From Epithemia pelagica (lineage: Eukaryota > Protista > Bacillariophyta), in contig OX337239.1 in the NCBI GenBank assembly GCA_946965045.2, positions 1,798,001-1,862,000 of the forward strand: a DNA stretch of 64,000 nt, read 5' to 3'. Positions 1-64,000 of the stretch are shown here, one piece after another. A model generated the notes under the pieces. The model did no database searches. It saw only the letters and a list, made by a program, of their open reading frames with translations, and was not told the origin of the DNA. Position 1 is the first letter of the stretch, and each line of letters starts with the position of its first letter. Position numbers and translations under genes: made by a program.

Positions 1-114
1 TCGCCCTTGAGTGAAGCTATATAGTTAAATAAGATGAGATAAGAAACGAAATGATTCGTTTCATGTCAAGAGAGCGTGGATGAAAACGCACGCAGAACGA
101 AAAGGTGTACCTGG

Positions 115-3100
115 CTATGGCACCGAAAGGGACATGCGGATCATGTATTTCTCAATGGAGGATTGCTGAAAGTGCAGAATACGAAAAAAACGTTTGACTC
201 CGCGAGAGCCTTCAGAACGTTCCAGTTGAATTAAGGAGGTGGACAAAATCAGTTGACTCAGGCGCTCCGTCACAAGCTCCAGCGTGGCCTGTTGGGCTTC
301 AAAAAGTAGCAAACGAAATCTGTCTTCCTCTTGAATACTAGGTTCGACCTTGTCCTCGTCATTGAACGAACTACTATCCTCCGGTTGCCCAGTCCCTGTT
401 TGGGCCCATCGAGCAATGTATGAATTCTTCAGGAAATTTCTTGATCGGGCAAGAATAAGGACGCACGATTCCAAGCTTTCAATAACCTCCTCACTTGTAT
501 AACCAATTCGGTCCCACCACAAGGACAAGTGTTCATCTTCAGTGCCTCTACTACCAAGCTGTTTTGCTCTGCCCCTAAGGAACAGCTCTGCTTCGTCGTG
601 CGCTTGATACCGATCCAGAAAAAAGAGAGCGCGTCGTTCCCTTTCATTTTCGGCGGAAGAAACAGGGTCGTAGTGATTGCATGTGTGCGGTTCGTTGTGC
701 GACATGAGGGGAGACAAGCAAAGCCAGCAATAGTCGGTCCCACACTGTGTGCATTTCATATGGTTGCATCCTTCATTCTTTTCCACTGGCACTTGACATG
801 TGGGGCAGGGCTTGGAATTCTTTTGGATCCAAAAGGAAGATTGTGCCACAACTTGGTTCCACATTTGCAACTCATCGCAAGCCGCGGGAAGGTGAGGTTG
901 TTCTCCACAGCCAAAGCAAAAGGATGTCTCACACCTAGAGCATACCACATTCAATGATTTTTCCTTGTTGTGTGTTGCTGAATGGATAATCATTGTACAA
1001 TCGGGCCCAGGACATTGTCGATGGCAGTCATCCATTTCCACAAATTGTGCCAAGAGCGACTGGTTCCATGACATAGACAAATCTGTTCTATCCAGAGCCC
1101 GCAATGTTCGTGGCCCTATGCGCATGTTACAGTTATGTTGTGGACACGTTGCCCGTATCAGTGGCATTTCCTGATGTGCGGCATCCAAATACGAGTGCCA
1201 ACATGGTCGGCAAAATCGATGTTGACAACCCGGATGGGCGAAAGTGTCGTGGAAAGAAAATTCGTCACAACAAACTTGACATTGGAACATGACGGGCTCC
1301 TTACTGTCATCGTTGAAGTTTGTTTCCACATCTTGTTCAGGAGATATCATGATTCCAGAAGTTTCAAGAATCCTTTGAGGATCTCTGGTCAATACTTGGG
1401 TAGTAACTCGGTGTTGATCAAACCGGTACGCCGACAAGAGCAACAAACAAGTTTCCTCGGACAGGGGTAATGGGAAGCCTTGTTGCATTGCCTTTGTTCG
1501 TTCATGTAGTTTCTCTTCTAACCCCTTTAGTCCTCCGAAAGAGTCCATATCAAAAAACCTGAATGAATTATCCCGCGAGTTTCGTTGCCGATGTTCCCCA
1601 ATCCCCTTGTCATCAGAACCACCAAGGCCTCGGCATACTCGTTTGGCATCTCGTTGTACATTTTCATCCTCCCCAATGTCTTCTTCTTTTTCCGACGTCA
1701 TTGTTTGACTGGTACCATAGGCTAAGAAGCTGCAAATGTGAAAGGCCGCTTCTGGATCAACTGGTGCCACGAGAACTTCACACCATTGAATCACGGCGTG
1801 TAATGCCGATGCCACTGGCAGCTCGGTCATGGCCGCAACACTCAACAACGTAGGGAGCAGGGGTGCCAGGAAAGCTTCCCTCTCCTTCTTGCTAGCACTC
1901 ACATGTTGTGGAGAAGACAATACCCGTTGAAAAATCTCCAAGAGCACCGTTAGAGTTTCCTGCAAAGTCTCCTGTAGGTCTTGATGTTGTTCAAAAGTGG
2001 CACATTGAAATAATAGTTTGGCAAGGTCAAACAACCGTGAAGAAGAACTAAGTGATGACCGCGATGATACATGTGTGGCATTGGCAACATGATGACCCAC
2101 GTGGGCAATGATGCCATAGGCCAATTTGCGAGACTCCCGAGACGATTGCGAGTGCAACTTTTGCTGCAATTGTCTTGTACGGTGTCGTGCAAGCAACCGA
2201 TTGAGATCGTTACGACGATGCGAGGCCATTGGGACTCCTAATGGCACTGCTTCCTCTTCTCCTTGTCCTGGGCGTGCAAATGCAGCCATTCCTTCGTTGG
2301 CTTTGCTTTGTGGAATGGTCAGAAGCACAGATTGGGAAATTTCCATGCATTGCTCAAAGAAATCAGTCTTCCAATCTTCCCCCATAGTATCCCCACACGA
2401 TGACCACGCGACGCTCTTGTAGTTTGATATGGAGGGTCGTGAAATAGCATCCTTGCCATTAACTCCCGTCACAATAGGAGAAGAAGAAGATGTGCTTATC
2501 ATGTTGGCCAATGGGTGAATCAGGTGCAAGGCCCAATAAACATTGACTTGTCGAATGGCAGCCACCAGCCGTACGAGCAAGCGTGAGACAAAGGACGAGT
2601 ACTCATTCTTGCTGTATGTCGTCCGTTCAGTGTCTGGAGACGACTGCTTCTGTTCTGGTATAAAAAGATTGGATGACGACAAGCGTTGTTGGAGGTATTG
2701 AATGGCTCGGGCCGCCATGGATGGAGAGACCGACATACGAGACAACGTGGATGGACCAAGGGTTTCCATTCCTTGATGATTGTTGAATGGAGCTGTGGCA
2801 ATGGTCCCCAAGATGAGATTCCATCCAATGCAATCGACCCATCCATCCAAGACCGAATCTAACGTGGTGGCCGCCCAACCCGTCTCATGGTGTGGTGTTG
2901 ACGTGCCCAGTTTGGACTGTGCCTCGCTCCTCTGGACAGAGGGCATGCTTCTTGGCTCCATCGTGGCAGCGGTTACCGTTTCTCGTAGGACCGTCATGGC
3001 GCGATGGTCTCCTAGAATCAGACGAAACAAAGCCCACACAAGAGGGAGGGTTTTCCCTTCGTGAGATTGTTCTTGTTGTTCCAACCAGGAATCCGCAATT

Positions 3101-4554
3101 TTGCCGTGTACAGTTTCGTGAGAATGGGATGTGACAATGGCCAATAGAAAAGCTTGCAAGAGGGGAAGTGTCTGTAAGGCATGTTGTAGGACTTTGGCCT
3201 TCCATTGTCGCCAAACAATGACCCGCTCGCTAGAACGTTGACTGTGGGCAGCAGCATGAATATGATTGGGTACTTTTTGTAGTCGATCCAATCCATGGCG
3301 CGACAAACCCGTGGATGAATGGTTCGCGAGCGTATAGTAGTCCGCATCGGGTTGATACAAGATAAAATCCATCCAAAGATGAAAGGTTCCACGGGGAAAC
3401 TCAGGTTCCCCAGCGGTAATTGTTGTGGTTGGTGGATCCCTTTGGTTCCTGGTGGTAAGTGTTTTGGGTGTCGTCCTCGTGGTGTTGCCGGCCCCCAGAA
3501 AAGAGGACGGAAGAGGCTTGACACTGCGAGTGCGACTGGGTGAATCATTGTCGGTTGTGGTATTCTTCAGAATTAAGAGTTGATCCAACAGGAGCCATCC
3601 AATCATTCGATCTTGTCCTTGTGCTAGCTCCCATTGTTGTTGAAGTGTCTGCAATGGAGGTTGTTCCTGGTGGTCGAGTCGAAGCGTCGGATTGACAAGA
3701 AGAGTTTCTTCAGGTTCTTCTTGCTGTTGCTGTTTCAGTATTCGTTGTTCTAGATCTTGAAGAGTGAAATAATGATTATTCTGAAATTGTTCGAGGTGGT
3801 CCATCAACAACTCGTGATGCGGTGTCAAAGACGAATCTATCAATGGCGTACTGTTGGATTTGGACGGATCCATCGGGTGAGGGGATTGAGGATATGACTT
3901 GGATGTTTGCGGTGGATGAGTACGATTCCACAAGTGCCGTAGATGAAAGCCAGCTTGCAAAAGTGTGAGTGTCATGGTTTGTGCCAAGGTAGTTTTCAAA
4001 TCTGGTAAGACACTGGCAACGGATTGAATCCACGAATGTGGTGGCACAGACACATGAGTTGTTACTGGGTCTTTCGTTGAGGATTCATTTTGGTATCGAG
4101 CAATGGCCAATCGAATCCGTTCCAAACAGTGAGATAAAATCCCCGTCAAATGAACTTGAATTTCACGATACATCGACTCTTGAGAAGGTTCCAAGTATGA
4201 CGAAGACGACAAGGTCAGGGTATTGTCATCCAACCGTCTCAACAAACGAGGGATCAATCCAGTCATGACCTGTTGCAGACGATCCAAATCGTCCAAGGGA
4301 ATTTGATGGGCCAAACGATTTCGGACACGAATCAAAGACGATACCGTCGCTTTCGCTTCTGTATCTGAGGTGTTTCTCGGCTTGTCCGGATCATCTCTCT
4401 CTTCTTTGTCACATCCTTCTTGTCTTTCGGGACGAGACGGATCCATGGATGTGGGAAGAACATTCTCCTCGTGACGGTTCCATGTTGTCGACGGCTTCAT
4501 GGTCGTTCTCAATCTTTTGGAGAGTGGAAGATGGGGTATTTTCTGCACCGCCAA
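115..4554 (-). CDS. Ecm29-like N-terminal HEAT region fused to Ariadne-type RBR E3 ubiquitin ligase
   Basis: Single 1479-aa ORF. The C-terminus has RING1 (CQVCCD..C.H.FC..CW..CP), IBR (CPGPDC..CSRC..FC..C..PH.P..C), RING2 ([25 protein letters not shown]) and an Ariadne-like helical tail. The N-terminus resembles Ecm29 by recalled alignment ([24 protein letters not shown]; [10 protein letters not shown]; RKLAYGII). Confidence 0.85.
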
Positions 4555-4586
4555 TCATTAGCTTTTGGGTCCCGTTTTATGGAGCA

Positions 4587-4594
4587 TGACGTCA
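4587..4594. promoter_or_regulatory. TGACGTCA palindrome (CRE/bZIP-type site)
   Basis: Perfect 8-bp palindrome about 33 bp upstream of the RBR start codon, in a divergent intergenic region. Function is inferred. Confidence 0.3.
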
Positions 4595-5025
4595 CAAGAG
4601 CGTGACCGGTCGCGCTTGGGACGGTCATCGCATCGGTCATTGCGCCTTATGGGTTTGGGGGATGTCTCTTGGGTCTTGTCAAGACCAAGTTCGCCGTGAA
4701 ATACTCGTAGACGGGCGATGGCAATCCAAACTATAGTTTCATCCCAATTTGTAAATCCATTGGGGAACGATATCGATTGGGAGGATCGAACATTGTATCC
4801 TCTTATCCATCGAGCAAACATCCAAGTCATTCTCTGGTTGCAGAGGCTCGAAGTGAGTGGTCGTTTGTTTCAGGCTACCTATATATCATCGAAAGAAGAA
4901 GTTCAGCAACGGCAATCGTTCTGAAAGCCTTCTTCTTTGCGCACTCCAAGTCTTGGATCTAATTACAAACTACAAGCTTGAGACCTCTCGTGTGTCGGTC
5001 GGTCCCCCTTTGTTAGCAAGTCCAG

Positions 5026-5919
5026 TTGAAAAGTTATCCAAAAATGAGTAATTACGAAAACAAGTTGGCCTTGAACGCCGAAATTGTGGATCAGGGCCAT
5101 TCGGACGATGCGTCGGTGCGTGATTTGCCCAACAATGTCAGGGGTGGTGGAGTCATTCACAAGCCAGGCAGTCAGTTCCGAACCCAAACCGTAAATGCGA
5201 CACAGACGGAATGGAACATTGGCATGGCCGGTGGTGCTGGTCCGGGCGGCAGTTTTCAAGAAATGTGGCCCGAACACTTGCCCCGTCCGCCCTCTCGTCG
5301 CCGATTGCTAGACGAAGACGAAGCCAGTACAAGCAAAGGCGGTAGCGGTGGTGGTGGTCCACGTGTCATTGTCTTTAACGCCAATACGTACGAAGGATCC
5401 TCCATTGTTCGTGTCTTGGCCAATAAGGGCCTCAAGGTTGTAGCCGTCGTTCGTGTCCTTGTCAATCGCAATACCAAACGATTGACCAAACTCAAGAATG
5501 TGACCGTCAAGGTGGCCGATTTGAACAATATGGATGGTGTCATGGCGGCCGCCGAAGGATGTTCGTCGGCATTTTTGGTGACCAAATATTGGGAACGGTT
5601 CGAATCGCCCATTGAAGAAAACATGGCGCAGGTCGTCTTGCGAGCCTCGGCCGCTGTGGGGATTCAACGATTAATGTTGGCCACCTTTGAAGATACGGCC
5701 GGCTTGCGACGTCGCAATCGCAAGTCGCAACTCATCCCTACAGTCGATGGCCGTATCTTTCCCAAGTTTGAAGGCATGAATGCCATACAGCATTTGGCAC
5801 AAGAATTGGAGATTTCCGTCCAGCACATGTTCACCTCCTACTTTGACGATGGTGATAAGAAACGATCTCTAATCCTCATTCGGGGAGCCAATCAACGAAT
5901 TGTTGTACAAGATGGATAA
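5026..5919 (+). CDS. NmrA-like Rossmann-fold protein with degenerate dinucleotide-binding motif
   Basis: 297-aa ORF. RVIVFNANTYEGSSIVRVL..V.AVVR..VKVADL..AAEG...AFLVTKYWE matches the NmrA/HSCARG N-terminal half. Confidence 0.75.
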   Translation: MKSYPKMSNYENKLALNAEIVDQGHSDDASVRDLPNNVRGGGVIHKPGSQFRTQTVNATQTEWNIGMAGGAGPGGSFQEMWPEHLPRPPSRRRLLDEDEASTSKGGSGGGGPRVIVFNANTYEGSSIVRVLANKGLKVVAVVRVLVNRNTKRLTKLKNVTVKVADLNNMDGVMAAAEGCSSAFLVTKYWERFESPIEENMAQVVLRASAAVGIQRLMLATFEDTAGLRRRNRKSQLIPTVDGRIFPKFEGMNAIQHLAQELEISVQHMFTSYFDDGDKKRSLILIRGANQRIVVQDG

Positions 5920-6317
5920 GCGCAAGAGACCCTGCACCCACTGTTGGGGCATGCTTTGTGAATTGATTAGAATCTGTACTGCATCTCGATGCGTCTTTTG
6001 TCATTTTTTACTCTAGGATCATATAGTGTGAGCTTTCAATGGATACGATGATCCGCGAGGTACTTTGTTGTGCAAACGAATGGGGATAGGATGGAGCGAC
6101 GAGAATCTGCTTATGCCGCTCCAATAGAGTTTGCATTTGTTGACGGAGAACCAGCAAATGAACGATCCATCCAAACGCAAGGGAAACACTCCACTGTTGA
6201 CGTGCTCTCGGCTTTCGGAAAAGTGGACAAGCCTTATCTATCCTAGATACTGCAACCAGGAGCGTTGTCGTTTTGGTTCTCTACCTAGTCACTCCACTAC
6301 ATCATCCAAACATTTAC

Positions 6318-6370
6318 CACTTCGCGTGGAAATGTCGCGATAAACACTTCGCGTAGAAATGACGCGGTAA
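6318..6370. repeat. Two-copy 27-bp-period tandem repeat rich in CGCG
   Basis: CACTTCGCGTGGAAATGTCGCGATAA followed by CACTTCGCGTAGAAATGACGCGGTAA. Confidence 0.75.
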
Positions 6371-7594
6371 AGAATCAATCCTCAACTGTAGGGACTCTAC
6401 CATGTTATCAGGCACCAAGGACACCAAAGGTTTGTGATTGGCATCTACAGTTTGATCATTCGAGAATTGGGTCTTCCCATTGCAAGGCACTTTAGGTAAA
6501 CCATTGTTGGAGCTTTGTAACTGTCATGAGCTCGTATAAACGATTTCTTGAGAGAAGAAAATGACCTTTGGCGAATTGCAGAAATTCAACAGGAAACAAG
6601 TGATCGGGTCGGTGTTCCTGTTGCGTGTTGGAAGGAGATACCATACCAAGAATCTCCGTGTTGCCGTTCCAAGGAAAGCGTCATTCACAACGCTGCAACA
6701 CCGCAATTGTTGGTCATTCGTTTTGGTTTCCAAACTGACAAGTCTTGATAACAAGAGGAGCAACCCCACATGAGCATCGGGAAACATGTTGCGGGGGCAA
6801 ATGGAATGTGTTGTGATCCACGTTTCTCAGGGATGAATGATCCAACGTGTTTTGGAACGGGTAGAGCGTTTCGAAAATGAGAAAAAGAAAACAACAAACC
6901 ATTGCGACAGACAGGTCGTGCGTTGTACAACCATCGGAACGACCACGAACCGCTCACAACTCACAATGTGGTCGATCGAGGTACTGGATAGTGTCAGGTC
7001 TCGCTGCAGAAAAGACTGCAGAGTTTTAATGAGAATGGTTTTTGTGCGAGAGCTACCTGATCTTCTCTTGTGGCAGCGATGATGAGATTTAGTTGTGAAC
7101 CATGACCCGGACGAGGACATTGGGCTATTCTATATTGACCATGTCGAATTCCTTGCACATACGTAAACCTATTAAAGCCTTCGCTGGTCTAACGTATCTG
7201 CTCGTGAATATGCTATGGAAAGGGGTTAAATAAGATTTCAAATTCTAGTAAGGAAATGTTTGGGATCAGTCATTATAGAACCAATCAGTAGACAAAGTGG
7301 CAGCTAATCATGCCCCTACCAATCCGCACAATGGCTCTTTTCTATCAAATCGATGGAGCTAATGCCAGTTTGACCATCACACTTATTTGGTTTACTCACC
7401 GATGGGGGCTGGTTGGCAATTGCCCTTTGGATCCAACATCTGATCTCACAATCCGGCATCTCGAATCTCGGACACACATGCAGCGATTTATGCTGCTGCC
7501 ACACAACGAGACGATACTATTGTGTGCGAGGGACAGAAAGAGAGACGGGGAAAGAAAGATAAATTGTATACACGGTGACAGCAGCATCATCATC

Positions 7595-9274
7595 ATGTCC
7601 AGTAGAGCGTCTCGTCGAGCCTCTCTTTCTCGTTTTGGCTCGTTGCGGAATTTGGGACGCAACAAGAGCAATGGTAATAGCGGCTTTGTCTGTATGGACG
7701 ATGCGAGTGAAAACAGTGAACTTGGTGACAATGTATCTCTCTTGGCCTCTTCTTCTCCTCGACGGGGGAGCGGCAGAAAACACATGAGCGGTCGAGACTT
7801 GATGATGGGCATGTCACCGTTGAACTTGAAACAAAAGCTGAATCACAGCAGCCGAGATTTGATGATGAGTGGAGGGGCATCTCTTCCGTCGGCCAACAAG
7901 CAGAAACTGCCTCAAATCAGCACCAGCAGTAGCAGTATTCGGTCGGAAGATGCGGAACCGGTTCCTACCATGGAAAAAAGAGGAACCAAGAGTTCCTCCA
8001 ATCACAGCAAAGGAAGTAGTAGTCGACGTTCTCGAACTATCAAGAACAACCACAAACCACCCAAACCTCCCTTACCGGAGCAGGCACCAAAGGTTCGTGG
8101 GAGTGGAGAGTCGTCTTCCGACTCTCGCCGTGGTGGACGGCCTCCCCTCTTGAAAAAGCAAAAGAGTGCCTCTTCCTTACTCTCCCTCTCGCGCAAACAA
8201 GCACGCCGTTCCTCAACAGGAGATGGAGGAGGAGGAGAAGCGGGATCGAGCAGCAAACACAGAAGCCGAAGGCAACATAGCCCCGATCGAAGCGTTCAAA
8301 GCAAGAAATCCACTGGTGGAGGAAAATCCTCCAAGTCCGGACGAGGGCGGTTTGGATCACCCTTGCGCCGAAACGAATCTCGTTCGTCGTCTGGAGAGTC
8401 CTCGAGAAAAGGCTCTCCCCTTCGCCGCACCGAGTCTCGTCGTGGTCTATTGGGAAAGAAATCAAGAAGTATTCGTGGAAGCAAGGCCTTTTTGCAAATG
8501 GATGACAGCAGTGAATGTGAACTGAGTATCGACCAAAAAGAGAATATCAAACAAGAAGATGGCGGATCCGATCCAACTTGTCTCTTGGTTGATGATGATG
8601 AGGAAGAAAATCGAGACGAGGAACAGCATCACTCTCAAGACGAACCATACAAGCACCATTCGCCCCGAAAACAGCCACATCCGCAATCGCGCTCACAACC
8701 GTTGGAGGAGCCCAGTGAAGCAGACATGCAAGAGGTGAAAGATATACACGATTTTCATATTTCTTCGTCCGACATTTTGCATCATGCCCAATTCTCACCC
8801 CAAGCTGCCCTTCGTGGTACGAACGCGAGTGGCCGAATCTTGTCTGCTTCGTGTTCGGCCTTGAATTTTGATATTTCCACCCTCCCACCACCCACCCCTC
8901 CCACACCTGTTCGTCCAGAAGTGTCTCCCGAGCAGGACCGACCGTTGCCTCCTCCCACACCGCCCTCTCCCCGCCGAGAACGACCACCCAGACCATCGCT
9001 GTCGGCATCTGCCATTCCTTCCTCTGCCTCCCCTGAAAGTCGAGAAAGTCGAGCCGCAATGTTGCAGCGAAGTCGCTCCACCAACCATGTCTTGAACAAT
9101 GGTTCTTCTTCGTCTCGTCGGAATTTGCTAGCTTCCAGAAAAACTGCTAGCTACAATGGTCCCTCCCGATCATCGGCGGCAGGATCCTCTTGTATCGCAC
9201 AACGGGGATTGGAACGATCGACCTCTAGTCGCAGCAAAAATGGTCGAAGAGTGCCCAATTTGACCGTCCATTAA
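7595..9274 (+). CDS. Ser/Arg/Pro-rich low-complexity hypothetical protein
   Basis: The ORF is open from 7310. The likely ATG is MSSRASRRAS at 7595. No recognisable domain; disordered composition. Confidence 0.7.
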   Translation: MSSRASRRASLSRFGSLRNLGRNKSNGNSGFVCMDDASENSELGDNVSLLASSSPRRGSGRKHMSGRDLMMGMSPLNLKQKLNHSSRDLMMSGGASLPSANKQKLPQISTSSSSIRSEDAEPVPTMEKRGTKSSSNHSKGSSSRRSRTIKNNHKPPKPPLPEQAPKVRGSGESSSDSRRGGRPPLLKKQKSASSLLSLSRKQARRSSTGDGGGGEAGSSSKHRSRRQHSPDRSVQSKKSTGGGKSSKSGRGRFGSPLRRNESRSSSGESSRKGSPLRRTESRRGLLGKKSRSIRGSKAFLQMDDSSECELSIDQKENIKQEDGGSDPTCLLVDDDEEENRDEEQHHSQDEPYKHHSPRKQPHPQSRSQPLEEPSEADMQEVKDIHDFHISSSDILHHAQFSPQAALRGTNASGRILSASCSALNFDISTLPPPTPPTPVRPEVSPEQDRPLPPPTPPSPRRERPPRPSLSASAIPSSASPESRESRAAMLQRSRSTNHVLNNGSSSSRRNLLASRKTASYNGPSRSSAAGSSCIAQRGLERSTSSRSKNGRRVPNLTVH

Positions 9275-10185
9275 CACCATCACCGACTCTGGCTCTCTCT
9301 CGAGCAATAACCAAACAAGCTCCAGAGATGACATTCGTTGCGCGCACAAATATTCACCACATCTACTCATTAATCGTTATTATTATTGTCATCATATATT
9401 GCTGGTCCCCACGCACCGTTTTCCGAAGGAATGGCAAGCTTGATAGTAGAAAGAAAGCTTGAACCATCTGCGGTCAGTGCGCTTCTATGTCATGGTCTCT
9501 TACAGCCTGACTTTTCGTAATGCTCGATACGTTTCAGTCGTTAAATCTTTTATTTGAAATTCCGGTTTGTTTAGACGACTACCAAAAATGGCATATCGTG
9601 GTTCTCTGACTGATACTTCCATGCACTGAACTACTGTCGCTGAAATAGGGCCAGTTCTATTTGGTTATGTACCATAGAAACTGAAAAGCGAGTAAGCAAC
9701 AAAAATATCTCTAGGAGTTTCAAACTTTTCATCTCATCACATTCCATTGGAGAATGTAACTACGGAACACCAAGATGATGAAACATGACCATTACTTGTG
9801 GTTTCGTCATGCTGTCGTGATACAAGATATATGTTGGCATCAAGATATTCGTCCTATTTCAGGTGTCCTGAAGTTATCGTCATGATATATGGAAGATAAA
9901 GGCACCGTCGCCATTAAGCTAGGAGTAGGTAGAATAAATCTCTAGCGTCCGTCCGGTTAACTCATCGTTTTGTGGCCCCAGCTCAAAGATGCCACCGCGG
10001 GAAACTTCGTCGGACTCGCGGATCGCGGACGCCAATAATTAACCTTACATAAACGGGGGCATGGGCATGACATCACGCCGGACATTACATCGACCGGCGA
10101 TCCGAGATTCAATGACGTACGACGCACGTGCACCAAGAAGATATGAAAAAATGAGATCCAGAATCCAGAATCCAGACCTCTGACC

Positions 10186-11214
10186 ATGTCGTTCCTTGGG
10201 CAGTTGCGTACGATCTGTCATCACCGTCGAACACATAAAGTATTGATATCACTGGGCGCCTTGGCTGCGTTCACTTCCACGACCACCTTGGTCGTTTCTT
10301 GCTGGCAACCGCAAACATCACGTCAACCATCACGAACGCCAACAGTTCGAATTGCACGGACAAATCGAAGAAGCCGATATCTCTTGGACTCTCTCGAGTC
10401 AATGGAAGCATCCAAAGACAACCCCGAGACAATCCTGCCATGCTCCCAAAGAACGAGCATATCTCCGAATTTGAACATCTCACAATGTCAACCGGCAAAC
10501 GACACCGCACAAACCAAGGCACATTTGGCCCAGACACTGGCAGGCAATGGAGAATTGGAGTCACCCATACGGCGTAAGTTTGACTTTCTTGGAGAAAATG
10601 GCTTGTTGTTCGAAGAAATGCGAATTCCGAATCGAGCGGAATCGGAAAATCACGCCGTCTATGGGACGTTAATGAGAGAACCAGGTCATTTAGAAGAACT
10701 CCGCATCTATCGTCGTCTGTTCCATGACCCTAGCAACCAAACAACTCCATTGCCCATTCCGTCGGCCAATCATGTGGAAAGCGTGGATGAGCGTCGATCA
10801 ATCCGTGGTACGGAGCCAACAGTGAACAAGACGTCCGCCGAAATTCCATTGGTTGTAGCCGTGGTACGCCTTGGACCTAAATTGGATGGTCATGAGGGCA
10901 TTGTCCATGGAGGAGTGACGGCCTTGCTTGTGGATGATGTGTTGGGTTTTGCCTATGAAGCGATTCCTGTAGAAATGGCCATGACGGCAAATCTAAACCT
11001 CAACTTTCGTCGTCCCTTGCTGCCACATACACCGTTTTTGATTCAAACCTTTCTGTTGGAACATGTGGGACGTAAATTGGTCTTTACCGTACGTGTGACA
11101 TCGGTCGACAACAACACGTTGTTTTGTGAAGGCACGAGTGTCTACGTGGTTCCAAAAACAGAATCAAGTCCGCCACGCAAACAAGTGGTACGCGAGATGT
11201 CAGCTAAACTTTGA
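10186..11214 (+). CDS. Hotdog-fold acyl-CoA thioesterase (PaaI/THEM4-like), possibly mitochondrial
   Basis: Motif LDGHEGIVHGGVTALLVDDVLG..AMTANLNLNFRRPL; basic/hydroxylated N-terminal leader. Confidence 0.9.
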   Translation: MSFLGQLRTICHHRRTHKVLISLGALAAFTSTTTLVVSCWQPQTSRQPSRTPTVRIARTNRRSRYLLDSLESMEASKDNPETILPCSQRTSISPNLNISQCQPANDTAQTKAHLAQTLAGNGELESPIRRKFDFLGENGLLFEEMRIPNRAESENHAVYGTLMREPGHLEELRIYRRLFHDPSNQTTPLPIPSANHVESVDERRSIRGTEPTVNKTSAEIPLVVAVVRLGPKLDGHEGIVHGGVTALLVDDVLGFAYEAIPVEMAMTANLNLNFRRPLLPHTPFLIQTFLLEHVGRKLVFTVRVTSVDNNTLFCEGTSVYVVPKTESSPPRKQVVREMSAKL

Positions 11215-11533
11215 CCCATTGAAATCCACGTGCTTTGGAAATTTCCTTCTAAAAACTAGGACCTTTGTCAGCTTGCCGAGGACAGCTTATATGTGACTTG
11301 TTCGCACTATAGGTGTTACATCTTTCGTCCGCTATTATGGACGAATCTTTCCAAGCCCTGTGAATGTCAACGGACTATATCTGCATCAGCAGAGAGAACT
11401 GCTTATGATATGTCTCTTCACACTATTCAATTGGTGTCACGTGCGCATCTCGGGAAGCCTTTTCCACGATTTATATCGTCGCGGCAGATAAGTATGATCC
11501 CCAAGGATCAAGGGTGGCTCCCACAATCTCAAA

Positions 11534-13844
11534 TTAGATTTGCTGTTTGAAACGGTCGCTTGCTTCTTCCTGCAAGCACCGGATATGGAGGTGCTTGGTT
11601 TGATCGTTCGATGCACGCCACGCAGCGACGACTGACTTGTACGTACGAATATCTGCCCCACGGTCGAGACTACCCATTCGTGCCATGGAGTCCATTTCCC
11701 GAAGCAATCTCTCCGCCCGTTTTGGATCGCCAGCATTCTGGTAACAAAAGATGACAGTGTTGTACGTCCAATTTGTTGGGCGAACATCAGAAGTTGTGCT
11801 TGTCTTGTATAGAGTCCACATTCGGCGAAGAAGTGATTCCGCTTTCTTTCCTGCTGAAACATTTCCTTTCGTCCGCGAAAACGTTGTCAGAACTATATGA
11901 AAGCAGCGAGCATCTGGCTTGTAGCGGTCAATCTTGCACTCGTTATACTTGTTGATGAGTTCTCCCAACAGCATGAAAGCACGATCAACCTGACCGGCTT
12001 TGTTGAGTGCCCCAATGACAGTCGTGTACTTGATCACATCAGGACATGCCGAGTCCTCTCCCGAATCGAAGAGAGTCTTGATCCATTCGAAAGACTCGAG
12101 CAGTTTATGAACGGAATCCGAACGATTGGTCTTTGTCCTGAATCAATGACAACTCCCGCGTATTAGAAACTTCTTGGCAATCGCAATCGAATTTCGACAC
12201 GTCTACTTACCAGGCCTTCAACAGTAACGCATAGCTGTATTCATCGGGAGCAGCTGGAACTCTTCCATCACGGTTCAAGTCTCGCCAACGATGCAAAATC
12301 ATCTCCACGCGTTCCGGAGACTCGCGAAAATTCGATTTTGACCATACAGCAAGTAAAGTATTAAAGCTCCGAACAGTGGGAACCGCGTTTTTTAGTCCAG
12401 AGAGATAAGTGTCCACCATCTCCCACAAGATACGCTCTGCGTCGTGGTACTTGTTCCCACAGTTCACGAATACATTGATAAGATTCGAGTAACAAATAGT
12501 GTCTGGCTCCAGGTTGTTGTCTCCATTTTCATAGCGCTCGAGCATGGCACGAAACAACGACTCCGCCCGAGATGCAGCGTCAGGTCTCCCACTGTTCGCC
12601 CAACAGTGGAGTATGCACGTGTAGGTGAATGTGTCAGGACCGCAAGTAGGAGCCATACCGGTGTCACCAAGCTGATGCATTTGACGAAGAAGATGTTCGC
12701 ATGCATCTGGAGCTTCAACTTTCTTTTCTGAGCGTTGCCAGGCATACATTACAGTCGTGAAGATGCGTTTGTCAGGAGGAAGGTTTCCTTTGTAGAACTC
12801 GTGCCACATGAGAGCAAGAACAGTCTCGGCCTTTGCAGCGTCGCCGCGAGACGCATATGCGTGCACTACACTGTTGAAACAACCTCCGTCGGGAGGAGAT
12901 TCTGAGAGTCCTTCATGGTAGTCACATAGCATTTGGCGCAGAAGGAATTCAGCATGCTCTGCTGCTCCAATATCTTTTGATGCCGCCACAGAACGAATAG
13001 AAAGCTCGCTATTGGTAGGTTTCGAAGTCTTTGGGTCAACAATCGTTTTCTTCACAGGTTCTTTTGAACGAGATTTAGGGGGATCCTCTTGGCACGTAGT
13101 GGGAGTGTCAAGATTTTGGCGAAGAGCTGCCGAAAAATCCATTCCAATGCCAACGTCTCCTCTTCCAATCGATGTCCCTATGTCACTCTTATCACATATC
13201 TTTTCTTGTATGAGTACCGTTTTCCTCTCTTTTCCAGAAACTCCATCTGCCTGGCGAGTCCGACCCAAAATATCAAGCTCAGCTGTGAAACGATGTTCTC
13301 CATGCTTCGGCAATCCATAACCTGGAAGGTTTTGGAGGACAAGTGTGAGAACAGAGGTACACCCCAGATGCATTCGAGGTTTATGGAACCATGACTGTTA
13401 TCCTCGCTTCATGATATGATGCCTACCTTCAAGCTTGTCATTGTGGGAAAAGCCGGGAGGAAGAACTTGGGCCGTTGGAGTGACCATTGGGTGTGATCGA
13501 GGAAGACTTTTCAAGTTCTGCTTTTGTCCTTGAACATGACCATTAGTAGTACGATGAATCTTGGGAGGAGGTGTCAGAACATCTTGCGACGAAAACAACG
13601 ACGAGTCTTTGATCCATTTTTCTGTGAGGTAGGGTTCAGTCTTGACGGGGTGATGATGGTCTTTGATAAGGGCGGCGCTTTTCGTTCCAAAAGCCGGGGA
13701 AGGTGGTTGGTTTTCCTTGTTTGCGTCTGACTGAGCTGGAAGAGCTTTCTTCCTTTCCACAGCTTTCGAAAACCCAATAGGAGGATAAGTTGTTCCTCGA
13801 ACATTTCCAATACTGGCGTTCGGATCTCGCTCTCGGAGCGCCAT
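11534..13844 (-). CDS. Pentatricopeptide repeat (PPR) protein, 3 exons
   Basis: About 35-aa PPR units (PDGGCFNSVVHAYA, PDKRIFTTVMYAW, PDTFTYTCILHCWA, PDTICYSNLINVF, PDVIKYTTVIGAL). In-frame GT-AG introns were reconstructed at 13322-13426 and 12138-12210. Confidence 0.9.
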
Positions 13845-15155
13845 GGTTCAAGCAACCGAATGGTCTCTTTACATTTATGTTGGATCTTCCTTTTTGGCTT
13901 TGGCCCTCTTCCAAAAATGAGAGTTGCATGCGATTCGTGACAGCGGACCCCCGCGGAATCTCGGGGTTTGAACGATGAAATTCCCGCGGTGGCGACCGAC
14001 AGAGACAAGCTTCCCGTAAAGCGTCTCCTGATGTAAACGCTAGGGATTTATGCGAGTGAAATTCTGTGCGTCTGGGAATTGTAAGTATCTAACTTCGCGG
14101 TCGCTGAAATATGATATATATCCAAAAGTTGCCGACGTGAAATCGAATTGATACAAGAGTGAATTGAAGCATTCGACGAATGATATAAGGATTCAGGATT
14201 GAAGACAACTTTGACAGTTAGCCACACGCGATGTGGCCGACTCGAATGACATCCAAGAATGGATCCAGGTTCAGGAAATTCAAGGCGCTCTGTAGGATAT
14301 TAGGGTGAATCAACCGATTCCATAGTGTCTCATATGAACAATCCTCGCATAATGTCAGAATTTGAATATCCATACCATGATATTCCGGTATCTTTCCATC
14401 GGTCTGTTTCCGAGTATGAATATGGACTATGCAAAGGAATGGTTCGATCATCGGTTGCTAGGTAGTCACAAGAATGAAATGAACTTGTCCACAGGCAATA
14501 TTGTACTACGATCCAATGCGATGATTCACTCTGCATGGTTCACTCTGCATGGATCGGTTCAGCCCATAAAGTCCAGAAAAGTGTTGACTTGGAGACTCAA
14601 TGTTTCAAGAAATTCAACGAAGACCAGCCAAGCACGATCTCCCAGTCGGACAGTCAATTGTCAAGCGCCACAACAGTACGACATTTCACTTTTGTCAGGC
14701 CTACAGATACAGATTGGGTGAAACAACAAACAACCTCCTTCCGATTCTTTCCCACAGAAATAGGCAGTTCCATCCACTGTAGTTGTAGTTCAGAGTTCGG
14801 AAACAAATCCGGAGCGCCTCCTCAAAGTATGAGCAAATTGATGCCAGATCAAGGTTGTTTGAAGAGCAGGGCATTGACTCCTCGGAATATGACGCCCCAT
14901 GGAACATCGTACATTTGCAATCTGCACATGCACACAACCACAGTCGAGAATAAGATACAGCGCTTGAGAAAGATTTTTGCGACGACAACGGCTACACGAT
15001 TGAGAACTGGTGAATGAAAATGTGCGTCTTTTATGCGACCCAAGAAAGGACTACACTTGAAGCAATGGATTTGATTCCATTCCGATTCTGCTTGCGACTT
15101 CTGGAAAGGTAAAGGAGAGGCGAAGTTGTACTGAGAGACCTCGTAACTCGTAACC

Positions 15156-15771
15156 ATGACGAGACGAAACGACATGATGATGAAGGCGGTGTTGCTGCTC
15201 ATATACGTGGTCTTCTCCCCCGCAAACGCATTTACTGTACAGCCATGTCCTTGGTATGCCTCTTTATCATCTCCTTTATGGACATCACGACCCGCCACAT
15301 TTTCAGGCAAGAGATATATGGCTGAATCGGCAGATCCGGAAGCTGGTGCAGAACCAGACAAACAAGAAAATGAGGATGATGCCAGCTCTTCGTCATCTCC
15401 TGAGTTAGAGGCGGAAACCGACAGCAGTAATTCCATGGCAGAGGATATCTCAACTGAAGGAGGGATGTGGAAAACAGTCTTGCTTGCTGGACCACTGTTT
15501 CTCAAGTTCGTTGTTGTATTGGTGTGAGTATTGGCTCTTGTGATATTATGTGTGATTGGCCATCCCTCGTACGCTTGCTCCTAGGATATCACGGCTTTTT
15601 GTGTACTCATATAATTTCCTCCTCGTTACTGTCGTTCACAGACTCAAGTTCTTGACAGACCTAGTTGTATTTCCGTTATTGTGGCTCTATCGCTTGGCCC
15701 GCTTGACGAAGAAGCAAGTTCTAAAGCTTTTTGGACAAAGCACAGAAACTCCCAACTCTGCAGGGGCATGA
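15156..15771 (+). CDS. Small putative plastid-targeted membrane protein, 2 exons
   Basis: Signal peptide ending ANA-FTV (ASAFAP-like), acidic linker and hydrophobic C-terminus. An intron at 15524-15641 (GTGAGT...CACAG) joins two ORFs in frame. Confidence 0.7.
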
Positions 15772-15886
15772 AATGTGATCGGCATCTTGATGACCCGTGA
15801 ATGTGTATAGTTTTGTATAATACGTTGTAACTAGACCTCCTACCCGCTCGCCTTCATGCCCGATTTGATTGTGGTATGAGTCTTCA

Positions 15887-17116
15887 TCATCGTTGCGCAG
15901 GGTAAAGCGCAAACATAATGAAACTTAGTGCTGCGAGAAGACCTCCAACCCATTGCGAAGCCGACACAGGTTTGTCGGTTTTGCTAAACATGTTTTGAAG
16001 AACACCAGAAAGAAACATTCCTTGTATGAGTGCAAATCCTTTCTGCACGGCGCCGGCATATTTGGTCACCAAACCAACAAGTATACCTCCGGCCGCATTC
16101 GTTGCTATTGGAATCAACGTTGCCACTGTCCAGCCCACTGTGATCCTTTCTTCACGGCAGCGCCTTCCATCTGGTGTCCAAGGCAACAACAGATTTAAAA
16201 AGTCAAACAAAGCTGATATTGCCGACATTTCCAGTGACAGCAGTAGGGTGTTCCTTTTCAAAACCTGTAAATTCTTTTGAGTCAAACTTCCAGCTAGACC
16301 AGATATCAAGCTTGCCATCAGGGCTGGTAAAACTCCCGAAAACCATCTCATTCGACGCCTTGCCATCTCATCTTCCTCGACAGTTTCGGTTGAGGTTACG
16401 AATGGAATCGCTATTATTGATTCCATCACAAGAGCAGATAGCAACAAGATTACCAATGCCAGCATCTGCTGAGGAGTTTGTCTTTGTCCCAACAAGAAGA
16501 AACAGCAAACAGCAGCCGAAAGAGTTTTGGTCTGGTTCAGAACATTGAACGTGATGGGTGAAAGATTCTGATAAGCCTGTAGCTGACAGTAGTTTTGAAA
16601 CACATATAGAAGGGCTGGCAATCCAGCTGCCGATAGAGAACTTGACCACGTCCATCCCAACGTCGCTTCATGTAGGCTTCCAGTCAGCAAAAGGCATGCC
16701 AAACTAGAGAAAAACCGGATCACATCTTGAACAAAGACATATGTGCCCTTGATCATGTTTTTCGGTGCATGTAGTTTCGTGAGCAAAGGCTGAAAGCCAT
16801 ATTGAAGTGCAAGAAGTGCCATGTACAAAGAGCCCAACGCAGTCGAAGCCTCGCCTCCAACTAGAAAGGATGAATGCAGCCTTATTCTGTTTGTTTTCCA
16901 GTTGTTGGAGACAGGAGAGTCCATGAACAAGTTATTCGATTGGGTTGTGGTCATATGTTCCTCCTGTATGCGATACGACGAGCTGTGGGGTGCAATGTAT
17001 GGTCTTGCCGATCTCGAAAACGCCGCTGCATCTGGAAAAAATACGAAACAAACTAGTGTAATATATGTAACGTAAAAGACCGCATCCAATGTTCCCCGGT
17101 TCAAAGAGACACCCAT
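15887..17116 (-). CDS. Nucleotide-sugar transporter (SLC35A-like) with N-terminal leader
   Basis: LALQYGFQPLL, PALLYVFQN, ITFNVLNQTKTLSAA, SGLAGSLTQK, GGILVGLVTKY..VQKGF. The first ATG is at 17116. Confidence 0.9.
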   Translation of the reverse strand: MGVSLNRGTLDAVFYVTYITLVCFVFFPDAAAFSRSARPYIAPHSSSYRIQEEHMTTTQSNNLFMDSPVSNNWKTNRIRLHSSFLVGGEASTALGSLYMALLALQYGFQPLLTKLHAPKNMIKGTYVFVQDVIRFFSSLACLLLTGSLHEATLGWTWSSSLSAAGLPALLYVFQNYCQLQAYQNLSPITFNVLNQTKTLSAAVCCFFLLGQRQTPQQMLALVILLLSALVMESIIAIPFVTSTETVEEDEMARRRMRWFSGVLPALMASLISGLAGSLTQKNLQVLKRNTLLLSLEMSAISALFDFLNLLLPWTPDGRRCREERITVGWTVATLIPIATNAAGGILVGLVTKYAGAVQKGFALIQGMFLSGVLQNMFSKTDKPVSASQWVGGLLAALSFIMFALYPAQR

Positions 17117-17608
17117 TCCCAGTCGTTCAAACCTCACTTGTTGTGATTTCGATTGTGCCAATGGCAACTGTTTCAAAAAATGGGGAAAGGTGCGCCATCA
17201 GGATTTTGGAAGATCGCGGTGGCAGCTACGGATAAAAACGTTGGACGCGAGTCGGTCGCAGAAAGATGTTTCCATCAGATGAACTTTTGATGCTGGTAGC
17301 TGGTAGGAGATGTGTTAGGAGTAGATGGAAGATGAGCTTGCTGATCGGTATGATAATGATAACTGCAGATCGCTCGAAACTAAGGGATCACAGAAGGCTG
17401 CAAAAAGGAAAGGTTGATCATTTAACTGCCACCATGTCTTCTGCCATCATTCTTCAACAAGCTATCGGAACTAACGAGTTGGCAATCCGGAATGGACAGC
17501 GACCGAGGCATGTAAGAGGCACAAAATGAATCTAGCAGCTTGTTGTTACTTCAAATCAAGAATGGAATGACTCGTAGCAGGCAACGCGTTGTATTTCTTC
17601 ATTCCACT

Positions 17609-18595
17609 TTATAAATCGGGAGATGAATCTTTCGAGGCATCTCCAGTTGTAAAATAGTTCTCCTGTAATATTCTGATACAGTCTTGCACCCAGGCAATGC
17701 TGACAACGGCAATGGCCCACTTGAGAACAGACCAAAAAATGGATAAGCCAATGGGGATACCATTCTTTTTGCCATGAACGAACAAACTGTACGTCATGTG
17801 ACCAAACATGGCCCAACCAAAGAAGGTGCGAACAAAAATGTACGACACACAAAACAGGAAAGTTGTGACATAATCTGCCGTTCTCAACCATCCAAGTTCC
17901 TTGCAGCAGTCGAGCTTCAACGCCGTAGATGTCATGTAATATCCATTTTGAAATGGATTGGTGACTTCGCCAAGGACTATCAACATCATGACTGCAACAT
18001 GGCCTGCATCTACCATCCGCGCAGACGTGATCATTACCACCACAATAGCATGGTGTGCCAAGAACGCATAGTCCGAGGGATCTACATCTCCATTTATGAT
18101 CATGGCACAAAAGTCATACATCATATAACCTGTGCAGAACTGCATCAAAGCATGACTTGCATCTTGCCACCATAACGGAGCCTCGGACATTTTTTCACAG
18201 GGAAGATACCGTCTTCTCACGAAGAGGAGACAGCAACCTGAAACAACCAACGTCGAGTGAAGGATCCCAACAGCGGATGCTGCTACCAACTGTTGACTTT
18301 TATCTTTCGGAAAACCACCATAGTTGACAAGGAGTGATTGGACAGCAGCATTGATACATCCGAGAACCCAAAACGTGGCAAAGCACACAGAAAAGTCCAG
18401 CGGTGATCCACCCAGGCCAATGGGAAGTTTAACTTGAAGAGGAAGAGAGGAGGAGAGATTGCTCCAGACCTGTAGAATCATTGAAATATCATTGTTCGAA
18501 GTCTTCATCTCTTCGTCTTTGTCTCGCAACGATTCGGGTGGGAAGAATCCCTCCTTCCAGTCGCCTAGAATATGTGTGCTCTCATTAAGTCCCAT
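17609..18595 (-). CDS. TLC (TRAM/LAG1/CLN8) domain membrane protein
   Basis: GYMMYDF, AFLAHHAIV and LGEVTNPFQN motifs with multiple TM segments. The start is uncertain (ATGs at 18595, 18508, 18481). Confidence 0.85.
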   Translation of the reverse strand: MGLNESTHILGDWKEGFFPPESLRDKDEEMKTSNNDISMILQVWSNLSSSLPLQVKLPIGLGGSPLDFSVCFATFWVLGCINAAVQSLLVNYGGFPKDKSQQLVAASAVGILHSTLVVSGCCLLFVRRRYLPCEKMSEAPLWWQDASHALMQFCTGYMMYDFCAMIINGDVDPSDYAFLAHHAIVVVMITSARMVDAGHVAVMMLIVLGEVTNPFQNGYYMTSTALKLDCCKELGWLRTADYVTTFLFCVSYIFVRTFFGWAMFGHMTYSLFVHGKKNGIPIGLSIFWSVLKWAIAVVSIAWVQDCIRILQENYFTTGDASKDSSPDL

Positions 18596-19038
18596 GTAAT
18601 TCGGGACCCAATAAGACACAGGTTTGCTCGTGCTCCCGGAGATCCAGTCTCTTGCACAGAGTACGAAAGTCCTCGAAAATGCAACCTGTGTTCCGCCTAA
18701 TGGGTTCTGTCGCACTGTTCTTTGCGGTTTTCATCCATCAAGCTCAAATTCTTAGAGTCACGTATCCCCTCCAGCACAATGATCTTCAAATAGATCACAT
18801 TCGTGGACGCTGGAGATTTTGAATGGTTTTGCGTTCGACGCAAGCAGGTGGCAAACGTCATCGCTACATGGATACATCACCTCGCTATCGTCACAGTCAA
18901 ATCGTTGCACCTACGTACTTTCGCCTTTCGTGGACCCCCAATCCATCAAAACCAAACAAAGCGTATCTCCACGAAACATCAAAGTTTGAGAAGCAGCACA
19001 TTGTCTCGTAAGAAACCAAAACCAAAACAAACTCCAAG

Positions 19039-19614
19039 ATGAAGACCAGTTTCTCCATTGCCGCCGCTGCTTTGATCGCCGCTTCTGCCGAGGCTTTCAC
19101 TATCTCCTCCGACTCTGTCCGCACTTCCACCGAGCTTTACAAGTACCGCCCTACCAAGTGGACTCCTCAGTACGGTTCCACTGGCAGTGCCACCTCCAGC
19201 AGTCCCTCTTACGGTGCTCCCTCTTACAGTGCTGCTCCCCCTGCCGCCCCAGCTGATGCCGCAGCTGCCCCTTCGTACGGTGGTATGCCCTCGGCACCCA
19301 AGGGAGACTACTCCGGTGTCAAGTGGAGTCCCCAAGGAGGCGCCAACCCCGGCTTCTCCGGACCCCCCTCTGCTGGTGCCGCCGCCCCTGTTGCCGCGGC
19401 CGCTGCTCCGGCTGCCCCTGCCGCCTCTGGCCCTTCTTTGGATGACCTTGCCGCTCAATGGGCCGCCATGAACAGTGACCACGACGGTGTCCCACCTCCT
19501 CAAATGAACCATACTCCTCCCCCGGCCGCCCCTCCTGCTCCACCTGCCGCCCCCGCTGGTCCCACTATGGCTGACCTTGCATCACAATGGGCCTCCATGA
19601 ACAGCTCCGACTAA
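19039..19614 (+). CDS. PYCO1: PYCO1-like pyrenoid Rubisco-linker candidate (plastid-targeted, Pro/Ala-rich, sticker repeats)
   Basis: Signal peptide plus AEA-FT leader; KWTP (19156) and KWSP (19321); DLAAQWAAMN (from 19444) and DLASQWASMN (from 19573); Tyr-spaced disordered linkers; many C-ending codons. Similarity to P. tricornutum PYCO1 motifs is from recall. Confidence 0.75.
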   Translation: MKTSFSIAAAALIAASAEAFTISSDSVRTSTELYKYRPTKWTPQYGSTGSATSSSPSYGAPSYSAAPPAAPADAAAAPSYGGMPSAPKGDYSGVKWSPQGGANPGFSGPPSAGAAAPVAAAAAPAAPAASGPSLDDLAAQWAAMNSDHDGVPPPQMNHTPPPAAPPAPPAAPAGPTMADLASQWASMNSSD

Positions 19615-20448
19615 GCAAGAAACATCATACGAAAAAATATGTTGTCTATAGAACCACGTAACGAAAGTAAGCTGACGCTACCAAGAAGTGCAATATAAGC
19701 AATAAGTAAGATCATTCCATTCACGGCAGCAATTTCTCTGGAAATGTGGTATAGTCCATTTTTGTGTAGTTCTGAAGAGAGTATCATCACAAGAGAGACA
19801 GACTTTCGCACTAATACCGACGACTATCAGATCTCCCAACCCATCACAAGTTCTCTCTGAAGATACTTCTGGTGCTCGTTTCAGTTGGTCCTGACATTGA
19901 GGATGATCAGACGAAACTAGAGTTCGAGTACGCACAACAATCGCAATGGTAGCGTTATTTCTGGTTGCTAAAGTTCGAAGTTGGACCAAATGTTTGTGTC
20001 TCGAAATATATAAAGAGGTAAGGGATCTCACGGCGCTCGGTAGACAGAATAGACATAAAACATAAAAGACATCAGAATCAGAGCTCCCCGCCCGTTTGTC
20101 GTCCGCATCAGGAGCGTAAGTCAAGTCACTGCCCGGCGTTTCTCCGAGTACTGCATTCCTATTATATTTATGTGTTCACTAACCTTTCCCGTCCGTTGGC
20201 GTGCTCTTTTCCATCAAGAAAAGTGAGGAAAGATTTTCCACACGAGTCAATTCTTCCTCATGTGTGGCCGGCATAACCATAATAGCAACAATAGATCTCT
20301 TGCATTGTCTTTGCTGACGCAGTTGATCGTCGCTAAAAACAGGATTGAAGTTGTTGCGAGATCTTCAAACAAAGCGTGGCACAAATTCATTCAGTGCGTA
20401 AGGTACAAAGCAAAACTAGAACACAGTTAACGGAGTTGACCTTGGCCA

Positions 20449-21366
20449 ATGAAGCAACAAATCCAACGAGCGGGTGACTTTGTTCGGTGCGCCCGACCAA
20501 GACGAAGAGGGCTTCGGACTGGTCATCGTCCGACCAAAGGCTCACGTGACATATCGGAAGTAGAAAAGACGTTCGTACATGATAGTGAGGATGACTACTC
20601 TCACCATTCTAACTTGGTGACCGGCCGCGAGCAAGAAATGCGCAAAGTCTCTCCTCACCGCAGTTATTCGCCGGCTTCTTCCATCGAAGAATCTTCCTCC
20701 GTTGCGATCGAAAATATGGAGGCTTCTCTTTCCCCACAATACCGTCGTAATCAAAGCATTTTCAATCGCATGTCAGTGATTGGTTTGTCTTCAATCCCCT
20801 TGTATCCTTCAAGTCCTTCTCGGCGTCAAAAGAGGTCTCGTGTGGCGCCATCCCAAACTTCTTTCCGATCATCGACAAGAAGAAGGGAGAGCTTATATCT
20901 ACAACAAGATCGGTCGTCTGTGACAATTCGAAGCGAAACTATTGAGACACCCTTGGGATTTATGGAAAGCTACTCTTCGTGCGTGAAACAACAGACGCAA
21001 TGTTTTCTGCATCGAAATTGGTGGAATACAATGTTCCATTCGATCATTTCATCCGACTTATGGCCATCGTTGTTTTTTGTGTTTGCGTTCACCTTTTGGC
21101 TGTCGTTGTATCGTGTATACATCAAGCCTGCGATCCTTCACATTTGGAGCCACTCCGCGAGGCATGTGTTGACGGCAATGAAGAGTCAATGGTTACGCAT
21201 TCGCGTTGGCAAAGATCGCGATCGTATCATGTTTGCCATTGGCATTATGTTGCTTCAAATTAGACGACGAGAACAGATTACGCAAATGTGCCTTAAGTAT
21301 CATGAAAAACACATTCGTAAGAGACCATTGCTTCGTAAAAAGGCTCAAGATGTACCTCAAGGATGA
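20449..21366 (+). CDS. Hypothetical protein with Ser-rich N-terminus and C-terminal hydrophobic segments
   Basis: 305-aa ATG-initiated ORF with a hydrophobic stretch LWPSLFFVFAFTFWLSLY; no domain recognised. Confidence 0.55.
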   Translation: MKQQIQRAGDFVRCARPRRRGLRTGHRPTKGSRDISEVEKTFVHDSEDDYSHHSNLVTGREQEMRKVSPHRSYSPASSIEESSSVAIENMEASLSPQYRRNQSIFNRMSVIGLSSIPLYPSSPSRRQKRSRVAPSQTSFRSSTRRRESLYLQQDRSSVTIRSETIETPLGFMESYSSCVKQQTQCFLHRNWWNTMFHSIISSDLWPSLFFVFAFTFWLSLYRVYIKPAILHIWSHSARHVLTAMKSQWLRIRVGKDRDRIMFAIGIMLLQIRRREQITQMCLKYHEKHIRKRPLLRKKAQDVPQG

Positions 21367-21790
21367 TGTCGCCGACATTCAGTTTTCGATGAAGGTAGGT
21401 TCTCCTTCTGCTTGTCCTGTCCCGGCGTCGTTGTTCATGAGAATGATTTGTACCACAAAAAACACAATGATAGGTCGTTCGTATCCATGGACGAAGATTT
21501 CTTAACTTGGTTGACTCGTGAACCATGAACAAACGAAATGGGAAATGTACATGTTCTACGATATCATGACTCACAATAACAATGTTACCTTACGAAAATT
21601 TAGAATCTACATATTCCTGGCATTACCTACCCATGATGACAGAAAGGGACACCTTCGGGGATTGTCGTATCATGAGCGTGGCAGAAAACCAAATTTAACC
21701 GTTTCCACGCGGTCCAACGTGTCACAGTACCGAAACTCATGTGATCACACCACAAATCGTAATCCTTCCTCATTTTGGAAGGACTCCACC

Positions 21791-23056
21791 ATGGCAGTCA
21801 TGTTGATAAACTCCTTATGGAAACCTAGCTTCGGGTCTCCTCATGGAGCCGTCTCCTCTCCAACACTCGAATTGACATCAGCTTCCAGATCCACTTCCGG
21901 GACTCCTCTGCATCAATCTCGCCGGCGCAAATCATTGACGTGTTACTTCTATGTCGTGATTCTATGTGTGGTTTTCGCCTTGTACTCTGGATTGATGCTT
22001 GCAGGGGATATGCGCATGATTCGAAATTTATGGTTACCAAGTCAAAACGAAAACTACGACACGAAGTCGTCCATGGTGGAACGAAGCATGTTGAAGGCTG
22101 ACATGTTCAAAGGAAGGAATCATTCCCTTGGTATTGTTTGGCTCATGTCGTTTCCAAACAGCGGTACGTCCTTCACCATCAAGCACATTCGCCATTTAGG
22201 AATGACTCAATCGGCGACAAATTACGGCCATGAGAATACTCAGATGTCTTCTGGCGAAGCGATTCCCGTGTACGAAGACCAACCGGGAGGACCGTTTTGG
22301 ATGGACCCGGATGTGCATCCAGAATTTGAGTTTCCTTCTCGTTTGGTGTTGGTCAAGACCCATTGCGGTGGTCGCTGCGAAACTTGTCCACCGCAACGCT
22401 ACTTTGAATCCACCTACAGCTTCCGGCAACAATGCTTGACGGGAAAGCGGTGTTTCTTTGTGAATGGAAGTCGTGTCGATGAAAGAGTTTCATATCCCGT
22501 AGACCGCGTTTCCAAGGCAATTCATTTGATTCGCGATCCCTTTGACAATATTGTGTCGAGATTCCATATGGAAGCAAAAGGGAATCGAAGTGCCACTGGC
22601 TACAATTCGACGCGAGAAGGCTTTCGCCAGTACTGCTTTTGGCTCAACGACGAGTACAAAGACGAAGAGGAAAAGGCTCGTATCTTGTATCATAGCAAAC
22701 TTTTGATCATAATGAAAGACGTCCCGTGCCGAGCCGATTTCTTCCGATACGTTGAATGGCACAATCAAGCGTTTGCTTTGACCCAAGATTTGGGTTTGGA
22801 TACATTGGTGGTTCACTACGGCGAGTACACAAGTAATATGAAGGGAGTATCCCAGCGCTTGTTGGATTTTATGGATTTATCGGCTCGTGGCACACCATTT
22901 GAATTCCTCCCGGGCAAGGAGTATCGTGACGAGTATTTCACGGCCAAGGAACGTCGCGCCGTTCAAGAGGCTTTCAATCAAATGGCTTCGCAGCAAACCA
23001 CGATCCACATGAAGCAGTATTTTGTTGAGGAAGAGCGCCCCGCATCTACATCGTAG
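21791..23056 (+). CDS. Type II membrane sulfotransferase-like protein
   Basis: TM anchor YFYVVILCVVFALYSGLML, PAPS-loop-like WLMSFPNSGTSFT, VLVKTH, AIHLIRDPFDNIVSRF, VVHYGEY. The likely ATG is at 21791. Confidence 0.8.
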   Translation: MAVMLINSLWKPSFGSPHGAVSSPTLELTSASRSTSGTPLHQSRRRKSLTCYFYVVILCVVFALYSGLMLAGDMRMIRNLWLPSQNENYDTKSSMVERSMLKADMFKGRNHSLGIVWLMSFPNSGTSFTIKHIRHLGMTQSATNYGHENTQMSSGEAIPVYEDQPGGPFWMDPDVHPEFEFPSRLVLVKTHCGGRCETCPPQRYFESTYSFRQQCLTGKRCFFVNGSRVDERVSYPVDRVSKAIHLIRDPFDNIVSRFHMEAKGNRSATGYNSTREGFRQYCFWLNDEYKDEEEKARILYHSKLLIIMKDVPCRADFFRYVEWHNQAFALTQDLGLDTLVVHYGEYTSNMKGVSQRLLDFMDLSARGTPFEFLPGKEYRDEYFTAKERRAVQEAFNQMASQQTTIHMKQYFVEEERPASTS

Positions 23057-23383
23057 AATCACGTTTTGTGAAATATTATGACGTTCTCGTTTTGAATTGT
23101 CAAGTCTCTTAGAAGCATGATTCATTTAGCAGTAAAGTGAGAAAGTGAGAATGATTAAATTTTATTGTCAGACATTGAAGCGAATAAGCTATGGAGAATT
23201 ATCTTTTTTTGAAAGATGTTGCTTGTAGACGAACGACAACAAAAAAAGAGCTGATGATGCACATGACAGTCGGTCTGCCAACTGTCAGCATTCATCGACG
23301 AACGAATGGACACTGTGTAGTCAAACAAAAATGTTACAGTCATAGTCTTCGGTTCGCCACTGGTATATTCTCAGCATCCTTCC

Positions 23384-26077
23384 TTAGCTGACGCTGGGTG
23401 TCAGAATGGTCCGGGAAACGTAATCTTTGGCTGGACCTTTGACCGTATATTCCATTTGCACACGTTTAGCGGCCAAGCCGTCCAATTCAATTCGAAAGTT
23501 CGCATTGTACATATCCTTCACACACAAATGATTGGATTTCGCTTTCCATACCACAGGTTCATCACTCAAGAATGCTATGTCATCCGCTGAAGTATCCACA
23601 TTCGCCTCGTCTTGTTCGAACAATAGACTCAAAAACTGATGGGCTCGTTTTCCATCCTCGACAAAATACAGTTCCATTGCACCGGATGCTGGGTTTCTCA
23701 AATAATGATACTCTCGAAAAACTTCCATCTTCTTTCCAGTAGGCATTTCCATGAAACCGTCTTCTCGGTACAAGAGAAAATCCTTTTCCTCTGTCTTGCC
23801 ATCGGCGGAACTCTGAGATTCGGGTCGTCGCAAGGAAAATTCGACCGTTCCAGATACTGACTGGGAAGTGCCAACTTGCAGGCCAGTTCCGTCCTTTTCC
23901 CCCACTGGCGTTAAGGTGCGCTGAAAGGCCCATTTCCCAACTAATGCGGTCAAGAGTGTCGAGGTAATGTGATGGGGCTGTTGGCGGCACCTCAATTCAA
24001 GATTCTCTTCCATGTCAGAGAGAACGGCTTGTGCCAAGGACAAGTCTGGTTGATACATGACCGGTAGGACCATGTCTCCCATGGAACGGAAATGAGGTGC
24101 ATCGTCACCCAAGCCATGAAGACCATGGGCCATCGTTTTCCCGTGATGACTGCTCCACTTGTCGTCTAGTTGTCGCAATTTGGACACAAGGGAATCCAAG
24201 CGACCAACATAGTCACTGCGTGGAAATTGTGGTTGTGGCTGCTGCTCTCGAATTTGTTTCGACACGTTTAAAAGAGCAGCATCGTCTGCCATTTTATTCT
24301 CGTCTTTGTTGACAAGGTTGTCATCTCCTGACTGTGCCTCATCGTGTTTTTCTTTCTTCATGAGGTGTATTGCTAATTGAGAAGCCGCCAAGCGAGCTTG
24401 CAACTCCATTACAGCGAAATAGGGTCCCCGATACATGCCGACAAAGGCCAACCCAGGAAGATCGGGATGATACACATCGTGACACAAGAGAACTGGCATG
24501 AATTTGTTTTGTGGTTCGTATTCTAATCTCTTGAGAATGGCATCGCTATCCAGAAAGTTCAGGTTGGTGTAATATCCTGTTGCGGAAATAATGGTATCGA
24601 CTCCCGACAAAGTCCGTACCGTTTTGTTTCCACCATTGTTCTCCTCTGATGACTTGGTACTACTAATAAGCAAATCCCCATCTTCATTGCACCCAACCAA
24701 ATAACCGGGTTCCACTTGGATTCTCCCACTGCTCACTAATTCCAGAAAGCCATCGGAAATGCCCGCAAACACGGGTTGAGTTGGATCTTCCCAGGGTTGT
24801 CGTAGAAGCGACGACGATGATGACGCACTTTGAATGACACGTTGTTGCTTGATTTGTTGACTGCTCCCCAAAAGTGTTGCCAAGGTGAAATGCCGTTGAA
24901 TGTTGAGTTCTGGATCGTTCCCCAGATGTTGTTCCCCTTCATCCTTGAGACCATGTTGTGTTCGTTGATAAAACACAATATCGACTGGACTAAAGTTATT
25001 GCCCCGTTTGGTATCTGGTATAAAATGGGGAAAGATCCATGGTACACTGGGGAGGATACTAATCACTTGTGGTGGTGGAGACGAGGACAACGAAGGATCG
25101 TCTCGTGACGGTTGCGGCTTGGCTGTGGCAATGTCTACGGCAATCTCAAGTGCGCTAAAGGACGATCCGCAAATTGCCACTCGAGGTGGTCGTGTGTCAG
25201 TTGCCCTAATGGTGGTCGAATCACTCCCCTTGTTCCTAGCTTGAGGGCTACTTTGATACAGTTGGTCGACACTGTAATAGTGGGAAGAATGAAGGTGCTT
25301 GCCCTGAAATGCGGCCAATGTGTCCAATCCATTTTTGTTGGTGCCGCTACTAGTGGTCGGCCATGCCGCCTGTGAAAAAAAGCCAGATGCCACCACCACA
25401 CCATCAAACTGTTTCGAGTATCGATTGTCTTCCTGATGGAGCACGTCTTGGTAGTACGCTTGTAGTGGTGGTTCTTGTTGATTGGAAGGGTGTGGGGCGG
25501 TCGTCCATTCGACCGAGTAACACTGATGATTGTCCGTCGGAGCCACTTTAGTAATGTGACATCCCAAACGGAAGGTACAGTCTTTATTGGATTTCAAGTA
25601 ATGGTTGGAATAGTTTTGTAAATATTCATGAACTTGCTGTGCGGTAGGAAAGAAAAAGGAAAAGGCATCTTCCTGTTCTGTCATTGAAGAATCTTGGCCA
25701 AGTTTGATGCTGTCAATATGACTTTGAAACGAGGTCCAGGGATAGTCGGAAAAGGAACAGGAATATCGCGACAAGTTGGTACGCAGTGACTTCCAAGTGG
25801 TGGCGGGTCCATCAGAGGAAGAACGATATGGATGATTTGGCTGTTTGCCCCACATACCGCCAATATCCCAAGCCGCATCAAATACGGTCGGTCGCAATCC
25901 ACATCGCAACAAATGTCGGGCCGTCACCAACCCTGCCGCTCCTGCTCCAATCACACAAATTTCTCCTGCACTACCACTCTTGATGGCGGCCGCTGCTGCT
26001 GCGGCTCCACCGCTCGTGGCAGCTGCTGAAAGAGCAGCAGCTGCCGACATGGTAGTCGTAGTGGCCTTTGGAAGCAT
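23384..26077 (-). CDS. Flavin-containing monooxygenase with C-terminal DUF6314-like domain
   Basis: FAD motif VIGAGAAG, FMO signature FQGKHLHSSHYY, NADPH-site GSSFSALEIA and SATGY. The tail WAFQRTL..LLYREDG..HLCVKDMY..VKGPAKDY resembles DUF6314. Confidence 0.88.
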   Translation of the reverse strand: MLPKATTTTMSAAAALSAAATSGGAAAAAAAIKSGSAGEICVIGAGAAGLVTARHLLRCGLRPTVFDAAWDIGGMWGKQPNHPYRSSSDGPATTWKSLRTNLSRYSCSFSDYPWTSFQSHIDSIKLGQDSSMTEQEDAFSFFFPTAQQVHEYLQNYSNHYLKSNKDCTFRLGCHITKVAPTDNHQCYSVEWTTAPHPSNQQEPPLQAYYQDVLHQEDNRYSKQFDGVVVASGFFSQAAWPTTSSGTNKNGLDTLAAFQGKHLHSSHYYSVDQLYQSSPQARNKGSDSTTIRATDTRPPRVAICGSSFSALEIAVDIATAKPQPSRDDPSLSSSPPPQVISILPSVPWIFPHFIPDTKRGNNFSPVDIVFYQRTQHGLKDEGEQHLGNDPELNIQRHFTLATLLGSSQQIKQQRVIQSASSSSSLLRQPWEDPTQPVFAGISDGFLELVSSGRIQVEPGYLVGCNEDGDLLISSTKSSEENNGGNKTVRTLSGVDTIISATGYYTNLNFLDSDAILKRLEYEPQNKFMPVLLCHDVYHPDLPGLAFVGMYRGPYFAVMELQARLAASQLAIHLMKKEKHDEAQSGDDNLVNKDENKMADDAALLNVSKQIREQQPQPQFPRSDYVGRLDSLVSKLRQLDDKWSSHHGKTMAHGLHGLGDDAPHFRSMGDMVLPVMYQPDLSLAQAVLSDMEENLELRCRQQPHHITSTLLTALVGKWAFQRTLTPVGEKDGTGLQVGTSQSVSGTVEFSLRRPESQSSADGKTEEKDFLLYREDGFMEMPTGKKMEVFREYHYLRNPASGAMELYFVEDGKRAHQFLSLLFEQDEANVDTSADDIAFLSDEPVVWKAKSNHLCVKDMYNANFRIELDGLAAKRVQMEYTVKGPAKDYVSRTILTPSVS

Positions 26078-26428
26078 TTCGTTGTCTTGTTGTTTCCTCT
26101 TCTTTTATGCGATGCAATGAATTCTCGGTTAACGTGCCGCAACCTCCAAACTGTTACGTTCGGAAATCAAGTGACAGAGAGAGGAGATCAATGCTCTCTT
26201 GTTCCAATCCAAAAACGACAACAGGGTCGTCACTCTTCGTTCGAATGGTCTTGGATCTTTTCAAAAAAGAGGTCGCAGTCGCGCTTCTGCGACTAAAAGC
26301 GATCCCTTTCTAAGAAAAAACTCTACCTTGGTAGGTATAGAGTACCTCCCAAAGACAGCAACCACCGAGCTCTCTAGCCCAATCCGCCGTCCAGGATTAT
26401 CCCATGATGTTTCTAGGAGTATAGAAAC

Positions 26429-28750
26429 TCAAAGAAGGTTTTGTTTCAATGTTTGTTCGTATCGTTTCAAGCCAAAGGTGGACCACAGAACAGTATTGGC
26501 ACCCTCAAACGGCAAGGTGGCCCGTTGAATGGACGGATGTTTGGCTTGGAGGTACTCCACCAAATCCGGCAAGGTACAGACCAACTCGGACGATGCAGTA
26601 CCAACGGTTTTGCGTCGATGGGGAAACAGTCGAGAATAAACACAACAGGGGACAATGACAAAGGGAATTTCATGAGCCACGGCAAGATCCACAATTGCAT
26701 CCGTGGCTTCATCGGGATGCAAGGCCACCAAGGCCGATGCTTGTTGAAACAAGGGATCCTCCTCATTGCTAATAGGCAAGCTATCCTTATCATCCGGTGG
26801 AGATCGTTTCATTGAGTCTTCTTGTTGTCGTTGCTTCTGTAGCTTTGGTGGTTGTGGTGGTAGAGGGAGAGAACGTGTCTGCGTGGAGTTGAACTTTGTG
26901 GAAGAGGATGTCGCACGAGGTTCGGGTGGCAATCCTCCAAACCAGGCACGATAGGCATCATACGGTTGAACGGGTTGACAGTAGTAGTAGGACGGCAATT
27001 CCATCTCCTCGAATGCTGATGCCATTGTCGTGTTTGTCTGTGGATCCATGGCGTCCTCTGTCCTCGTCCTTTCGGTACCGGCCATGACACGGCCATCAAG
27101 CTTTGTATCTTGGATGTTCTTTGTCCTATTATCGACCGCAGTGTCGGAGGAAGTGTTCTCCATCGTGGTCGGTGAGGACTCTACTTGCGGTGGCGGTGCC
27201 TTGGGAGACGACAAGGACGGATACAGGAGAGTTTTCCAAAGAGTTTTTTGTTTTCGTTCAGTGGCTTTGACGTCCTCCCGTTGATTGCTGTTGCTATCCT
27301 CGTTTTCAGTAACATTGTCATCAAGACCATGGTTGAGTTGTACCTGACGCTGCTGCTGCGCACGTACAAAGAGTTTACGATCTCGTTTGGGCAATTTACC
27401 GACGTTCGATCGTGGATCCAACACAGTTGCTCGAATTCCCCGCAATGCCAACGCCATGGACAAATGTCCAGATCCACCGGCAACGTCCAAGACGCCACGA
27501 CCACTGTTCAACACTGTCTGAACTGCTGTAGGATTTGGCAAGGGATGACGGGCCCAATCATCATACTTCTCATGTTGTTCTCGCTGTTCTTTTTTATGTA
27601 GAGTCTGCATGTTTTGGGGCAAATGACTTTGCACATTGTCACATGAATCGCTTCCAGTTTGGTCCATGTCCTGGCTTTCGGAAACGGCATGCATGAGGAA
27701 ATTCGCCACGTAACTCGCTTGTGTCCGTTTGGCCAAGCTTGTATTGTGACTGGCGCATTTGTGGGGATGGTACCGCGCAGCTCCATGGGGTAAGTAATCC
27801 TCATCTTCCTCCTCTCCCAACCACGGCAATTGTTCTTGTTCCTGTCGTCGATGCTGCATCTTTTCTTCGACACCCACCGATAGCCTGGCAGCTCGAATAT
27901 CACCAACGGGTGGGGCAGGAGGGACATATTTGGCCTGGCACCACTGGATTTTTGTTGTGTTCCAATAGCGTGGTTGCAACACTTGAATCTGATCTTGTGC
28001 TTCTTGAAGCGAATTGACAGTCAAGACGTATCGGCGACGCGGTCCGTCCTCCAGCACCTCGTTTTCCTGCGTACACGTTTGGTCTCTTGACAGAAGACTA
28101 CGCGAATTATCATTGCCTGTATTCGTCCATTCTCCACCTGTGACATGAATCAAATCACCAGTTTTGCAAACGCGTCGAACATGCGATCGAAGAAAGGGTA
28201 CCAAGCCGCTCGTATTGCTGCTGGCTCAAGACGGATCAGTGACGTTTTGTGGAAGAGGTCTCGGAGGCGGTGGTGGTCCAAACTGTATCCTTACCCTCAA
28301 AATATCAACCTCAGCGCCAGTTTCGTCTTCCTCGTCACCATCATGAGGGTCTTGTTGTTTCGGGAGTTTGATGGAATCTCCGCTAGCTGCATAAAACAAA
28401 GGATTAGTATTGTTCACGTCCTTTTCTTCTGATCCATGGGCATCCAACAGACTGTTGTTTGTTGTGGTACTATGGTCGTCATCCAGCACCACGGGGTACA
28501 GCGACAAAGAAGCAAATCCGGACCGTACCGACCGGGCGTAAAGGACACCACAAACCCCTGTGCCTGTGCTCAGAAGGTTCTCGTTCCGTTGCTTTTGGAG
28601 GTGGAGCTGACCGTTATTCGTTGCCTTCCACGAGCTTTCCCTTGTATTAACGATGTCATCTTCTTCGTCTTCCATCACGGTTTCCAGATGTAGTGGACCC
28701 ATCTCAATCTCATGCTGGTCCCTCCACGCTCCACGCTCTGCGCAGAACAT
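26429..28750 (-). CDS. OB-fold-like plus SAM-dependent methyltransferase-like protein, interrupted by in-frame TGA at 28226-28228
   Basis: Motif I VLDVAGGSGHLSMAL and ALHPDEATDAIVDLA..VIVPCCVY. The 174-aa and 591-aa ORFs are in the same frame, separated by one TGA. Confidence 0.7.
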
Positions 28751-29867
28751 GTCGCTCTATGTGTGGATGCGCGATGGGGCCGTGGGACGGCTCTTCCGAG
28801 TGACGGGCCAGGTACAGAGCCAGCGACCCATCAGCGCAAGTGATCTAGTCTAAAAACGCTATGGTTGTTCTATGCCCTCCACGACCGTGCTTTGTTGGGT
28901 TGGGAGGACCACTTACAGGGTCCGGAAAAATGGTCGTCTGTGTGTGGCCCCCGTCACCGGAGGGCTGTTCCCCCGCGTCGAAATGGCGCCAGGGCAGTCG
29001 GTCGAGTATGTCCTGCGGGACTGCCACGGCAGCTGAAATAGACTATCACTTTTGGTTGTTCTATGCCCTCCTACTCCTACGGCCAAGGCTGTGGCTCTTA
29101 TGGAGACATGCATTAGCCGACTTGCGAGATACCTTTGCATGTTGCCGCCAATCACCAATCCATTATCCGTTACTCCTACTCATAGATCCAGATTCCAGAT
29201 CCATTGCCCAGCAGGACGCCAATCGCAAGGTTATGGGCATCAAAGTCTTCTGCGTCCTTCTGCTACCTTACCTTTTCCTCATCACAAGAACAAGACATCT
29301 TACACTGACCATAACCAATGCTTGCATCCAATCCACCCCACAAAATTTCCTATGTCTTTCCGATGCGACGGTTCCGGGTTGTCGGTTGTCTGTTGTCTGT
29401 CTTGGTCACGGAGAGAATGGAGATGGAGTTTCAAAAAAAGTTTGAGAGCCTATGATTGTTACGTTGCAAATGGTTAAATGAGATTGTATGTGGCACGAGT
29501 CCGCTTAAATATTTTGGATCATATCATCTATGCCCATCCAAAATAGGACATCGGCTATAGTAAATTTTATTAAAAATTTTCATGCTTTTTTGTTTACGTA
29601 AAGAGTTTTTGTTGAAGACGCCTTATTTTGGTTGGGTTAACACATGGCGCGCATGCTGAGCACATGGAAAGTACAGCATATTTTAGAGTGATATTGTTGA
29701 TCAATCACTTTTTTGTTACAGCAAAGGCCCAGTCGTTGGGAATTTTCTTCTAGTCAACAACCTTTATCTCTGTTTCCCTTTTGATGAGGCTTCAAAGAAC
29801 AAGGCAACGGCAACTGATCAAAAATTCATTATTTCAATTGGTTCTGGGGAAGTCTGATTGATCGAGA

Positions 29868-32800
29868 ATGCGAATGAAACAGAAAGATCCGATGGATAAA
29901 TCTCTGCTGCTGCGACAGCGACAAGCTTCCGGACAATATCATGTTCCGACAACGAAACAAGTCTCTCCCGGTTTCGTTCATGACACGCAAACCCGCCGCC
30001 GCCATCAACAACATCTCATCCTGACGGACGAGACGATGCAACATCGACGTCGTTGGATTGGAAAGCTCCTTTCGACATCGCGACGTCCTTCGCAAGAGAC
30101 TTCAAGCCCTAGCACAGCACCCATCATTGATATAACTGTAACAACCAATCGCAATGAATTCCAACCGACCTTTGAGACGGAAAACTTCCTGGAAACGATA
30201 ACAGTACCAAGAAACACACCCGTTAGTAATCGAATGGCAGAAAATATGCATGATGATCGAGACCAACTGAAAGATTTGATGGAACTAGTTGGATCTGCAT
30301 GTGATACAACTCCCAAAAGAAGCAGTGCGAGTGAAACATCTACAGTATCTTCATCGGTGACCCATGACACGAATGAAAGTGACGAGGAACCACCTTCGCT
30401 GAGTCGTCGCCGCATGAGTGGGAGCAGCCGACAGACTCCTGTTCTGGGAGACTCACAGTTTACTTCTTCTCGCCGTTCATCGGTGCGTTCCCCACCACCT
30501 CTCACGAGAAAAGTTAAAAGTGGCGATTCGTTCCCAGTGAACTCGTCGCATATGTTATCAATGGGGAGGCTTCGAAATGGTGAACCCTTCCGAGTGAGTC
30601 CATCCCATATGGGTTCTGTGGTGAGAGGAGAAGGTTCCATGGGATCTCCCATCCAGAGAAAACTGGTTGGACGCAAGTCGGTTGGGAGATCCACATCTCC
30701 TTTTGCCCCAGACTCGCCAACTTCAGCAAGTCTTCGAAGCCTCAAGAGTCTCCGCGATTCGCCTGCAACGGTGGCAGCGATTGAGTATTCGAGTCGTCGA
30801 AAAATAAGATCTCCACTCATGTGGACGCGAAAAGAGAAAGAGGCAACAGTAGATTACAGTCGGTCGCCTGTCATTGTGGCGAGATCTTCTGGGAACTCTG
30901 CGGAGATTGAAACACCGCTTCGTACTGAGCGAGAAGGCACAGAGTCGTCTCAACGAATGAATTCGTTTCGTCGAGTTCTCGGTCGCAGCATAAGTCCATC
31001 TCGTGCAAGCACGTACAAGAGAAACAACAGACGAGTAAGATCCAACGTACAACGTCAGGCCGCCTCTCTGTCACCACGCAATCGATCAAGAAAGAAGCAA
31101 ATGCTCAATGAACGAATCACAACGACGTATCAGAATGGAAGATCTGTCGTCGAAGAAGAACAGGAAGAAACGCGAACACACGTCTCTCGAAGTAGCAGTC
31201 ACAGGACACATAGATCCAGTCGCAGTCACAGCACGGATTCTGTTCAAAGGTCCAGCCGCAGCCAGAGCAGAGATTCTGCTCATAGATCCAGTCGAAGCCA
31301 AAGCAGAGATTCTGCTCGTAGATCCAGTCGAAGCCAAAGCAAGGATCCTGGTCGGAGGTCCAGTCGTAGCCACAGCAAGGATTCTACTCGGAGGTCCACC
31401 CGCAGTCACAGCAGGGATTCTACTCGGAGGTCCACCCGCAGTCCGACCAAGGAATCTGGAGACAAACATCGTTGTCTCTCGAAACCACGAAAGGCCAAGG
31501 ATGAAAAAGTTTATTTTTACGAAGACAGCTCCGAGAGCGACACTTCTTCACTCGATGACTTCTATGAGTCTCCGTACGAGAGAATGGATCGGTATCGTGA
31601 TGAAAGTTCGGAAGATGACTGTTCGGTGGCCTCACGAGGCTCTACTGAATCGTTGACAGATATTCTCCGGTCCTTCTCGGACGTATATTCCTTCGGGGAT
31701 CCTGACTTTGTCGATAAGCCGAAGGGACGTGACCAGACGCCGTCGAGTCCCTACGTCAATAATCCCTGTCAAGGCCTCTCGTGGCTACCTAGGTACATGA
31801 ATCCCGTTACACCATGCCAGGAAACAAGCTGGCTTAACTATCTTTTTAGCGGAGGGAAAAGTGCACCCGAGAAGAAGAAGAGCACAAATGATGAACACAA
31901 TCAAAGTGAAGTTGAGGAAACAAGAACACCGCAAGTGGACGTCAAAGTGACAAGCGCCAGTGAACGAGACAGTAGTATCAAAACCAATGAAGGTCAAACT
32001 TCTCCGAAAAAGCAAGATTACAAGAGAACGGTCAGTGAAAATAATGACGACAAAAGCGTCGCTACAACCAAAACTAGTGTCAAGAAATTCTGGAATGTGA
32101 AGAAAAAGCAGGATGACACAAAAAAGCTCAAGGAGACAAAACCTCAAAACCAAAGAACGAAGCAAGATGCTGCAGAGAAAAAGAGGAATAGCCTTACTGA
32201 CGACAAAAGCGTAAATTCAAAGAAGAATAAGAAGGGAGAGAACAAAGTCGATATCACGGACAAAATACCTGTGAAAAAGGATGCCGTTGACGAAGACACG
32301 AATTCCGTCAAAGACGACTCTGGTCGACCAAGTTCTCCAGGCAGATATTTAAAATCACAGAAGGAGGACATGATCGACGACAATGTAGTCATGGAAACAA
32401 GGGAATCCCGTACAGGAGGAAGGCCCTGCTCACCAGTTCCTCGGCTCACTTCTGCTACAGCAGCTCCTTTTGCCACCTGTCCTTCCGACTTTGGTCATGC
32501 CATGATGGACAGGTTTAACGATGGTTGTGGTCAAAGTGCCTTAATAAATCCGAATGAACTTCCCGTTCCTCATTGCACTTACGAAACCACAATGCCTGGT
32601 ACCGGTGGTCCCTCAGGCTGTGGCAATGAAATGATGGACACACTGAAGCAGGGTTGTGGGGAGCCAACTTTGATGGATTCTAAATCCACGCATGAAACGG
32701 CGGTTCCTGGTGTTACTAGTCCGCCCGGTTGTGGACATGAACAAATCATGGATACTTTCAACCAAGGATGTGGGGAGACATCCTTTATGAATTCAAACGT

Positions 32801-33296
32801 GCCTCATTGCACGCACGAAGCACCTGTTCCTGGTTTCACCGATCCGTCCCCTTTTGGTAATGACATAATCGACAGGTTCAAAGAGGGGTGTGGAGATGCC
32901 TATGTGGATTCGAGTACGTTGCCGGTTTCTCGCCGGACGTATGCTCAAAGAATTCCTTGGACCACCGATTCCCATGACGAGGGTCATGAGATGATATGGG
33001 AACAGGGTGGAGGCGATGAGTCATCCTTGATAAATTCAATTGAATTACCAGGTACTCAAGGGTCATCCACCACTTTGGATCCTCGCGTTAGCGATTCCGC
33101 CGACTCTGGTCATGAAATGATTTTTGACCAGGGTGGCAGGGAGGAAAGTGCCTTGATGGATTCTAATGAAGCACCGGCTACTAAGCTTTCGTCCTCCACC
33201 ACTGCTCCTGGTAGCAACGATGCCCTTGGACATGAAATGGTATGGAAACAGGATAGCAGGAGGGAATCAATTGTGGATTCACCCACGCTCCCATGA
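29868..33296 (+). CDS. Large low-complexity protein with RS-type 12-aa repeats and C-terminal GHEM repeats
   Basis: 1142-aa uninterrupted ORF containing two distinct internal repeat arrays. Confidence 0.8.
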   Translation: MRMKQKDPMDKSLLLRQRQASGQYHVPTTKQVSPGFVHDTQTRRRHQQHLILTDETMQHRRRWIGKLLSTSRRPSQETSSPSTAPIIDITVTTNRNEFQPTFETENFLETITVPRNTPVSNRMAENMHDDRDQLKDLMELVGSACDTTPKRSSASETSTVSSSVTHDTNESDEEPPSLSRRRMSGSSRQTPVLGDSQFTSSRRSSVRSPPPLTRKVKSGDSFPVNSSHMLSMGRLRNGEPFRVSPSHMGSVVRGEGSMGSPIQRKLVGRKSVGRSTSPFAPDSPTSASLRSLKSLRDSPATVAAIEYSSRRKIRSPLMWTRKEKEATVDYSRSPVIVARSSGNSAEIETPLRTEREGTESSQRMNSFRRVLGRSISPSRASTYKRNNRRVRSNVQRQAASLSPRNRSRKKQMLNERITTTYQNGRSVVEEEQEETRTHVSRSSSHRTHRSSRSHSTDSVQRSSRSQSRDSAHRSSRSQSRDSARRSSRSQSKDPGRRSSRSHSKDSTRRSTRSHSRDSTRRSTRSPTKESGDKHRCLSKPRKAKDEKVYFYEDSSESDTSSLDDFYESPYERMDRYRDESSEDDCSVASRGSTESLTDILRSFSDVYSFGDPDFVDKPKGRDQTPSSPYVNNPCQGLSWLPRYMNPVTPCQETSWLNYLFSGGKSAPEKKKSTNDEHNQSEVEETRTPQVDVKVTSASERDSSIKTNEGQTSPKKQDYKRTVSENNDDKSVATTKTSVKKFWNVKKKQDDTKKLKETKPQNQRTKQDAAEKKRNSLTDDKSVNSKKNKKGENKVDITDKIPVKKDAVDEDTNSVKDDSGRPSSPGRYLKSQKEDMIDDNVVMETRESRTGGRPCSPVPRLTSATAAPFATCPSDFGHAMMDRFNDGCGQSALINPNELPVPHCTYETTMPGTGGPSGCGNEMMDTLKQGCGEPTLMDSKSTHETAVPGVTSPPGCGHEQIMDTFNQGCGETSFMNSNVPHCTHEAPVPGFTDPSPFGNDIIDRFKEGCGDAYVDSSTLPVSRRTYAQRIPWTTDSHDEGHEMIWEQGGGDESSLINSIELPGTQGSSTTLDPRVSDSADSGHEMIFDQGGREESALMDSNEAPATKLSSSTTAPGSNDALGHEMVWKQDSRRESIVDSPTLP
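31212..31463 (+). repeat. Coding tandem repeat, 7 x 36 bp (RSSRSQSRDSAR-like)
   Basis: Units such as AGATCCAGTCGAAGCCAAAGCAGAGATTCTGCTCGT are visible at the DNA level. Confidence 0.9.
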
Positions 33297-33850
33297 GCGG
33301 ATCATTCAAAAAATGCCTGTAGAATGTTCTTGCATAAATGAAAAGGAAAAACATAATAACGATAATTATACGTTTTCTGCATACGAAAGCAGAACCTTGG
33401 AAACAACGCTAAAGAAAGACCGGGGTTGACCAGGTCAGGCTTTCTCTTCCTCTTTTTCGGTTTCCGTCCTTTCCTGTCCGTGCCTCTCCCCCTTTTGGCA
33501 ACATGGTATATGGTATGGGACCATCGGAACTGTTTACAAACTGCTCCTACTCCTACTCCTAGACCTTTGGCTACAGGCTATGGCTATTCGCAAAGCTATG
33601 TGATCCGTGCATTTTCCTTACGAGGCGTCAGGTCGTCGTCCGTCGTGGCTTTTCCTTCGGTCGCGGTAACGGAGTCTGGTCGTCAGCCGTCCATAAGCTT
33701 CGGCGCATAATACCACCACCGTACCGTAAATCACTTCGAATTGACGATGAACAACACCGTCGAGACGAGATCGATAGCAAAAGCACCGTGATTGACGGGC
33801 GGACAAATACAAGAAAGCAGAGATTCTATTAAAGATAAGAGATATTCAGT

Positions 33851-35701
33851 ATGTATGACAAAGAAGTGAAGGAATTGGACAACGAGCCCAAAATCGATTC
33901 ATCTCTCGGTGGCAGTTCTGTTGCTGATGGGGAAAAGGACGAGAAACAACAAGCCAGTCACACATATTCCTCCCAGGCGAACGATTCCACGCTCAAGAAA
34001 CCAAAGACGGGAATGGTTGTGCGTCGCCGACGTCGTCGAAATGACAAAAACGTCTCACAACAGATACCCGAACTGGATCCATTTTTGTTGAACAAAGTCG
34101 TTCATGAGTCTGGCTTGCCCGTTGCCTACTCCTTTGAAATCCCCAAAACCGTACGACGCATTGTCGAACTAAGAGCTCGGCATGTAGCCTTGCAAATGCC
34201 AGAAGGTTTGCTCATGTATGCCACTGTTTTGGCCGATGTTTTGCAAAGATTATCCCAAAGTTTGGAGGCTGTGGCCTACTCCATAAAAGGCGAAAGCCAA
34301 ACCTCGTCTGTTGCGAAAACCGAGAAACCTGCGGAAAGCGCAGCGGGGATATTGGCTGGTAGAAAGGAAGTAAAACAAGGGTCTAAACAAGATACGGAAC
34401 CATTTGAACGGAAGAGCAACGTCAACGAAAGCGGCGGCAGCAACGAATCCAGTACGGCCAGAAATCATTCGAACGAGGTTACAGCAGATTGTGGTCGTTG
34501 TGCCGAGCAAGTGTCTGTGTTGGGAGATGTGACCTACGGAGCGTGTTGCGTTGGGGATTTGGATGCTCAAGCCCTTGGAGCGGATTTGTTGGTTCACTAT
34601 GGACACTCCTGTTTGGTTCCCATGCAGCATACGGTCATTCCCTGTCTGTACGTGTTTGTCGAGATTCAAATCGATATCCCTCACCTGGTGGAATCGCTTC
34701 ATGCAACGTTGGAGCAAAACCAAGCGCAGCAGCTTTTGCAATCAACTTCCACCGAAGGTGCACATGCTGCACCTGAGGACAATGTCCGCGAAACAAAGTG
34801 GATTATTTACTTACTAGGTACCATTCAGTTCCGCCACTGCTTTACGGAAGTTCAGGGATTATTGCGTGCCAAGGGGTACGATCATGTATTGATTCCGCAA
34901 GTGAAACCACTTTCCCCGGGAGAAGTTTTGGGATGCACATCTCCTAAACTCGCTCTTCCACCCGAAGTACGTAATCAAAGCAGCGATACGGAGACCTGTT
35001 CGGTAAACTTCAAATCTGTTTGCTGCTTTGTTGCCGATGGTCGCTTTCACTTGGAATCCACCATGATTAGCAACCCTCATGTACACGTTTATTACCGGTA
35101 TGATCCGTACTCCAAGGTATTGACAACGGAATCCTACGCTCATGAGGAAATGAAATCCTTGCGATGGCAAGCCATCCAACGAGCCAAAGAGGCTTTGGTC
35201 CGAGGAAACCCTTCGTCTCCTACCACATTTGGCATTTTGTTGGGAACCTTGGGTCGACAAGGGAATCCAGCCATTGTCCAGCGCATTCGTCAAACCTTGT
35301 CCATGCAGCGACGTGATGGCTCCACGCCGGAATGCAGTATAAAGAGTGAAACCCACGCATCCAGGCCTGTGTGTCGGTCCTTTGTCTTGCTGCTATCAGA
35401 AATCACTCCAGCCAAACTGGCCTTGTTAGATACCAAGGTGCATGTGTGGGTCCAGGTCGCCTGCCCTCGCTTGTCGGTGGATTGGGGACATTACTTGGCC
35501 CAGAATCAAAAGCCTGTCTTGACGCCGTACGAATTGATGGTGGCCTTGGAAGAAACGTCTTGGCAAGAAGTTTATCCTATGGATTATTATGCGCAAACAG
35601 GTGGACCTTGGTCCAATTACCATGGCGAAAATCACAAGAGACAGCTCGATGCGCTCGGAGAGACTAAGACATGGGCAGCAGGAGAAAAAACAAACACGTA
35701 G
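33851..35701 (+). CDS. DPH1: Diphthamide biosynthesis protein 1 (2-(3-amino-3-carboxypropyl)histidine synthase subunit)
   Basis: YSFEIPKT, VALQMPEGLL, LGDVTYGACCVGD, LVHYGHSCLVP, PLSPGEVLGCTSP, FVADGRFHLES, LGTLGRQG, WVQVACPRLSVDWG, YPMDYY. Confidence 0.97.
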   Translation: MYDKEVKELDNEPKIDSSLGGSSVADGEKDEKQQASHTYSSQANDSTLKKPKTGMVVRRRRRRNDKNVSQQIPELDPFLLNKVVHESGLPVAYSFEIPKTVRRIVELRARHVALQMPEGLLMYATVLADVLQRLSQSLEAVAYSIKGESQTSSVAKTEKPAESAAGILAGRKEVKQGSKQDTEPFERKSNVNESGGSNESSTARNHSNEVTADCGRCAEQVSVLGDVTYGACCVGDLDAQALGADLLVHYGHSCLVPMQHTVIPCLYVFVEIQIDIPHLVESLHATLEQNQAQQLLQSTSTEGAHAAPEDNVRETKWIIYLLGTIQFRHCFTEVQGLLRAKGYDHVLIPQVKPLSPGEVLGCTSPKLALPPEVRNQSSDTETCSVNFKSVCCFVADGRFHLESTMISNPHVHVYYRYDPYSKVLTTESYAHEEMKSLRWQAIQRAKEALVRGNPSSPTTFGILLGTLGRQGNPAIVQRIRQTLSMQRRDGSTPECSIKSETHASRPVCRSFVLLLSEITPAKLALLDTKVHVWVQVACPRLSVDWGHYLAQNQKPVLTPYELMVALEETSWQEVYPMDYYAQTGGPWSNYHGENHKRQLDALGETKTWAAGEKTNT

Positions 35702-37781
35702 AATGGTGAGTTTGTATCTGGCCATTTCTGAAACACGCATCTTGTTTGATCGTGACTCTTGCTTGTCGGATTGTGCTTAAAGAGCATGAATGTTCGGACA
35801 TGAAGCGAGACGATTAATCTCTGTTTCTTTTTATATACGTGTGTCCTGGTCGCGCAAAATCTCATTTGGTATCGTTTGGTCATATCCACCATCGTTACCC
35901 TCCATACTTGCGCAAGAAAAAAGTCCAGGCAATTCACTTTCTCTCGCACCAACCGATGTTCACGGTGTCAGAACATTCACGCCGGAAACACTTTTGTTAC
36001 AATATTCGTTCCTCACCACGTTGGATTCTGTTTGCTGTTTATGTCTGTTCTTCAAGCTTGAACACACTTCTTGGCCCACACACGTTCCACGAAGTTACGA
36101 AGTGGAAACGTTTCTGTGCGTCCATCCGGTGAATGATGAAATTCGGCCGGTATGCTATGTCTGGAAACGCAAGTTTGAACTTGAATGGATCAGCAGTTCG
36201 AGGTGGAGGATCACCAGTACATGTTCATTATAGGTGGAGGTTCCTTTTCTTGGCTCTTATCGATATTTCCTCGAGGCAAAGACTCCTAGCGATAGCTCCA
36301 CCCCATATTGTAAGAGAACTGTATATTCCGTTTCCTCCAAACAATTGTGTCTGATGCTTATCGCCTGCGAGGTAGCTGTTACAATGATGACTGATGCACC
36401 TACATTGTCGTACAACAAGAATGGGAACGACGACGACTACGATACCTTTGGGGATTTCGCCAGTGCGGTCCCCAGCTTGGAACCCTCGCAAGCTCCAGAA
36501 GGAGGCAACTACCTTAGTGTCACTGTTCGTTCGTTGTCATCGTTGTCGTCGTGTGGTAGACTGTCATTCTCTTTTGAAGAAACTACTGATGGCCAGGCCA
36601 CAAACGAGCTCTGCGTACGCTAATAGAAACATGAAGAAACGTTGCAACATTGGTTACGAATGACAATTTAATGTGAAACTAGCTTTGTTTACACGCTTGA
36701 TTGTTTTACTTGGTAGGAAAGTGGTGTGTTCTGTCTTGATATTTCGGTTCAACTTGGCAATGTGACGTTCCGATGCTTCATCATGGTTTCCGGAGCGACA
36801 ATTTCCGAATGCGCAAGTTTGGAGTTTGGGTTGAGTTTCGGTTACATGGGCTCGGTGCGGAGACACGAGAGCTATCAAAACCTTTGGATATCCTTTTTGG
36901 TTTTTCGCACTGCACGTGATAAATTCGCAAAGGGAAGACAAGAGCATTTTTAAGCAAGAGGCTTGTTTGGACAGTGGTGGTCCTTTGATATTAGTGCCAC
37001 ATTATTTTGAAATATAGCAAGCCCAGAGTTTGCGCACAAGGAGGCATGGAGTCTCGCCTCGAGAACACACAAGACTCTTCCTGTTCCACAACCCTTTCCG
37101 TGCGTGGTGTTCTTCACAAGCAACAGATAAGAGCATGATTGGGATGAATGACTCCTTTCAAGACAAGAAAAGAAGAAACCAAAACACTCTCGACACACAC
37201 ACAAAACAACAAGTTCTTCTCCATACTGGCTTTGGAAGATCGTCTCGGTTTGTATCTTTCATCCGGGCTCTCTCGTCTTCGTTTTTGGTGGTGGCCCCAA
37301 CTGTGACTCAACACGATTCAACAAAAGCAGTCGTCGACTTCGACTCCCGACTCCCCAAATCCACGCTTGGGGAAAAGGATCTGACGTGGATAATTTCTAG
37401 CGTGATGTGTGCACTGTTGGTCAGTGAAGTGTCTCGCCCAATTTAGTGTGGATCGTCCTAATCCCGTGGCCTTTATCCGCTACCGAGAAGTTGTACTATC
37501 GATCCTATATTGGTACTGAAATATCAATAGTTTACGATCAGCACTCGTATTTCACCATCAGATTTGTTTCCCGGTGTATTGACCCCTCCATTGCACCTCC
37601 GCTGTTGCCCTCACATATTATCCCTCCCCCATTATTTGTGGGGTCGCCCTCGCGTATCCCGTGGTCATCATTCTCATCATGCAGTCCGTCATCATCCATG
37701 CAATTTGTCAAATATCATATATCAAAAGCATATTGGCTCTTTCACATTGCTCTGCATTCAAGAATTAAAATCACGACAATC

Positions 37782-39202
37782 ATGCAAAGACAATCGAACG
37801 GTGCATCGTCGTCTTCCTGGTCGGATCGGCTTCGTGGTTTTGATGCCCACTCATCCGTTGAATCGGAATATCGAGTTTACACGCTGCAAGGCGCTTTGCT
37901 TTCGGTGATAACGGTCCTCTTGATATTGTATTTGGTAGTAACGGAATTCTGGTTCAATTTTCAAGTGGTAACAACGGAGCGAGTGCATGTCAATGCCACC
38001 TCTCCGTCTGGATTAGAAATGGAGTTTGACATTAGCTTCTACGATATCCCTTGCACCCATTTGTCGATTGATGCCAATGATCCAACCGGCCAAGTCCAAT
38101 CCTTGCATCTGGATCGGACGCATCATGTCTGGAAACACCGAGTTGTCTTCCCGAAAGCCAACAACGGGGAACGCGTTTTGTTGGGAAGCAAAATGAAATT
38201 GGAGTTTGGTTCCACTCTCAAATCTCTGGATGACTTGAAAGAACGACCTCCCCCCGAACCACTCGAGGGCGAAGGAGAAGACAAGGACTCACAGGAAGAT
38301 CCATCGTGTGGCAGCTGCTTTGGCGCAGCCACAGAGGAGAACGAATGTTGCAATACGTGCGATGATATAGAGCGAGCGTACAAACGCAAAGGTTGGGTAT
38401 TGCGAGATTTCTCGTCCATTCCAGTCTGTGCCCACAAGGCTCAACGAAAATTAGAACGCGACGAAGGATGCAATGTTCATGGTGTTGTCGCTCTGAGTAC
38501 GGGTGGAGGGAATCTACATTTGACTCCAAGTAAAGCCTCGTTGGAACAGCAATTGGACAACGCCTACAAGGGAGCGGCCAAAAGCGGTGGAGCGACCAAC
38601 ATGATTGTCGATATTTTACTCGGACAAATGGTCCAACAGTGGAATGTCTCTCATGCACTACACAAGCTGAGATTTGGACCCGAGTATCCAGCAGCCGTGT
38701 ACCAATTGGACAATCACTCGCGATCCATTTCGGATACGTATGGCATGTATCAATACTACTTTCAAGTTGTACCCACCACATACAAGTTTTTGAATGGAAC
38801 CGTCATTCAAACAAATCAGTACAGTGTGACGGAACATTTGAGACATGTGGAATTTGGATCATCGCGAGGGTACGTATGATTTTAGCATATGTCGAGGGTG
38901 GATCAGCACAAAGATGTTTGCTTCTTTCTGCGCGATGGTGACTTGGATGCTGTGACTTGTATCATTTTCACGTTATTGCGTGTCTCACTTGTAATGTTCA
39001 TGAATGCTGCAGTCTACCAGGTGTCTTTTTCTTTTACGAAGTCTCTCCCTTGCATGTGGAAATTGTGGAATCGTATCGCAAGGGATATGTCGCCTTTTTT
39101 ACCAGTGTCTGTGCCGTTGTTGGTGGGGTGGTGACGGTCATGGGTCTTATGGATCAATGGTTGTTCCGGTCTCAACGAGGACCGGGTGGATTGACTCAAT
39201 AA
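37782..39202 (+). CDS. ERGIC3: ER-Golgi intermediate compartment protein (ERV46/ERGIC3 family), 2 exons
   Basis: LRGFDAH, CGSCFGA..CCNTCDDIERAY..GW, EGCNVHG, GMYQYYFQVVPT, LPGVFFFYEVSP, FFTSVCAVVGG. Intron at 38870-39012 (GTACGT...GCAG). Confidence 0.92.
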
Positions 39203-40137
39203 TACAAAGGCAATGATGGCTTGCTGCCCCAGATGATAGCTTCCAAGTGAACCAGATGGCCTGGGGTCGTTGACTAGTGAGGTATCCATTCGAAAACAAA
39301 GACATACAACAAGCTGCATCAAATGCGACACATCAACACCTCCTGTCAGGACAAGAGATCAGCATTTCTAGCGCCAGAGATTGGATCTGTTACATAGTTG
39401 CCATGAGCCGGGGGGTTACTTCCTGGTATCTGATAGGGCAGTTCCTTGGATGACAAAGAATGGACGTGTTCCCTAACAACGGTTCAAAGAAATAGTAAAG
39501 GGCGCTGTTAATATGAGTAAGAGATCGTTTTCCTAGCTACTAAATGGACGACCATTAACCAATCGACACACGTGTTGTCGCTTTGTGGGTATCGAGACGA
39601 ACAGAGATGGAAATGAACTGCTTTGACAAAGTCACGTGGTGGTAGAAGTCTGTGGGACCTTTACAGATTTGGTAGATTCGATTGCGTCGTCGGTCGGACA
39701 GTTCTCATTGTTCTTGCCATAAATTACCGGAACCTTCAACTGAAGGACACATGGCAGTTTTGGCAACGTCGGCCGTCACAACTGGGTTCGCATCATTCAA
39801 TAGCAATCCCCCCCCCCCCGGTTCGGTTCATGACTCTTCAGATTTCTTGCTCACCAGCCGTCAAATAATCGTGCTTTCTGGAATCTCTGTTGTCATTTTG
39901 ATCAGATCCCGATCTACATGAATCGATGCCAATCGCGAGTGTGTCAGCAGATTGTCGTTGAAGTGACCGCATGTTCAGAATGAAAACGTATTCTGCTTTC
40001 ACATAACTGGCCATAGGAAAACACAATCAATACTCCAAAAACGACATGCTATTGACTGTTCATGGGACGACCGTGGAGACACTTAGGCACTAGACCTAAT
40101 GTTCGAACTACTACGACCGTGCTCGTCGTCAGTCTCG

Positions 40138-41253
40138 TCATTCGTCATGGCCAAAGATTGTTTGTGCTTGATTCAGCGATACGTCTCTTGCTTCCTTCAC
40201 AATCGCTTGGACCAAATCATGTACATTGGGAATGTCGTGAATCAGCCCTTGTGATTGTCCAATAAATTGCACACCTCCTACATTGCTGTTGTTGTTATCC
40301 TGACCAAGGTTGCCATGTACCGTAGCTTGCGTCAAGGCATGTGTGGCAGCTCCAAATTGCGCCATGACAAACAGTTGGTTCCATTGTACGTGACCCGTTG
40401 CAACACCAGCGGCAAGTTTCCATACTGGAATCCCAAGAGTAGAGGCTGCTTGCAGGGCTCGATAGAAAATGGTAGGCCACCATGGTCGGTGTTTCATAAG
40501 TCTTGAAGAGGTGGGTGTTTTCAAGACACGAGCCGGAATACCATCAAAATTGCTTCCATAGATTGTGGCCGATTCATTGGACTCGGGTTGCACAATCACT
40601 TGTTTCGTGGCCTGCGATAACGGACTTTGTTGTGTGACGGCAAACCGTGAACCCATGGCCACTCCATCTGCTCCCAAATTCAAGGCAGCGGCTAAACCTC
40701 GTCCTGTGGCAAAGCCTCCAGCAGCAATCAAGGGCACTTGAGGGAATTGTTGCGCCAGTGCCGGAACCAAGCACAGACTGGTCACATCCCCACCATGAGC
40801 AGCAGCTTCGTGACCCGTAACCATTAACGCATGTGCATGCGATTCATGAACCGCCTTGTGAGCGTGATGACGATTGGTCACGGTACATATAAGCTTTCCA
40901 TCGTATTCTTGCAATCCCTTGGCAATCCAATCCGCCTTACCCAAGGAGGTGTTGATGCAAGGAACTTGCTCTTCTAGAGCCACTTGAGCATTCTCGGCGG
41001 CACCTGGCATGAGCAACGTGACTCCAACACCAAAGGGTTGATCGGTCCATTGTCGAATCTTGCGAATTTCGGCTCTTGTTTCATCTGCTGTCAAAGGGCC
41101 CGAGGCCAGAATACCGAGACCACCCGCATTGCATACGGCCGCAACCAGTTCTGCCTTGGAAATCCAAGACATGCCAGGAAGAATAAGCGGATAGCGACAT
41201 CCAAGCAGTTGCGTGATCCGAGTTTTCATGGCCGGAGCACTGGGAAACAACAT
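40138..41253 (-). CDS. Nitronate monooxygenase / FabK-like FMN-dependent TIM-barrel oxidoreductase
   Basis: YPLILPGMSWISKAELVAAVCNAGGLG, GHEAAAHGG, PLIAAGGFATGRG..ALNLGADGVAMGSRF, GQSQGLI. Confidence 0.92.
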   Translation of the reverse strand: MLFPSAPAMKTRITQLLGCRYPLILPGMSWISKAELVAAVCNAGGLGILASGPLTADETRAEIRKIRQWTDQPFGVGVTLLMPGAAENAQVALEEQVPCINTSLGKADWIAKGLQEYDGKLICTVTNRHHAHKAVHESHAHALMVTGHEAAAHGGDVTSLCLVPALAQQFPQVPLIAAGGFATGRGLAAALNLGADGVAMGSRFAVTQQSPLSQATKQVIVQPESNESATIYGSNFDGIPARVLKTPTSSRLMKHRPWWPTIFYRALQAASTLGIPVWKLAAGVATGHVQWNQLFVMAQFGAATHALTQATVHGNLGQDNNNSNVGGVQFIGQSQGLIHDIPNVHDLVQAIVKEARDVSLNQAQTIFGHDE

Positions 41254-42086
41254 GTCAATGATGTCAAAGGTGAAAACAAACAGCAGCTCTTTGAAAGGAT
41301 ATAGATTTTGCTTCTCTCGACCAAGTGGAACTTTGCGGAACCAACACAAGACGAGTATGCTCTCTATGACAGAAATTCCTGTCTTTTCAGGCTCTCAACA
41401 ACGTTCAAATGATCGGAGAAGGAGTAAAACGAGAAGGTAAATGAAAGGATGACAACTTTTGCCACCGGCAGACTTGGTGTCTTTTGACCGGTCGCACAAT
41501 AATTTCGTGCCTGTTTTCGTAGGCACGGAACTTCCCCCATGACCCAGGACAGACGTTAGAAAGAGGACCGGCCCGACGCTCGTCGGTTGAGCCTGGTCAC
41601 TTTTTGTTGTTCGCCTCTTGATGAGACTTGGTCACAGCAATGTGACCGTTGGGGCGATTCAAACTACGCGGGACCAGGACTGAGGACTATCCCTCACCAC
41701 TTTTTCATTCTTGGGGCAATTTTAAAATATCCTGAATCTGGCAGGGAAAAGGCATTGGAGAAAGAATCCAACACAATCAGAACTCAATGGACCGCACACT
41801 CTTTTGGCGATGCATGGCTGGCGCGTCAAAATTTCCGAGTTGCGGCAGGACTAATCTAAAAAAGTAGCATACGATCATGTCTTGTATCGAGCAGTTCTTT
41901 CCTCGTTTTTGGCGCCAACGAAGATATTCCATTCTCTACTTTCACTGTATGTGTCCACACGAACAACAAAGTGTAGTTTTGTCATCCAAGTAATTTTCTT
42001 GCTTGGCTCATTCGCAACTTGTCACATTCTTCCTGACAAGGAAACTGGACTGCGACCTGCGACAGAGAAACCATTGGCACAAAACC

Positions 42087-42845
42087 ATGAAGACTCCTGA
42101 AAAGCAAGTTGTTTCTTCCTTTTTGTGGGACATCCCGCTCAGCGAGTCCAGAGGTGACGACGAGTCCTCAGTGTCCTCAACGGTCAGCGTGGAGAACCCA
42201 CCCAAGGCCGAACCCCTGTCTCCTTCCTCGTCGAGTTCATCGCTGTCGTCATCGAACACTAGCCATCGAGTTCGGTTTGATGAAAGTTCCAATGTATTGT
42301 ATGCAAACTCTCTCTATGTGCAGGAAGAATGTGCGGAGAGCTGGTATACTGCTGAAGATTACCATGATTTCAAGTCCGCCGTCTCCTTCATGGCCAAAAT
42401 GATTGATCGCGCCGAAGGTGGAGGATTGGACAATGAGCTGCGGGATCCTTTGTCCTACACTGGTATTTTGGAGTCGATTTACCTGTCGTGTTGCCAAGTC
42501 CAGAGCTGGGAACGGCACGATACGGCTTTGTCGATGGTGCAACAAGACCATTTGAAACACTTGTTCGCGTTGGAAATTGGTCTCGGTCGACTGGGTTTGG
42601 AGCGGCGATCCGTACGGACAGTGTCCAAGGATAAGAGTCGCCGTCGCGGTGATTTGCTGGAGATTGTGGAACAACGAGTTGCATGGTCGGAGGATGAATT
42701 GCGACGACGGTGTGAGACCATTTCTTTGGCCTCGCGTCTCTTTGCCCGGTTTCTGGCCCAAGCACAGTCCGCTGCATTGAACGACTTTGTAACTGCTACC
42801 ACATCAACGCTACCCATGCACTCTGCAGCATGCAATCACTTCTGA
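42087..42845 (+). CDS. Hypothetical protein of a diatom-type family (RVRF..WY..DY..FK..GLE..SR.FA)
   Basis: The motif pattern HRVRFDES / SWYTAEDYHDFK / LGLERRS / ISLASRLFARFLA is one I recall as common in diatom hypothetical proteins. ATG at 42087. Confidence 0.7.
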   Translation: MKTPEKQVVSSFLWDIPLSESRGDDESSVSSTVSVENPPKAEPLSPSSSSSSLSSSNTSHRVRFDESSNVLYANSLYVQEECAESWYTAEDYHDFKSAVSFMAKMIDRAEGGGLDNELRDPLSYTGILESIYLSCCQVQSWERHDTALSMVQQDHLKHLFALEIGLGRLGLERRSVRTVSKDKSRRRGDLLEIVEQRVAWSEDELRRRCETISLASRLFARFLAQAQSAALNDFVTATTSTLPMHSAACNHF

Positions 42846-43747
42846 ATATACTGTTTTGCAACTTACTCCTATCTTAATAGAGAGCGGTAATAGAGCTGGT
42901 CCCGCTAGTTTGCCCTATTGATCTTTAGAAACCATAGTACCTAGAAGGATGGAAGAAGGGGATACGTTGGCAAAATTCGTAGGGAGGTGGTCGGGGATCA
43001 TACACATGCGTCCATTGTGGATGAGGCTACTCAGAAAAGTTTGGGGATCAGGTTCAGTCTGCTTGCTATCCTATGAATGTAATAGCAAGTGAAGATTTTT
43101 GGATGGCAAAAAGTTATCCGTAAGCTCTAGATTTTCACTCTCGTCAGTTCACGCACCAGGTTATCTCTTCAGTAGAGCCTCATGCGGTAAAGCCGTACCA
43201 GTACAAGTATCTACTATCTATATTCCTTGTGCGGACATTGTCATGAAAGATCGAATCGAGTTGGAGCTAACCGAGAACCTCCAACATTACAGAATAGCAA
43301 GGAGAATCAGTTTAAAAATAAAAATTCGAATTCGAAATGAATTTTTGAAGTTCCCACAGTCCCAAAATAAAAAAGTCCCGTGGGCTGTGGGTGGCGTAAG
43401 AAGTAGGCGAGCTGGTTTGGGCTTGCGGGAATGGTCCGACCATTGACGTTTCTGATTTACTCCTGCTCCGACCTCCGACCCCCCAAACAAAGACGCTTTG
43501 TTTTGGAAAAAAGACCTACTAGGTAACCCGGATGCTACGACTCAATCTATAGTGTATCTTGCATCCGCGATCCGCGGGCCTAAAATAGCCTGGTGTTCAT
43601 GATGCTGTATAATTACTTTGAGTAGGCCTTTTATCTACCATTGAACATTTCACATTGCTTCTAGGAGTACTCCTCTAGCTAGAGGCACAAGCATCATACA
43701 TCCTATACTCCTACATCATCGTACTCCTCTAGTGTCTAGTCTACCAT

Positions 43748-43956
43748 TGTCCTCATATGAGGACATATCCTCATATGAGGACACATTTGGCACATCTCAG
43801 TTCATGGTATTCTTTGCAGCATAGAGAAAAATGGATGGCACCATCGTTTTCCTCAGGTTTAGTTTGGTCATAGTACCAGTTGTCAGGCTTTAATATCTTG
43901 GTAAAGGTTGCCAGGCTTTAATATCTTGGACATGATGTCCTCATAATATGAGGACA
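43748..43956. repeat. Cluster of 18-bp palindromes and a 23-bp direct repeat
   Basis: TGTCCTCATATGAGGACA (43748-43765), a 1-mismatch tandem copy (43766-43783), and a copy with a 3-bp insert (43936-43956). GTTG[T/C]CAGGCTTTAATATCTTGG occurs at 43879 and 43907. Confidence 0.9.
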
Positions 43957-44690
43957 GAGACCGGTAGACTAGACACTAGCTTGGAGTTCTACAAAATTGT
44001 AAACTCCTGGGCTATCGTATAATTCGTAGAACGCTGCTCGTACCTAGTACTACTCTAGAGCTACTCTCTAGAAGTGTAGTAGTTCATAAATTCTTGCTAG
44101 CTAGTACTACCAAGAAGTAACGTCCGAGAATTATTTCTCATCCCATAGAACGTGAAGGAGAACACCCCCGCTAGGGATGTTTTCCAACCAGGGGTCAGAG
44201 CTGCTAGCATCTAAAGCTAACGCCCCACCCCTCTCTAGCTCTAATCTCTAATCTGAGCTCTATTCTTACTCCTACTCCTCTTGATTATTTTCTTTACTCC
44301 GACCTCCGACACAATTCACAATAGCCTATCGCATTCGCAGCAACTTGGACCCGCTGGTTAGTGGTGGGCTGTGGCTCTGGACTACTCTGTCCCTGGACTC
44401 TGGACTGGGGGGAGCAAGCTTCGACCTTCGACGTCGTCCAATCGTCCAATGAACAAAGATGAACAATCAAGCCCCTGAAATACCTACAACTTATCGTGCT
44501 GTGAACCTTCGCAATAAACAGAACGTCTATTTACCATTATGGACAATCATTCTGTTCTCGACTACCTTACCGCTCGAGATACTACGTCTCAACGACTGTG
44601 CACGTGCAGTGTAACAGTAGCACTCTATTCTTGATAATTGATACGGCAGTCTTGAGTATCATTATTATTTAGATTTTTGGTACGGGTTTG

Positions 44691-46078
44691 ATCCCTCGGT
44701 ATCAGTGTCCACTGCTTAGCTGTTTTTTGTCTGTGCCACCTTCACAGGTTCCCAAGTGGACACAGACAGCATTTTTCGCTTCTGATGCAAATAGAAAATA
44801 TCAAATTGCAAATTGGCACGCATGCCCAGCTGAATTTTTCGACGTTTGAAACGGACGCAAGCCCAACAAGCGTCCCCTGGGTGGATGACGGTTGGTTGTT
44901 GCATAATTCGGGGCAAGCTCACATTCTCTTTTCTTTTGCCAAAGCACATCGTACTTACTACTTACGAATGTTACTGGCTTTCCAGGTGAGCTTGATCCAT
45001 TGCCAATTGCCATGTTGTCAATGACATCACTCATGCTCACTGCCACTTGCCACTTTTGTTTGCTCTGCTCGTGGGAGACGCTACTCATCTGTTTAGTCGC
45101 TGGGCAGCTCATTACTTGCCATTGTTCATTCTTGTCGAACAGAAATGACTGGTTTTTGCTGAGCGCCATAACTTTGATTGCATTAAAAAAAACTCTATAC
45201 TCTAGACATTCTTTTGTTTATTTACTAGTAGTAGAACGCCAGTGCTTGTCATCCATGAGACTTTTGAGCCTTGTGAATTCGTGAATTCTTTGCAGCTTTG
45301 TTCTTTGTTGTGAGCACGACAATGACCCTCAGTTTCGCTATGAAAACACAACAGAACAGCTCTCACAAGCTTGTACCACTCACTTTGAGCACTCTGTGTC
45401 GACTACCTAGGTAGGATATGATGATTGGTCAGTAGGGTGTGGCAAGATGGCTTCCCATCTATTTGATGCAAAAACAACAGCGTTGAGAAATGATTGAGAA
45501 TGACGCTATGATGAGAGACAAGAGAGAATAATCTATCCTATAGAGCATATGACAGTAGCCAAAAAACAATCAAACAACAAACGATTACGACAAGGAAAAG
45601 ATATTCCAGTTGACATCTGGCGGCTTGTCATCTACTCGTACGAAATGAGACAAAAGTAAAGGATCATGCAAGAACAATAGGAAAGACAGCTGAAGCAGTG
45701 ATGCGTGAGAAAAAGGGAAAAGAGACAACAAGATAAGTAATAAGCAGCAATAGAGAGAAACGGTTCAGTCCAGCATGATCCATCCATTGTTCTCACCTCA
45801 CCCCCGTCATGGTCAAGCATTTGGCTCGGTTTTGGGTTTTTGTGACAGGTGTCAAGATGATGATGGATGCCCAAATTTGAATCGTGGTGACCCGGCGAGG
45901 ACAACCATCAACCGTCAACTGTCACTTGCACGCTGGCCTTGCTTCAACCCTGAGGAATTTTAATGGTTAGACAGACAGACGAAAAACGAATCTTAAATGC
46001 TGTCTGTGTCCACTTGGGAACCTGTAAAGGTGGCACAGACAAAAAACAGCTAAGCAGTGGACACTGATACCGAGGGAT
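44691..46078. mobile_element. Non-autonomous DNA transposon / large MITE with 84-bp terminal inverted repeats
   Basis: 44691-44774 is the reverse complement of 45995-46078 with one mismatch. Termini are AT-CCCTCGG...CCGAGGG-AT, and there is no transposase-sized internal ORF. Confidence 0.85.
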
Positions 46079-46819
46079 TATGGTCTAGTAGCTAGCTTAG
46101 GCCGTAGTCTTCGAAACATCGCAGATCGCAGATCGCAGGTACTCCTCTCTCTACGAGCTACTAGAGGGATAGTGGATAGTAGATAGTAGTGGATGCCGGG
46201 CGCCGGAGGGCTGGATGCAAAGGTAGCGGGTAGTCGAGAGTCGAGGTTCGCTTCCAGGCAGTTCTTCAAGAAGCAGTCCTGATTCCTGATTCGTGATGAT
46301 AATGTAGGAGGGTGCATGTGTTTAATCAGCGTTCCGATTCACATTCCCGTTCTAGCTAACTCCCCTACTCATAGCGTTACACTCTCTCCCTTCTGTGCAC
46401 TCTCGAGTCTCGCTAAGCCCTTTCTACTAGCTAGGAGTAGCTAGTACAGCTAGAGTAGTAGAGAGCTCGAGAGAGAGAGGAGAGTAGGAGCAAAGAGTAG
46501 GGAAAATAAATAATAATTACCTTGGCAAATAATAATTTAATCTCAGAATCAATACTACTGCGTGCTACGCCTACGGACTACGGAGTACGGAGGTGACTTT
46601 GGGGCTTTTGGCTTTTCTCTCTCTTTTTTTTGTCGTTGTACGAGATCCCTTTTGTAGGGGTAGTATGTACTACGTATTTCGTGCTGCGTGGCCGTCGCCA
46701 CAATGATTTACGCACTCGCCCACACTACACACTACACACAACAATATTACATTTACATCGTGCAATAGAAAAACAACCAGGCAACACATCCACGCCCTAA
46801 AAAAAGGTCAATCGGAACC

Positions 46820-48667
46820 ATGGTCGACACTCCTGTCTCCAGGTCTACGTCTCCGGCTTCACAATGTAGCCATGGCGACGAACCGATGTCCCAGAACAGG
46901 CCCAAACAGGAGACGAAAGCGGGTCGTGGCAAAACATCCTCGTCCACGTTGAAGTCTCCGGCAAAAGGGGTCAAAAGCAAGCGAGGAAGAAAGAAAAGGC
47001 CAAAAGACATGCCCCAAAGACCCCTTAGTGCGTACAACCTGTATTTCAGATCGGAGAGAGAGAACATAATCAAGTCGCGATCTCCCGAGGAAATCATCGC
47101 AGCAGCTGATGCTATGCGTTTACCTGAGGACAGAGCGAAAAAGAACATTAACTTGTTTCAAGCCCTTGCAGTTACGATTTCAAAAAAGTGGAAGAAGCTT
47201 GGGCCTGATGATCGCAAGGAGTATGAGATCATGGCTAAAAAGGAAATGAAAGAGTATCGAGAAAAGCTGAACGTGTACCAGCTAGAGCTGGCACGCAAAG
47301 CTGCGAAAGCAGTAGAACCAGACGAAGCAAAAGAAGAACAAGATTCCGCTATCGGGCAGGAGAAAATGAAGACCAACGCAAAACAGAAAAATAATCATCG
47401 CGACATGGATTGCTCCAACGCACCCTCTTTGTCCTCGTCATCACGTCACGGCAACAGTCCGCGATTACTTGGTACGGACACTGCTGAACACACCCGTTCT
47501 ACAAGGCCACAAGAACGCTCCTCAGTCTCGCCAACAAGGATTCCTGGTCAAGCTTCTGGACTCACTTCAGAAAGATCACCCGAAGGCAGGGAGCAAGAGG
47601 GAAATCCTCTTTTTGGGAAAAAGTTTGATGCCTTGCTTGGGCGTCCACTCAACGCTCCGCAGCAGGCCAGAGCATCCACAGCATTGCTGGAATCAAGAAT
47701 GGCATCTGATGCTTCAAACCCAACGTTTCAAGATCAACAGCCAGCGTTTGTCCCCGCGGAAAACAAGTCTCCAAGAAACACCGAGACTACCAAAGATGCC
47801 TCGTTTTCAGGTTTGGCCTTGAACCAGCAGAAAACCCCAGGAACTAGTTCTCTATGGGTACCAACAGGCGGATTGCCGGGCACTGAAGGAGCAATGACCG
47901 GAATCGGAGGACCCGCCATCCCTGGATATGTAAACAACTCTTCGTTGAACGTAGTAGGGGTGAATGCAGCTATGCCTGGAGGAGCTACCTCACTCCTGGT
48001 TCACAATACTGCAGGTTTGACCCCTTCTCTCCAGGACGTACTCTCGCGTCAGCCAGGGGGCAACTTTGTCGGGGCGTCTCTTTCCACTAATCCTGCGACA
48101 GCTGCGTTTCCTCCTTCGGACAGTGATTATCTTCAGAGGCTTGCGGGAGGTCTTCAGCAACGAGACCCCCTCCACAATAGTTTTTCAAGTAACCCCACTG
48201 AAGCCACGCTGCACTCGCTTCTGCTTCAGCGACAGCAGCAGCAGCAGGAACAGCAGTATATACTACAGCAGCAGCTCAACTCGGTTGCATTGGGCCAGCC
48301 TACCGCTGCCTCTGGGCCAATATTGTCGGCAGCGACAGGGCAGATACTCCCTGGCCATGTTCTACCGCAATTCGGTACCGACCCCGCTAGCTCTGTTGAA
48401 ATGAACATGGTCCTCTCAAATAACATGGGAGGAGGCAGTCAGCGCGGAATCCCTGCTTCTAGGCCTTTGCCGTCTCTGATTGGGACAGTCGCCGATGGGA
48501 CGATGGTGACAACTCAATCGCCAGCTGACTTATTGTATTTGGTACAGCAACAAGAACTTTCTGCTGCTACTGGCCTGGATTCCAGCGCTGGCCGTGGAGG
48601 TACTCTCCAGGACCAAGCTTCAGCAGATCTGCTTCGTCAACTACAACAGCGACAGCCTCCGTATTAA
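46820..48667 (+). CDS. HMG-box transcription factor with Gln-rich low-complexity tail
   Basis: KRPKDMPQRPLSAYNLYFRSERE..LAVTISKKWKKLGPDDRKEYEIMAKKEMKEYR; poly-Q C-terminus. Confidence 0.93.
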   Translation: MVDTPVSRSTSPASQCSHGDEPMSQNRPKQETKAGRGKTSSSTLKSPAKGVKSKRGRKKRPKDMPQRPLSAYNLYFRSERENIIKSRSPEEIIAAADAMRLPEDRAKKNINLFQALAVTISKKWKKLGPDDRKEYEIMAKKEMKEYREKLNVYQLELARKAAKAVEPDEAKEEQDSAIGQEKMKTNAKQKNNHRDMDCSNAPSLSSSSRHGNSPRLLGTDTAEHTRSTRPQERSSVSPTRIPGQASGLTSERSPEGREQEGNPLFGKKFDALLGRPLNAPQQARASTALLESRMASDASNPTFQDQQPAFVPAENKSPRNTETTKDASFSGLALNQQKTPGTSSLWVPTGGLPGTEGAMTGIGGPAIPGYVNNSSLNVVGVNAAMPGGATSLLVHNTAGLTPSLQDVLSRQPGGNFVGASLSTNPATAAFPPSDSDYLQRLAGGLQQRDPLHNSFSSNPTEATLHSLLLQRQQQQQEQQYILQQQLNSVALGQPTAASGPILSAATGQILPGHVLPQFGTDPASSVEMNMVLSNNMGGGSQRGIPASRPLPSLIGTVADGTMVTTQSPADLLYLVQQQELSAATGLDSSAGRGGTLQDQASADLLRQLQQRQPPY

Positions 48668-49470
48668 GAAAATGCCTCTTTTATAGATTGGGATACTTAC
48701 ACTCGTGATTCTTGCCGTGGTGATCTTGGGTTGTCTTTCTCTTCTTTTCATTTAACACTTCTCCTAAAACAGTTCTATCCATTTAGTGCCTCGTTCCTAG
48801 AGCCGATACCGATAGATGGATCGTTTCAACTCAAAAGAGTGTGAGACGATAACTTCACCAAGCCCCGCAAGGAAAAGACTCCTACGATTAACATGGGAGA
48901 CTAGGTAGGTAGTAGGAGTAAGTAGTCTAATCCTCGACCCTCGAGATAAAAAGGGAATAGTCTATTCTTCCAGCTGCCGCGCCTACCCGCTAGGGCACTC
49001 GAGATAGCCAATCGTATTCCTCTGTCTTGCTTTTCCTTGCGCCCCGTCAAGAGGGGGCGAAAACACCCCCCCCCTAGCTAATATCCCCTTTTTCGAAATC
49101 GATTATCTACTCCTAGCTAGGGTAGCTATTTCACCAGTTCGCCTCGACCATGACAAACCAGCCAGAACAAGCATAAGAGATCCCGGCATCTTCATATTTC
49201 CTATGCTGAGTTTGATCCCGAAAAGAAATGCAACAGAGCGACTCTGGACCACATGCACCGCACATGAAGCTCGATGCATCCAACTAGAAGACGAATACTA
49301 TCAGGTTCTGCTTCGTGTGAAGACAAACTATACAAGTTGAGATGTGCAAATAGAATGAATCTGGGAGTCTACGGGAAAGAAAGAGAGGTTACTTGTCTAT
49401 CGAAAGCAAGATTTTGAAGTCAACAGCAGCACCGACCAGTGGCAGTGATCCGAGCCAAAAGCATAAATAC

Positions 49471-52400
49471 CTATTTTCCGTAAAGCTCTTTGACACCTGC
49501 ACTGAGCTTTTCACACGTAGCTTTGGCATCGCCTAACAACATGTCTGTGTTATCCTTCAAAAACACAGGATCTACAACAACACCGAGGTGAGACTATTGA
49601 TGATTCTCCGCTGATACAGGAATGCTGTAACTTACTGTCAACACCGGCATAACCGGCAGCCATACTGCGCTTCATAACAATAACTTGTTTGGCTTTCCAC
49701 ACTCGAAGGACTGGCATTCCTGCGATTTGCGAATTCGGGTCATCCTCTGTAGAAATACCGCGAAACAAAAGTGCGTTAAAAACCATGAATGATTCGAACA
49801 AATTTCATTGCTCAAAAAATACTTACCTGCTGCGCTGTTCACAGTGTCGTTGGCTGTGTGCAAGATAGCGACAAATTGTTAAGGTCTGCGAGTAGACTGA
49901 ATGGGTCATCTAGTTCCGTTTCACTTACCACCGATAACCAAAACGACATCAGTCTCATCAAAGTCATCATTGATTTCTTCCATTTCTTCGACAATATCGT
50001 AGGGGACACCAGCCTCGGCCAAGAGAACATTCAACTGACCAGGCATGCGTCCAGCGACTGGGTGGATAGCAAATCGTACTTTCTTTCCAGCCTTGACGAG
50101 GGAATCAACCATTTCTTTCAGTGGATACTGACCATGAGCAACAGCCAAACCATATCCTGGTACAATGATCACGCTTTGAGATTCAGTCAATAGCTTGACT
50201 GTATCGTCCACATTTGTCATTGTAGCTTCTCCTTCAAACTTCATGGCTTCTCCCCCCGCAGTCGCTTTGGTTCCATAACCTCCGAGAATGACACTAAGGA
50301 TATCGCGATTCATGGCATCACACATGATCTTGGTGAGAGCCGCACCAGAGCAACCAATCAGCGCCCCCACAGTCGTCAAAATAGGCATATCAAGCATGAA
50401 TCCTTCTGCGCACAACGCCCAGCCGGAATAGCTATTCAGGACGGTAATGACGACTGGCATGTCCGCGCCTCCAATGGACGCTGTCATATGCCATCCCAGA
50501 ATTCCGGATGTCGTCAATGATCCCGAAAGAGCTGCCAAACCTGGGCCAAGTTCGGGAGCACCCATTACAATGGCACCTCCTCCCAATGTCGCTGCACCTA
50601 GTCCCATGTTAATCTGGTCACGTCGCTCCAGTTTCATCGGGGCCGAGGCAAGGCGGCCATCTAGCTTTCCAAAGGCAACTAGTGAACCGGTGAAGGTAAC
50701 ACTTCCAATGACAGTAGCAAGGTAAATACTGGCCAAGTGAACAGAGTCCAATTGTGTGGGATCAGGGGCATTCAGGTAATCTCCAATAGCAGCTGCACTG
50801 GCAGCAAGGCCAACAAGCGAGTGAAACGCCGCAACTGTCTGAGGCAATGAAGTCGGTTCCACGCGGTTACCAATATAGTTACCAGCCGCAGCTCCCACTC
50901 CCATCAACGCAGTAATCCCTGCCGTAGCTCCCATGGAAGGGTGCAAGTGTCCCATCGTTGAGGCAATGCCCAAAGCAACGCCTGCTTGTCCCGAAACAGC
51001 ACCAAGACGGGCAGTCGTTTGCGAAGCTAAACCAGCGATACCACCAATACAAAGTAAACCAGATAAGGTGGAGGCGGCACTATCGAGCTGTGGAAACTTT
51101 CCTGACATACTTCCAGCACCATAGAGTGCCATGGTCGCCACAGTTGGAATGCCATACAAGCGATAGTCTGAACACAAAAAAGAGAAACAGGTCAGAAATA
51201 AATATATAAGCGGGAGACCAAAACCAATACGATACGACTTGCATTCCGGTGGGTCATCAGGACGCTTAAACATGTCAAGCATCTTGGTTGTGACAATAAA
51301 TCCACCCACAATGTTGACTGTTGAAAGGGTGGTGGCTGTGGCACCCAACAGAGTGACGGCCGGGTTTGTCGAATGAGCCAGTAAATGCATTCCACCAAGA
51401 GCTGTCGTTCCTGAAATCGCGTTCTACAGAGAGACGAGAGAACAAGGCATGAGAGAGGTCACGGAAACGGTCCCCCAAAAGCGAGGATAAGCAAAAGGTC
51501 TCCAGGAAGAGGTGATTGGAGAGAGTCTGTGATGTCTTACCGTGACTGCCATGAGAGGTGAATGCAGGGCATGGGTAACACCCAGCACCACTTGTACTCC
51601 AATAATATTGGAGAGAGCAAAGGTTGTCAACATGGAGGAAAATCCGGCATCGGGTGCCACGGCACCCAATCCAAGCATGGACGCCGACAGGATTCCAGCA
51701 TTTTGAGCACCCTTGACGTAGGGTTTGCGATAATCAATCTCCTCGGGCTTTTCTTCCTCTTGCGTTTTCTTGGCGGTAGTTGGTGGGGCCGCCGGCAAGG
51801 GTGCCGGATACATAAGTTTGCCCTTTTCTACCACCAACATGCCCCGAACGGCTTCATCCTCGTGGTCAATGTAATAATATCCAGCTTCCTTGGTTGTTTG
51901 GGGTCCTGCCGACAAGAGAAACTTGGAAATATTGTTGGAGTACAAGGAACTACTGGTGGTCGACAGACGACTGGGCAAATCCGTATAGCCCAAACACGTG
52001 ACACCATTTCCGGTGACAATCTTTTGATCCTTGACCGTGGTTTCAATATTGCCTCCCGCTTCTGCGGCCAAATCCACCGTCACGGATCCTCGTTTCATGA
52101 CAGCAACCATTTCCTTGGTTACCATGGTGGGCGCTTGACGTCCCGGAATGAGTGCTGTGGTAATGACAATATCCACCTCCTTGCATTGATCGGTCAACAT
52201 GGCCCGAGCCGCAGCATGCCATTCCTTGGACATTTCCTTGGCATATCCACCCGCTCCACTTCCATCTTCTTGGAAATTGACTTCCAAAAATTGTGCCCCC
52301 ATGGCTTCGACTTGTTCCTTGGTGACGGGTCGCACATCAAAGGCTCGGACGGCAGCTCCCATATTCTTGGCCGTTTGGACGGCCGCTAAACCAGCAACAC

Positions 52401-53236
52401 CCGTTCCAATCACCAAAACCTTGGCTGGAGGAACCTTCCCGGCTGCCGTCATTTGTCCGGCAAAGAAACGACCAAATTCATTGCTGGCTTCCAACACGGC
52501 ACGGTATCCCGAAATATTGGCCTGCGACGAGAGAGCATCGTAGGTTTGACCTCGTGATAACGTACGGGGAATGCAATCCATGGCAAAGACGGTAGACTTT
52601 TGATCCTGAAACTGTTTGACCAGAGATTCATTTTGCTTGGGGTAGATGAAACTAATCAAGGTACGGTCCTCTAGTTGTGTAGCTTCTTCCACGGTAGGTG
52701 GTCGGAGCTACAGGAGAATAGTTTGACAAAGAAACCAAACAAGACAGTTGCAATGACATGTGAGACTGTGCTACAACTCTTTTGCGCTTCCAATGCTCTT
52801 GTTTTTGTTTCCTCACATGCCGACTACATGAGGGTCAAGTGTTTCTTACCTTGAGAACAATATCGGATGTTTTCCATACATTGTCCACAATTTGAGCCCC
52901 TGCGGCTTCGTAATCGGCATCGGTAAATTCCGACAGGAGACCGGCACCGGATTGAATTTGGACATTGAATCCTGGCTTGATGAGACGTTGGACCGATTCG
53001 GGTGTAGCAGCCACTCGTTTTTCCAATGGAAAGTCTTCCTTGGGCACACCGACGGTCAAGGCCGAATAGGCAATGCCCTTGGGGGGAGGAGAAGCTTCTT
53101 CCTTTGCTGCTGCTGCTTTGGACTGACGAATCACTGAGGAAGAAGTAAAACCACGAGCCACCAAAGACTCTCGAAGGACGCGCGGTGAAGAAGAAGGACG
53201 CCATGCTCCGGAGCGGAGCAGTGCAACCACCGACAT
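49471..53236 (-). CDS. NNT: Mitochondrial NAD(P) transhydrogenase (dI-dII-dIII fused), 7 exons
   Basis: [107 protein letters not shown]. Exons: 52850-53236, 51541-52707, 51243-51423, 49929-51167, 49827-49853, 49636-49746, 49471-49571. Confidence 0.97.
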
Positions 53237-54164
53237 GATTGGCCTCGGCACTTGCTGCTGCTGCTGCTACTGCTGCTGTGGTTGTATTTGAGGTTTGTCT
53301 AATTGGTACAATTACACCAACAACAGCAACAACCAACAGTGAGATGACCTGCTTCTTGTCGTTTTGTTCGCCTTCTTCTTGGCGGACTGATACTGATGGC
53401 CAACAGCAGCAAAGACGTGCCGAGCACCGAGAACGCAACGACGGACCAGCTGTGTGTCTCTTCTGTTGTCCAACTTCAAACCGGTCACAACAGGCGAAAT
53501 ATGGATCTTCGTCGCTTCCCGCCAATGAAAGAAAAGATACCTAATGAAAGGAGTCCCGTGTATTCAATCCCGATTACGATACTATGCATCCATCTCAAAA
53601 CTGTGAAGAATCTCTTCCTATCCAGTTCTCTAGCATCAACGCAGGGTTTTGCCTCCTATATAATATACTCCTAGAAGACCGGCAAGTACGCTTTGGACCC
53701 AGGATGTGAAATGGACTCTGGATGGAACAAGAGAAATAGAATCATCCTGGTTACTGTTCAATACGCCATCCGTGCCATGAGCTGCCCGGGGCCTTGGGAA
53801 GATAGGTAGTTGCGCGGTTCCACAGAAAGCACCAGAGGGATCTTGCCAATACCATCCAGGCATATCAGTCTGCGCAATTCTATAGAAGAGAATATGATGC
53901 AGAAAAGAAAGGGTTCTAACAATGCGTCCATTAACGGTGATGCGCGCGCATCTTGAGCAGCCAGCAATCTAGAGAACAAATGGGAGCGAGGTGGGCCTCC
54001 TGTCTGGACACATGTTCCTTGTCGAGAGCCGTGATCAAAGCTCGTTCTCGAGTGCATTCTCTTGAGGCTTTCCATCGATCACTTCTCCCTCCACGAGAAT
54101 CACAACCTTTATCGAGTGCCATGGTTCCCCTTCATTGTGCTTTTGCGTTCCCAGTGTATATCGA

Positions 54165-54779
54165 CTACGTCGACCGGGCCACATCCGAAAGGGGTCCATA
54201 ATCCCACAAGAGTTCTTCACCCTCGGCAATATCCCGAATGGCAAAAAAGATTGGAAAGTCCAATAGTTGACCGTTGGCACGGATCCGATCAAAGGCCTTG
54301 ACATTGCATTGGACCGAACCCTCCGTGGCATGATTCATGAATCGACACCAGGAGCTGACATCAGCATCTTCGGTATCGACAAAGGCCCCATCCTTCATTT
54401 CAAACACAAAGTTTCCAGTAATCCCCTGTCCCCGTTCCAATCGACTTTGTTCCCAGTCTTGATCGTCCACGTCCTTGGTTCGTTTGCCCCAATAGCGGGC
54501 CTGTACTTGATGCCGTGTCATGCGTTCTCCCGAATATTCTCCAATGTACTCACCAACCGGAATGGCGGTCATGGCAAAGGCACCCAATCCCTTTTCGGGG
54601 GAGGCCACCTTGATGCAAATGCCAGCCTCAACTGCCGATTGATGAGCCAAACAGGTCGACGACAGCGTAGGACGGATCCCTGTCAGTGCCGCAGCCGTGT
54701 TCAGGAGAAGGAACCCGATGAGGCATTGGGTTGTAATTGTTAGCCAAACCATTCGTCTCTGGATGTAGCAGCGTTCCAT
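54165..54779 (-). CDS. Stand-alone SET-domain methyltransferase with N-terminal signal-like leader
   Basis: KGLGAFA, GEYIGEYSGE, WCRFMNHA, AIRDIAEGEELLWDYG; hydrophobic leader CLIGFLLLNTAAA-L. Confidence 0.9.
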   Translation of the reverse strand: MERCYIQRRMVWLTITTQCLIGFLLLNTAAALTGIRPTLSSTCLAHQSAVEAGICIKVASPEKGLGAFAMTAIPVGEYIGEYSGERMTRHQVQARYWGKRTKDVDDQDWEQSRLERGQGITGNFVFEMKDGAFVDTEDADVSSWCRFMNHATEGSVQCNVKAFDRIRANGQLLDFPIFFAIRDIAEGEELLWDYGPLSDVARST

Positions 54780-55538
54780 GGTTCCTCTTTGTGTGCCCAG
54801 GATAGAATGTCAACACCAGCGCTCCATTCTCCCTATTTTGCTTCCCCAACCACACAGACACACGTGGTGTTCCCTGCAGTCGTCAAGTAGTCTCACACAT
54901 CATTATTATTTGGCGCATGCTTTTTGTTGGTGGATCGATCAGTGACGTGTTGATTATTGAGTTTCGACACACAACAGAGCAACGTATCTACACAGAAAAC
55001 AAGACGACAAGGATGAGGACGGTCTGTCAATGCCTGCGTCGAGGAGAACAGAGAACACCTGCTGGTACGAAAAAGACAACAAAAAACATGGCGATCGATC
55101 CATCTCATTTGGACGCCTGTACATCGATCGTTTTCTTCTCTCATGGGGACCATGGACCGACCGTCATGGAGCCGATGGACACAAGACAAAAACGTGGCGA
55201 AGTTTTCGTTTTCACATTTGGGGGAGAATGGAGGGAAGTATGGCCCCCAGGGGTGGAAGTTGTGTCATCTCTCTCTTTCTGTTTGTTAGAAGCATAAAAA
55301 AAATAGAACAGTGCAATCACCGAAGTCTCACTCTCCGTGCTCTTGCAGGAAGCGCCATTCTGAAGAGAAGACATCCTCTTGGATAAGTTTCAATACGCCT
55401 CTTGGAGTGCTGCACAAAAGGATCATTTCCACTTGGTTCTTGGTCGCTTTCCGTGTGACATAGAACTCGGCGACTGATCACGAAGAATATTTGTGGTTCC
55501 TCCGAGAGAAAACCTCTTTTGTCCTTTCTTGTGGTCCC

Positions 55539-57437
55539 ATGAGTCCAACAACAACCAACCCACTGACGGATACTCCCTTGAGGAATGATGGAGGCTGTAT
55601 CAGAATGACCGAACTTTGGTTCCCTCCTCGTTCGCGTTTCTCTCGATACTCGACAAACATTATGGCGCTCCCTCAACAGGCTGCCAGCCATTGCCACACA
55701 ACACAAAAGGCCACTGTCCACGTTCCAGAGAGCAATAATAAGAACTTGCAGTATCATATCTTACCGACGGACTTGTATGGGAGTTGCGATCGGGAAACGG
55801 AATCGGCGTTGATTCGTGATCTCAAGACCAGTGTGTGGGAGCAGCATGGCTTTGAATTGAGTACACAAGAACGAACGGGTCAGACGGCCCGCCGTTGTTT
55901 GACCTTGCGGTTACGGATGCGCTGTGCCAATCATACCAAAAGGCGAGGTTGCTGTCCCTTTCGTTTCACCGTGCTTTGGAATGTCAAGGAAGAGTTTTGG
56001 TACTTTTGTCCGCCCGTCACCACGGAAGAGCACCTTCGATTCTTCTGTCATGCACCTACATGTTTGCCCTACTGGATCAGTGGTAGTACAACCACAGTTG
56101 CAACCGCTCCATCAAATTCTTTGTTGTGCTCACCTCCTCGAACGATGTCGCTTCCATTGTGTGGCATAACAACAAAGGCAAGGGAGTCCACAACCAAGAA
56201 TGCAGATACGATCCACGAGAAAGTACACGCGGAAAAAGTCTCCACAAAGAATGAACGATTGAGTTTGAAACGCAAGAGTTTAGTGGAATTATTACGAGAG
56301 CGGGATCCCACTGCTACCTCTTCCTCGAGGAGTGATCCATCGGCCAAGGCAACAACAGTCATTGATAGCAGTGCCATGGATGCGGCAACCTTGACCCTCA
56401 TGACAGCTGCAACACAGCAACGTTACTTTGGAATGACGACCCCCGTCTTGTGGACTCGAGGAAACACGCAGCCACCGAGTCATTTCATATCTTCACCTCG
56501 ACCAACTCTGTCGCAGAAGAAGCAGCAACAACAACAGAATGTGCTTTCGGTACAAACGTCGCCCCAACTTGCGAGAACAAGTACACACAATGCCCCTCAA
56601 TCAATGATTGCTTCCATGTACCCTCGGACAAAAGCAAACTCGTTCCCTTCTACCTTGGATGAGAGTCTCATTGCTTTGAAGTCCAGTAGTACTGCCGCGC
56701 CTCCTTCAACGACCCACGTTCAACTAACAAGTCCTACTTGGGTCGGGACAAATTCATGCTCAATGCCCAAAGTATCAACACTTGCTGCGAAAACAAGAAA
56801 TGATTCTCAATCCAAAGTATCTCGTGGTGAGGACCAGTCCTCGCGGCTTGCCTGTCACGATACCGTGTCCCTTCCTTGGCAGAAGGAGAACAGCGCAATC
56901 GTGCATGGTGTGGGAAATGGTTTGGATGAGGGAGATCGAACAAACGATTCCACTGACCGGGCAGTATCGTGGGCCTCAACGCCCGTAGAGCACAGCGATA
57001 ACCCATTGGTTTCTTTGGAAGAAGCCGCCGAAGCAGTGCTCTTCTCTTTGGGATCAGGAGACGAGAGAACGGATCAGGAAGACGTCCAGAATGAGAAGGA
57101 CGATCATCTTCAAGAGAATGTTTTGTCCCCCGCATCTTCGTGGCTCAACTTGGTGTTTGCTGGATCTGGCCCGTCCGACGAAGATTCTGGACCATCATGT
57201 GGCGGCAGTGTAGATGCCTCTGTGTCATCGCTCGAACAAATGATTTCCACGACAGGCACTTCCACCATTGTGGGGCCTCCGACTGCCTCTGCCGCCTTTG
57301 CTTCCCAGTCCGGCTCTGCGACACTGCCACTCTCTCCAAGTACGGTAGCGATTACACCAATTGCTCCTTTGGCCTTGGATTTGTCGGAAACGGAGTGGGA
57401 TTGGAATATCCCATCGTACAGTGCACCCTCTGCCTAG
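55539..57437 (+). CDS. Hypothetical protein with possible WRKY/FAR1-like zinc-binding N-terminal domain and Ser/Thr-rich tail
   Basis: ORF of more than 600 aa with C-x8-CPFRFTVLW-x6-WYF-x8-H-x4-CH; the remainder is low complexity. Confidence 0.65.
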   Translation: MSPTTTNPLTDTPLRNDGGCIRMTELWFPPRSRFSRYSTNIMALPQQAASHCHTTQKATVHVPESNNKNLQYHILPTDLYGSCDRETESALIRDLKTSVWEQHGFELSTQERTGQTARRCLTLRLRMRCANHTKRRGCCPFRFTVLWNVKEEFWYFCPPVTTEEHLRFFCHAPTCLPYWISGSTTTVATAPSNSLLCSPPRTMSLPLCGITTKARESTTKNADTIHEKVHAEKVSTKNERLSLKRKSLVELLRERDPTATSSSRSDPSAKATTVIDSSAMDAATLTLMTAATQQRYFGMTTPVLWTRGNTQPPSHFISSPRPTLSQKKQQQQQNVLSVQTSPQLARTSTHNAPQSMIASMYPRTKANSFPSTLDESLIALKSSSTAAPPSTTHVQLTSPTWVGTNSCSMPKVSTLAAKTRNDSQSKVSRGEDQSSRLACHDTVSLPWQKENSAIVHGVGNGLDEGDRTNDSTDRAVSWASTPVEHSDNPLVSLEEAAEAVLFSLGSGDERTDQEDVQNEKDDHLQENVLSPASSWLNLVFAGSGPSDEDSGPSCGGSVDASVSSLEQMISTTGTSTIVGPPTASAAFASQSGSATLPLSPSTVAITPIAPLALDLSETEWDWNIPSYSAPSA

Positions 57438-57805
57438 TTTTGAGTCGTTGTGTCGGCCCGTACGTCCAAGAGAATTGGTTCGGTTTGAAATGTCTGCACC
57501 CACAAAAGCCACTGAAGTCCCCGGTATAGTTTGATTTACATCGCGAACATAACATATCAACAACAAGGAAACAGAAACAAACTCTACAAGATTCTCGAGC
57601 GAGCAGACACAGATTTTGAAATTGTGAGCAATCGCACATCCCACGGCTGGGGGAGATCGTGTAGCCCGGCCCGCGGATCGCTCGCGCGCAGGACCGGTGA
57701 GGCAATAATCCGATAGCGGTGGTACTGGTGTGCGGGGGACTCAAAAATTGAGTCCAACTGTTTTTGTTTGCACAATTTCACATTCACATGAATACACCAT
57801 GAACC

Positions 57806-58825
57806 ATGATGCAGAGACCGCAGCTCTTTCGCATTCTTCTTGCCTACTTCCTTGGATGGAATTCTTTCTATCTTTTCCAGAAGATTGGATTTATTACGGA
57901 TGAGCACATGTACGCAAGAAGCTTGAGATATCATCCAAGAGGCTTGGGAGAGGATGAGAGTAAGCACGAAACCAATGTGACAGCCATCTCTTTGCCCCGT
58001 TCACCAAACGATACTACCATCTACGGCCATCTTCACTACGCCAAGACAGCGGGTAGCACAATCAACGGCATACTCGCAGCGAAGTACGAGCGCGTTTGTG
58101 GGCACAAGGGCTACAGCTACGATGCCTATCAATACAACGAACGCGTCAAGGCTCAACTTGACCAACTCCACCATTTGAACAAAACCTTGCATCTCAATGA
58201 CGTGGGTGGAAATGACGTTATACGCATGTCCTTCAAAACGTTTGGTCGAGGACGTGTACCGTTGAAGGTTATGGATGAGATTGGCTACGAGAATTGTGAC
58301 TATATTAGCACGGAAACGTCTTGGAAATTTTGGCAGAAACGATTTAAGAATACCTGGAATTTCGAACTTCACGTACCATGTCGGGATCCTGTACACCATC
58401 TGTTGTCTCAATGTAATCATAGACAGTATACCTTCAATTGCCAGACCACGAATGTCATGCAAGAAATCGAACAATGCCTAATGCATACAAACAGGTTTGA
58501 CCCAGATTTGGTAGCTGACGAACAGCCAATACACCACAACCATTCGCTGAAATGCTTCAATCCGGTCCCCGTGGAGCCCTATCTCGCCTACATGGGAGAA
58601 CGGCTGCACGCAAAGCGTACTCCGGCCAACTATGTCCATCGTAGCACCAACCGACCTCACAACAAGAGCAACGAGTGTCTGTTGTTCCCGGAGAATCAAA
58701 ACATGACCACACAAGTTCGTGAGCATATGACATTGTTCTTTCCATACTACCGTTGGTGTGCGGGATGCATGAAAGATCCCCAGAGGAATCTATTGTACCA
58801 CTATGACTTTGAGACTGTAGGATAA
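57806..58825 (+). CDS. Type II membrane sulfotransferase-like protein
   Basis: N-terminal TM anchor, PAPS-loop-like HLHYAKTAGSTING, and VPCRDPVHHLLSQCNH. Confidence 0.7.
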   Translation: MMQRPQLFRILLAYFLGWNSFYLFQKIGFITDEHMYARSLRYHPRGLGEDESKHETNVTAISLPRSPNDTTIYGHLHYAKTAGSTINGILAAKYERVCGHKGYSYDAYQYNERVKAQLDQLHHLNKTLHLNDVGGNDVIRMSFKTFGRGRVPLKVMDEIGYENCDYISTETSWKFWQKRFKNTWNFELHVPCRDPVHHLLSQCNHRQYTFNCQTTNVMQEIEQCLMHTNRFDPDLVADEQPIHHNHSLKCFNPVPVEPYLAYMGERLHAKRTPANYVHRSTNRPHNKSNECLLFPENQNMTTQVREHMTLFFPYYRWCAGCMKDPQRNLLYHYDFETVG

Positions 58826-58854
58826 TGATAGTTAGTCTTACTCCTACTCCCTAC

Positions 58855-58868
58855 TAGGAGTACTCCTA
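58855..58868. repeat. 14-bp perfect palindrome TAGGAGTACTCCTA
   Basis: Built from the recurrent intergenic octamer, 30 bp after the stop at 58825. A near-identical copy is at 43662-43674. Confidence 0.85.
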
Positions 58869-59156
58869 CAAATGACGATATTTGGAGAGACACAGCAGTT
58901 CACATTCCACATAGATAACATAGCTTCTGATTTGGTCGCATATAGGTCGCTTAATTGTTTGCATCACCAAACCCGAGCGAATAAAGATATCCACGTCTGG
59001 ATCTAAAATTTGACCGATCCATGGCCGCATTACGAATCTATTCGACGTGAGTGTCAGTGAGGACTGCGGAGTGATGACAAAGAAGCCAAGCGATCTGGAC
59101 TCACAAAACAACGAAACCACAATCCAAAAGATTATTGCTTTCATTGATATCAAACC

Positions 59157-60725
59157 ATGACGTCCTCCTCCTCCTCCTCCTCAGAAGATATTGGCTCCTT
59201 GTGTTGGTTGGACGATACGCATGTTGATCCTCAATGGATGGATCAACATGTGGATCCAACTTCACTGGACACGGAACTGCGCGGTCACAAATGGCGTTGC
59301 ATCTCCTGCGTCGCACAAGATATCAGCAATCCACTTCGACGAGGGGAACGAGTACGAGAGGGAGCCACATTGCGACTGACCGTTCACTATCAACAACAAC
59401 AAGAAACCAACTACAAGCCAACAAACAAACAAAGTGAATCCGCCAACACGCGGACCATGACCATGATTGTCAAACAAGCCGCCACTCCACAAGGACGAGA
59501 ACTATCACAAAAATTGGGTTTGGCCCGTGAAGCGCTTTTTTATCAACATTTGGCCCCACTCATTCAACAACACTTTTACCAAGACAAATCGGCGGCCACT
59601 GCGAACAAGGCCATTGATGAGCCCATCCTACCACATGTCTATTATGCTCATGGAAATTATCCAACCAATGGAAGCAAATTTTTGGTAATGCAAGATTTGC
59701 CTCCCGCCAAGTATATCGATTCGGGTGTCCTGTTTGGACCTGGTAATCCACACAATTGGGATCATCCAGCCTCCAGGCTCGACGAACTGGTGCAAAAAGC
59801 TGGTGGTCCTTTGCCCCACGAAGTAGCCCATGATACCTTTCAAGTACTGGCACGCATCCATGCCCTGTATTGGCAACGCATGGAATGGGTTGAATCGGCC
59901 ACGTATTTGCGAGGGCATGATTGGGTCTTTCACACTCCTGCTTCCACCGACAACACGAGTGACGACAAACGACAAGATCATGACGAGGCTTTTGTAGGAG
60001 CACCCGCCAGTTGGATCGCCTCGCAACAATATATTCGCGATTCGTGGCAATCCCATTTGAAACGAGAACAAGAATTGTCGTCGTCGTCGTCATCGACTGA
60101 CGCAAAGAAGGATGATGATTCTCCAAACAGGATTCAATGGGATCCTCTTGTCCGTGCGGCCGTAGAAAAGGCTGTGGCGGGGATTTCCTGGACAGCTCAT
60201 GCTCAACGCCTTCATCAACAAGGGCCGTGGACCTTGGTTCATGGTGATTTTTGGCCTGGCAATGTCTTGTGGAAATTGCCGACCTCGTCCACTCAGGAAC
60301 CAACACAACGTAATGGATTGCGATTGGTGGATTTTGAAATGGTGGGTCTCGGATCCGGACCACAAGAAATTGGACAATACGTGATTAGTCACATGAGTCG
60401 TAATGTACGAAAAGAACACGAACATGCCCTCCTCCAGCAGTATTACGATACCTTGAAGACTACGTACCATGAGCACCGTCCTTTTTCCCGACCACAAGAA
60501 GCAAACGACAACAATAAGAATACTACCGCTGACCGGATGTTGTCGTGGGAAGAGTGTTGGCGAGAATACACGGTTGGTGGTGTGGAACGATGGATGTGGT
60601 TCTTGATTTATTTTTGTGCCATGCCCGCATCTACATCCTGGGCCCAATTCTTTCACAATCAAATTGCCGACTTTATGCATGATCATGACTTGACGGCGGA
60701 CGATATCACTCAACCACGACCCTAA
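59157..60725 (+). CDS. APH/choline-kinase/EcKL-like small-molecule kinase
   Basis: REALFY, FLVMQDL, TLVHGDFWPGNV, LVDFEMVGLGSGPQEIGQY. Confidence 0.88.
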   Translation: MTSSSSSSSEDIGSLCWLDDTHVDPQWMDQHVDPTSLDTELRGHKWRCISCVAQDISNPLRRGERVREGATLRLTVHYQQQQETNYKPTNKQSESANTRTMTMIVKQAATPQGRELSQKLGLAREALFYQHLAPLIQQHFYQDKSAATANKAIDEPILPHVYYAHGNYPTNGSKFLVMQDLPPAKYIDSGVLFGPGNPHNWDHPASRLDELVQKAGGPLPHEVAHDTFQVLARIHALYWQRMEWVESATYLRGHDWVFHTPASTDNTSDDKRQDHDEAFVGAPASWIASQQYIRDSWQSHLKREQELSSSSSSTDAKKDDDSPNRIQWDPLVRAAVEKAVAGISWTAHAQRLHQQGPWTLVHGDFWPGNVLWKLPTSSTQEPTQRNGLRLVDFEMVGLGSGPQEIGQYVISHMSRNVRKEHEHALLQQYYDTLKTTYHEHRPFSRPQEANDNNKNTTADRMLSWEECWREYTVGGVERWMWFLIYFCAMPASTSWAQFFHNQIADFMHDHDLTADDITQPRP

Positions 60726-60970
60726 CTAAAACACGGTAAACAGAGACTATGTAGATTACGTTACATCGACTTGCTTCGTTCCCTAATGTCACTCGCAGAT
60801 GAGAGCAATGGTAAGGAGAGACAAATGAAACATTTCTTTCTCTAGGAGATGCTCATAGCGAAAGGTAGTCCACATAGCAGCAATAGTTCCGAGTGACGTC
60901 ATATGTGTTGTGGTTGGATCTTCTCATCGACAATGGCGTTAGTGACAATTTCAGCGGTAGTTCCAGCATC

Positions 60971-63466
60971 ATGAAGTCCCAGCAGCTCTTACTACTTTCC
61001 TCTGTACCGGTTCTGCTGGTCATCCATGTTGTATCACAGCTGGGACTGGCTCAAGCTTGGATTTCTCCTCCAATCTGTTCTTCATCTTCTTTTCTGGGAC
61101 ACTGGCGTAGTTGTGTGCCAAATACAGTCCCTCTCTCATCGCACTGGTTCGAAAGACAGCGACGGCACCAAAAGAAGTGTTCCACGGCATACGGCTCGAC
61201 TTTTCAAGCATTGACAAGACGAACTATAGATTCACGTCTTCTTGGCGTCGTCTTTGCAAGCACCAGCGACAACGGAAACGAAGATGAAGACAAACCAAAA
61301 AGGAAAAAGAACCAAAGTGCCATTCAAGTGGATTATGAATACGTTCCTGGTGAGGATGCTAATGTTCGCAATACTTTGTCATTGGATGAAAACTTGAACT
61401 TCAAAGGCTTGTCTTCCTCGTATCCGGCCGATACACCGCCCGGATTGCGAGGTGAGGCTGTTCGATCGGCGTTGCGGTCCGGCAATTGCATTGGATGGGC
61501 GACCACAGACAATGAGGGGGAAACCGACAATACATTTTTTGGAGGAGTCGTAGAATTACGGGGACCCGGCTGTGTGGACTTTTTGAACAATCAACTTTCG
61601 CAAACGTTTGAAGAAGCAACGTCGGCGGACTCGTCGGTTGGATGCTTCCAAGAAGCCGCCTTGTTAACGTCCAAAGGACGCATGATTGATCAATTGGGTG
61701 TAGTCATTGTCCCGCCTCAAGAAGAAAAACAGCAACAGGCCTTTTTGTTCACTTCTCCGGGTGGTCATGCCCCAGGTTTGTTGACCGAACGATTGGATCG
61801 ATATATTTTCCCCATGGATCGTGTGGCGGTACAAACACCATCGACACAGTTTCACTTTTCCTTGGCCTCTTACGACACCAGTCATGTACAAGCTATTTTT
61901 GATCGAGAGGTTGTGCCGCGCCTTTCGACCATCAAGAATCAGCATAACAACATTCAACTACCATCGTCAAACCAATGCCTTGTCCTCCATCTTGACAAGA
62001 ACAACAACATTGACTTGAGCGATACCTCTTCTTCGTGCTTGTTGTTGATACTGCCAACGGCATCATTACCAGAATGCGCGACGGTGGGATATACCTTTGT
62101 TTTCGTGTCCACAAACGATAAAGATGCTTCCATTACACGACTGGGTCAATCGCTTTGGTCCTACTTGATATCGGAACAATGTCCCAATGGGCCTGTGGCA
62201 TTGGGACCTTTAGAATGGGAAAGTTTGCGCATTGAAGCGGGTCAACCACGATATGGATGGGAATATACTGGCCATGTTAATACGAAACAACAAGCACCGA
62301 AAACCCTTGCACAAAAACGTTTCGAAAAAGAAACATCAGCGGTTGAAGCAGCAGATTCCCTTGCGTCATCGACCCTGACCAATACTCCTGCCATCGCCAC
62401 GCCGGCTTCTCCATTGGAATTGTATCAATCCTCTCTAGTGTCATTGGACAAAGGTTGTTATATGGGCCAAGAGGGCGTTGCTTCTATTCTCAAAAATCCC
62501 AAAGGACCCCCACGTACTTTGTACCAAGTCGTTTTTGACGATGACGTCAATGTCTACGACTATCAAACACGATCGGACAAGCAAGCACCGTCCTCCTTTT
62601 TGGAAAATCAAACCCACTTGCCCCAACCGGGGGATACACTCTGTGTCTTGGGATCCAGTGAAAGCATTGTGGTCGGTACCGTAACGTCCGTGGCAGAACC
62701 AGGATCGACGGGGGATTTTCGTCAAATTTTGGGTTTGGCCTTGATTAAACGTGCTCCCGCCATTTTGTCACAAATGCAAGCCCTGGATTTGAGCCTTCCC
62801 GATCCCAGCGACGAAATGATGGCCTTGGGTGAAGGAATCTTGTTACCTCCCCCCAAAGATCCCTTGCATGGTCTCGAAGTGATTGTCCGCGGGAGTTTTG
62901 CTGTGGGCAAATTACAATCCATTCCTTCTCGACGGGGATGGAACGAAAAGAGTAACATGTTTGTATTGACGGATCAGGAACGAGCTGCGGCCGAGGCAGC
63001 AGATACATATGGGGAAGAGGCTTATCCCGGAGAATCGACGGTAGATGTGACGCGTGTACCATTGTCCACTACACTGGACTCGTTCCGAACTCGTGGTACC
63101 AATCCTATTCCAACAAGCACATTGGACGAGTCGATTAATGAGGGAGAACAAGATCCTTGGGATACCTATGTTCAAGACGGCAAGGACGAAGCGGGCAAAT
63201 CCACCATGCATGAAATCCCAGCATTGGTTGAACCAGAATCATTATTGCAAAATGACCAAGAAGAGGACGAAAACACGGAAGCGGAACAAGAAGAAGACGA
63301 AGCGTTGGCTGAAGAGCTGAAACGTGCCGAAGAAGAAGCCAAGGCTGCTGCAGCGGAAGCTCAACGCAAAGCCGACAAAATGGCTATGTTGAAAAAACGT
63401 GCGGAACAAGCATTGGCGGCGCGAAAAAAGAAAAAGGAGGAGCAAAACCAACAAGAGAAGGACTAG
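60971..63466 (+). CDS. Plastid-targeted YgfZ/GcvT-family folate-binding Fe-S assembly protein
   Basis: Signal peptide ending AQA-WIS, VELRGPGCVDFLNNQLS, LLTSKGRMID, ESLRIEAGQP, and the signature SLDKGCYMGQEG. Confidence 0.92.
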   Translation: MKSQQLLLLSSVPVLLVIHVVSQLGLAQAWISPPICSSSSFLGHWRSCVPNTVPLSSHWFERQRRHQKKCSTAYGSTFQALTRRTIDSRLLGVVFASTSDNGNEDEDKPKRKKNQSAIQVDYEYVPGEDANVRNTLSLDENLNFKGLSSSYPADTPPGLRGEAVRSALRSGNCIGWATTDNEGETDNTFFGGVVELRGPGCVDFLNNQLSQTFEEATSADSSVGCFQEAALLTSKGRMIDQLGVVIVPPQEEKQQQAFLFTSPGGHAPGLLTERLDRYIFPMDRVAVQTPSTQFHFSLASYDTSHVQAIFDREVVPRLSTIKNQHNNIQLPSSNQCLVLHLDKNNNIDLSDTSSSCLLLILPTASLPECATVGYTFVFVSTNDKDASITRLGQSLWSYLISEQCPNGPVALGPLEWESLRIEAGQPRYGWEYTGHVNTKQQAPKTLAQKRFEKETSAVEAADSLASSTLTNTPAIATPASPLELYQSSLVSLDKGCYMGQEGVASILKNPKGPPRTLYQVVFDDDVNVYDYQTRSDKQAPSSFLENQTHLPQPGDTLCVLGSSESIVVGTVTSVAEPGSTGDFRQILGLALIKRAPAILSQMQALDLSLPDPSDEMMALGEGILLPPPKDPLHGLEVIVRGSFAVGKLQSIPSRRGWNEKSNMFVLTDQERAAAEAADTYGEEAYPGESTVDVTRVPLSTTLDSFRTRGTNPIPTSTLDESINEGEQDPWDTYVQDGKDEAGKSTMHEIPALVEPESLLQNDQEEDENTEAEQEEDEALAEELKRAEEEAKAAAAEAQRKADKMAMLKKRAEQALAARKKKKEEQNQQEKD

Positions 63467-64000
63467 GTAACAACGCCAACATTGAAAACAAACAACAAAT
63501 CCCGCTGGCAGCATCAAACATTTCATTTTCACGATGACGACGCCTGCTCTCAATGAAAGGGATCCCGTTTGATTTTGATCACCAGTTGTAGTTGGAAAAG
63601 AGTTACCTCGACAATTTCTATCTACGACCCCGGAAAGATGGCCAGTTCTCAATCATCTGCAAATTTAGAATTCAATTCATGGTCCCCATCGCAATCTTGC
63701 TCAGATCGGCCGTTGTTAAGGGTATCGGACCTAAGATTTGGGGGTTTTAGCAAAAGCACCGACTATTCTACACCATAAAGCGGTCTTGGCGACGTAGGTT
63801 GAGGAACATTTTGTCGAAGGCTTGCTTTCATACGATGGCTTGCGATGACTCTGTAGCAATTTCGCAAGTTACCAAGTGAATCAGTGACAGTGGTATCGGT
63901 TTTGATGAGATTGTGGATTTTCCTCCGACACACCATGTCTCTCTGACAACAAATTACCGCAGCAGTTGATATCGTACGCCTCCGTTTGAACATAGAGACG

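Follow-up and report, generated by a model that had tools for sequence, protein, structure and literature searches.

Known Ariadne ligases and Ecm29

The Ariadne subfamily of RBR ubiquitin ligases is represented by ARIH1/HHARI and ARIH2/TRIAD1, in which a UBA-like region, RING1, IBR, RING2 (Rcat) and the Ariadne domain follow one another behind a short, acidic or Gly-rich N-terminus. Two animal proteins, ANKIB1 and CUL9/PARC, combine the Ariadne RBR cassette with a large N-terminal interaction module: ankyrin repeats in the former, a cullin-DOC-CPH assembly in the latter.

Ecm29/ECPAS (total length taken here as ~1800–2400 aa), an adaptor and quality-control scaffold of the proteasome, has an N-terminal domain (ECM29_N, PF13001 in Pfam) and no catalytic domain. 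Its contacts include Rpt5 and the alpha7 tail (PMC4908598), and maximal Rpt1 pull-down requires the N-terminal region of mouse Ecm29 (PMC7041676).

In the diatom Epithemia pelagica, an ECM29_N-type solenoid of ~1000 aa stands before the putative UBA-like region of an Ariadne RBR ligase, where ARIH1 and ARIH2 have their short N-terminus. ANKIB1 and CUL9 are precedents for such an arrangement, with other modules. The literature searched yielded no description of an Ecm29_N-Ariadne fusion; the first-pass annotation likewise knew of none.

Gene structure and the RBR module

The 64,000-nucleotide stretch of E. pelagica DNA analysed here (the window) contains a minus-strand open reading frame (ORF) of 1479 codons without internal stop; no intron is needed to read it (Table 1). 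The TTG with which it opens was assigned mechanically. ATG first occurs at codon 19 (window 4498–4500) and next at codon 37 (window 4444–4446), and one of the two is likely the real start; Logan contigs of run X3 end at window 4453, just upstream of Met37. The N-terminus of the fusion has no signal-peptide-like stretch in the ORF translation, as would suit a protein of the cytosol or nucleus.

Table 1. Features of the fused gene and segregating variants, in ORF residues and window positions
Feature	Residues	Window position	Strand	Evidence
Whole ORF with stop		115..4554 (stop 115–117)	-	ORF list, motif positions
ECM29_N homologue	~62–982	1609..4371	-	hhalign, family HMM, A1 profile search, AlphaFold2 model
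Linker helix and putative UBA-like region before RING1; junction of the parental proteins	~1006–1085	1300..1539	-	Start of ARIH1 alignment, model helix 1006–1026
RING1 (CQVC...CQH..C..C...CPQHNC)	1091–1142	1129..1284	-	Pfam, ARIH1 alignment, motif positions
IBR	1163–1226	877..1068	-	Pfam PF01485 (E 3.2e-14), ARIH1 alignment
RING2/Rcat	1243–1292	679..828	-	Pfam IBR_1 and IBR_2 (1243–1286), alignment to EKDGGCNHMVC of ARIH1
Ariadne domain	~1304–1479	118..645	-	ARIH1 alignment to residue 463, hhalign of family tails
1-bp deletion, segregating, mid-Ariadne domain; absent from window allele	codon 1377	423	-	L002, X1 and X2 contigs
Nonsense variant, segregating (plus-strand G>A, CAA>TAA); absent from window allele	codon 223	3888	-	L002, X2 contig

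The first-pass annotation had described a single intron-free ORF joining helical repeats of about 1000 aa to a full RBR module. This description holds: the translation is continuous, and an AlphaFold2 model (pLDDT 78, pTM 0.79) renders its N-terminal ~1000 aa as entirely helical. The motifs it had quoted are all present in the translation: RVRNRLAH (76–83), LIPRLLRRL (100–108), a ten-residue block (139–148), WMDFILYQP (394–402), TGLS (415–418), RKLAYGII (809–816), a twelve-residue block (864–875), VQRDAKRVC (966–974) and GCNHM (1262–1266).

By Pfam and by phmmer against the PDB, a complete Ariadne-type RBR ligase makes up the C-terminal ~450 aa, with the catalytic GCNHM cysteine, as had been proposed. 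The best PDB matches are ARIH1 and ARIH2 (E 1e-32); CUL9 matches with E 8e-21. Residues 1036–1359 align to ARIH1 131–463 (E 1e-37) in the same domain order, with every zinc ligand and the catalytic Cys retained. The alignment begins inside the UBA-like region of ARIH1, the first part of which stays unaligned. The Pfam RING match is weak (residues 1091–1127, E 2e-4); every zinc ligand of this C3HC4 RING1 aligns with ARIH1 RING1. In RING2, Cys1263 (codon at window 766–768), which lies within a segment of eleven residues, and His1265 align to the GCNHM of ARIH1. The Ariadne domain (Pfam PF19422) has no match in the window protein and only sub-threshold matches in two relatives; the family tails align with the ANKIB1 Ariadne tails in hhalign (probability 97.4%, E 1.5e-11). 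By its RING1, IBR, RING2/Rcat and Ariadne domain, the predicted protein belongs to the Ariadne-subfamily RBR ligases.

Relationship of the N-terminal domain to Ecm29

The N-terminal part is a predicted alpha-solenoid with low-complexity loops (~213–300, 334–382, 530–610, 690–720 and 759–771). Its link to Ecm29 does not show in Pfam for the window protein alone and comes via relatives. With E allowed up to 10, Pfam gave no Ecm29 match for the window protein or for the three N-termini of Epithemia type; the N-terminus searched against the PDB by sequence and profile returned noise, and no solved Ecm29 chain was matched. A fold search of the pLDDT 78 model against the atlas and the PDB is not discriminating, since it returned only generic HEAT/ARM solenoids (karyopherins, CAND1, Blm10), with no solved Ecm29 chain among the PDB matches listed. 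The ESM Atlas feature search gave weak generic solenoid families only, all at 0.83 or below. An AlphaFold2 model from a 3-sequence alignment was set aside (pLDDT 44).

Relatives of the window protein carry the connection. By itself, the window N-terminus gives collinear matches to each of the 44 family members (E 1e-94 to 5e-7). The Pfam ECM29_N gathering score is passed by seven of the eight relatives tested, and ECM29_N is matched by 22 of 48 family N-termini; the matched pieces in relatives are collinear along the profile (3–116 at the N-end, 162–244 in the middle, 371–495 just before the RBR). The A1 profile, built from three Epithemia-type N-termini only and searched against 1.84e9 sequences, finds ECM29_N proteins that have no RBR: P0089 (E 3e-11), P0090 (E 4.4e-11) and the Odontella Ecm29 P0113 (E 7.7e-4). 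The window sequence by itself reaches P0090 with E 1.9e-6, scaled to the same 1.84e9 sequences. In a profile-profile comparison with hhalign, A2 against A3 gives a probability of 100% (E 7.5e-47, 651 columns), and the family HMM matches full-length diatom Ecm29s (2238–2397 aa) with E 1e-29 to 6e-54, over their first ~730–850 residues.

This significant, collinear profile evidence supports the N-terminus being a homologue of the Ecm29 N-domain, a relationship read from sequence comparison and extending across the whole ECM29_N profile. The first-pass annotation had spoken of an Ecm29-like half and had made this reading hang on a significant Ecm29 hit, which Pfam with the window protein alone does not give. 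The Ecm29 identity of the N-terminus stands, through the family profiles; the "half" does not, as the fused part is ECM29_N only and corresponds to the first third of the ~2300 residues of diatom Ecm29. The remaining ~1500 aa of Ecm29, including HEAT_ECM29 (PF24492) and the later repeats, are absent from the window protein, and the RBR cassette comes directly after ECM29_N.

Continuity and distribution of the fusion

Logan contigs of three runs (X1, 1051–3795; X2, 1–3795; X3, 1–3880) are collinear over the junction at 1400–1750, with no joints, and the fused ORF occurs in MMETSP transcripts of other diatoms: P0037, P0140 (Ditylum brightwellii cluster) and P0146. Both observations uphold the junction as real and support the conclusion that the Ecm29-Ariadne fusion is no assembly chimera. 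An artefact, either two genes joined by mis-assembly or a chance helical-repeat resemblance to Ecm29, would agree with the missing Pfam domain in the window protein itself and with the fact that no run on record as RNA carries the gene. It is at odds with the read-derived contigs bridging the junction, with an identical fusion in about 45 proteins that include complete transcriptome ORFs, and with the collinear profile match. These lines of evidence rule the artefact out, and the probability left to it is negligible.

The Ecm29_N plus RBR architecture is common to about 45 diatom proteins, centric and pennate. The wider family was reached via the RBR half and an exhaustive profile search; an N-terminal word search gave only three close relatives. 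The family includes metagenomic members, most of them without taxon names. Database names of family members are "ariadne-1", "IBR domain-containing protein 1" or "hypothetical protein", and the Ecm29 part has gone unnoticed. The ORF keeps its synteny with an NmrA-like gene both in L001, from a related species, and in L002, a 98%-identical haplotype or strain.

The first-pass annotation had also asked whether a separate full-length ECM29 exists. Nitzschia, Pseudo-nitzschia, Cyclotella, Attheya and Odontella each have a canonical full-length Ecm29, with HEAT_ECM29. The fusion is therefore a paralogue; lacking the long C-terminal HEAT array, it is best described as a paralogous fragment and not as an Ecm29 orthologue. 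The fusion is not peculiar to the E. pelagica genome, and its family coexists with canonical Ecm29 in diatoms.

Segregating alleles and constraint

Loss-of-function alleles segregate beside the intact window allele, and the gene is apparently weakly constrained in E. pelagica. L002 carries both the codon 223 stop and the codon 1377 frameshift; the 1-bp deletion at 423 is found in Logan contigs of X1 and X2, and contigs of X3 and X4 lack it. In L001 there are two 1-bp frameshifts, one lying two codons before the catalytic Cys. N-terminal dN/dS between the window and L002 alleles is ~0.46, with few changes, and the N-domain of this clade is loop-expanded and escapes Pfam detection. These features would suit a locus heading for loss in E. 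pelagica, whose intact ORF would be a last functional or just-inactivated allele with no current role. We consider this improbable. A stop-free ORF of 4.4 kb would not survive neutral decay, the reading frame is conserved with Epithemia clementina up to the last residues, and the catalytic and zinc residues are all intact; moreover, contigs of X3, a run that is apparently RNA, extend over the gene with the frame intact at 423, and the L001 frameshifts could be assembly errors.

Proposed function

The favoured reading, which we hold to be reasonably probable, is that a duplicated ECM29_N solenoid has replaced the short acidic N-terminus of an Ariadne RBR ligase and serves proteasome-docked ubiquitylation. 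By analogy with ARIH1, E2~Ub would bind RING1, ubiquitin would pass to Cys1263 as a thioester, and the autoinhibitory Ariadne domain would gate ligase activity. The Ecm29_N solenoid may act as the docking module that takes the ligase to partners of the Ecm29 N-terminus, the likeliest being the 26S proteasome at its base/core interface. The Rpt1 pull-down with mouse Ecm29 and the Rpt5 and alpha7 contacts speak for this partner, and the first-pass annotation had likewise suggested that the protein could be a proteasome-tethered E3 ligase. Targets there might be proteasome subunits or proteasome-bound proteins. Hul5/UBE3C, proteasome-associated ligases of the HECT class, dock in a different way. 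They are unrelated in sequence to the diatom fusion and would share its logic by analogy: a proteasome-stationed ligase acting on bound substrates or on the proteasome.

The solenoid could have another partner, because ankyrin G, Arp1 and KIF5B, motor proteins among them, are further partners of the N-terminal region of mammalian Ecm29 (PMC7041676) and the literature consulted does not map at residue level which part of Ecm29 touches the proteasome. It may have been re-used as a non-proteasomal substrate or localisation receptor (e.g. cytoskeletal or membrane), giving an ordinary substrate-specific Ariadne E3 whose scaffold is borrowed, as in ANKIB1 with its ankyrin repeats. The fusion N-domains, mutually 20–30% identical and diverging faster than canonical Ecm29, would agree with such re-use, as would the purely generic fold matches. 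However, blocks common to the fusion family and canonical Ecm29 span the whole domain, which suggests that the fold, and possibly the contacts, have been kept, and nothing points to any specific alternative partner. On balance, we regard re-use as unlikely, though deserving of weight.

Within the favoured proteasomal reading, a more specific scheme can be drawn, which is speculative and has only a small chance of holding in full. Ecm29_N would station the Ariadne E3 on 26S proteasomes that are faulty or stressed. There the ligase would ubiquitylate subunits (leading to disassembly or proteaphagy) or stalled substrates, in competition with canonical Ecm29 for the docking site.

Significance

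In the Ariadne RBR subfamily, where ANKIB1 has its ankyrin repeats and CUL9 its cullin assembly, the fusion represents a third type of large module for targeting. The marking of defective proteasomes and the contacts of the Ecm29 N-terminal part are both poorly resolved. A conserved natural fusion of this very Ecm29 domain to a self-contained ligase offers a simple genetic handle on them, with one polypeptide and one catalytic Cys through which to probe the docking site of ECM29_N and the targets ubiquitylated there. If an Ariadne E3 is indeed stationed on 26S proteasomes in this way, the fusion would be a natural "Rosetta stone", predicting an unrecognised functional link between Ecm29 and an Ariadne ligase in other eukaryotes.

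The ORF and its catalytic module

The gene is a single 1479-codon open reading frame (ORF). The TTG listed as its start is a mechanical choice; the earliest ATGs occur at codons 19 and 37. Contigs from sequencing run X3 end at window 4453, just upstream of Met37, and the 10-bp indel of a near-identical allele sits 5' of codon 19. All motifs quoted in the first-pass annotation are present in the ORF, where expected.

The C-terminal half carries the ligase signature. Pfam reports IBR (E 3.2e-14), IBR_1, IBR_2 and a weak RING match across residues 1091-1286. Among all PDB chains, phmmer aligns residues 1036-1359 with ARIH1 131-463 (E 1e-37). The next matches are ARIH2 (1e-32) and CUL9 (8e-21), and all three are Ariadne-subfamily RBRs. 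In the ARIH1 alignment all zinc ligands of RING1, IBR and RING2 are kept, and an 11-residue segment pairs with ARIH1 EKDGGCNHMVC, Cys1263 being the catalytic cysteine. The Pfam Ariadne model has no match in the window protein's tail and only sub-threshold ones in two relatives; a family profile of 41 tails matches insect ANKIB1 Ariadne tails (probability 97.4%, E 1.5e-11). Together, the domain matches, the ARIH1 alignment and the tail profile indicate a complete RBR-Ariadne cassette, as originally proposed.

Features and related proteins of the fusion locus
Item	Window position	Strand	Description
Fusion gene	115-4554	-	Ecm29 N-domain and Ariadne RBR E3 ligase
NmrA-like gene	5026-5919	+	NAD(P)-binding; divergent, upstream of the E3 gene
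X1 contig	1051-3795		crosses the junction
X2 contig	1-3795		crosses the junction
X3 contig	1-3880		crosses the junction
P0001			allele, 99% identical; word search
P0002			40%-identical protein; word search
P0003			Epithemia clementina ACA910_002123, 1740 aa, same fusion; word search
P0089			RBR-less; three-sequence profile match 3e-11
P0095			RBR-less; three-sequence profile match 3e-10
P0111			RBR-less; three-sequence profile match
P0090			RBR-less; three-sequence profile match 4.4e-11; Pfam ECM29_N at positions 37-488, E 1.6e-23
P0113			Odontella aurita, 2397 aa, ECM29_N and HEAT_ECM29; three-sequence profile match 7.7e-4

Ecm29 homology of the N-terminal region

Searched alone, the N-terminal half matches nothing in Pfam at E up to 10 and nothing in the PDB by sequence or profile; its ESM Atlas neighbours are weak, generic solenoids only. 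By the letter of the refuting condition set in the first-pass annotation, no significant Ecm29 match, the proposed Ecm29 resemblance would have been rejected on these searches. The identification comes instead through relatives. A word search with residues 1-1030 retrieves only three (P0001-P0003). When long proteins are allowed, the RBR half retrieves ~45 that measure 1100-1400 aa and end in the same cassette, among them Seminavis robusta 'IBR domain-containing protein 1', a protein from a Bacillariaceae MAG and several MMETSP transcripts; database names in this family ignore the Ecm29 part. Eight of the ~45 have a precomputed PF13001 (ECM29_N) match, hmmscan places ECM29_N above the gathering score in 7/8 relatives tested, and 22/48 family N-termini match at E <=0.01. 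The pieces are collinear: profile positions 3-116 match at the N-end, 162-244 centrally and 371-495 directly before the RBR. Window residues 19-1035 alone align collinearly with 44/44 family members (E 1e-94 to 5e-7).

Profile comparisons extend this family to Ecm29 itself. A profile built from three Epithemia-type N-termini only, searched exhaustively against 1.84 billion representatives, gives 77 matches, comprising fusion proteins and RBR-less proteins. Among the latter, P0113 is a canonical Ecm29; UniRef names it (A0A7S4MII8) 'Non-specific serine/threonine protein kinase', probably a misannotation. A second profile, of 48 fusion N-domains with the window sequence first, aligns with a profile of nine RBR-less Ecm29 N-termini at probability 100% and E 7.5e-47 over 651 columns (hhalign), covering 11-729 of 783 query columns. 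Used as an HMM, it matches full-length diatom Ecm29 proteins, which measure 2238-2397 aa, with E values from 1e-29 to 6e-54 (scaled to 1.84e9 sequences). Those of Nitzschia inconspicua ('proteasome stabiliser'), Pseudo-nitzschia, Cyclotella cryptica and Odontella are among them, and the match always spans the initial ~730-850 residues. By itself, the window sequence matches P0090 at E 1.9e-6. The two profile searches and the hhalign result therefore show homology with the complete ECM29_N domain. The Ecm29 identity thus stands, and what had been called an Ecm29 half corresponds to roughly the N-terminal third of diatom Ecm29; no part of the later HEAT array is present.

AlphaFold2, given the 48-sequence alignment, models the N-domain as an all-helical solenoid (pLDDT 78, pTM 0.79). 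Low-confidence loops coincide with low-complexity insertions, which account for a length of ~950 aa in the window protein versus ~700 in most relatives. Fold searches with the model return generic HEAT/ARM solenoids only, with no solved Ecm29 chain among the matches listed.

Canonical Ecm29 and the age of the fusion

With P0090 as query, about 100 Ecm29 proteins are retrieved, and all named ones are from diatoms. Full-length Ecm29 (ECM29_N and HEAT_ECM29) occurs in Nitzschia, Pseudo-nitzschia, Cyclotella, Attheya and Odontella, so the fusion is an additional Ecm29 paralogue in diatoms, not a replacement. Entries of ~1200 aa correspond to the first exon of this gene, or to pieces of its ORF, on metagenome contigs. 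On two such contigs canonical Ecm29 (L003 6407-13698, L004 9001-16314) is split by prokaryote-style gene calling into two or three consecutive ORFs (an ECM29_N piece, a HEAT_ECM29 piece and a tail); the many ~1200-aa 'ECM29' entries are therefore fragments.

Logan contigs from three runs of a single study cross the junction collinearly without joints, which speaks against a chimeric assembly. X1 and X2 resemble genome assemblies; X4 resembles a Hi-C run, as its contigs have GATC loose ends. X3 comprises 39 Mb of contigs, with depth 307 over the gene and 0 over intergenic 4489-4862; X3 is probably RNA-derived; none of the runs is recorded as RNA. The neighbouring NmrA-like gene has an X3 depth of about 2500, roughly 8-fold that of the E3 gene, with zero depth across the intergenic region they share. 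Its synteny with the fusion is kept in two related assemblies, L001 and L002. Transcriptome assemblies of other diatoms also contain the fused ORF (P0037, 'type:complete'; P0140, clustered with Ditylum brightwellii). Because named carriers include centric Ditylum and pennate Seminavis, Epithemia and Bacillariaceae, the fusion is old within diatoms.

Loss-of-function alleles and constraint

The near-identical assembly L002 (97.7% DNA identity) carries, within L002 5100-9900, a stop at codon 223 (CAA>TAA, window 3888) and, in the Ariadne domain, a deletion of 1 bp at codon 1377 (window 423). Independent contigs repeat these lesions, the deletion in X1 and X2 and the stop in X2; X3 and X4 have the intact frame at window 423. 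Both loss-of-function alleles segregate. The window frame is the ancestral one, since conservation with E. clementina runs to the C-terminus. In the 5' coding part (window 3766-4500), the genome-like runs X1 and X2 fragment into contigs of 100-180 bp whose depth is about half, a pattern characteristic of two diverged haplotypes in a low-complexity N-terminal region.

The orthologue in a more distant related species (L001, ENA ERZ25042306) has two 1-bp frameshifts, at ~9006 and ~9735; one is in the Ecm29_N/UBA-like junction (T3 versus an expected T4) and the other two codons ahead of the catalytic Cys. Beyond both, reading frames are still open and conserved, so the frameshifts may stem from assembly error or from pseudogenisation that is very recent. 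Between window and L002 alleles, N-half dN/dS is about 0.46 (29 nonsynonymous, 19 synonymous changes). Constraint on the gene appears weak in the Epithemia pelagica lineage.

Proposed mechanism

The analysis demonstrates homology of both halves and the continuity and conservation of their fusion. Literature searches on Ecm29 with RBR/Ariadne proteins, Ecm29 truncations, and diatom Ecm29 or RBR/Ariadne proteins turned up no account of this architecture. ARIH1 binds E2~Ub on RING1, forms a thioester on its catalytic Cys and is gated by its Ariadne domain. By analogy, RING1 of the fusion protein would bind E2~Ub, Cys1263 would carry the ubiquitin thioester and the Ariadne domain would gate activity.

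Known contacts of Ecm29 are Rpt5 and the phosphorylated tail of alpha7 (PMC4908598); cross-linking connects it to Rpt5 and alpha6 (PMC12663562). Maximal pull-down of Rpt1 requires the N-terminal region of mouse Ecm29, but so does that of ankyrin G and of motor proteins (PMC7041676). Proteasome docking of the fusion protein is therefore the leading hypothesis, not an established one, with a likelihood a little short of even; from Ecm29 biology, the Ecm29_N solenoid would be the part that docks the ligase.

Follow-up and report, generated by a model that had tools for sequence, protein, structure and literature searches.

A short PYCO1-like protein with two kinds of predicted Rubisco-binding motif in the diatom Epithemia pelagica

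In the analyzed window, a stretch of 64,000 nucleotides from contig OX337239.1 of Epithemia pelagica (GCA_946965045.2), positions 19039-19614 of the plus strand form an intact ORF with a single exon, 191 codons long before the stop. We consider it a complete coding sequence, its termini aligning end to end with those of an annotated protein from a congeneric species (P0001). The product is composed mainly of Ala (47 residues, 25%), Pro (30, 16%), Ser (28, 15%) and Gly (15, 8%), includes 7 tyrosines, and is acidic, with a pI of 4.85 and 7 Lys and Arg residues against 11 Asp and Glu. All four Trp residues are inside short motifs, two of the KW[ST]P type, KWTP at aa 40-43 (W41) and KWSP at aa 95-98 (W96), and two of the DLAxQWAxMN type, with QWAAMN at aa 140-145 (W141) and QWASMN at aa 183-188 (W184). 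The ORF and its four motifs are present exactly as described in the first-pass annotation of this stretch, and the pattern is not random. When the residues following the signal peptide were shuffled 200,000 times, the combination of two plus two motifs was never recovered (0/200,000), with at least one KW[ST]P appearing in 960 shuffles and at least one QWAxMN in 14.

Codon usage in this gene is unusual. At four-fold degenerate positions the shares are C 47%, T 42%, A 8% and G 4%, so that 89% are C- or T-ending against about 52% in the neighbors, where 20 pooled ORFs give roughly 26/26/26/21 for C/T/A/G. The codon bias previously proposed is thus real, but it is pyrimidine-ending rather than C-ending only; it is compatible with high expression, without being proof of it. 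The exact product has no match in a public collection of 15 billion proteins, in which neighboring genes of the same contig are present, so the gene appears to have been left uncalled in assembly ERZ21939226. A 311-aa fragment of the neighboring transporter is there with 100% identity, while one adjacent ORF likewise gave no exact match. A Gly/Arg-rich antisense ORF of 177 aa (18979-19512, minus strand), with no protein on record in an exact look-up, was discarded as a by-product of the GC-rich, repetitive GCC/CCT-rich coding strand, and an RWSPR at window position 3002 was discarded as a chance match inside an unrelated large gene. The Rubisco genes rbcL and rbcS are plastid-encoded and neither is in the window.

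The best database match is ACA910_020502 (P0001), an annotated 184-aa protein of Epithemia clementina, with 68% identity over the full length (E 6e-60). Five genes are collinear between window positions 10186-19614 and E. clementina, encoding a 4HBT thioesterase (+), a PPR protein (-), a nucleotide-sugar transporter (-), a TLC-domain protein (-) and the PYCO1-like protein (+), and this shared order makes the 191-aa gene and ACA910_020502 positional orthologues. The gene order is kept even though protein identity is only about 62-68%. By the Nei-Gojobori method, the two orthologues differ with a dS of about 1.1 and a dN of 0.18 (dN/dS 0.16). The constraint is concentrated on the four motif blocks, which are 84% identical without gaps, against 67% identity and 17 gap columns in the spacers. 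Since the neighboring sugar transporter is 62% identical to its Epithemia orthologue, the conservation of the disordered 191-aa protein is not below that of a membrane transporter. Blocks shared with the Epithemia orthologue by conservation make up about 40% of the protein, which does not agree with the previous description of it as almost all spacer.

The N-terminus begins with a putative ER-type signal peptide, read from the sequence (aa 1-19, 19039-19095, plus strand), with a hydrophobic segment ending in ASAEA before F20, a Phe that is invariant in 9/9 aligned homologues. A signal peptide followed by Phe is a hallmark of diatom stromal presequences. It is followed by a Ser/Thr-rich, probably transit-peptide-like stretch ending in ..RTSTEL (aa 20-33, 19096-19137). 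In the PDB, the family profile gave weak matches only, to the presequences of diatom FCP8 (E 0.086) and PsbO (E 0.31), whose transit-peptide ends ..TTSLN and ..STQLN align with the ..STELY of the 191-aa protein. From inspection of the sequence and these weak profile matches, a diatom bipartite plastid presequence is present, and the plastid leader noted in the first-pass annotation is maintained.

Just downstream, the first sticker of the small-subunit type (aa 34-47, 19138-19179, plus strand) reads YKYRPT-KWTP-QYGS; in the family alignment Y36, T39, K40, W41, P43 and G46 do not vary, and the segment fits the family logo Y-x-x-T-K-W-S/T-P-R/Q-G-G-S/A. This sticker probably opens the mature protein, which, if cleaved at the transit-peptide-like end, would have sticker 1 as its extreme N-terminus and helix 2 (see below) as its extreme C-terminus. 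Spacer 1 (aa 48-76, 19180-19266), Ser/Ala/Pro-rich with SY dipeptides, is poorly conserved, showing indels relative to the Epithemia orthologue and pLDDT values below 50. A full PYCO1-type repeat with the second sticker follows (aa 77-108, 19267-19362), APSYGGMP..DYSGV-KWSP-QGGANPGF, assigned by Pfam PF24428 and by alignment with PYCO1 451-487, a segment that includes W476.

After the Ala/Pro-rich spacer 2 (aa 109-133, 19363-19437), delimited by the AlphaFold2 model and the Epithemia comparison, comes the first helix of the large-subunit type, LDDLAAQWAAMN (aa 134-145, 19438-19473), aligned with PYCO1 ASEWASMN 532-539 and fitting the family logo M-A-D-L-A-x-Q/E-W-A-x-M-N. Spacer 3 (aa 146-176, 19474-19566), delimited by the Epithemia comparison, opens with a conserved SDHDGVPPPQMN tail, and the C-terminal helix 2, MADLASQWASMN (aa 177-188, 19567-19602), aligns with PYCO1 AAEWGSMN 577-584, with W184 corresponding to W580 and N188 to N584. 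All these features are on the plus strand, and both helices were assigned from the AlphaFold2 model and the PYCO1 alignment. Using S for the small-subunit-type sticker and L for the large-subunit-type helix, the architecture is S-S-L-L, one full repeat plus an N-terminal sticker. The N-SDHDGVPPPQMN segment after helix 1 (19471-19509, aa 145-157) is the same in the Epithemia orthologue except for one inserted Ala, and it is echoed by SDHDGAPP in P0003, by P-x-PQM in P0004 and P0018, and by MN-x-DHD in the giant helix-repeat proteins described below. Judging from these resemblances, the large-subunit motif may have a conserved extension in this tail.

PYCO1 (Phatr3_J49957) is the pyrenoid Rubisco linker of Phaeodactylum tricornutum (Oh et al. 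2023, PMC10288592). According to that paper, its sticker KWSPRGGS forms a tetrad on the Rubisco small subunits, with W476 being essential; on the large subunit, AAEWGSMNQ (577-585) occupies a hydrophobic cleft through W580 and N584; and ASEWASMNT (532-540) is a likely second large-subunit motif. The Rubisco residues contacted by PYCO1 are N105, N133 and G137 in the small subunit and Y89, D92, F102, F104, L361, F366 and F482 in the large one. Both binding modes were defined from a cryo-EM complex of PYCO1 452-592 with Rubisco (PMC10288592). The facts on PYCO1 given in the first-pass annotation, KWSP on the small subunit and an EWGSMN helix on the large one, agree with this account. We recovered PYCO1 at L012:2180-3955 of the JGI contig Ga0163101_100141, as a protein of 592 aa with 6 KWSP and 5 GTGYNP; its length, W476, W580, N584 and the computed pI of 10.03 match those in PMC10288592. 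The PYCO1 chain was not found in the PDB by sequence search, neither with the single protein nor with the family profile.

BLASTP of the 191-aa protein against PYCO1 returned several collinear segments (best E 7e-08), and in a multiple alignment aa 76-191 are collinear with PYCO1 450-592, with 41% of residues identical. Invariant positions are the Tyr preceding the sticker, KWSP, GG, and the LA, W, M and N of the helices. The stickers KWTPQYGS (aa 40-47) and KWSPQGGA (aa 95-102) have the critical Trp, Ser/Thr and Pro, and their departures (QYGS, QGGA) do not exceed the variation among the six stickers of PYCO1 itself, e.g. KWSPQNGA, and in the family logo. In PYCO1, 532-540 and 577-585 are the aligned counterparts of AAQWAAMNS and ASQWASMNS, in which Gln takes the place of Glu. 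With the motifs in register, the PYCO1-like homology previously suggested is borne out.

PF24428 (PYCO1_repeat) matches aa 77-108 over profile positions 1-38 with 20.8 bits (E 3.4e-4), under the gathering cut-off of 27. The relatives P0001, P0005 and P0003 score 28.1, 34.5 and 41.9 bits, PYCO1 itself 376.6, and 8/8 close homologues carry the domain. Since the 191-aa protein matches P0001 at E 6e-60, its membership in the PF24428 family follows by transitivity. From these comparisons, we consider the 191-aa protein a true PYCO1 homologue, in effect the natural counterpart of PYCO1 452-592 with one more intact N-terminal KWSP sticker.

A signal peptide, a low-complexity P/A/S composition and a sub-threshold Pfam match of 20.8 bits would also fit a secreted or wall-associated Pro/Ala/Ser-rich protein unrelated to Rubisco, resembling PYCO1 by chance or composition. 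We regard this as highly improbable, as the Phe at +1 after the signal peptide is invariant, the protein is collinear with PYCO1 450-592 for both motif types in the same order, and none of the 200,000 shuffles had the pattern. It is also at odds with the rarity of the family, with only 37 related clusters among 1.84 billion representative proteins and named members that are all raphid pennate diatoms.

The AlphaFold2 model, run with the family alignment, is a disordered chain with a mean pLDDT of 53. Its two longest helices, 134-145 and 177-188, are both Trp-Met-Asn motifs; helix 177-188 has the highest pLDDT of the model (blocks of 76-83) and the block 131-140 has a mean of 70, above the spacers. 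The other helices, 10-14 in the signal peptide and 32-35, are short and of low confidence. This prediction is in line with the PYCO1 large-subunit motif being helical when bound. In this model of the isolated chain, the KWSP stickers have no order, which would be expected if they fold only within the tetrad on Rubisco.

The profile search at E <= 1e-3 that returned the 37 clusters also revealed a modular family, with S-only, L-only and mixed proteins by motif count in the clusters. The logos of the two stickers are K-N-Y-S-V-T-K-W-S-P-R/Q-G-G-S/A-x-P (S) and M-A-D-L-A-x-Q/E-W-A-x-M-N (L). Five clusters are S-S-L forms of 129-141 aa; the 191-aa protein and its Epithemia orthologue are S-S-L-L; forms in which S and L alternate span 200-560 aa, S-only proteins reach 19 stickers and L-only proteins 34 strict helix copies. 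Most members have a pI of 9.4-11.1, the S-S-L forms being basic. Homologues of 129-134 aa with two small-subunit stickers and one helix exist, and the 191-aa protein can no longer be called minimal, as had been proposed; it resembles an S-S-L form whose helix has been duplicated. The few members with an organism name belong to Epithemia, Entomoneis and Phaeodactylum, all raphid pennates, and the family may be limited to this group, a claim that rests on few named taxa.

Within E. pelagica, the 191-aa protein is the smallest of several sticker proteins. The contig of the 191-aa gene (ERZ21939226:ctg1358l) also carries P0003, a 284-aa paralogue with 4 S and 3 L, and the same genome (ERZ21939226) encodes P0014 (L006:1001-6649), with 1882 aa and 12 strict helix copies, and P0010 (L007:1001-13402), with 4133 aa and 34 strict DLAxxWGxMN-x-DHD copies. 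The last two are giant acidic ORFs from a prokaryote-style gene caller, with introns unaccounted for. In P0010, 58 stretches match the profile, often with a spacing of 57 aa. Together with a 972-aa ORF of P. tricornutum, P0014 and P0010 represent the diatom proteins with repeats of the large-subunit helix. They share with the 191-aa protein the helix M-x-D-L-A-x-x-W-x-x-M-N, often followed by a D-H-D or E-D-D tail as after helix 1. In contrast, they have this helix type only, in 10 to more than 30 copies, with no KWSP, and are long and acidic, some with coiled-coil tails.

A published relative is the short PYCO1 isoform of P. tricornutum, Phatr3_J40791, to which we assigned XP_002184799 / B7GCF2 (P0058) by its features. 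In the PYCO1 paper, BLAST is reported to have recovered only this isoform, from the same genome (PMC10288592). Within the PYCO1 literature, as far as its accessible text goes, the isoform is named in that original paper only, without characterization, and we found no description of PYCO1 homologues in other diatoms. A later preprint states that PYCO1 is not widely conserved and is absent from centric diatoms. Like the 191-aa protein, the isoform is small and has the presequence, the N-terminal signature L-Y/F-KYRPT, a KWSP sticker and a C-terminal LAAEW/QW..MN helix. However, it has one intact sticker, one helix, two GTGYNP, a Q/N/S-rich spacer and a pI of 9.1. Positional orthology between the two was rejected, with no synteny within 10 kb on either side. 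The chromosomes of both genes carry a homologous sugar-transporter gene. The idea that the 191-aa protein is undescribed is therefore only partly right: the short isoform had been named and PF24428, which models the repeat, already tags such proteins, but a conserved short form with both sticker types appears to have no account in print, judging from the accessible literature.

With PYCO1 itself, the 191-aa protein shares the plastid presequence, the disorder, the small-subunit sticker Y-x-x-x-KWSP-R/Q-GG-S/A within an APSY..MP repeat, and the two terminal L-A-x-E/Q-W-x-S/A-M-N helices. On the other hand, PYCO1 has 592 aa and 6 stickers, against 191 aa and 2 stickers in E. pelagica; its spacers are Ser/Gly/Asn-rich and prion-like, not Ala/Pro-rich; its pI is 10.03, not 4.85; it has 5 GTGYNP, against none; and its N-terminal sticker position, intact in the 191-aa protein, is degenerate (..THTTWKTG..). 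PYCO1 is described in PMC10288592 as basic and prion-like, with six tandem repeats of about 80 aa and a pI of 10.03, and its homotypic phase separation as driven by the tyrosines of GTGYNP. None of the features of such a self-condensing scaffold, that is, the homotypic GTGYNP motif, a basic prion-like sequence and six repeats, is found in the 191-aa protein. As it is acidic, without GTGYNP, and has Ala/Pro-rich spacers, a salt-driven homotypic condensation like that of PYCO1 is not expected, and its sequence suggests that it probably does not self-condense.

Judged by homology, the 191-aa protein very likely binds Rubisco in the CO2-fixing pyrenoid. The analysis establishes the gene, its conservation, its homology with PYCO1 in register with the stickers known from structure, and the predicted helices and disorder; plastid and pyrenoid location, Rubisco binding and a cross-linking role are what we infer. 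Our preferred reading, which we consider probable, is that in the pyrenoid matrix it serves as a heterotypic cross-linker or adaptor of low valency, alongside multivalent paralogues, and not as a self-condensing scaffold. It would be a nuclear-encoded, stroma-targeted, intrinsically disordered protein of the PYCO1 family in a raphid pennate diatom host. Once imported, the mature protein (about 15-16 kDa) would present four predicted Rubisco-binding elements separated by 43-55 residues. By homology with the W476-type stickers of PYCO1, the two KW[ST]P stickers would pack Trp-to-GGS with others, in a four-sticker plug on the small subunits around the central channel. By homology with PYCO1 W580 and N584, the two amphipathic DLAxQWAxMN helices would each place their Trp in the hydrophobic large-subunit cleft. 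Since the plug needs four stickers and a molecule gives at most two, two to four molecules would have to meet per Rubisco pole, and the helices and second stickers could reach or bridge neighboring holoenzymes.

Some observations weigh against the cross-linker reading. The PF24428 score of 20.8 bits is under the gathering cut-off of 27, the protein is acidic while PYCO1 and most relatives are basic, and both GTGYNP and S/G/N/Q-rich prion-like spacers are lacking. Sticker 1 has Tyr instead of the first Gly of the GGS groove. Moreover, PMC10288592 reports that the PYCO1 helices bind weakly and that PYCO1(483-592), with both helices and no sticker, gave no gel shift.

Another explanation would be that the protein is by itself a sufficient condenser, with two plus two motifs phase-separating Rubisco through a valency supplied by sticker tetramerization, as the ancestral core linker of raphid pennates. 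S-S-L and S-S-L-L are the best conserved and most widespread architectures of the family (the five clusters of 129-141 aa plus E. pelagica and E. clementina), the short form is syntenic between genera and under purifying selection, the codon bias suggests abundance, and PYCO1 stickers are reported to oligomerize (PMC10288592). Even so, we find this explanation unlikely, because PYCO1(452-592), with one S and two L, is reported in the accessible portion of that paper only as giving a defined Rubisco complex by gel shift, with weakly binding large-subunit helices, and because the 191-aa protein lacks a homotypic sticker and the multi-sticker paralogues of the same genome are more obvious scaffolds. 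The broader proposal, in which Rubisco of raphid pennates is ancestrally and generally condensed by the short S-S-L(-L) proteins instead of the six-repeat PYCO1, is in our judgment doubtful. If it were true, a mature protein of about 100-150 residues would suffice, since KWSP stickers would self-assemble into tetrads on Rubisco; the valency of the network would come from sticker oligomerization rather than repeat number, with PYCO1 and the giant helix-repeat proteins being lineage-specific elaborations of a two-sticker toolkit.

The acidic pI of 4.85, against 9.4-11.1 in most family members and 10.03 in PYCO1, would fit a different role, that of a valency cap or regulator, which binds Rubisco or sticker tetrads and competes or pairs electrostatically with basic linkers, tuning matrix fluidity, size or dissolution. 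Its low valency and the co-existence of higher-valency paralogues in the genome are consistent with this role, and so is the effect of stoichiometry on condensate properties reported in PMC10288592. However, the Epithemia orthologue has a near-neutral pI of 8.0 and the S-S-L forms are basic, indicating that acidity is lineage-specific and not a conserved property of short forms, and we give this role only a small chance of being the right one. The cross-linker, condenser and cap readings are not mutually exclusive.

The nearest functional analogues are EPYC1 of Chlamydomonas and CsLinker of Chlorella, which are also disordered, with spaced short stickers, and build the pyrenoid matrix. Their stickers bind the Rubisco small subunit in EPYC1 and the large subunit in CsLinker. 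They differ from the 191-aa protein in having no sequence homology to it, in being partners of form IB and not form ID Rubisco, and in having 5-6 stickers of a single kind; an oligomerization of the PYCO1 type was not found described for their stickers in the accessible text of the sources. Diatoms use the two stickers in varying combinations, with S-only, L-only and mixed proteins.

About a fifth of global CO2 is fixed by diatoms in pyrenoids, and PYCO1 is the only matrix linker known for them. No fewer than two other genera of raphid pennates have, at a syntenic locus, a small protein that conserves both of its sticker types in register. With two plus two motifs in some 150 residues, this natural protein would be a handy reagent to determine the numbers of stickers of each kind needed for binding or condensing form ID Rubisco, and to see whether sticker oligomerization can replace valency. 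It would also be of interest for the engineering of small linkers.

In P. tricornutum, PYCO1 and the short isoform are about 10 kb apart on opposite strands (L011/L012 of Ga0163101_100141). The 972-aa ORF (L008:11664-14582, plus strand, CM000627.1) lies 0.8 kb downstream of the short isoform gene, which suggests a small cluster of pyrenoid-linker genes formed by PYCO1, the short isoform and the helix-repeat ORF. This ORF has a signal-like N-terminus, one LAREWATLN helix and ten 55-aa repeats, each with NLAKEWASMNREDDSR; its tail, of some 300 aa, is a coiled coil. What has been called at this place is a 476-aa gene on the minus strand plus a 170-aa fragment, and the ORF therefore looks like a mis-annotated multivalent protein with stickers of the large-subunit type.
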